From IMG/VR virus record IMGVR_UViG_3300022198_001530, positions 1 to 30,763 of that record: a stretch of DNA of 30,763 bases; one strand, written 5' to 3'. Both the position numbers and the translations under genes were made by a program. A model generated the notes under the pieces. It ran no database searches. It saw only the letters and a list, made by a program, of their open reading frames with translations, and was not told the DNA's origin. The DNA comes from a virus. Taxonomy: Duplodnaviria; Caudoviricetes. Each line of letters begins with the position of its first letter. Position 1 is the first letter of the stretch. Below are positions 1 through 30,763 of this stretch, in pieces.

Positions 1-1287
1 ATTCTTGATGGAGTAATTGAGATTTATCGTAAGTATAACGGTGAGTTTAGATATGTAGGGATCTATCCTGCTAATGATACTGTTCATGACATAAGTGGAA
101 ACGCTGTTTTTGTAGAAGAAGAGGACGTTAATGTAAATGGTACTTACAACTATGTGTATACTTTTTACAATAGCTTAGACGGAACTGAGTCTGCACCGTC
201 TCCACTATCTGAAGATATAGTTGTCTCTAAAGGTTTTATTGAACTTGCTACTCCTCCAGTGTCTTCAGACCCACAAGTAACACATATAAGGTTATACCGA
301 ATTGGAGGTAATTTAGGAGAGTTCACTCTTGTTGACGAGTATACTCATCCAGTAGCTGGACTTATAAAAGATGATTTATCTGATGTGGACGTAGAAGGCA
401 CAATTCTAGAATCCGCTGATTACAATGAAGCGCCTACTGGCCTTCAATTCTTAGTTGAGGCCTATGGTAGTCTTATAGGTGCAGTAGGAGACAAAGTTTA
501 TTATACCCCTGCTGGGAAGCCTAATGCCTGGCCTGACACTAACTTTATTGACTTTGAAGCTGATGTGACAGGTATAGGTGTTGCCACTAATGGCATAATC
601 GTTTTTAGCCGGTATAAGGCCTGGGTAGTCGCTGGCACTAACTCTACAACATTTGTAAAGTATCCATTGTCAGGCGATCAGGGTTGCATTGAACATAAGA
701 GTATAGTTCAATGGAGCGGCTCTATTATCTGGGCGTCAACTGACGGCATCTGTACTACCACTGGCGCAACTGCAATAGTTGGATCTAAGGTTAAGCTAGG
801 TAAGATTGCGCTAAACCCTGCAAACGCTGTTTTGTTCGATGAAGAATATTACCTGCAAGAAACAGATGGGAGCATCTTAGTTCTTGACATGCGTTATGGT
901 GGTAAGTATAAGACCTATAATCTAGGGTCTTCCTGGTTAGTTAAGGCCCTAGATGTGTTATACGGGTGGGATGGAACTAGTCTTAAACCGTTCTTCCAGG
1001 GGGACGCAGCTACATTCACTTACTTGTCACCAGAGTATAGTGAAGGCAGCTTGACAGAGCTAAAGATTTTTAAGAACTTTTATGTAAATCTAAAGGGATC
1101 AGTATCTATTACTGTGATAATAGATGGAGTTGACGTCATAACAAAATCATATACAAGTGATGGAGTTTATGATATAATGATTCCACAAAGCACTCAACAG
1201 GGTCATACAGTGCAATTCAGAATTACTGGCACAGGCACAGTTAGAGAAATAGAGTATAAAGGGTTCGGACGTCAAAATGGCAGATGA
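1..1287 (+). CDS. Tail tubular/stabilisation (nozzle-type) virion protein, 5'-truncated by the window edge
   Basis: Frame 1 is open from base 1 (ATT CTT GAT...) through the listed GTG at 154. Beta-rich sequence with 'YYT...PNAWP', 'GC...SI' and 'WAS.DGI' patterns typical of podovirus tail nozzle/stabilisation proteins; lies upstream of ejection-type genes. Confidence 0.65.
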   Translation: MLDGVIEIYRKYNGEFRYVGIYPANDTVHDISGNAVFVEEEDVNVNGTYNYVYTFYNSLDGTESAPSPLSEDIVVSKGFIELATPPVSSDPQVTHIRLYRIGGNLGEFTLVDEYTHPVAGLIKDDLSDVDVEGTILESADYNEAPTGLQFLVEAYGSLIGAVGDKVYYTPAGKPNAWPDTNFIDFEADVTGIGVATNGIIVFSRYKAWVVAGTNSTTFVKYPLSGDQGCIEHKSIVQWSGSIIWASTDGICTTTGATAIVGSKVKLGKIALNPANAVLFDEEYYLQETDGSILVLDMRYGGKYKTYNLGSSWLVKALDVLYGWDGTSLKPFFQGDAATFTYLSPEYSEGSLTELKIFKNFYVNLKGSVSITVIIDGVDVITKSYTSDGVYDIMIPQSTQQGHTVQFRITGTGTVREIEYKGFGRQNGR

Positions 1288-1732
1288 TTCCTTTATAAGA
1301 ATTCCCCCAGACGTAGCTAATCCTGAGGTTTTACGTAGAACTCTATTGCGTTTAGTGGAACAACTGGATGTGGCATTTGGGTTAAGAGGCGGTCCAAGAT
1401 TCAGTACAATAGCTGAAACTAACTCTGTTAGTTCGCAAGCGCAACAGATACAAGTATTACTGTCAGAAGAGGCTGCAGCTTTGTACGTGCGCCTAGATGG
1501 AGGCGTAGAGATTACAGCCCCACTGAAATACGCAGTTAATGAGACGTTTACTGACGATAAAGAATTGATAGCTAAAAAGTATGCTGATGATAACTTTACT
1601 AATAATCCACAAGGCACAGATCCTGGCGATTTATCTCAGACTATTACAGGACCTTCTGTAGCTGAGGTACAGGCTATCTCAGATAAAGTGGATGCTATAC
1701 TAGCAGAGTTACGGGTTGCAAATATAGTATGA
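1277..1732 (+). CDS. Hypothetical virion protein with a head-fibre-like C-terminal motif
   Basis: 151-aa ORF overlapping both neighbours. The C-terminus 'EVQAISDKVDAILAELRVANIV' resembles phage head-fibre-type trimerisation motifs. Confidence 0.5.
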   Translation: MADDSFIRIPPDVANPEVLRRTLLRLVEQLDVAFGLRGGPRFSTIAETNSVSSQAQQIQVLLSEEAAALYVRLDGGVEITAPLKYAVNETFTDDKELIAKKYADDNFTNNPQGTDPGDLSQTITGPSVAEVQAISDKVDAILAELRVANIV

Positions 1733-2136
1733 GTAGGTACTTAGTTAATACGATTGCGCAATTCTTGCCAATGACAGGTAGCGGTATACCGGTCTCTGAG
1801 TTTACGCCTGAGATAGTTAAAGAGTTGCTGAGTAATCCAAATGTAATTTACATTGAAGAACCTGGCAAAGGCTGTATATTAGGTATAGTGTACCCACACT
1901 TTTTAAACCCTGAATACACAATTTGCCAAGAACTAGGGTGGTGGGTAGAGCCTGAGTGGCGCGGTACTACTTTAGGTATGCGCTTAATTAAACAGTTTGA
2001 AACTGCAGCTAAACTAGCTGGAGCGGATAAAATTATCATGATACGCCTAGACTCGTTAGAGCCAGATAAGATAGAGGATATTTATCTTCGTACAGGCTAT
2101 CGTCCTTTAGAACGTTCTTTTATTAAGGAGCTATAA
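1729..2136 (+). CDS. GNAT-family acetyltransferase
   Basis: Acetyl-CoA-binding motif A-like 'WWVEPEWRGTTLGMRLI' and C-terminal 'IYLRTGY'. ATGA overlap with the upstream gene. Confidence 0.8.
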   Translation: MSRYLVNTIAQFLPMTGSGIPVSEFTPEIVKELLSNPNVIYIEEPGKGCILGIVYPHFLNPEYTICQELGWWVEPEWRGTTLGMRLIKQFETAAKLAGADKIIMIRLDSLEPDKIEDIYLRTGYRPLERSFIKEL

Positions 2137-2137
2137 A

Positions 2138-2794
2138 ATGGCTGTAGGTACTGCATTAGCCGTAGTTGGCGGACTATCCGCTGTTCAAGGTATTTCCGCC
2201 TCACGTAGAGCTAAGAAGCTTAGCCAGGCTCAGATGGCAGATTGGCAACGACTATACGGAGGAGTCGAACAAGATTTAGCAGATTTTTTTAATAACTTAA
2301 CTCCTGATACGTATGAAGCTCAAGGGTTAGAGGCTCAACAAGTAGAATTTCAGAAAGCTCAGGATAATATTTCTGCTTTCTTAGCTGAACGAGGGTTAGG
2401 CCAGTCTGGTGTTGCTATTGAGAGTCAACAAGACTTAGAGTTAGCTAACGCTCAGATGCGAGCAAAGATTCGTCGTGAAGCTCCATTTAAAGTAGCTGAG
2501 GTTAAGCAGAGTTTCTTACAAACTGGCATTGGTGAGAAACAACAAATACAAGCAGATCAGATTAATGCAGCTAAGAGTGAAGCTGCAGGGTGGTATCAGG
2601 GGGCCACATCAGCGTTTGCTGGTTTAGCTTCAGGCGTAGCTTCAGGTGATATTACTAGCGTGTTTGGTATGGAGGTAGGTAAGGCAGCTTCTGCAGGTGC
2701 AGGAGTTAGTGCAGTAGGTTCTACTGCTGGCATCGGAGCAAGCGCAACAGCTAAGCCTGCGCTTACTTCAGTACCTTGGCAAGAATTAACTTAA
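2138..2794 (+). CDS. Putative internal virion/DNA ejection protein (small)
   Basis: AAGGAG RBS; Gly/Ala-rich hydrophobic N- and C-termini around a Gln-rich helical core; sits after the tail genes like P22/T7 ejection proteins. Confidence 0.55.
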   Translation: MAVGTALAVVGGLSAVQGISASRRAKKLSQAQMADWQRLYGGVEQDLADFFNNLTPDTYEAQGLEAQQVEFQKAQDNISAFLAERGLGQSGVAIESQQDLELANAQMRAKIRREAPFKVAEVKQSFLQTGIGEKQQIQADQINAAKSEAAGWYQGATSAFAGLASGVASGDITSVFGMEVGKAASAGAGVSAVGSTAGIGASATAKPALTSVPWQELT

Positions 2795-2804
2795 GGTAGT
2801 CGAC

Positions 2805-4238
2805 ATGGCAGATTATTCAGGTTTAGGTCAAGCTCTTGCTAGTGCAGGTGTAACCTACGTTAGAGGAATGCAAGAGCGCGAAGCACTACAGCGGCGTAGA
2901 GCAGAAGATCAATTAGCTGCAGAGACTGCACAAGCTAAGATCGCTGCCGGCGTACCTCAACAAGAGGCGCAAGCAGCACTTCAAGCAAGCCAAGAAGTGA
3001 TGATGAAAGCTACTGCTGAAGACACGTATAGGGCTTTCCGTGGCTATAACGCTACTGGTAGAGTAGACTTTCTTAATGATGGTCTACGCAGTAACCCTCA
3101 AATGCAGCAAATGTTTGGTGTCTCTAGAGTAGATATTCTTGATCCACGGCAAGACGCTAGACTCATTATTGAGAATGGAATGAACCCTAATAGCTTCTTA
3201 GAAGACGCTCCTGACTATCCGCAATTTGGCAGACGTTACCTTAAAGCTACATTGCCTGATGGCTCTACCACTATAGCTGATATGAAAGCTGAAATGGAAG
3301 CTACTGGGTATACTCGTCGACTTTATGGTGAAGACTTAGCTTTATATAAAGAGCTTATGGGGTTGCGTAAAGATACCAAAAATACTTCTATGCAATCTGA
3401 TATTCAATACATGACAGGTATCAGGCGACAGGCAGACCCAAACGTTACTGAAGGTGAAGTTGCTGAAGAGCTGTGGGGTGCAAGAATTTCAGGGACTACC
3501 CCAGGTAAAGCAGCAGCGGCTGAAGAAGCAATACAAGAATTTACTACTTCTGGACTCATGGATATACCAGTTCATGAATATGATAATAGACAATTGAGTC
3601 AAGCATACGCTTTTGTCGATCGGTATGAAGCGTTATCAGGTCGTAAACCTCCTAATGAGTTGATGGAAGATTTGAGGCTAATCAGAACACTAACTATGTT
3701 TGGCGGCAAAGTAGCTGCGGATCTTTCACCTAGAGCAACTGGCGCGCTTGATAGACTAGTTGGAGGTGTAGAGAAGTATACAAGCAATGTGCCTGACTCA
3801 GTACGACGTAAAGTACAATCAGCGTATACAGCCTACCGAAATGTTATGCTACGACTTACTTCAGGTGCTGCAGTAACTGATGGTGAGGCTGCACGCTTCC
3901 AGCAAGAATTTGGTGATTTGAATCAACGCTATGCTGCAGTAGTTCCAGCATTCGCAGTACAGTTAGAGAAGTTAAAATCAATGTACGAAGGTGCAGTAGC
4001 TAGCTTGCATCCTGCCCAAGTGCATTTATACATGGGTATGTCTCGTGCACAAATAGAGCAAGCGATTGGAGACATCAATTTTGCTCTTGATGTGCTAGAA
4101 AGGAATAAAGGAGATGCTACAGAAGCTAATATTCAGCGTGACTTAAATGTAGGTCGTGGAGGCTCTGGTGGTACTACTGGAGGCTCTAGTGGTACTAGCT
4201 TAGCTGATAGAATTAAGCAACGTAAAGGTATTCAATAA
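2805..4238 (+). CDS. Putative internal virion/DNA ejection protein (medium)
   Basis: 477 aa, Ala/Gln-rich helical N-terminus, 'SGAAVTDGEAAR' motif often seen in podovirus internal proteins, Gly/Ser linker near the C-terminus. Confidence 0.55.
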   Translation: MADYSGLGQALASAGVTYVRGMQEREALQRRRAEDQLAAETAQAKIAAGVPQQEAQAALQASQEVMMKATAEDTYRAFRGYNATGRVDFLNDGLRSNPQMQQMFGVSRVDILDPRQDARLIIENGMNPNSFLEDAPDYPQFGRRYLKATLPDGSTTIADMKAEMEATGYTRRLYGEDLALYKELMGLRKDTKNTSMQSDIQYMTGIRRQADPNVTEGEVAEELWGARISGTTPGKAAAAEEAIQEFTTSGLMDIPVHEYDNRQLSQAYAFVDRYEALSGRKPPNELMEDLRLIRTLTMFGGKVAADLSPRATGALDRLVGGVEKYTSNVPDSVRRKVQSAYTAYRNVMLRLTSGAAVTDGEAARFQQEFGDLNQRYAAVVPAFAVQLEKLKSMYEGAVASLHPAQVHLYMGMSRAQIEQAIGDINFALDVLERNKGDATEANIQRDLNVGRGGSGGTTGGSSGTSLADRIKQRKGIQ

Positions 4239-6085
4239 TGGAACCGACTATTGAAGATTTAGAAGACACCTTTAAGATTGGTTATGAAGCCTATGAGGAG
4301 TCTAAAATAGAAGCAGCTGAAGCCTGGGACATGTACCATAACAGGCAATACACAGCTGAACAAAAAGCTATCTTAACTAATCGTGGTCAACCAATTGAGA
4401 CCTTTAACGTTATCAAGGTGTTCGCTCGTATGCTCATTGGCTACTACTCTAATGTAGTTAATGCCATTACAGCTAACCCTGTTGACCTTAAGGATATTCC
4501 CACTGCAGGGATCCTTAGTGACGCAATTACACATGCGCTTCGTAAGAACTATTTTGAAGCATTAGGTGATCGCCTTAAACTATGTGGCATCGTCTCTGGT
4601 GTTATGTGCTGCTACGTAGACGTTAAAGATTCTGGCCGTCGTGATATGTTTGGCAGGGTTATCTACGAGCTTGACTTAGATTATGTGCCAGACAGTGAAA
4701 TAGTTTTGGATCCAATGAGTCGTAAAGAGGACTACTCAGATGCTAAGTACATCCACAGATACAAGTGGCTAGATGAAGACACAATAGTTGATAAGTTTGG
4801 TAAGAAAGCTTTTGAGAAGTTAGAAGCTTACTACAACCATCTCAACATTGATGAGGCTGAGTTCACTTATGCATATAATGGAGAGTTCACAGGTCGTTAT
4901 CGCATCTTTGATAACTACTTGATTGTTCACTCTATAGTTAAAACACGTGATGGTAAGACATGGTCTGTGTATTGGTCTAATCACCATATACTAAAGAAGA
5001 CTGACATTACGAAGAAGCAGATTAGTTTTCCATACCGAGTACAAAAGATTCACACTTCTGATAAGACAGAGTTTTATGGTGTCTTTAGAGAGGTTATAGA
5101 ATCACAAAAGGCAATTAACCAAGCTGTTATCAAGATTCAGCTAATGGTCAATACTCAAAAGGCTTTTGTAGAGACTGGAGCTGTTGAAGACATAGCTGAG
5201 TTCACTGCTGCATTTAACCGTGTCACAGGTGTAATTGAAGTTGCAGATCTCAAAGGTGTTAAGGTTGAGAATCTATCTGCAGACGTACTACAGCAGTACA
5301 CTATCATTGATAAAGCTTTCGATCGCATACAACGGGTATTGAATATCAATGATAGTTTCTTGGGTATGGCATTTGCGTCTGACTCTGGTCGGAAAGTAAA
5401 GTTACAACAGAACGCAACTATTGTAGCATTGCGATACCTTACACTGCGGTTTGAAGAGTTCTATCAAATGCTAGGCAGAGATATGGCGTCTTTGATTAAG
5501 CAATACTACACAGCTCATCAAGTGCTACGTATAGCTGATGAGATAACTGGTGAGCGTTGGGTAGAGATTAACCAACCATTGCAAATGACTGTAGGCCAAG
5601 ACCCACAGACAGGCCAGCCTATTCAACAGTTAGTTTTTGAAGAAGTCACGGATCCTACTACTGGAGAAATTTTAACTGACGATGAGGGCAACATATTAGT
5701 TGCCCCAGTTCCCACAGCTGAGTCAGAGATAGCTTTTACTGATGTAGACATTGAGATTACTTCTACTTCTTATAATGATGAAGATGAAAAGAATCAGTTA
5801 ATGTTAGAGACTTTCTTATCTGGTCAAGTAGGCAATATGTTAGCTCAGATCAATCCTGGTGGGTACTTTAAAGCTGCTAGTTTAGCTATCAAAACTATGA
5901 AGACTAAGCACTCTCCTGACATTAGTAAGATCCTGGAAGAAACTGCTATGGCTTTGCAGGGCAATCCACAAGCACAAGCCTATGCTTCAGCTATAGCTCA
6001 AGGTAATGGCAGTCAGTATATGCAAACTCCAAAGAGTGAGCAGTTAAAGTTACCGCAAAATACTAATGAAGAACCTGTCCGATAG
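4238..6085 (+). CDS. Portal protein (P22-like)
   Basis: 615 aa with P22-type portal patterns: 'L..RGQP...FN.I', 'LDP.S...DYSDA.YI', 'SDSG......Q' and a Gln-rich C-terminal region. TAATG coupling to the upstream gene. Confidence 0.8.
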   Translation: MEPTIEDLEDTFKIGYEAYEESKIEAAEAWDMYHNRQYTAEQKAILTNRGQPIETFNVIKVFARMLIGYYSNVVNAITANPVDLKDIPTAGILSDAITHALRKNYFEALGDRLKLCGIVSGVMCCYVDVKDSGRRDMFGRVIYELDLDYVPDSEIVLDPMSRKEDYSDAKYIHRYKWLDEDTIVDKFGKKAFEKLEAYYNHLNIDEAEFTYAYNGEFTGRYRIFDNYLIVHSIVKTRDGKTWSVYWSNHHILKKTDITKKQISFPYRVQKIHTSDKTEFYGVFREVIESQKAINQAVIKIQLMVNTQKAFVETGAVEDIAEFTAAFNRVTGVIEVADLKGVKVENLSADVLQQYTIIDKAFDRIQRVLNINDSFLGMAFASDSGRKVKLQQNATIVALRYLTLRFEEFYQMLGRDMASLIKQYYTAHQVLRIADEITGERWVEINQPLQMTVGQDPQTGQPIQQLVFEEVTDPTTGEILTDDEGNILVAPVPTAESEIAFTDVDIEITSTSYNDEDEKNQLMLETFLSGQVGNMLAQINPGGYFKAASLAIKTMKTKHSPDISKILEETAMALQGNPQAQAYASAIAQGNGSQYMQTPKSEQLKLPQNTNEEPVR

Positions 6086-6094
6086 AGGTGTGAC

Positions 6095-9000
6095 ATGCCA
6101 GTACCGTTGAATGCAATTACTAGACCCTTAGCTAGAAGAGGGATTAAGTCCAGACTTACAGAGACTATTCACAGTTTACCAGAAAATTTTAGGGTTAAGC
6201 CTGAAAGTGCTGCAAATGAACTACAACGCCGTGGGCAGGTTAAACCTGAGGAAATGGAGTTCAGTGGCATGAATGATGCTATTGATGTCTATAAGGCTGA
6301 GCCTGGTGTAACTCCAATAACTAAGCAAGAGTTGGTAGAAATCGATGCTGGTAGAGAAGACTACCGGGTGGATATGCGCAGCTTCAATGAGAGTAGTTTA
6401 GATGAAATGGATGATCAGTTGATGTTTGGAGATCCTGCAAGAGGCTACTTTGAAATTACACTGCCAGACACTTCTCCTGACCGCTATGATATGCGTATTA
6501 CTACTAATCCAAGGATTTCTGAGGCTAGCGATGCTCACCTAACTAGTGAAGCTTGGTATGACGATTCCGGTAGACTTGTGTCAAGAGAAGACGAAGAAGT
6601 TCCTGGTGTAAACTTTTGGCGTCGACTGGACTTTCTTAACCTAGCAGGTAGAGATACGCTACGAGTGCAAGAGTTGCAAGCGCCTATACATTCTAGACCC
6701 GGTGTACCTGCCTCTGACTTTGAAATTAACCGCAAAAGCTTTGCTCATGAAGAACTTGGAGCAGAGTTATCTGCGTTTCATTATGACCATAACGAAGCTC
6801 TTAGAGAGCTGGAGCGCATTTCTGACTTTGGGCACTTAGACCCAGAGGATTTTGCTGCACATATCAAAGATGAAAAGCTAAAACTAGCTGCCAGGCAAAA
6901 CTCTATAAAGGAGCAGAACCCGAATGCTACAGTGCTTCCTGTAGCAGACACCGTATTAGCTGAAGCTCTTACTGCAAAAACTCAACGAGAATTCACAGAG
7001 ATTTTAGAAGATATTAGAGCTAGATACCATACAGAACGAGTAGATCGTGTAAGGCAGTACGAGGAGGCAAGGACAGCCTTTAATAAGCTTAAACCAGCTT
7101 TGCCCCACGAAAAAACGTGGGTGCGTAAAGCTTTAGAGTTATCTGTGCTTGAGGCGGTAGATAACTGGCAGTCACAAGTAGCTGTGCCAATTCGGGGTTA
7201 CGGCATTGAAAAACTGCACCGGTCTGCTGGAGTGCAACAGGCGGTGTATGAAGAGCAAGTTCCTGCGCAAATGAAAAAGATTGTAAAAGATCTTAAAGGT
7301 CAAGGTATAGATGTAGAATATACTACGTTTCAGCAGATGGCCCCGGGGTATACCAAAGTATTGCCGGACGATATCGACGCTGACGCTGTACGTCTTGCTA
7401 AGGCCACACTAAAAGCCCCGACTGCTTCATCCTTGGATAAGGAACAAGCGAGGCATGCACTGCAGGATAAGAAGGCTAGAGCAACATTCTACGTTTCTTT
7501 TATGGCGTCTTCTAAGGATGCTTTACAACTAACTAGTTCTCCAGTAGAGATGCTATCCCATTATGGGGCGACCTTAGACGAGATTAGCCTTGCAGCAGAA
7601 CGTTACAGAACTTTTAAGCTGCAGGATACTAGAAACGCTACTACCTATGCGGCTATCAGATTGCCTAAACCTGGCAGGCGAGGTGAAAACTTACCTTCTC
7701 CGTCTTTCGAGTTATATGCTAAAGCGCTACCTGTTACGGCCGCGACATTAATGGCAACTACACAGTCTGAAGATGCCATGGCAGCATTGTCTCCTGAGGT
7801 GCAACAAGAAATTGACGCAGCTTTTGCGCATCCAGATATCTCTCCAAAAGACGTTATGGAGCAATTAACACAGTATGAGGGGTTCTCTCCAGCTGAAGCC
7901 AGTAAGGCAGCTAAAGAGTACGCGCTACGGACTAAAGCTGATTTAGTTAATGCTGGACTCAGTGAAGAAGAGGCAATACAAGAATTGATTAATGAAGGGT
8001 TTAGTCCACTGTACTTTACTCCAACCTCTGAGCCTGGTGAGCCTGCGTCATTGGACGTAGAACCAGTTACAACTCCAGGCAATTTAGAGGTTATTAAAGA
8101 AGCTGGAGTACCTGATATTCAAGAGCTGGTTAATAAGTCAGATGCAATGCACTTTTTACCCTCTGATATGTGGACAATGCTAAAACCTATCGTCTCAGAG
8201 TTGTATAGTACTGTGCCCTTTATCGGTTTCGACTTTGCTACTAAAGAAGATCAAATCTCAGCTATGCGTTACTCTTTAGAGCTTACAGCTAAAGCGCAAG
8301 AGACTTTACAGCGCTTTGGCATTGAAGCAGAGCTAAGAGACATTGATGGTTCTCAAGGACTATATGCAAAGAATCCTGAAACAGGTGAGTGGGAAGAAGC
8401 TACATCAGGCTGGGTAGAAGCTTTACTTGATGGAGTAGTTAATGCTCGTCAAGAGATAGGTCTTGGCATAATGGGTAGCATCATTGGTTCACGTGGGGGT
8501 CCTATAGGTGAAAAGGCAGGTTCCGCTATTGGAACAGCTTTAGGTCGTTTTGAAGACCTGCATAGACTGTCTAAAGAGCTTAAGATGGCGGAAGGGATTA
8601 ACGAGCGAGTCTATGCCAGACAAATGGTCGAAGCAGGCATGCTTGGAGTATTTGGGGATGTAATCATACGTTCTACAGTAGCTCCACTAGTTAAGTTTGG
8701 TGGTAAGTATAGTATGAAGGCGTTGCGTGGCACCATGAACCAAGTGCTTAAGCTATTTCCTGATAACCAAAATGGCGCTAGAGAAGTATTACTTCGCGAA
8801 CTACATGTCACTGAAGAAGAAGCTACTGATTTGATGAAGCGTTTAGCTAAGTTGACTGGCGTGCCGTATAAAAGCACTACTCAAGAATTGATAGCTAATC
8901 TTCCTCAGATGCTGCCAGGAGGCCAAAACATAGCTGCAACTGTTAATGCATTAGACCCTGGTGCCGGTAATGCCTATGCTAAAGCAGTAAGAGAGCGGGC

Positions 9001-10594
9001 AGAAGCTTTCGATAAGCTGCTAACTGACGCAGATCCACAGATGGTTCCTATCGTATTAAAAGACGAGTTGGATGAGCTAATTGATACTGTACAAGGCGGT
9101 TATCGCATTATCCGTGACACAGGCCGTGAAGAGATGCGTCATACTCCATATCACTTTGATATGAAGAAGTTAGCTATTGAGCCTATGCTTAATCGTGTAA
9201 AAGGTATTATTCAGAATCCTGCTGTGCTTGATCAGTTTAAAGGTATCTTGCTTAAGATTGAAGCGGCCTCACAAACACGTGACTTTGGTGCACTGTTAGA
9301 TTTGCGCCAAGCTATCTCTGAATTCAAGACAAATAAGAAGATCTTGAAAGCTGCTAATAAACAAGAGGTGGACCGTGTACTTAAGTCTATTGACGCAGAG
9401 ATAGCTCATGCTGCCAATCGTCATATGAAAGACGGAGCTACATGGGTACATAACTATCGTGCTACTCGTCTTGAAGTAGCTAAGTTGAACCGTATGTACG
9501 ATAACATTATCTTCAAGCAATTGATTAAACCTGGTATTGACCCTGTTGCTGTAGTCAAAAAGTCTTACAAGCATTTAAGTGCACAAGACGGTACTTTTGA
9601 AGAGATTTCTGCTAAGTTAACTCCTAAGCTACGGCATGCTTATGAGAAGGCTATGCTTAGTGAAGCTTTTGATAAATTTAGTTTAAAGCAAGGACAAGGA
9701 GCAGCGGCTGTGGACTGGGTTAAATTCTCTGCTGAGTTAGAGACTAAAGGCTTTAGGGATCCTAAAGTTAAGGAGATGAAACGCCTAGCAAGAGAGTTTG
9801 CGCAAGTATATCAGAATGACATTAGCTTAGCTACAGCTACTTCAGGTATTTCTATTCCACGTAACCAGTCGTATTTAACAACTAATATAGTTACACGCTT
9901 ACATTTTGAAGCAGCCTCTGGTATTATGGGTTATCTTAAAAGGATGCGTAGTACTGATGTAGCTAAGTATTCGTCATTGGTTGTGCATGCAACTAAGTTC
10001 ATGAAAAACCCTGCACAACTAAAATCAATGAAAGCTCTCCTTGAGCAAGTTAAAGAAGACCCACAATTAGCTAGTCAAATTGAACAGTTGCACTTTAAGT
10101 GGGCTGAGCATGGAGCTAATCAGCCACAGATAGGTAAAGGTCCACTTAAAGTAGAGGTGTGGGGCAAAGAGAACACTAAGTCCACTAAAGGTCCTATCAC
10201 TGAAGGCCAACGTTATATGTTAGATGAGAAGTCTTCTAAGAAACGTTTTGGTGAAGCTTCTGTGCGTGAGATTAGCTATCATCGTATAGCTAAGTATCAA
10301 GATATAGAGGATGTGCTTGGAACTGGTTGGGATATTGAAGACGTTCGTGTCAATAAAAAGAATGTAATTCAAAAGCTTCAAGACAAAGGATTTCAAGGAA
10401 TTAACATTGGTGATGAAGTGGTTATGTTTCCTTCTACTGGTGCACCAAGTGCAGAACGTGGTGCTTATAAACCTCGTAAGACTGGTGAAACACCTGATAC
10501 AACTTATCATCAAATTTATCCAGAACTGCCTAGCGGAGACTTTACTCCACCTAGTTCAGCTAAGGATATGACTAATTATACTAATTGGAGATAA
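6095..10594 (+). CDS. Large internal virion/ejection protein with an N-terminal polyvalent-protein-like region
   Basis: 1499-aa ORF with GAGGTG RBS. Motifs 'VKPEEMEFSG', 'LRVQELQ' and 'LPHEKTWVRKALE...EA' in the first ~550 aa; Gly-rich hydrophobic stretch 'IGLGIMGSIIGSRGG...AGSAIGTALG' mid-protein. Confidence 0.6.
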   Translation: MPVPLNAITRPLARRGIKSRLTETIHSLPENFRVKPESAANELQRRGQVKPEEMEFSGMNDAIDVYKAEPGVTPITKQELVEIDAGREDYRVDMRSFNESSLDEMDDQLMFGDPARGYFEITLPDTSPDRYDMRITTNPRISEASDAHLTSEAWYDDSGRLVSREDEEVPGVNFWRRLDFLNLAGRDTLRVQELQAPIHSRPGVPASDFEINRKSFAHEELGAELSAFHYDHNEALRELERISDFGHLDPEDFAAHIKDEKLKLAARQNSIKEQNPNATVLPVADTVLAEALTAKTQREFTEILEDIRARYHTERVDRVRQYEEARTAFNKLKPALPHEKTWVRKALELSVLEAVDNWQSQVAVPIRGYGIEKLHRSAGVQQAVYEEQVPAQMKKIVKDLKGQGIDVEYTTFQQMAPGYTKVLPDDIDADAVRLAKATLKAPTASSLDKEQARHALQDKKARATFYVSFMASSKDALQLTSSPVEMLSHYGATLDEISLAAERYRTFKLQDTRNATTYAAIRLPKPGRRGENLPSPSFELYAKALPVTAATLMATTQSEDAMAALSPEVQQEIDAAFAHPDISPKDVMEQLTQYEGFSPAEASKAAKEYALRTKADLVNAGLSEEEAIQELINEGFSPLYFTPTSEPGEPASLDVEPVTTPGNLEVIKEAGVPDIQELVNKSDAMHFLPSDMWTMLKPIVSELYSTVPFIGFDFATKEDQISAMRYSLELTAKAQETLQRFGIEAELRDIDGSQGLYAKNPETGEWEEATSGWVEALLDGVVNARQEIGLGIMGSIIGSRGGPIGEKAGSAIGTALGRFEDLHRLSKELKMAEGINERVYARQMVEAGMLGVFGDVIIRSTVAPLVKFGGKYSMKALRGTMNQVLKLFPDNQNGAREVLLRELHVTEEEATDLMKRLAKLTGVPYKSTTQELIANLPQMLPGGQNIAATVNALDPGAGNAYAKAVRERAEAFDKLLTDADPQMVPIVLKDELDELIDTVQGGYRIIRDTGREEMRHTPYHFDMKKLAIEPMLNRVKGIIQNPAVLDQFKGILLKIEAASQTRDFGALLDLRQAISEFKTNKKILKAANKQEVDRVLKSIDAEIAHAANRHMKDGATWVHNYRATRLEVAKLNRMYDNIIFKQLIKPGIDPVAVVKKSYKHLSAQDGTFEEISAKLTPKLRHAYEKAMLSEAFDKFSLKQGQGAAAVDWVKFSAELETKGFRDPKVKEMKRLAREFAQVYQNDISLATATSGISIPRNQSYLTTNIVTRLHFEAASGIMGYLKRMRSTDVAKYSSLVVHATKFMKNPAQLKSMKALLEQVKEDPQLASQIEQLHFKWAEHGANQPQIGKGPLKVEVWGKENTKSTKGPITEGQRYMLDEKSSKKRFGEASVREISYHRIAKYQDIEDVLGTGWDIEDVRVNKKNVIQKLQDKGFQGINIGDEVVMFPSTGAPSAERGAYKPRKTGETPDTTYHQIYPELPSGDFTPPSSAKDMTNYTNWR

Positions 10595-10596
10595 TC

Positions 10597-11844
10597 ATGT
10601 CAAGACAATTAGCTAAGACTAAGTTAGGGTTTGAGCAACAATTATTAGGTTTAACTGACTTAGTAGTAGATGCTTGGGGCAGACAAAAATTTATTGAAGA
10701 CTACTCTGTCTTTAGAGGTTTGTTTACTTATGATATTCCTGCATCACAATGGAAAGAATATCAAGCTGGAGTAGAGCAAAGCACTTTTAGTAACGCCATA
10801 GTCACTGATGGAGGGTTAGATTTAACTTCTACTACTGGTATAACTACACAGTTAGTTAGTAAACGTCATCCTAGGTATCAGCCCAATAAAGGACACCTGT
10901 ATTCTACTGCAGTATGGCTACCTACTGAAAGCGAGGCTAGCACAGTACGTGATTGGGGTTTAGGTTCTGCGGCTATGGGTAACTATGTATGCTTTAGGTT
11001 TACTAATGATAAACTGTACGCAGTAGTTGCTCGCGATGGAGTAGAGACAGTACAGCAAATTACAGAACATGCAGACGGTTGGGTAAACTTTGATTATACT
11101 AAAGGGCACCTATACGACATTCAAATGCAATGGCGTGGAGTTGGCAATTACTTATTTTACGTAGACCAAGAACTAGTTGCAGAGATAGAAAACCTGGGAA
11201 GGTTAGGTGAAGGTGAATTACCTACACTAACTATCCCAGCTTTGCCAGTACTGTGGTCAGTAACAGGTAATGCTAGGCTACGAGCAGGATGCGTTGATGT
11301 GGCTAGCGAAGGTGGTGGAGGTAACAATACTATTTATCGATCAACTACAACTGGGATGGCCTTGATTAATATTAGTAATACTTACTCAGATGGTATGGCC
11401 ACTTTAGCTATTCGAGTGCCTCCTACTTTTAACGGTATTTACAATGCTAGAGATGCTTTGTTAAACAGGATTACCACATTTTGTAGGGATCAAGCGGTGA
11501 CTGGGGTATGGCTAACCAGGGACGCAACAGTGTTAGGCGGTATCTCAGCTAACGTAAATCCATTATTAGGTTGGGCTCCTGTAAGTGGAGATTCTAATTT
11601 ACAGTATATGAAAGGTGGCACTGGTACAACTCTAACTACAACTTTTGAGACTAATCATAGTAGTGCTAACTCTAGCCTATTAGTTGCAAAACGCGTACCA
11701 CTAGATACCCCTAGTATTTTAGATAACCCAGGAGCTAAGAGTGATTTCTACTTAACTAATGGAGATTACATTATAGTTACAATATTGCCTGATGGAGCTA
11801 ATAAAACAGCAGGCACTACAATTGAATGGTCAGAAGAGGTTTAA
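10597..11844 (+). CDS. Putative tail appendage/receptor-binding protein (beta-sandwich, lectin-like)
   Basis: GGAG at 10587-10590 favours ATG 10597. Thr/Gly-rich, beta-rich; 'RYQP.K' and 'Y.I...W.GVG' patterns seen in phage virion proteins. Confidence 0.5.
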   Translation: MSRQLAKTKLGFEQQLLGLTDLVVDAWGRQKFIEDYSVFRGLFTYDIPASQWKEYQAGVEQSTFSNAIVTDGGLDLTSTTGITTQLVSKRHPRYQPNKGHLYSTAVWLPTESEASTVRDWGLGSAAMGNYVCFRFTNDKLYAVVARDGVETVQQITEHADGWVNFDYTKGHLYDIQMQWRGVGNYLFYVDQELVAEIENLGRLGEGELPTLTIPALPVLWSVTGNARLRAGCVDVASEGGGGNNTIYRSTTTGMALINISNTYSDGMATLAIRVPPTFNGIYNARDALLNRITTFCRDQAVTGVWLTRDATVLGGISANVNPLLGWAPVSGDSNLQYMKGGTGTTLTTTFETNHSSANSSLLVAKRVPLDTPSILDNPGAKSDFYLTNGDYIIVTILPDGANKTAGTTIEWSEEV

Positions 11845-11848
11845 TAAC

Positions 11849-12415
11849 ATGGCGGTCCGTGAGATAGTAAAACAATTAGCTGGTACTGAAGATCTGTTAC
11901 TAGGTGAAGGTATAGTAACACAACAAAGGGATAGTGGTGAACAAGAGCTTACTAGAGTGGGTGCGGCTAGTCTTCCATTTGACACGCGTAGTCCTGATAT
12001 ACGTAGTATTAAAGATGAACTATTAGTTAAAGTTCGTCACTATGATTCTACGTTGAGTATGGTATCTGATGTAGCTAATGCTACTATTGGTGAGCTATGC
12101 TTTACATCAGGTCTTACAGCTGGTGATCAGCAAGGCACTTGGTGGAATGTAGTAGACGCCACTTCTGTTACTACAAATGGAGTAAATATCTTAGCTGGGT
12201 CTGCAACTAAAAGTTTTGTTAAGCTAAACTCAGTAGGACTTATAGCTACGACTGCAGAGTTGGCAGACATAACAGACCCAATCAATACGGTGAATAAAGC
12301 TGCGGGCTTACAGGTGTTTAATACATCTACCAATAAACCTGTGTGGTCGTCTGGAGCTACAGCCGGAGCAGTTTGGGTTAACTCAGGTGGTACTACTGAA
12401 CACACACCTGTTTAA
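11849..12415 (+). CDS. Short tail fibre/tailspike-like protein
   Basis: GAGGT at 11836-11840 favours ATG 11849 (188 aa). N-terminal 'KQLAGTEDLLLGEG', a tailspike-neck-like 'FTSG...GD..G..W' and a C-terminal 'IN..NK..G..VFNT..NKPVW...W' module. Confidence 0.55.
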   Translation: MAVREIVKQLAGTEDLLLGEGIVTQQRDSGEQELTRVGAASLPFDTRSPDIRSIKDELLVKVRHYDSTLSMVSDVANATIGELCFTSGLTAGDQQGTWWNVVDATSVTTNGVNILAGSATKSFVKLNSVGLIATTAELADITDPINTVNKAAGLQVFNTSTNKPVWSSGATAGAVWVNSGGTTEHTPV

Positions 12416-12671
12416 TTAAGTCCTTCACATCAGCAAGAGAGTACGCAAATATTGCGTACCCTCCTGCTTCTTTAACACGCTTTTGTTTAAGTTGCTGGAG
12501 ACGCTTCTCAGTGTCTCCAACTCCTTTCACTTCAATAAGACAGAACTTACCTTCAATACAAGCTACAATATCGCTCTCACCGTTCTTAGAAGCTGAGACA
12601 ATATTAATAGCTGGATACTTGCATGCTTCTAAGTAGTCCAGTATTAGCTTTTGAAGTTTAGAGCCTCTCAT
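12393..12671 (-). CDS. VRR-NUC family nuclease / Holliday junction resolvase
   Basis: PD-(D/E)XK pattern 'GESDIV...IEVK...LQ...GG' in 92 aa. Confidence 0.85.
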   Translation of the reverse strand: MRGSKLQKLILDYLEACKYPAINIVSASKNGESDIVACIEGKFCLIEVKGVGDTEKRLQQLKQKRVKEAGGYAIFAYSLADVKDLIKQVCVQ

Positions 12672-12931
12672 CCAGTAACAACTCCTACATTCTGAATAAA
12701 ATCTGAAACTATTACAGGTAAGTTCTTAACAGTTGGTGGAGCTTGATCTGTGTTGATATATACTTTAAGTGCGTAACTCTCTGCTATTGTTTTCATGCTC
12801 TTAGAGTTAAGCACTAGCCCAATTGGTTCTAACCCTGCGGCTTGAACCTTAGCTACTTTAGTTTCTATTTCAAACAGTATACTTGCTGCATCAGTAAACA
12901 TAATATTCTCGCTATTTCGATCGTAAGTCAT
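12668..12931 (-). CDS. Hypothetical protein
   Basis: 87-aa ORF with a 4-nt overlap to the VRR-NUC gene. The start could be the ATG at 12901 instead. Confidence 0.55.
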   Translation of the reverse strand: MTYDRNSENIMFTDAASILFEIETKVAKVQAAGLEPIGLVLNSKSMKTIAESYALKVYINTDQAPPTVKNLPVIVSDFIQNVGVVTG

Positions 12932-12936
12932 TGATT
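12924..12936 (-). promoter_or_regulatory. IHF consensus site
   Basis: Minus strand reads AATCAATGACTTA, a full match to WATCAANNNNTTR, next to an A/T tract. Confidence 0.45.
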
Positions 12937-12971
12937 TTTAAAGATTTTTCGGGCTGACGTGGCTCCATATA

Positions 12972-13045
12972 AGGCCACGAAATTTGGCCTTGGTCATGAT
13001 ATTAAAAATATTTTTTATCGCGACACGGGCCAAATTTAGAGGCCT
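12972..13045. repeat. Long imperfect inverted repeat
   Basis: AAATTTGGCC (12980-12989) / GGCCAAATTT (13028-13037), outer AGGCC/GGCCT and inner GTC/GAC and GATA/TATC arms. Confidence 0.7.
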
Positions 13046-13065
13046 ATTTTTGTAGGATAGAATTG

Positions 13066-14280
13066 TTATTTGTCTATCCTCACACAGGAGAATCTTGGAA
13101 GGAACAGACTATAGCTATTGGTAGCTGTATCTAGGATTACTGAGTTATATTTAACTTCAATAGTCTTGCCTTCATAGCCGTCTAGTGTGCGATCATAGTC
13201 AGACAGTCCAGACCCAACATTGACAGTAACAAATTTACCTTCAACTTCACCTACTAATTGCAAAGCTCCTATCATTCCTTCATACTTGCCTGCACCTTCT
13301 TCCCAACCGACACAAGTTAGATCAGCTGTTTTAGTTTCCTTCATTTTGACCCAATCTTTACTCCGTTTGAAAGTATACTTATGATCCTCTCGTTTAAGTA
13401 TCAGTCCTTCATATCCATCAGCTATTAGCTCTTTATAAAGCTCTTGTACTTCATGTGTGTTTTCACATGGCATAGTAAATGCAGGCACAAGATGGTCGCT
13501 ACGAACGCACTGTAAAATGTGAACCATATGGGTATACCTGGATTTATATTTAGTTGGACATGACCCCCTAATAAACTCATGGTAGTGCATAGCATCAAAC
13601 ACATTGAAACGAAGCTCTTCTTCTGCTATTCGCCCTCCATGTATAGCTGAGTTAATTTTACCAGAAATAGAGGTACGATCTTCAGACTTGCCAGACAAAA
13701 ACGTAACTTCTGTGTCTAACATGAACCCGTCGACAGGTAAGCTATTAAATAGATGCCCTGTGACCGGTAAGTTAACTACTTTACCATTGCGCGTCTTAAA
13801 TACAGCAGGCTGTCCAGGAGGTTTCAAAATAACTATGCGTACACCATCATATTTAATCTGAGCTAACACAGGAAATTTCACTTGTTCAAGCGGCACCTCT
13901 TTAGCTAGTTGTACTTCAAACTGTGGAATAGCCCCAGGATACTCTGTATTAAATAACTTAGCTGATACTCCGCAATCTAAGTCCTTATTACAAATTAGCT
14001 TAATGAGGTTTCCGTGTTGCTGGGCAAAATCTTCTACAGCATCTCGTGCTGCGTTACCAGTAAGCTCACGAGCAGCTAATTTATCTAGCAGTTGAAACAT
14101 TTCAACACAGGGTTCACCTAAGCCAGTGTGGGGTACTGAAGAGAACTTAAGCCCATATTGCTTATCTTTATCATAAGCGTATTTAAAAGTATGGATTAAC
14201 CAAGGATGATTACATTGCCGAATGAGCCTTTGCTTCTCAGATCTAGCAGAAGCTTTTTTTAGATCGTGTAGGATCTTCAT
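13066..14280 (-). CDS. ATP-dependent DNA ligase
   Basis: Motif I 'QIKYDGVR', motif III 'MLDTE', IIIa 'FNVFD', IV 'EGLILK', V 'WVKMK' and an OB domain ending 'SLFLPRF...R.DK'. Confidence 0.95.
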   Translation of the reverse strand: MKILHDLKKASARSEKQRLIRQCNHPWLIHTFKYAYDKDKQYGLKFSSVPHTGLGEPCVEMFQLLDKLAARELTGNAARDAVEDFAQQHGNLIKLICNKDLDCGVSAKLFNTEYPGAIPQFEVQLAKEVPLEQVKFPVLAQIKYDGVRIVILKPPGQPAVFKTRNGKVVNLPVTGHLFNSLPVDGFMLDTEVTFLSGKSEDRTSISGKINSAIHGGRIAEEELRFNVFDAMHYHEFIRGSCPTKYKSRYTHMVHILQCVRSDHLVPAFTMPCENTHEVQELYKELIADGYEGLILKREDHKYTFKRSKDWVKMKETKTADLTCVGWEEGAGKYEGMIGALQLVGEVEGKFVTVNVGSGLSDYDRTLDGYEGKTIEVKYNSVILDTATNSYSLFLPRFSCVRIDK

Positions 14281-15515
14281 AATTGATTCCTCATGAATAA
14301 TGCGTCAACATAGTTAACTTTGTTTAATGAAACAGATTGGTAGACTTCTTCACTGATGCCATCTTTAACTAATAAGAAATGGACTATTATAGGTTTATCT
14401 CTATGTTTGTTAGCTTGCCTGGCTCTACGCTGTGTGTGCCTGGCTGTAGAGAAGTCTTGACTGTATATAATTAAATGGTCAATATAACTAAGGTCCACGC
14501 CTTCAGCATAACTAGTAGCCTGCAGAATCAGAGCATGCTTGAAATGTTTCCTTAGTTTTTCACCTTCAACTATATAGTTATACATGATAGCAACATGTTC
14601 AGTGTCACCAAAGTGTTCTTTAATATAGTCAATCTTCTCTGTGTTAGGTAACTGAATAAATTCTGGCTTATCCACAGGATTACCTTTTTTATTCAGCACC
14701 TTAGTAACTTTCTTAGCTCCACCTCCTTCTAACATATGCAGAGTAGTTCGCAGTTTAGTGATAGTGTCGCATAGTATCTCGCCTTGATCTGTCTCCATTA
14801 CCTTATGTTTCAATACGTCATTATATAGCGCTCTGGTCTCATCAGAGAGACTAATATAATGAATCTTATCAACGGGCTCATGTTTAAAATCTAAGGCCTT
14901 ACGGGTCATTGTAAGGAACAGGTGTTGTGTCCTAGCTATAACCGCCTCGTCATGTACACGGTCCCACATTTCTACTTCTTTTTGATACAAGTATCTAGTG
15001 TAGGGTATGCCGTACACTTTATGCCATGCTTTATAGTCATGACAACCCGCCCAAGGTGACCAATCACTCAGCGCAAATTGATGATACAGCTGAGCATAGG
15101 TCTGTGCATGTGGAGTGGCTGAGATGTAGATTATAGGCGTCTCATGCGTCTTAGTCCTTACCTGCATCCAAGTTTTAGACTTTTTAGGGAAACTACTGAT
15201 ATAATTATGGGCTTCATCTAAGATCACCAGGTCCCACTTATCACGTTGGATTTTACTAACTTGATGATAGTTAGTGACATAGTAATTCTTAGCGGTATCG
15301 AACTGAGCTAATAATTCTTTCCACCCATCTAATGGCTTACCTTTCTTAGTAAGGATTAAAATAGACTCTACATTAGCTTTCTCAGCTATAAGTAAAGCTA
15401 TTAGTGACTTACCCGTACGCTCCTCCATTGCTAAGTAGACTATCATATTATCTTTGAGAATATGATAGCCTGACTCAGCAAAACTAAGCTGATGGTCCCA
15501 TGGAGCTATAGCCAT
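14277..15515 (-). CDS. SF2 (SNF2/DEAH-like) helicase
   Basis: 'PWDHQ', Walker A variant 'MEERTGKS', 'ILDEAH', 'SATP', 'EGVDL', 'QRRAR'. Start placed at ATG 15515 because a separate small ORF occupies the upstream stretch. Confidence 0.88.
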   Translation of the reverse strand: MAIAPWDHQLSFAESGYHILKDNMIVYLAMEERTGKSLIALLIAEKANVESILILTKKGKPLDGWKELLAQFDTAKNYYVTNYHQVSKIQRDKWDLVILDEAHNYISSFPKKSKTWMQVRTKTHETPIIYISATPHAQTYAQLYHQFALSDWSPWAGCHDYKAWHKVYGIPYTRYLYQKEVEMWDRVHDEAVIARTQHLFLTMTRKALDFKHEPVDKIHYISLSDETRALYNDVLKHKVMETDQGEILCDTITKLRTTLHMLEGGGAKKVTKVLNKKGNPVDKPEFIQLPNTEKIDYIKEHFGDTEHVAIMYNYIVEGEKLRKHFKHALILQATSYAEGVDLSYIDHLIIYSQDFSTARHTQRRARQANKHRDKPIIVHFLLVKDGISEEVYQSVSLNKVNYVDALFMRNQL

Positions 15516-15664
15516 ATCGCAGCCAACCCTGTGGGTACTAAACACCAAATGGTCAATACCGCTATCCGGTCACTAACAGTTGTGATGTATGGGCTAGACG
15601 CGTATAACCATAAAACCGCAATTACTGCAACTAAACAGTTTGTTAAAAAAATATCAACCCACAT
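15506..15664 (-). CDS. Small membrane protein, 52 aa (absent from the ORF track)
   Basis: Manual translation MWVDIFLTNCLVAVIAVLWLYASSPYITTVSDRIAVLTIWCLVPTGLAAIWL; GAGGA RBS; fills the gap and overlaps both neighbours; two hydrophobic segments. Confidence 0.7.
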   Translation of the reverse strand: MWVDIFLTNCLVAVIAVLWLYASSPYITTVSDRIAVLTIWCLVPTGLAAIWL

Positions 15665-15881
15665 TAGTCATCCTCGCTCTGTTGTCGTATTTATCAGTAA
15701 TCTCTATGTTATAGAGCTCTTTAAACCGCTCTGCTATTGCCCAACCCATTCTAGTTCCCTTAAGATAGTTGTTAATCATAATAGGGCGTATGCCCAGCGC
15801 AACGGCTAGGGCATACTTTGATCTTACTATCTCCTGGATTATGACATAAGCAACAGCCTCTTTAGTTGTTGCTTTATCCAT
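15654..15881 (-). CDS. HTH (XRE/Cro-like) DNA-binding protein
   Basis: 'SKYALAVALGIRPIMINNYLKG' helix-turn-helix pattern; GGAG RBS favours ATG 15881. Confidence 0.65.
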   Translation of the reverse strand: MDKATTKEAVAYVIIQEIVRSKYALAVALGIRPIMINNYLKGTRMGWAIAERFKELYNIEITDKYDNRARMTNVG

Positions 15882-15882
15882 C

Positions 15883-16701
15883 TTATTCTCCGTGTACGTA
15901 AGGGCAACCTTCATTGTACAAAGTACAATACTTGTCTGAACAAAGGTAGTATTTAGGGTTACCGCGGAATAGCAAGTTAGGGGCTATACCACTGTGAAAA
16001 GCCTCTAATGTGTCTAACATAGTATTGATTAGATACTTAGCTCGTGGCACGTTTGACTCTAGCTCAAGCACATGTCCTGTAGGAGACTTAGTAAGAGCTA
16101 CACCTTGAATGGTTGCACGAGATACATCAAAGCCTTCTGACTCAGCTAGGAATTTATACGTAGATTGCTGGGTGACGTACGACTGAGCTACTGGTTTACG
16201 CTTAGAAGTCTTAACGTCTGATAATACGCCTGGAGCAATGTAGTCAATAGTACCACCAACATTGCTAACTATCGGATGTGCCACTTCAATGTCAATGCGG
16301 TGCTCAACCTTAATAGGAATATCAACAAAAGGTACAATATCTTCTACAAAAGCTTTGGAGCCTTGTATTACTTCATTCTCAGCAGTACGAGAGTTTTCAC
16401 CTGGGTCGTATTGAAGATCAGTATCCAGGTTTTGGAACTCTTCAATAGCTGCATCACACATCATAGTGAGATTAACCTCTTCTTTATTCTGTGTGAGTTG
16501 AGCTTCTTTCCACATCTCTTCTACGCCCTTGTGAATAGCTGTGCCAATAGCTGCACGAGCATTAGGAATAGTTACACGGCCTTCAAGGAAAACCTTAGCC
16601 CATTGAAAAGGGCAATTAAAGAAAGTATCAATTGCAGAAGGGCGGATACAGATAGCTTTGCCATCGTAGTCAATATCAGTAGTAATTTTAGACATTTTCA
16701 T
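15883..16701 (-). CDS. Cas4/RecB-like PD-(D/E)XK exonuclease
   Basis: 'RPSAI....CP', 'GTAIH', 'GTID......DVKTS', 'Q...Y' and C-terminal 'C....C......CP' (1+3 Cys pattern). Confidence 0.85.
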   Translation of the reverse strand: MKMSKITTDIDYDGKAICIRPSAIDTFFNCPFQWAKVFLEGRVTIPNARAAIGTAIHKGVEEMWKEAQLTQNKEEVNLTMMCDAAIEEFQNLDTDLQYDPGENSRTAENEVIQGSKAFVEDIVPFVDIPIKVEHRIDIEVAHPIVSNVGGTIDYIAPGVLSDVKTSKRKPVAQSYVTQQSTYKFLAESEGFDVSRATIQGVALTKSPTGHVLELESNVPRAKYLINTMLDTLEAFHSGIAPNLLFRGNPKYYLCSDKYCTLYNEGCPYVHGE

Positions 16702-17317
16702 TTGCCTCAGTAATAGTTAACAAAAAACCTACATTAGTAAACACATGCCAAAGATGTGGCATACCAGAGTCAGGATCATTTATCTCACCTTGACGCCAGG
16801 CTGCTAAGTGCCTACGCAATGCCGCATAATAACGATCAACTTCACCATGTTGCCAATTATTAGGTTTATATTTCTTAGCTCCATGAGTTAAGACTTTAGC
16901 TAAAGCTAACTCCCATTCTGGAGGTATAAGATCATAGCGAACTTTGTCATCATCGAACTTAATAAACTGTTCGCACACATGAACTGATACGGGATAAGGC
17001 GCAGAGTTAATTACCTCAAGACATTTATTACATGGTGGCTGAGTGACATACATAGTAAAAGTACTATCTGTAGTGTACTCCGGAGCTAAGCCATAATAGA
17101 ACGCATCTTCAATAGCCATAGCTTCAGCATGAACCACATCAGAAGGACACTTATCTTGTTTAGTGCACATGCAGGTCATAGAGTTGTTATACCCGCGACC
17201 TACCACTGCCTCTATTTTATCTAAGACAATAATTGCCCCAACCTTTCGCTCATTACACACAGATTTTTTAGCTTCATCACGAGCTAATTGCTCAAACTTT
17301 TTTGTTAGCATTTGCAT
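16688..17317 (-). CDS. dCMP deaminase fused to a dATP/dGTP diphosphohydrolase-type (DUF5664-like) domain
   Basis: N-half: 'KVGAII', 'GYN', 'HAE', 'PCNKC'. C-half from ~aa 120: 'KFDDDKVRYDLIP...GAKKY...NW...RHL..W..GE..DPDSG..HL.H...N..FL'. Confidence 0.85.
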   Translation of the reverse strand: MQMLTKKFEQLARDEAKKSVCNERKVGAIIVLDKIEAVVGRGYNNSMTCMCTKQDKCPSDVVHAEAMAIEDAFYYGLAPEYTTDSTFTMYVTQPPCNKCLEVINSAPYPVSVHVCEQFIKFDDDKVRYDLIPPEWELALAKVLTHGAKKYKPNNWQHGEVDRYYAALRRHLAAWRQGEINDPDSGMPHLWHVFTNVGFLLTITEANENV

Positions 17318-17822
17318 GCTCCTGTAGAATTAATTGAAGTCGTGGTTCTGGTGGAATAAAACTAGAACCTTTATCTATGTTAGCTTTAACACTAGGATCA
17401 GTCTTTTTAACTGACTTAGAGTCATTACTATCACAGACTATTAGCATGGCTTTGTTAAATAAAGCCTCAGATAAGCCAGATAAATCTTCACAAGCATTAA
17501 TAATGCAACCAATAGTTCCAGCCATTAATTTAGGCTCATCCGCAGAACAAAAGCGATCGACATACCAATCTAGAAATGCTTTAGGTGGAACTTTAGTATA
17601 GATACACTCAACCATATCAAGCTTGTTCATCTTCCACAAAATGCCTACTGCGATATAAGTAAGGTCACAAAGAGCGTCTAGCCGATCTACAGGTGTTTGT
17701 GCTGTTTCATACTCCATTAGCTCTTCTAATAGAAGGTCTTCAGCTAATTGCTTATTAAAGACTTGGTCGTAACGTTGACGATTCCAATCTATAATACGTA
17801 GCACAACTAAATTACTTAACAT
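17292..17822 (-). CDS. MazG-like / PRA-PH-like nucleotide pyrophosphohydrolase
   Basis: All-alpha NTP-PPase motif 'LLEELMEY...DALCDL.YIA.G' plus 'V..SN.SK' and 'K...F..PE'. Confidence 0.75.
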   Translation of the reverse strand: MLSNLVVLRIIDWNRQRYDQVFNKQLAEDLLLEELMEYETAQTPVDRLDALCDLTYIAVGILWKMNKLDMVECIYTKVPPKAFLDWYVDRFCSADEPKLMAGTIGCIINACEDLSGLSEALFNKAMLIVCDSNDSKSVKKTDPSVKANIDKGSSFIPPEPRLQLILQEHANANKKV

Positions 17823-17830
17823 GTTTTCAC

Positions 17831-18652
17831 CTATGCGTGTAATTTAAAAGAAATGGAATCTAGTTGATCCCAAGTAGTGACTCTAAAAGAATCATTGTTA
17901 AACTCTTTATAGTCAGTAATCATTTGTAACTCATAAACAGGGTAGAAACTCTCTGGATTAGTTACTCTATCTGAGTATCGTTCCGCTCTAGCTAAGTACT
18001 CAATAGCGCCAAAAGCATGATCCCCATAAATATGACAGTCCCCCAATTGCATTGTTACTGCCCCAGGTTTAAGATTAGTTAGGTAAGCCACTAAGATAAT
18101 AAACATATTAGCTAACATAATATCTGATGGTAACCCTATCATTACATCTATAGATCTTTGGATCCATACCATGTTCAGCTCACCATGCTGAGTCACATAG
18201 AACTGATACGCATAATGACAACAAGGCAAACTAGACTTAGCTATATTAGTAGGATCCCAGCCACTAATCAAATGCCTACGACTATGTGGATTTAACTGTA
18301 AGTCAGAAATAACATTCTCTAACTGGTTTACACCTCCGAAGTCAATCCATTTATTACCATAATCTACATTAAGTGAGCCGTCAGGTTTAGCCCACTGTTT
18401 CCAATAGTTACAACCTTCAATCTCAAAGTCTTGCACTGTTTTAGGTCCACGTAGAAATGCCGCCATCTCACCAATAACCCCTTTAGGGTATAACTTGCGC
18501 ATTAAAGGCACTGGAAATTTATCGCCTACATAGTACTTTAGTTGGTGGCCAAAGATACTACTGGTTACAGCATTACGACCTTCAGAGACTTTTCCATCAT
18601 CCAGTATAGCACGTAGTAAACTACAATATTGTACTTCTAAATTGTTATTCAT
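17831..18652 (-). CDS. thyA: Thymidylate synthase-family enzyme with Asp at the Asn177-equivalent position
   Basis: 'SRR', catalytic 'LPCCH...QFYV', 'QRSID...GLPSD', 'GDCHIY..H'. Family is clear; substrate is uncertain (see findings). Confidence 0.88.
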   Translation of the reverse strand: MNNNLEVQYCSLLRAILDDGKVSEGRNAVTSSIFGHQLKYYVGDKFPVPLMRKLYPKGVIGEMAAFLRGPKTVQDFEIEGCNYWKQWAKPDGSLNVDYGNKWIDFGGVNQLENVISDLQLNPHSRRHLISGWDPTNIAKSSLPCCHYAYQFYVTQHGELNMVWIQRSIDVMIGLPSDIMLANMFIILVAYLTNLKPGAVTMQLGDCHIYGDHAFGAIEYLARAERYSDRVTNPESFYPVYELQMITDYKEFNNDSFRVTTWDQLDSISFKLHA

Positions 18653-19179
18653 TTTTGCATCTCTCTAAAAATATTAAGGATATGATGAGTTTGCCAAATC
18701 GCATCATGCAAAGCATTATGGTTAGTTAATTCAGGCAGTTCTGGATGCTCTGCTTTAACTAAATGTTTTAATGTACGGTAACACCCGTCTTGGGTAAAAT
18801 GCCATGGAGCTTTTAAACCATTATTTTTATACGCAGAGCGCAAAATCACATTATCAAAAGTGGCACCGTTCCCCCAAACTACTGGTTTGCTAGGCAAACT
18901 ATTAATAAAGGCTGTAAACTTTTCTAAAGCTTGTAATAACCCTGTACTAGCGTTATATACCTCTCTTCTAGCTTCTTCTGATTGTTGTAGCCACCACAAC
19001 ACAGTATCGCCATTAACTTTTCCATTGTGTTCCATAGCATCAGTTAAGTTTACTTTGACGTAAAATTCACGGTGTATTCCGTTAGTATAAGTAAACGCTG
19101 TAGCCCCAATAGCTATAATAGCAGCATCATTGTTAGTACCCATAGTTTCTAAATCTAACATTACATGTTGGTCTTTCAT
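18649..19179 (-). CDS. DEDDh 3'-5' exonuclease/exoribonuclease
   Basis: 'VMLDLET', 'WGNGATFD..IL' and 'HNALHDA..Q'. Confidence 0.88.
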   Translation of the reverse strand: MKDQHVMLDLETMGTNNDAAIIAIGATAFTYTNGIHREFYVKVNLTDAMEHNGKVNGDTVLWWLQQSEEARREVYNASTGLLQALEKFTAFINSLPSKPVVWGNGATFDNVILRSAYKNNGLKAPWHFTQDGCYRTLKHLVKAEHPELPELTNHNALHDAIWQTHHILNIFREMQK

Positions 19180-19181
19180 AA

Positions 19182-20828
19182 TTATTCCTTAGTAAATTTA
19201 TAGATGTGCTCATCTTCAATCTTACCCCAATTAAAGCCTGCATAGACATCCACAGGCATGGGTAAGTCCTTAATCTTAGTTGAACGACAACACTCAAACC
19301 AAGCCTCTTGCATTGCTTCAGACATAACCCTAGCTACTTGTTCGTGAACTGATCTGTCATTGTCACATTCAAGAACCCAAGAGTCATGTACAAAGTTACA
19401 AACCTTAATATCACCTGGCAAACCTCTTAACGCAGGCATCATGTAGTGTGTAGCTAGTTTAGCCACTTCAGCACCAAAGCCTTGCACTTGTATATTAAGA
19501 TGGTCAGTCATTAGTTTGCCAACATAACGACGACCAAGAGGTGTCTGCCAGGGTTGCTTCTTGCGCCAAGCAGCTATACCGCGTTGTTGCCAGGCATAGA
19601 TACCAGTCCATAAGTTTTGCCACTTCTTCTTAATCATAGCTAACTCAGCTTCTGGAACTAATAGGCCTGCGTCTTTAATCAAGATAGACCCCAGCATGCC
19701 ATGACTACCTCCATACAATAAGTTGAAGTTAGCTGTCTTAGCTACTTGCCTAGACGCTTTAATCATGTCTGCAGTATATTGGTGCAAGTCTTCGCCTGAA
19801 CGGAATAGCTCTTCCATACGTAGTTCGCCAGTTATTGCGCAACCTCCACGTAGCTCTAATTGTGAATAGTCACTGTATATAAGTGATCTACCGCTGTCAG
19901 GCTCTACGCCAAAGACGTCTTTAGTTTTGCGTGGGATCTGTTGAAGGTTCTGGTCACCACAAGTACAACGACCTGACCTGGCTGAGGGTTTAAACCGACC
20001 ATAAATGCGGCCAGAAGCAACATCAAACTTAGTTAAGAAGCTATTCTGTTTTATTAACTTGCGAACTTCATTAACTTGTGCGGCTCGTTCATTACCTTGC
20101 AAGGCAAAGGTAGCTAAAGCTAAACCGTCTGATTCGCTCTCACCGATGTATGGACGAACTTGTTGCCAGGAGTTAACATTAATAGGTAAAGCTAACTCAT
20201 CAATGCGAGCTAGGTTAGATCTGTAACGGTTTTGCAACTCTTCCGCTAACACAGGCATACCATTTTGCTGAAACTCAAGACAGTATCTGGTAAAGAGAAT
20301 GTCTAGCTTATAGCTAAAATCGTCTTGCATCTCAGATAACTTGTCAAGCACTTCAAACATATGGAATACATCTAGCGCCGCATACATTTCTTGTGCAGGA
20401 GACAATAGACCTGACCAACTAGATTTCTGCAAATCTTTCTTGCTCAGCCCTGCTTGTTCATAAGGATCATAGCCTAAAACATAGCTAAGGACATCATCAA
20501 GAGTGAACTTCTCTTTAGTATAATAGTACAAACGAGACAAGTAAAATGTATCAATAAACTCACCAGGCAGCCAGTTAGCTCCTGTTTGAGTTTGGAGTAC
20601 TGAAAAATCATAGTGCAGGTTATGGCCAATCGGGGTCACTTCTTTAATGAAGTTAGCTAATGTGTATGGCTCAGGCTTACGTACTAGCTTAACTTCAGGC
20701 CAATGTGGCTGATAGAATTGAGCAACCTCTATTTGACCATAGAAACCATCAGTTTCTGTGTCAAAAGCTATGGGTTGCTTTATGTTTGTTGAGGACATTA
20801 CATCCTCAAGAGTAGTGAATGCGTACAT
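19182..20828 (-). CDS. DNA polymerase, family A (3'-5' exonuclease + polymerase)
   Basis: Exo motifs 'FDTET', 'HNLHYD', 'YAALD'; 'SGR.....NLQQIP'; motif A 'DYSQLELR'; motif B 'RQVAKTANFNLLYG'; motif C 'VHDS'. Confidence 0.95.
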   Translation of the reverse strand: MYAFTTLEDVMSSTNIKQPIAFDTETDGFYGQIEVAQFYQPHWPEVKLVRKPEPYTLANFIKEVTPIGHNLHYDFSVLQTQTGANWLPGEFIDTFYLSRLYYYTKEKFTLDDVLSYVLGYDPYEQAGLSKKDLQKSSWSGLLSPAQEMYAALDVFHMFEVLDKLSEMQDDFSYKLDILFTRYCLEFQQNGMPVLAEELQNRYRSNLARIDELALPINVNSWQQVRPYIGESESDGLALATFALQGNERAAQVNEVRKLIKQNSFLTKFDVASGRIYGRFKPSARSGRCTCGDQNLQQIPRKTKDVFGVEPDSGRSLIYSDYSQLELRGGCAITGELRMEELFRSGEDLHQYTADMIKASRQVAKTANFNLLYGGSHGMLGSILIKDAGLLVPEAELAMIKKKWQNLWTGIYAWQQRGIAAWRKKQPWQTPLGRRYVGKLMTDHLNIQVQGFGAEVAKLATHYMMPALRGLPGDIKVCNFVHDSWVLECDNDRSVHEQVARVMSEAMQEAWFECCRSTKIKDLPMPVDVYAGFNWGKIEDEHIYKFTKE

Positions 20829-20852
20829 GGAATCCTCTATAGGGTTATGTAA

Positions 20853-20878
20853 AGGCAGTTTAATGTCGTGCCCAGGAC
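20853..20878 (-). other. Candidate compact H-type RNA pseudoknot between SSB and DNA polymerase
   Basis: Transcript strand GUC-CU-GGGCA-C-GAC-AUUAAAC-UGCCU: S1 GUC/GAC, S2 GGGCA/UGCCU, A-rich loop. Confidence 0.4.
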
Positions 20879-20891
20879 TTCAGCCTACAGT

Positions 20892-21494
20892 TTACAGGCG
20901 AGGCTTGACAGGTGTCTCAGCAGAGGACTCATCAGGGATAGCTCCCATATCATCAACACCTTCAAATGCATCATCTTCGTCCTCATCAATAGCATCGAAG
21001 TTATCTCCGCCAGTGAATTCTTTGAACTTAGACAATTGAATAGAGTTGAGATACAGCGTGACTCCACGAGCGGCTTTGCCGTTGTCATAGATACCCATCG
21101 CACCACCAATACGACCGCGGGAACCGTTACCAATCTTCTTGTTTCCAAGAGAGACTTCAGCACCCTTTGCATTGAAGGTTTTTACAACTTTGGCAGAACC
21201 GTCAGGAAAGACAGTACCTGTCCAGAAGTTGAACGACACACGACCGGTAGAGTTACCTTCGTCATCTTCAAGAATCTTGAAGCCCAGGGACTTGGGATCC
21301 TTACTACCTTTTGGCTTGTTTTCTTCCCAGAAATTCTCGATTTTTTCCATGAATGCTTTACAAGCATCAGAGTCTTCATCAAGAACCACAGAAGCAACAA
21401 AACGGTCGTTATCATTAAGGTCTTTCTTACCTTTACCGGTAATGAAAACCCACTCAAGATCGCCCACAGGGGACTGTATATTTTCGGCTGTCAT
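20892..21494 (-). CDS. Single-stranded DNA-binding protein (T7 gp2.5-like)
   Basis: 'IGNGSRG', 'GVTLYLNSIQL' and an acidic C-terminal tail; adjacent to the polymerase; GGAG RBS. Confidence 0.85.
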   Translation of the reverse strand: MTAENIQSPVGDLEWVFITGKGKKDLNDNDRFVASVVLDEDSDACKAFMEKIENFWEENKPKGSKDPKSLGFKILEDDEGNSTGRVSFNFWTGTVFPDGSAKVVKTFNAKGAEVSLGNKKIGNGSRGRIGGAMGIYDNGKAARGVTLYLNSIQLSKFKEFTGGDNFDAIDEDEDDAFEGVDDMGAIPDESSAETPVKPRL

Positions 21495-21548
21495 AATTGA
21501 CTCCTAATTAGTTGAAGAATTGTCACATCTGACTGATGTAACTAACAT

Positions 21549-21578
21549 ATTATATTGTACTATACACAGCTTGTACAA
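21549..21578 (-). promoter_or_regulatory. Sigma70-like promoter for the SSB-polymerase operon
   Basis: TTGTAC-N18-TATAAT with an AT-rich upstream tract; overlapped by the inverted repeat TATTGTAC/GTACAATA (21553-21560 / 21573-21580). Confidence 0.75.
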
Positions 21579-21615
21579 TAAAATATTTTTATGAGGCATA
21601 AGCATAACTTATCCT

Positions 21616-22959
21616 CTAATTTGTAAACACAGTGTCTGATGCACGGCTGATAGCTACATACATCAATCTTAAGTAGAGAGTAAAATCTCTAGCTGCGCAA
21701 TGGTACAGGTCATCCGTGTCAATGCACACATACTTATATGTACTACCTTGACTCTTATGCACTGTCATTGCATGAGGAAAGTCCAGGCATATTACACACT
21801 CTTTAAATGTGAGGTAGTCTCGCCAGGCCTTTGCTCGCTTCTTAGCTAATGGGTGTGTGGGATTAGCTTGAGCCCATAATCTGGCATTGCCGTTAGCAAA
21901 CTTTTCACACTCTTTATTAGCTTTAGCAGCGGCTTCTTTGAGTCTTGTGGTATAGCACTTATACTCATAGTGGCCAAATATATAGGCTCTAACTGACTCT
22001 ATATGGTCTAAGTCGACAAAGTAACCTATACGAATATCAGGCATAGACACTAAATGCTCTAGTGTTCTATACTTAGAATCCCAACCTAACTTCTTTTCAC
22101 CATAAGCTAAGCTGATTTCTTCAATATCATGCAGATCTAAGGCATCATTGATAACAAAGTAATGTTCACGATTAGTTGGACTGAATACAGCATCATTAAC
22201 TTCTACATATGATTTGCCCTCGATCTCAGCATTCCATTGCTCAACTGCTTGGTTTGTATAAGCTAATAAGACAATATCTTCACCTGCGTTCTGCATAGCT
22301 TTGTATTGCTTAGCTAAGTCTACTTGACGAATGAAGTTCTTATTAGCCTCTAAAGGCATAGGTTCTTCACCTCCAATATACTTAACTAATGTATGCAGTA
22401 AGTCTAATAACTCATTACCTTCTGCCTGGCGATAAACATGTGTTAATTGTACCCACCATTTACCATTAGGATTAATGGTTTGCATGTCTCCTATTGGAGG
22501 CAGCTGGTTCATATCGCCAATATAAACCACTTTAGTTCGTGGCTCACCAGTCTCAGGATCCTCAGATGCAGTAACTATATCCATATAGTCTTGTTCTCCA
22601 ACCATAGAGAACTCATCTACAAATAAGACTTGAGTGGTCTCAGGTGTTCCATGCTGACGACTTACTTCAATGTGTTGAGCTTTAGTAGCTAAGTCATTAA
22701 TAGTAGGTCGTTTAGATAGATAGGCATGCAATGTACAAATGTTGGCATTAGGTGAAAGCTTCTCAGCTAAGATTCCACATGCTTTGTGTGTGAAGGCACA
22801 AATAGTAGTCTCAAGCTTTTGGCTAACACAATAGTCAACTAATTGCTTGAGTGAAGTTGTTTTTCCGGTCCCTGCCGGTCCAGTGATATAGAAAGTCCAA
22901 ACAGTCTCATCCTTGAGAAACTGCTCGAACTTATCTTGCAAACTAATAGTTAAATTCAT
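21616..22959 (-). CDS. SF1B (Dda/RecD-like) helicase
   Basis: 'GPAGTGKTT', 'AFTHKA', 'VDEFSM', 'GD.NQLPP', 'YRQ', 'AMTVHKSQGSTY', 'YVAISRA'. Confidence 0.93.
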   Translation of the reverse strand: MNLTISLQDKFEQFLKDETVWTFYITGPAGTGKTTSLKQLVDYCVSQKLETTICAFTHKACGILAEKLSPNANICTLHAYLSKRPTINDLATKAQHIEVSRQHGTPETTQVLFVDEFSMVGEQDYMDIVTASEDPETGEPRTKVVYIGDMNQLPPIGDMQTINPNGKWWVQLTHVYRQAEGNELLDLLHTLVKYIGGEEPMPLEANKNFIRQVDLAKQYKAMQNAGEDIVLLAYTNQAVEQWNAEIEGKSYVEVNDAVFSPTNREHYFVINDALDLHDIEEISLAYGEKKLGWDSKYRTLEHLVSMPDIRIGYFVDLDHIESVRAYIFGHYEYKCYTTRLKEAAAKANKECEKFANGNARLWAQANPTHPLAKKRAKAWRDYLTFKECVICLDFPHAMTVHKSQGSTYKYVCIDTDDLYHCAARDFTLYLRLMYVAISRASDTVFTN

Positions 22960-23159
22960 TATCTACCTGAACCCGGTTCATGAATCGTGTCCAGCAGTTG
23001 TTTTGCAAGTGTCACGGCCCCATCGTCAGGGTGATGCAGTACAGTTTCCCCTGTGTCTACGTCATAGGGGTATTTGCCGTCCTTTTGCATTGGCTGTTCA
23101 CGGGTCGCGCTTCGCGCAAAAATAGGCGAGCCATTGATGGAAATTGTCACAGTTATCAT
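22959..23159 (-). CDS. Hypothetical protein
   Basis: GGAG RBS favours ATG 23159; stop overlaps the helicase start. Confidence 0.65.
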   Translation of the reverse strand: MITVTISINGSPIFARSATREQPMQKDGKYPYDVDTGETVLHHPDDGAVTLAKQLLDTIHEPGSGR

Positions 23160-23185
23160 TTGTTGCTCCAATTTGTTTTGTTCAG

Positions 23186-23494
23186 TTATGCGGCAATAAC
23201 ATTTCTGCTATCTGCCTCACATTTTGCTGCTGCTTTCGTATCAAACAGTTTATCGGCATCGTGCAAAGTGCCGGTGCCGATGCCGGTTTCAATGCACATA
23301 TATTGTTCCTTAGTTTCTTTCTGAGCCATGTAGTTGCTGAAAATTTCTTCGCCTTCAACTCCAAGAGAATCAGTGATTTCCACCCTTACCTGACCAATAG
23401 TCATCGGGCCTATTACTTGCCACTTATCAGTGATGTATTCGTGCTGAACGCCATACACCGTGTCGCCGTTACTAAATTTAGTTTCTATCTGCAT
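23186..23494 (-). CDS. Hypothetical protein
   Basis: GGAGA RBS favours ATG 23494; the 'IETKF..GD.VY' start is common in small phage beta-barrel proteins. Confidence 0.65.
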   Translation of the reverse strand: MQIETKFSNGDTVYGVQHEYITDKWQVIGPMTIGQVRVEITDSLGVEGEEIFSNYMAQKETKEQYMCIETGIGTGTLHDADKLFDTKAAAKCEADSRNVIAA

Positions 23495-23537
23495 TGTAGT
23501 TCTCCATAAAATCTGCATAACAAGTCTAAGCTAATAG

Positions 23538-23945
23538 TCAGATCCATTGCTTTGTAGTAGGCGACGCATGCTTAGTAATATTTGTAGCTTTTGCATTGCG
23601 CAAGTCATTAGCTATACCTAACTTAGCTTTACGGATTCGTAATTGTAAATCCGCATAACCTGTTAAGTCTACTATGTCCACAATATGTTTGAACTCAATA
23701 GTATTAGACAGCTCAACCTGGCAAGTCTCATGGACTTCAACTACTTGTACAACAGAGAATCCTTTCTGAGTCTCTACTACTGCATAGTCACCCTCACTTA
23801 CTTTGCCTTGCATATCATCAGGCACAATGTAAGTGTACTTGCGAGGCCCATCAGACCCATAAGTAGTTGAAGGAAAGATACAGCCAATAGTTTGCACCTG
23901 TTTTTCAATCAGCAATGCATTATACAATTTCAGTTCGTCTTTCAT
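23538..23945 (-). CDS. Hypothetical phage protein
   Basis: 135 aa with a 'K.YTY......GD..VV.....V..V' pattern; GGAG RBS; TAATG coupling. Confidence 0.7.
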   Translation of the reverse strand: MKDELKLYNALLIEKQVQTIGCIFPSTTYGSDGPRKYTYIVPDDMQGKVSEGDYAVVETQKGFSVVQVVEVHETCQVELSNTIEFKHIVDIVDLTGYADLQLRIRKAKLGIANDLRNAKATNITKHASPTTKQWI

Positions 23946-24103
23946 TACAGATCTCCATAGTTAGTTACAAACCATTCAGCGAAAATCCGCTTCTTACCTT
24001 GGATCTTACAGATAAGAATTCCAGGCTTTTTACGAATGTCTTTTTCCAGGACTTCGACTTCAGTTCTGTTTAACAACTTAACAGTTATAGACCTAATACT
24101 CAT
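23945..24103 (-). CDS. Small basic hypothetical protein
   Basis: GGAGA RBS favours ATG 24103; coupled to both neighbours. Confidence 0.55.
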   Translation of the reverse strand: MSIRSITVKLLNRTEVEVLEKDIRKKPGILICKIQGKKRIFAEWFVTNYGDL

Positions 24104-24494
24104 TTGCTTTTGTCTCCATTTGTTCAAGACGTTCAAAGATACGCGCTAAGTTTAACGCGATTGCTTTACCATCAGGCTCCCAGTCATGCATACAATACTT
24201 TGGTATGCCAATAACTAAGGAGTCTGGATCAGTAAACTGTACTTGTATACCACGCCGTTTACATTCAGCAATCAATTGTTTTTGACGCTTAAGTAAATAG
24301 CCACAGCGAGTATAAAAGAATTTCATATGGCCAGTGCCAAGCACATACTGGTCAGATTGTGTGTGACAAGGTAATTCGCCTTTCCCTTCAAGTGCTTTCT
24401 TTACAAGAGTAAAGATACGAGGCAACTCACGATACTCAGCTAACAAGTGTTTGTCGTGTAGTATCTCAGGATCCACACAGTTGATACGTGTCAT
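24093..24494 (-). CDS. denV: Pyrimidine-dimer DNA glycosylase / endonuclease V
   Basis: 'MTRIN...L.D.HLLAEYRELPRIF' (Thr2 and the catalytic Glu), 'Y.LGTGH.KFFY' and 'E...RG', as in T4 endonuclease V. Confidence 0.93.
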   Translation of the reverse strand: MTRINCVDPEILHDKHLLAEYRELPRIFTLVKKALEGKGELPCHTQSDQYVLGTGHMKFFYTRCGYLLKRQKQLIAECKRRGIQVQFTDPDSLVIGIPKYCMHDWEPDGKAIALNLARIFERLEQMETKANEY

Positions 24495-24523
24495 AACTAA
24501 TTCCTACTGTTCTGTAAAACTCT

Positions 24524-24553
24524 ATTATACTATGATACTATAAGATAGTATAA
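24524..24553 (-). promoter_or_regulatory. Sigma70-like promoter upstream of denV (symmetric)
   Basis: TTATAC-N18-TATAAT embedded in the 11-bp inverted repeat TATTATACTAT/ATAGTATAATA. Confidence 0.7.
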
Positions 24554-24584
24554 TAAAAAGATTTTATACCGTCATAGATAAATC

Positions 24585-24863
24585 TTATGCTATTAGCACT
24601 CCTGTGTCAACTTTATATCCATTAGCAAATATATCGCAATGTGACAGCGTGACAGCTATGTCCTTTTTTACTTGTAGGGCTATACTTAGATGTGTTTTGA
24701 TCATAAAAGTGCAGTTATGCACAGTTACGCTACGATTAATTTTTAAAGTCCCATATAGGTAGAAGACTTTATTAGTTACTACACCTTTTCTAGCATACCA
24801 GTTAAATCTTATAGTCGTCTTAAGTACTTGAAATATGATATATATTTTAAGTAATATACTCAT
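24585..24863 (-). CDS. Hypothetical protein
   Basis: 92-aa ORF with an ATGA overlap on the primase stop. Confidence 0.5.
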   Translation of the reverse strand: MSILLKIYIIFQVLKTTIRFNWYARKGVVTNKVFYLYGTLKINRSVTVHNCTFMIKTHLSIALQVKKDIAVTLSHCDIFANGYKVDTGVLIA

Positions 24864-27157
24864 AGTTCTATTCCTGGGTCTTCAAACCCTTCATCTTTAA
24901 GTTCAGAATATTGCAAGCTAGGTACATGGAAATAATAAGACTTTACTCCGTCTTTAGTTGTTGGTACTTTCTTAAACCCTGCATCTTGCATAGCTGCTGC
25001 CATGCCTCTCTTGACTCCAGCAAAATCTGTCATAAAAGAATATAGATCGAACAGGTCATCCTCATATATTCTTTGCTCACCTGCATGACTTAACACATGA
25101 GGCACATCAAACTCTTCTATTAAGTCATTAAGTGCATCAAACATATTGTGCTTAAAGTAATAAGCTAACTTAGGTGCAGCAGGTAATGAATCAGCTATTA
25201 GATTATGCTTAGTACTACTATATAACGGTGTTACATACTCATCGTATGACATATCCTCAACTTGAGTAGCTAAGTAATAACAGAAGTCTTTTGACTCTTG
25301 CTCAAGCAGCTCATGTACTTTAGCTAAGCCTCCGTAACCTTCTACCCACTCTGCTGTAGCCATGCTATTAGGCGTACCAGCAATCAGTGCTCGTCTGTCT
25401 CCATCCTCTAATAGTAGTGGATTAGTATTAGCTGTTAATATGAATGTAGCATTGTGCTTGTACGAGAAGCCATCTGACCGCATCTGCCTGACTTGAATAG
25501 TGTCTTTACCTGAGTATGCCTTTATCTTACCTAAAGCTTCTTGCTTATCTGCATACCTGGATAACTGGTTTCCATACTCATCTAGTTGAACAAAGTATCG
25601 ATCAACTATCCACCCATTATACTGCTCTAGGAATTCTTTAGTTGTTGGTTTAGCTATGTAGTCTTCTCCGATTATGTAACTAAGAAGTCTTACAAATGTG
25701 TCTTTGCCTGAGCCATGAGTACCTAAGAAGTAAAGTACTACTGGCGAATAACTAAATGTAGTTAGTTTCTTTCTTAAGAACTTTAGTATATAAATCCTGG
25801 TCCTAGTATGCGGCACTAAATGTTCAAAAAACCTAAGTGTTACCTCAGGCTCCTTATATAGCTTAGCGTATACCTCAGGCTTATTGAGTATAGCTAATTG
25901 TGGAGTTTGTTGAAAGATATTAAATTGTCTGGTATAGTGGTCTTTAGAGTAGAATCCAAATTCCTTTGCAGGGTCGTTGATAGTGCGTACTATTGGCATA
26001 ATGCTTTTGAAGTTCTTTCGTTGTGGTAAACCCAGACCAATAGTATCGATGTAAGAGAACACGTCAGTGTCTTTATAATATGAGGCGACTGTACCTAATG
26101 TGAAGTTAACTAAGTAGTAACTGGCTCGTATATCATCAAAGAACACCTCAATAGCCTCACCAAGTTTATTGATAAAGCTAAAGCCTCGTTGCTTCCATTC
26201 TTTATCATATGTCCATATAGACTCACCATTAATAGTAGCACTGCCACTTAACATAGGTTTGATTATAGTGGCTCGTAGCTGCTTTGGATCCATAGGCTCA
26301 GACCAGAGCTCGTTAATGAACTCTATGGCCTCCTCATACAGGTCCTGGTCAATGCTCGCATCTTTGCCCAATATAGCTGAGACTTTACTAAGGTACTCTG
26401 ACCCACGACCAGTAGGCACTTGATCAGGATGTAGATACCCGTGCTTAAGGTATTGTGGAAGCTCTCTGAAATCTTTAGGCGTAATTATTCTAAACAATGT
26501 AGGGCTGAACTCTTCTTTCTGTAGCATCAGTTCAACAGTAGGCGCCAGGAAGTTAGCTAATTGGACTTTACCATTCGTTGGCTCATCGGTTGCAACAGTC
26601 TTGGTCTTAGCTATATAATACTGGTCATACAATGACTTTAGCATCGTATAGACCTCAATCGGCATACCTACTAGCTTAGGCATCTCCTCAAATGTCTCTT
26701 GCGGCCAGGGCTCCTTAGTTGTGTTAGCGTCGGTTGGCAAATATACAAAGCCATTATCAGAGTAAAAGTCTAGCTTAATAGTCTCATTGTTCAAACTAAA
26801 CGATGGTATATTGTATTGCTCTTTCTCTGGATACTTGTATAGGATAGTGCCGCCACCTGATGGCTTACCTTTAGATATAAAGTGGAATTGATTCTCTGGA
26901 TCCAGGGCTTTGAACATTGAGTAAGTAACAGAGCTATCACAATCTATAGCTATCATGCCACTAACTTTACCGCACATAGTGCCGCCTAGAGATACAGCTT
27001 TCTCGTTAAAGGTACTGTTATATTTGTCCTTCCAATCCTTCTCAAACTGGGGTATAGTTTTTTTACCGTTCTCTAACCTCTTTAGCTCTCCTTTTAAAGG
27101 AACAGTATGAAACCCCATCTCTATGAATGGTTGTATAGTTTTCATCGCTCTAGCCAT
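24860..27157 (-). CDS. Bifunctional primase-polymerase fused to a P-loop (D5/SF3-like) helicase domain
   Basis: N-terminal prim-pol pattern 'GF.TVPL....K..P....W...G..CG..SG..AIDCD'; C-terminal Walker A 'GTHGSGKDT', Walker B 'VQLDE', 'TAN' and 'DRR'. Confidence 0.85.
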   Translation of the reverse strand: MARAMKTIQPFIEMGFHTVPLKGELKRLENGKKTIPQFEKDWKDKYNSTFNEKAVSLGGTMCGKVSGMIAIDCDSSVTYSMFKALDPENQFHFISKGKPSGGGTILYKYPEKEQYNIPSFSLNNETIKLDFYSDNGFVYLPTDANTTKEPWPQETFEEMPKLVGMPIEVYTMLKSLYDQYYIAKTKTVATDEPTNGKVQLANFLAPTVELMLQKEEFSPTLFRIITPKDFRELPQYLKHGYLHPDQVPTGRGSEYLSKVSAILGKDASIDQDLYEEAIEFINELWSEPMDPKQLRATIIKPMLSGSATINGESIWTYDKEWKQRGFSFINKLGEAIEVFFDDIRASYYLVNFTLGTVASYYKDTDVFSYIDTIGLGLPQRKNFKSIMPIVRTINDPAKEFGFYSKDHYTRQFNIFQQTPQLAILNKPEVYAKLYKEPEVTLRFFEHLVPHTRTRIYILKFLRKKLTTFSYSPVVLYFLGTHGSGKDTFVRLLSYIIGEDYIAKPTTKEFLEQYNGWIVDRYFVQLDEYGNQLSRYADKQEALGKIKAYSGKDTIQVRQMRSDGFSYKHNATFILTANTNPLLLEDGDRRALIAGTPNSMATAEWVEGYGGLAKVHELLEQESKDFCYYLATQVEDMSYDEYVTPLYSSTKHNLIADSLPAAPKLAYYFKHNMFDALNDLIEEFDVPHVLSHAGEQRIYEDDLFDLYSFMTDFAGVKRGMAAAMQDAGFKKVPTTKDGVKSYYFHVPSLQYSELKDEGFEDPGIEL

Positions 27158-27450
27158 GCTCCTACAGGGAATCTGCCTACATACTTCCAGGTCTCAGGTT
27201 GCTCTTGCGCACCAGGCACTTCATGTATAAGCCAGTCTGGAAATAGTGAAGCCTCCATAACTTTAGCTATCTTTGGATTAGTGTTTATATAACCCAGGAA
27301 TTTTTCATAGTACTCTAGGAGTGTTGTGAAAGTAGGCACACTCATATTGATCTGATTATCAGTATGAATCTTCCTTACTGGTACACCTATGGTTGACAGT
27401 TCATACATTTTATGTAAGTACTGTTTGCTGATTAACTTACGTGCTCTCAT
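27142..27450 (-). CDS. Hypothetical protein (possible HTH-type regulator)
   Basis: 102 aa, first gene after a promoter and overlapping the primase start; 'GVPVRKIH......MSVPTF' is weakly HTH-like. Confidence 0.6.
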   Translation of the reverse strand: MRARKLISKQYLHKMYELSTIGVPVRKIHTDNQINMSVPTFTTLLEYYEKFLGYINTNPKIAKVMEASLFPDWLIHEVPGAQEQPETWKYVGRFPVGAWLER

Positions 27451-27478
27451 TAGTTTCTCTTTTAGGAAGGGAACTATT

Positions 27479-27508
27479 ATTTTATAAGGATAAATTATAA
27501 AAGTAAAA
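27479..27508 (-). promoter_or_regulatory. Sigma70-like promoter for the primase operon
   Basis: TTTTAC-N18-TAAAAT, same spacing as the other four promoters. Confidence 0.55.
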
Positions 27509-27561
27509 TTTAATTTATCTATTGTAATTATAAGGTAAGCTTATAGCTAACTAGCAGGCAT

Positions 27562-27589
27562 AAAAAAGCCCCACTCCGAAGAGTGAGGC
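27562..27589 (-). terminator. Rho-independent terminator
   Basis: GCCUCACUC-UUCG-GAGUGGGGC followed by U6. Confidence 0.9.
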
Positions 27590-27641
27590 AACTACAGGGT
27601 AATCCTCGCTAAACCCCTGCAGCTATAGGGTATAGCTAAGG

Positions 27642-28139
27642 TTAGGCAGCTTTCTCAGCAGAGGCTTTGACCATGTCCTCTTCGCTGATGCCAATGCCGT
27701 CAGCACGCGGATGGATCTTGGCACGACGCTTCTCGATCTTGTCCATCTCAGCCTTGATAGCTGAGGGCTCGATCTCACCAGTAGCGACTTTGGCCAGGAG
27801 CGCGTCCTTCTCGCTCTTGCTGTCACGCTGTTGCTTGGTCCAGGCAGCTGTGCCCTCTTTGCACATGTTGCTGTAGCCAGTAGGAGAGCTGGCCTTCTTG
27901 CCATACTCGACCATACCTTCACCTTCGCCAACAGGCTCCCACATTTTGTGGTAGTAGCAGAAGATGTGGGTCACGTTGCCTGCATCGTCACGAATGACAG
28001 TAGAGGCGGCACGACCACCGCCACCAACTTTGGCAGCACAGAGTTCAGTTGCTTCGGCCAGGATAGAAGAGACTTTCTTGTCTTTGTTCTGTTCCAGGAA
28101 TTCGATGAGAGGCTGGAAAGCCTTTTTTACATTAGCCAT
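27642..28139 (-). CDS. Lys/Ala-rich protein with a putative zinc-binding motif, monocistronic
   Basis: AGGAGA RBS; own promoter and terminator; 'CYYH...G....CKE' motif; codon usage visibly richer in C/G-ending codons than its neighbours. Confidence 0.8.
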   Translation of the reverse strand: MANVKKAFQPLIEFLEQNKDKKVSSILAEATELCAAKVGGGGRAASTVIRDDAGNVTHIFCYYHKMWEPVGEGEGMVEYGKKASSPTGYSNMCKEGTAAWTKQQRDSKSEKDALLAKVATGEIEPSAIKAEMDKIEKRRAKIHPRADGIGISEEDMVKASAEKAA

Positions 28140-28207
28140 GTTAGGTATCTCCTGTGTTGGCAGTTAGTTAAAATCCTTAGTTACTAAATGTATCTAAGGT
28201 AGTGAAT

Positions 28208-28237
28208 ATATTAAAACAATAAGAACTGTAAGTACAA
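28208..28237 (-). promoter_or_regulatory. Sigma70-like promoter
   Basis: TTGTAC-N18-TAATAT with an AT-rich upstream tract. Confidence 0.65.
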
Positions 28238-28282
28238 TTAAATATTTCTATGATGTTATAAATTTTGCTTATGTTAGCAGAT

Positions 28283-28315
28283 AAAAAAAATCCCTACTGA
28301 GTTAGTAGGGATTTT
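28283..28315 (-). terminator. Rho-independent terminator ending the small-gene cluster
   Basis: AAAATCCCTACT/AGTAGGGATTTT stem with a U8 tail on the minus strand. Confidence 0.9.
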
Positions 28316-28351
28316 CATTTCCAGGATCCTAGAAACTAAGATGCTTATAGG

Positions 28352-28690
28352 CTACTCTCGCTTATGCTTCATAATAAACAAGGTGATCTTCTCCAGTACC
28401 GTTAGCAGCCCTCCTTCTAAGCTAATAGTGTCTCCTTCTTCTGAGTTCCAACTGATATACAGCTCTTGTAGTAGTGAGCCACCAGGTTGGGCATCACCGT
28501 CCTCATCAGCCTCACCAACGAAGTAGATAGTCACGGTGTCTTGTACCTCATTTGCTTTTGTAGGTACGTCATAGCTAAAGCCAGGCCATACATCGTTGCC
28601 GTATGACGAGTCATAAAAGCCTAGCACAGTTAAGGCTCTGAGCAGAGGGGTTGGCACTGACACTTGGCCAGGATGTTCATAGAATTGCAT
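28352..28690 (-). CDS. Hypothetical early protein
   Basis: AGGAGA RBS; acidic; 'D.SY.ND..P.F' motif seen in small phage proteins. Confidence 0.7.
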   Translation of the reverse strand: MQFYEHPGQVSVPTPLLRALTVLGFYDSSYGNDVWPGFSYDVPTKANEVQDTVTIYFVGEADEDGDAQPGGSLLQELYISWNSEEGDTISLEGGLLTVLEKITLFIMKHKRE

Positions 28691-28701
28691 AGTGTTATCT
28701 C

Positions 28702-28926
28702 CTAAAAGGTCTTGTAATACTCAAGGGTTACAAAGAAGCTCATCTTACCCATGGCATGCTCAATGTGTGCAGCAGCCTTGATACGAGAGTTACATTTAGC
28801 TTTGCGCAACTTACGGTACACTAGCTGAGTATATTTGTGAGCTACATCGAGCTGCTCTTGAGTACGGCAGCTATTAATAACATTGACAGTTTTGTCAATT
28901 AGTTCATCAATTTCACGATCGTTCAT
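28702..28926 (-). CDS. Hypothetical early protein
   Basis: AGGAGA RBS; 'VI.SC.T.EQL..A..Y' pattern. Confidence 0.7.
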   Translation of the reverse strand: MNDREIDELIDKTVNVINSCRTQEQLDVAHKYTQLVYRKLRKAKCNSRIKAAAHIEHAMGKMSFFVTLEYYKTF

Positions 28927-28936
28927 TGGTTGTCTC

Positions 28937-29266
28937 CTATTGAACTATTGGGTAAGGCTCAAAGCATACAGTGCTGCGTGTATGTATGTCATTATACCAG
29001 TCTATCATAACCTCATGTATGCAGAAGCCCTCTAACTGGTTAATAGAGTGGACTATAAGCCTTAACGCGATGCACTCGGCATAGTTAAAGAGTGGTTCCC
29101 CAAGCTTGTTATTAGTCAAGTGATAGATGTCATGCGGATCCTCGTCCATGTGGTAGTCTAAGCCAGCCTCACACATAGCTATAGCCCATTGAGTGGCCTC
29201 CTCAATAGTGAGATTAGCTAAGTTGATATATGGAATGCGGAAGTCGTGGTGTTTGGCGTAGTTCAT
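28937..29266 (-). CDS. Hypothetical early protein
   Basis: GAGG RBS; 'L.YH.DEDP.D' motif; ATGA overlap with the upstream gene. Confidence 0.7.
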   Translation of the reverse strand: MNYAKHHDFRIPYINLANLTIEEATQWAIAMCEAGLDYHMDEDPHDIYHLTNNKLGEPLFNYAECIALRLIVHSINQLEGFCIHEVMIDWYNDIHTRSTVCFEPYPIVQ

Positions 29267-29493
29267 CTGTAGACCCTCGTAATCATGATTGTTTCTTTAG
29301 TGTTGTAGCGGGCCTCTACATAGGTCTGCAACCACTTAGCTATATGCTCCAACTGTACAGTGTTGCCGTACATCGCAGCTATCAAGTGGGTCTGGTGCAG
29401 TGCAGGTATAGAATACTCTATTATCACCATGTCTAGTGCCTTGAGCGTATTGCCTGTGTCAGTGTCTTTAAAATCAATGGGTATGCTTATCAT
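29263..29493 (-). CDS. Hypothetical early protein
   Basis: AGGAGA RBS; coupled to the downstream gene. Confidence 0.6.
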   Translation of the reverse strand: MISIPIDFKDTDTGNTLKALDMVIIEYSIPALHQTHLIAAMYGNTVQLEHIAKWLQTYVEARYNTKETIMITRVYR

Positions 29494-29524
29494 AGCTATC
29501 TCCTATGTTGTTGATGTGTAGTAT

Positions 29525-29575
29525 GAGGGATGCCCCTCGCATAGCCCACTAACTAATAAGCTAATGAGCTATACG
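29525..29575 (-). other. Intergenic 17-bp RNA stem-loop plus small hairpin (RNase III-site-like)
   Basis: CGUAUAGCUCAUUAGCU-UAUU-AGUUAGUGGGCUAUGCG pairs fully using four G-U pairs on the transcribed strand only; followed by GAGGG-GCAU-CCCUC. Confidence 0.6.
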
Positions 29576-29582
29576 TGGAGCA

Positions 29583-29831
29583 CTATATGTTAGCTCTCCT
29601 CTTCAGTTCTGCTTTGATTGTGCGAGCAGTCTCGCCACGCCATGTCTGTGCGTTAGCCAGGAAGTGCAGTACAATAGACTTGCCTGTATCTAAGAGGTAG
29701 GGGTCGTGGATTGAGTTGAGAGTCTGCATTGCCTTTAAGTAAGGTTCAGCCGCATAGTTGACGTTAGACCAGTCTCTGTATATAAGAGAAGCCAGTTCGT
29801 ATAGTGGCAGGTTGTGTAAGGATTCATTCAT
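29583..29831 (-). CDS. Conserved small phage protein of unknown function
   Basis: 'A..I..DW......A.PYL.AM..L....D.Y..D....IV..FL.NA..WRGE.AR.IK.ELK' pattern recalled from diverse phages; first gene after the promoter. Confidence 0.8.
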   Translation of the reverse strand: MNESLHNLPLYELASLIYRDWSNVNYAAEPYLKAMQTLNSIHDPYLLDTGKSIVLHFLANAQTWRGETARTIKAELKRRANI

Positions 29832-29890
29832 AATAAGTACCTATAAGTTGATTAACTAAATACTGGTAGATCTAACCACTACCATCTATT

Positions 29891-29920
29891 ATTATAGCCC
29901 ATTGCGTCAGTATAGTACAA
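29891..29920 (-). promoter_or_regulatory. Sigma70-like early promoter
   Basis: TTGTAC-N18-TATAAT with a long AT-rich UP-like region. Confidence 0.75.
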
Positions 29921-30019
29921 TAAAATAATTTTATCCTACATAAAAAAATTTTATTACGACTAGCGAATATAGAAAACTACTGGTGCTATTAGTGTGTGAC
30001 AATGCATGCTTGTTAGTGC

Positions 30020-30268
30020 AAATCCAAAAAATCCATTATAAATTATCTGGGCCATTTTGAGAAATTTTAATAAAATCAATAACTTAGACAAAAAGTACAA
30101 ATCCAAAAAATCCAATATAAGGTTACAAAATCTGAAAAATCCAAAATCCAAAGTTTTTCTTAATATATATAAATGATCTGACCCCTTTTTTTCAATAATT
30201 GTGTTTTTAATTATTATATAAGATTTTGGATTTATTATATTTTATATTGGATTTTTTGGATTTATACT
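30020..30268. repeat. Opposed AAATCC iteron array around an AT-rich core (origin candidate)
   Basis: Six forward AAATCC (30020, 30029, 30099, 30108, 30137, 30144) and three reverse (30228, 30249, 30258); perfect 22-bp inverted repeat 30099-30120 / 30242-30263. Confidence 0.75.
30074..30086 (+). promoter_or_regulatory. IHF consensus site
   Basis: AATCAATAACTTA matches WATCAANNNNTTR with an upstream AT tract, inside the iteron array. Confidence 0.5.
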
Positions 30269-30370
30269 AACAATATCGCACCAGACCCTCTTTTAGCTAT
30301 TAGTTTGATAGAATACTGAACAGTATTATAAAATGACCACCTTTAGTTGCCACCAGGTTAGCACATCGAT

Positions 30371-30653
30371 CAATCTGCTGAGCAGTCGTCAGTCTTTTAA
30401 ACCTGGATCACTGGATTCCTGGCCACAGACCTGTTTAGTTAATTGAACAATCTGCTGAGCATAACATTGACCGACAGGCCCTTACATATTAGTTTAGCTG
30501 TTTTGCAAACCTGGATCCCAGGATTCCTGGCCGCAGGCCTATTTAGCTAATTGAATAATCTGCTGAGCAGCTGCTGCCAGGGATTTTCTAAACCTGGATC
30601 CCTAGATTCTGGGACGCTAATTAGTTAATTGAACAATCTGCTGATCAGCAGAT
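30371..30653. repeat. Array of ~63-bp direct repeats with variable spacers, ending in an 18-bp palindrome
   Basis: Units 30399-30461 and 30507-30569 (56/63 identical), shorter unit 30590-30644, partial unit 30371-30384; palindrome ATCTGCTGATCAGCAGAT at 30636-30653. Confidence 0.85.
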
Positions 30654-30673
30654 CATTTGATTTATTTTGAAGT

Positions 30674-30704
30674 AAAAAAAACCCCAACCAAGAGGCTGGG
30701 GTTT
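30674..30704 (-). terminator. Rho-independent terminator
   Basis: CCCCAGCC-UCUU-GGUUGGGG followed by U8 on the minus strand. Confidence 0.85.
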
Positions 30705-30708
30705 AGTG

Positions 30709-30762
30709 TTACTTAAGAGCAGGTGCTTCTTGAGTACCAACTGGAGCATTCTCCATGTTGAT
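30709..30762 (-). CDS. 3' end of a gene entering from beyond the window
   Basis: ...INMENAPVGTQEAPALK-stop immediately before the terminator. Confidence 0.45.
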   Translation of the reverse strand: MNMENAPVGTQEAPALK

Positions 30763-30763
30763 C

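Follow-up and report, generated by a model that had tools for sequence, protein, structure and literature searches.

A thymidylate synthase (TS) homolog, encoded by a podophage in the 30,763-nucleotide stretch of DNA analysed here (hereafter the window), probably produces 5-methyl-dCMP (5mdCMP) for DNA in which 5-methylcytosine (5mC) replaces cytosine. Both the enzyme class and the module of genes around it are already known, and the window adds another member, in a lineage apart from that of phage Xp12. What is new is a pattern among the neighbouring genes: at loci whose TS homolog carries aspartate at the position of Asn177 of E. coli ThyA (Asp177 loci), one place in the module, the putative kinase slot, is taken by one of four gene families.

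A ThyA-like enzyme with aspartate at position 177

ORF 17831-18652 (Table 1), the sole TS-type gene found in the genome, contains a single Pfam family, PF00303 (residues 8-270; 194.7 bits, E 2e-57). The first-pass annotation had aligned its product without gaps to ThyA, with Asp in place of Asn177, and had considered the catalytic Cys-His pair and the DxHxY motif intact. Both statements were confirmed: QRSIDVMIGLPSD (residues 165-177) pairs gap-free with QRSCDVFLGLPFN in the MG1655 record of E. coli ThyA, which is the basis for taking the Asp, encoded by GAT, as the equivalent of the Asn177 of canonical ThyA, and Cys145-His146 and the DCHIY motif (D205, H207, Y209) are unbroken. The hallmarks of the superfamily, i.e. 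the TS fold, the catalytic Cys, the phosphate-binding Arg residues and His207/Tyr209, are all present, the C-terminal tail is complete and ends in register with that of ThyA, and 16 of 20 active-site positions are identical to those of E. coli ThyA, the exceptions being I79Y, V93D, F176S and N177D. A model generated with AF2 from a 118-row alignment (pLDDT 96.5) matched canonical TSs best, with TM values of 0.87-0.89 and an rmsd of 1.6-1.9 Å for the E. coli ThyA entries. It had also been correctly noted that the enzyme is nearer to canonical ThyA (125 bits) than to T4 gp42 (40 bits); the Xp12 enzyme, 27% identical, scored 72 bits.

A search for homologs gave 530 matches in all, and Asp177 is present in all 120 of those listed. 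The residue recurs at 89 out of 91 related loci and at 78 out of 80 loci from metagenomes; it is therefore neither the result of chance nor a sequencing error, but a marker of the clade. The Leu residue three positions ahead of the catalytic Cys is invariant in the 118-row alignment and was found in 79 of the 80 metagenome loci, and a further clade-invariant residue, Asp97, replaces ThyA Val93 near the active site. The alignment and tree that had been suggested as a check place this ThyA-like sequence apart from the Xp12 enzyme, the window clade and the Xp12 lineage lying on separate well-supported branches (100/97 vs 100/100). Asp177 enzymes form three clades on this tree, which is unrooted; the window lineage is distinct from that of Xp12, and the tree is compatible with one origin of Asp177 as well as with separate ones.

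Asn177 variants also occur within the Asp177 clade (L041:1165-2025, L087:9998-10813, L104 and L246), and in a quick tree the first three of these nest at three separate places. No deaminase gene was found beside the Asn177 variants, two of three records being fragments (49% and 11% complete) and the third being covered for 10 kb on each side; L104 retains genes for PRA-PH and DUF6378. Judging by these sequences, the variants are apparent reversions to the use of dUMP.

It has been reported that Asp177 selects dCMP and that position 147, too, ranks at the top in discriminating modified contigs (PMC8670742), that Leu143, Trp83 and the C-terminal tail accompany methylation and that an acidic residue (Asp or Glu) three places ahead of the catalytic Cys, together with loss of the tail, marks hydroxymethylases (PMC6400193), and that Asn169 marks 5-hydroxy-dCMP synthases (PMC13326640). 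The residue code of the window enzyme (D177, L143, D169, W80, W83 and H147 in ThyA numbering) includes the combination characteristic of 5mdCMP synthases, i.e. Asp177, a hydrophobic residue at 143 and Asp169 (D177, L142 and D169 of the window protein), and the likely product is 5mdCMP, not a hydroxymethyl or hydroxy compound. Of the two activities proposed in the first-pass annotation, dCMP methylase and hydroxymethylase, the former is thus supported (Asp177, Leu143, Asp169), whereas the latter is not (no Asp/Glu at 143, tail kept), and its preference for 5mdCMP as the product agrees with every published residue rule that we found. Two features are loose ends with respect to this code: His147 is kept, and an invariant Asp stands in place of Val93.

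Table 1. Features of the window and the evidence for them
Feature	Position	Strand	Evidence or remarks
GNAT acetyltransferase, among virion genes	1729-2136	+	
ATP-dependent DNA ligase	13066..14280	-	PF01068, PF14743
DUF5664 domain fused to deaminase, residues 120-205	16703..16960	-	PF18909 E 1e-30; four-helix model
Zinc cytidylate-deaminase domain, residues 6-106 of ORF 16688-17317	17000..17302	-	PF00383, PF14437 (both over the cut-off)
MazG/PRA-PH-type nucleotide pyrophosphohydrolase, 176 aa; putative dCTP and/or dUTP removal	17292..17822	-	PF01503, phrog_671
ThyA-fold enzyme, predicted dCMP 5-methyltransferase (5mdCMP synthase), 273 aa	17831..18652	-	PF00303; phrog_160; model and fold search; active-site table
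Asp177 codon GAT, dCMP-specificity residue	18122..18124	-	invariant in 118-row alignment
Asp169 (Asn at same position marks 5-hydroxy-dCMP synthases)	18146..18148	-	sequence
Catalytic Cys145 and His146 (= ThyA C146, H147)	18215..18220	-	sequence; Xp12 has Pro at 147
Leu142 (= ThyA Leu143), methyl-not-hydroxymethyl signature	18227..18229	-	sequence; invariant in alignment
Rv2179c-like 3'-5' exonuclease, between polymerase and methylase genes; accessory	18649..19179	-	PF16473; 15/91 loci
Family A DNA polymerase with 3'-5' exonuclease domain; predicted 5mdCTP incorporation	19182..20828	-	PF00476, PF01612
135-aa protein, function not assigned	23538-23945	-	weak PriA 3'-binding-domain match
T4 endonuclease V-like pyrimidine-dimer glycosylase	24093-24494	-	PF03013

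The gene module, the phage and its relatives

The genes encoding the MazG/PRA-PH-type protein and the deaminase-DUF5664 fusion lie downstream of the TS gene, and those of the exonuclease and the family A DNA polymerase (Pol A) upstream of it. Five domains (TS, MafB19-deam, PRA-PH, DNA_pol_A and exo1) have been reported around the deaminases of modified contigs (bioRxiv 10.1101/2024.12.05.627091), and, as in these MetaGPA modules, all five are co-localised in the window, within 4.2 kb. The PRA-PH-like protein matches PF01503 weakly (17.9 bits, under the cut-off of 21.3) and phrog_671 strongly (E 4e-14); it is 35-41% identical to the same-slot proteins of VPMS1, KF-1, Amaethon and PH1, and a PDB sequence search with it gave no match. 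The HAE and PCxxC motifs of the deaminase, which was aligned with those of Xp12 and PaMx74, are unbroken, and this enzyme would convert 5mdC nucleotides to dT nucleotides. Its ORF carries PF00383 beside an Asp177 TS, a combination expected of a 5mC-selective deaminase (mSCD); the preference of mSCDs for 5mdCTP over dCTP is described as polyphyletic and without a sequence rule (bioRxiv 10.1101/2024.12.05.627091).

Asp177 enzymes accompanied by PRA-PH, deaminase and ligase domains have been tied to cytosine-modified contigs, the ligase Pfam domains being among those enriched there (PMC8670742). In E. coli supplied with T4 gp1 for the kinase step, 5mdCMP was produced by five of seven such TSs, deaminase B5 converted 5mdCTP to dTTP, and a pathway was proposed for Xp12 (bioRxiv 10.1101/2024.12.05.627091). 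The novelty that the first-pass annotation saw in the gene is lost, since natural Asp177 TS homologs with genes for PRA-PH, a deaminase and Pol A next to them have already been published, and some of these homologs were shown to make 5mdCMP, and the rule used for mining IMG/VR in the preprint (PF00383 + PF00303 + Asp177) would pick the window locus (bioRxiv 10.1101/2024.12.05.627091). B5 is a single 154-aa domain, whereas the window deaminase has an additional DUF5664 domain.

The DNA of Xp12 is 100% 5mC (PMC7653180), and matching restriction resistance has been reported for AXL1 (PMC9206674). The modules of Xp12 and PaMx74 comprise PRA-PH, TS, deaminase and DHFR. The window resembles them in Asp177, the hydrophobic residue at 143 and Asp169, in the adjoining PRA-PH and cytidylate deaminase genes (the PRA-PH protein having a sub-cut-off Pfam score but a strong PHROG match) and in the lack of palindrome avoidance. 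It differs in having His147 and Trp83 (Pro147 and Phe83 in Xp12), no linked DHFR gene, and DUF5664 fused to the deaminase, whereas the fusion in Xp12 is one of PRA-PH with a DUF1599-like domain; moreover, it comes from a podophage with ~41% GC and not from a siphophage with 68%. Another member of the Xp12 lineage, Achromobacter phage 83-24, has, like the window, no DHFR gene within 6.5 kb. An HhH-GPD glycosylase-like gene adjoins the 5mC module of Xp12 (L029:46973-47455), and perhaps its product repairs T:G mismatches arising from 5mC deamination.

For a survey of gene content, 127 loci were reduced to 89 by removal of near-copies (90%) and to 63 with at least 2.5 kb of upstream and 3 kb of downstream sequence (long-flank loci), 61 of which encode Asp177 enzymes. 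Within 6.5 kb, and with profiles built from these same loci, a deaminase gene was found in 51 of the 61, a MazG-type gene in 53 and a DHFR-like gene in 19; ten have no deaminase, the complete VPMS1 genome included, and eight no MazG-type gene nearby. The DHFR count depends on the reading of a family of 115-140-aa proteins, pooled into the DHFR profile, which lacks a Pfam or PHROG match and looks by eye like a divergent DHFR; its gene immediately follows that of the TS and was found in 15 of 91 loci (L010, L011, L014, L016, L023 (10794-11207), L027, L028, L035, L043, L066, L069 and others). No DHFR gene was found in the window or the extended contig, and no recognisable P-loop kinase or DHFR gene in 10.6 kb of this near-identical, 84% complete contig or in the window itself. 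Among 138 representatives of neighbouring genes there was no glycosyltransferase, carbamoyltransferase or TET protein, and hypermodification was rejected in the absence of such transferase genes. Z-base (2-aminoadenine) DNA, considered because of DUF5664, was also rejected, there being no PurZ-like match among the 35 window ORFs and the 138 representatives. Several gene fusions were observed, i.e. (i) a 5'-3' exonuclease-like domain fused to a TS homolog (L010:9089-10792, 567 aa), which is possibly a frameshift artefact, (ii) a MazG, deaminase and DUF5664 fusion of 395 aa (L069:10383-11567), and (iii) PRA-PH fused to thymidylate kinase (L053:7971-8816).

The window represents 30.8 kb of the podophage genome, with virion genes, including that of a P22-like portal, on the plus strand, and a minus-strand replication arm encoding a primase-helicase, a Dda-like helicase, SSB, Pol A, nucleases, an SF2 helicase and a ligase. 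In its portal the phage shares 52-57% identity with PH1, VPMS1, KF-1, IW-1, ETP-1, ZHX, Amaethon and two spring-water phages, and the 12 records concerned are also the best 12 matches of the TS. Judging by these matches, the phage is a Kafunavirus-like podophage. The TSs of KF-1, IW-1, ETP-1, ZHX, VPMS1, Pseudoalteromonas phage PH1, Dickeya phage Amaethon and Kolga are 42-46% identical to the window enzyme. Asp177 is present in all five cultured phages that were aligned, the gene order of KF-1, PH1 and Amaethon is that of the window, and all of these TSs are annotated as plain thymidylate synthase. Vibrio phage VPMS1 differs from the window in having DUF6378 and no deaminase, and Pelagibacter phage Kolga in having a DUF1599-like gene.

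Some further genes of these phages were noted. The T4 endonuclease V-like gene has counterparts in only 4 of 91 loci, and VPMS1 also has one, while the family of the 135-aa protein is found in 36 of 91, mostly between the SSB and polymerase genes. Contig L192, which reaches beyond the window in the same genome, carries an early gene (L192:2579-3046) paralogous to another in the window (27642-28139; phrog_10459), both encoding proteins of 155-165 aa. A Tad2-like anti-Thoeris protein (PF11195) is encoded at L063:1656-1985, and the product of a 168-aa ORF adjoining the terminase gene (L192:3882-4388) resembles it by eye.

A slot occupied by one of four gene families

Each of the 61 long-flank Asp177 loci has exactly one slot gene, which encodes DUF5664 in 38 of them, DUF6378 in 16, a P-loop kinase in five and a DUF1599-like protein in two. 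Under shuffling this pattern was obtained on average for 32 of the 61 loci, and for 46 at most. The four families were chosen after the neighbourhoods had been viewed, so the presence of at least one of them is partly built in, but the absence of two is not. Among 21 short-flank Asp177 loci that had been set aside, one slot gene was found in 19, none in one and two in L095 (DUF1599-like and kinase). When the profiles had been fixed, 11 new long-flank metagenome loci were found to have one slot gene in ten cases, none in L217 and two in no case, and 38 short-flank metagenome loci to have one in 23 cases and none in 15. The TS homolog of L217 is split over two ORFs (L217:5899-6696), beside an interrupted ribonucleotide reductase gene. 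A slot gene is also present in 4 of 4 held-out phages of the Xp12 lineage: it encodes DUF6378 in 83-24, a PRA-PH-kinase fusion in RDJL Phi1 and RcSimone, and a fusion of PRA-PH with a DUF1599-like domain in V45iii. Xp12 and PaMx74 have the last of these arrangements too; the DUF1599-like profile had been built with these two.

Profile matches of the P-loop slot proteins are to phrog_139 (dNMP kinase), with E 3e-9, to PF21448, with E 4e-14, or to phrog_761 (thymidylate kinase), while their PDB matches are only weak. The five loci encoding them are scattered on the tree, which implies five changes, at least three of them forced by well-supported branches. Host kinases phosphorylate 5mdCMP poorly, and Xp12 induces a 5mdCMP kinase activity of its own. 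As DUF5664 swaps with dNMP kinases in the one-of-four slot, it may be the missing 5mdCMP kinase. Whether DUF5664, DUF6378 and DUF1599-like proteins are indeed non-orthologous replacements of dNMP kinases, i.e. small helical enzymes phosphorylating 5mdCMP, is in our judgement evenly balanced. Possibly, phosphate or pyrophosphate is passed from a dNTP to 5mdCMP, and the slow hydrolysis observed for a DUF5664 homolog represents the acceptor-less reaction. This homolog, from Arthrobacter phage Wayne, belongs to the same Pfam family as the domain of the window, and differs from the role considered here in having been assayed as a pyrophosphohydrolase that slowly (kcat 0.05-0.5/s) converts dATP, dUTP and dGTP to monophosphates (PMC12884076). 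The deaminase-fused DUF5664 domain may therefore be a candidate 5mdCMP kinase or a dNTP pyrophosphatase; it is not a stand-in for the pyrophosphatase of the module, because 36 of the 38 DUF5664 loci carry a MazG-type gene as well.

DUF5664 lacks the features of P-loop dNMP kinases such as T4 gp1 or Tmk: it is modelled as four helices with no significant PDB match, and its hhalign probabilities against T7 gp1.7 and the kinases are below 1%, as are those among DUF5664, DUF6378, DUF1599-like proteins and gp1.7. A PDB search with the model returned only weak MazG/DR2231 rows (E ~2, TM ~0.3), which would lean, if anything, to a pyrophosphatase; a fold search in BFVD found only its own family among the best 50 matches, and searches of the ESM Atlas found nothing outside the slot families themselves. 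A four-helix fold without kinase homology lowers the probability that the domain is a known kinase, but not that it works as one. T7 gp1.7 (DUF3310), which has no significant profile similarity to DUF5664, is a phage nucleotide kinase of another family (PMC9339283). Against the kinase reading, DUF5664 is found in many phages without the module, often beside phosphatases, and the Asn177 locus L104 retains DUF6378. A literature search found no paper assigning kinase activity to DUF5664, DUF6378 or DUF1599-like proteins.

Proposed pathway and alternative readings

To begin the proposed Xp12-type pathway, the ThyA-fold Asp177 enzyme would methylate dCMP to 5mdCMP. This would be phosphorylated to 5mdCTP, for which the deaminase-fused DUF5664 domain is the most likely enzyme (with about equal chances of being so or not), and the 5mdCTP would be incorporated by the phage Pol A, while the MazG-type neighbour would clear unmodified dCTP or dUTP. 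Some of the 5mdC nucleotides would be converted by the deaminase to dT nucleotides, which would make a second TS unnecessary. Methylenetetrahydrofolate would be oxidised to dihydrofolate, and recycling by the host DHFR is proposed because no DHFR was found in the phage genome. The pathway is built on the residues, fold, gene set, conservation and co-occurrence observed here, from which the activities and the DNA modification are predicted. The retention of His147, the identity of only 27% with the Xp12 enzyme and the failure of two of the seven published enzymes to give 5mdCMP speak against it, as do the loci in which the deaminase (ten of 61) or a nearby MazG-type gene (eight of 61) is absent. 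We found no nucleoside analysis of any clade member in the literature, and no report of modified DNA in Kafunavirus-like phages in a search conducted mostly outside subscription journals.

The frequency of restriction palindromes was expressed as the observed/expected ratio (O/E) of C-containing 6-bp palindromes, those containing GATC being left out. The values are 0.94 for the window, 0.94 for Xp12 and 0.92 for PaMx74, with a median of 0.88 (0.68-1.02) in 45 clade loci of at least 15 kb, and 0.44, 0.35, 0.44 and 0.67 for T7, VpV262, ICP2 and LUZ24, podophages that we picked as unmodified controls. A further 32 control loci, retrieved by way of Pol A (31 without TS, one with Asn177), have a median of ~0.72 (0.19-0.97; p 7e-6 vs the clade), a noisy signal given that these controls are GC-richer (median 0.58) and reach 0.97, and that the loci are related, not independent. 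A/T-only palindromes are alike in the clade and the controls (p 0.51). For CCWGG, the window has an O/E of 1.8, compared with 0.00-0.02 for T7, VpV262 and ICP2. The Asn177 locus L104 has a palindrome O/E of 0.94, and the Asp177 loci L165 and L191, outside the clade, have 0.66 and 0.48. The lack of avoidance of C-containing palindromes fits modified DNA, as supporting but not decisive evidence. GATC is avoided in many clade members (median O/E 0.27) and is nearly absent (0.0-0.1) from about half of the clade loci, e.g. L001, L004, L010, L013, L018 and L019, with no avoidance in the window (0.99); the loss of GATC alongside unavoided C-palindromes would fit nucleases governed by adenine methylation.

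That the enzyme hydroxymethylates or 5-hydroxylates dCMP, in the style of T4 or RB69, is highly improbable. T4 gp42 and the RB69/DLP3 enzymes share Asp177, the catalytic Cys and the TS fold with it (PMC6400193, PMC13326640), its invariant Asp97 occupies the ThyA Val93 position, equated with the water-binding Ser94 of T4 (PMC6400193), and 42 of the 61 loci have no DHFR-like gene nearby. However, Asp97 is also present in an Asn177 variant, and the features by which those systems differ, i.e. Asp/Glu143 (Glu in RB69 and DLP3), glycosyltransferases, Asn169 in the 5-hydroxy type and absence of the tail in gp42, do not apply to the window: its enzyme has Leu142, not Asp or Glu, before the Cys, Val-Asp-Tyr instead of Ser-x-Tyr, and Asp169, Trp83 and the full tail, its match to gp42 is weak, and no hypermodification genes were found among the neighbours. 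We also regard as very unlikely an ordinary or dual-specificity TS acting on dUMP, supplied by a dCMP/dCTP deaminase and dUTPase-like neighbours. The enzyme is matched best, in sequence as in structure, by canonical ThyA and His147 is kept, the hydrolysis of dUTP by the Wayne homolog would suit a deaminase-dUTPase fusion (PMC12884076), and some Asp-type TSs reside on contigs scored as unmodified (bioRxiv 10.1101/2024.12.05.627091); yet Asp177 is a tested determinant against dUMP (PMC8670742, PMC6400193, PMC13326640), it is kept over hundreds of homologs with 42-58% identity, and the Asn variants that exist on the same scaffold lose the deaminase.

Another reading, which we consider unlikely, is that 5mdCMP is solely an intermediate on a roundabout route to dTMP (methylation of dCMP to 5mdCMP, followed by deamination), the cytosine of the DNA being ordinary or partly methylated. 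The lack of another TS-type gene in the genome, the frequency of the deaminase (51 of 61 loci) and the absence of a recognisable P-loop kinase or DHFR from the window and the 10.6 kb of near-identical contig are in its favour. However, ten Asp177 loci, including the complete VPMS1, do without a deaminase, and the product must therefore have another use there; in addition, no long-flank locus is without a kinase or one of its slot substitutes, there is no avoidance of restriction palindromes, and deaminase B5 acts on 5mdCTP, not 5mdCMP (bioRxiv 10.1101/2024.12.05.627091).

If 5mdCMP indeed serves the synthesis of 5mC-containing DNA, a widespread podophage clade with cultured members would form a second, ThyA-like lineage of 5mC phages. 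It is predicted that the plainly annotated cultured phages KF-1, PH1, VPMS1, Amaethon and Kolga have such DNA, which, if true, would bear on their restriction resistance. The enzyme is close to a natural counterpart of the laboratory N177D mutant, and the Asn variants may provide a clean system for the specificity switch. The slot genes are candidates for the kinase step filled by T4 gp1 in published reconstructions (bioRxiv 10.1101/2024.12.05.627091). Should the kinase reading prove true, the 5mdCMP kinase of Xp12 would be the C-terminal domain of QNN97215 and the kinases of Kafunavirus-like phages would also be named, which would give a clue to the role of three common phage domains whose function is unassigned or disputed.
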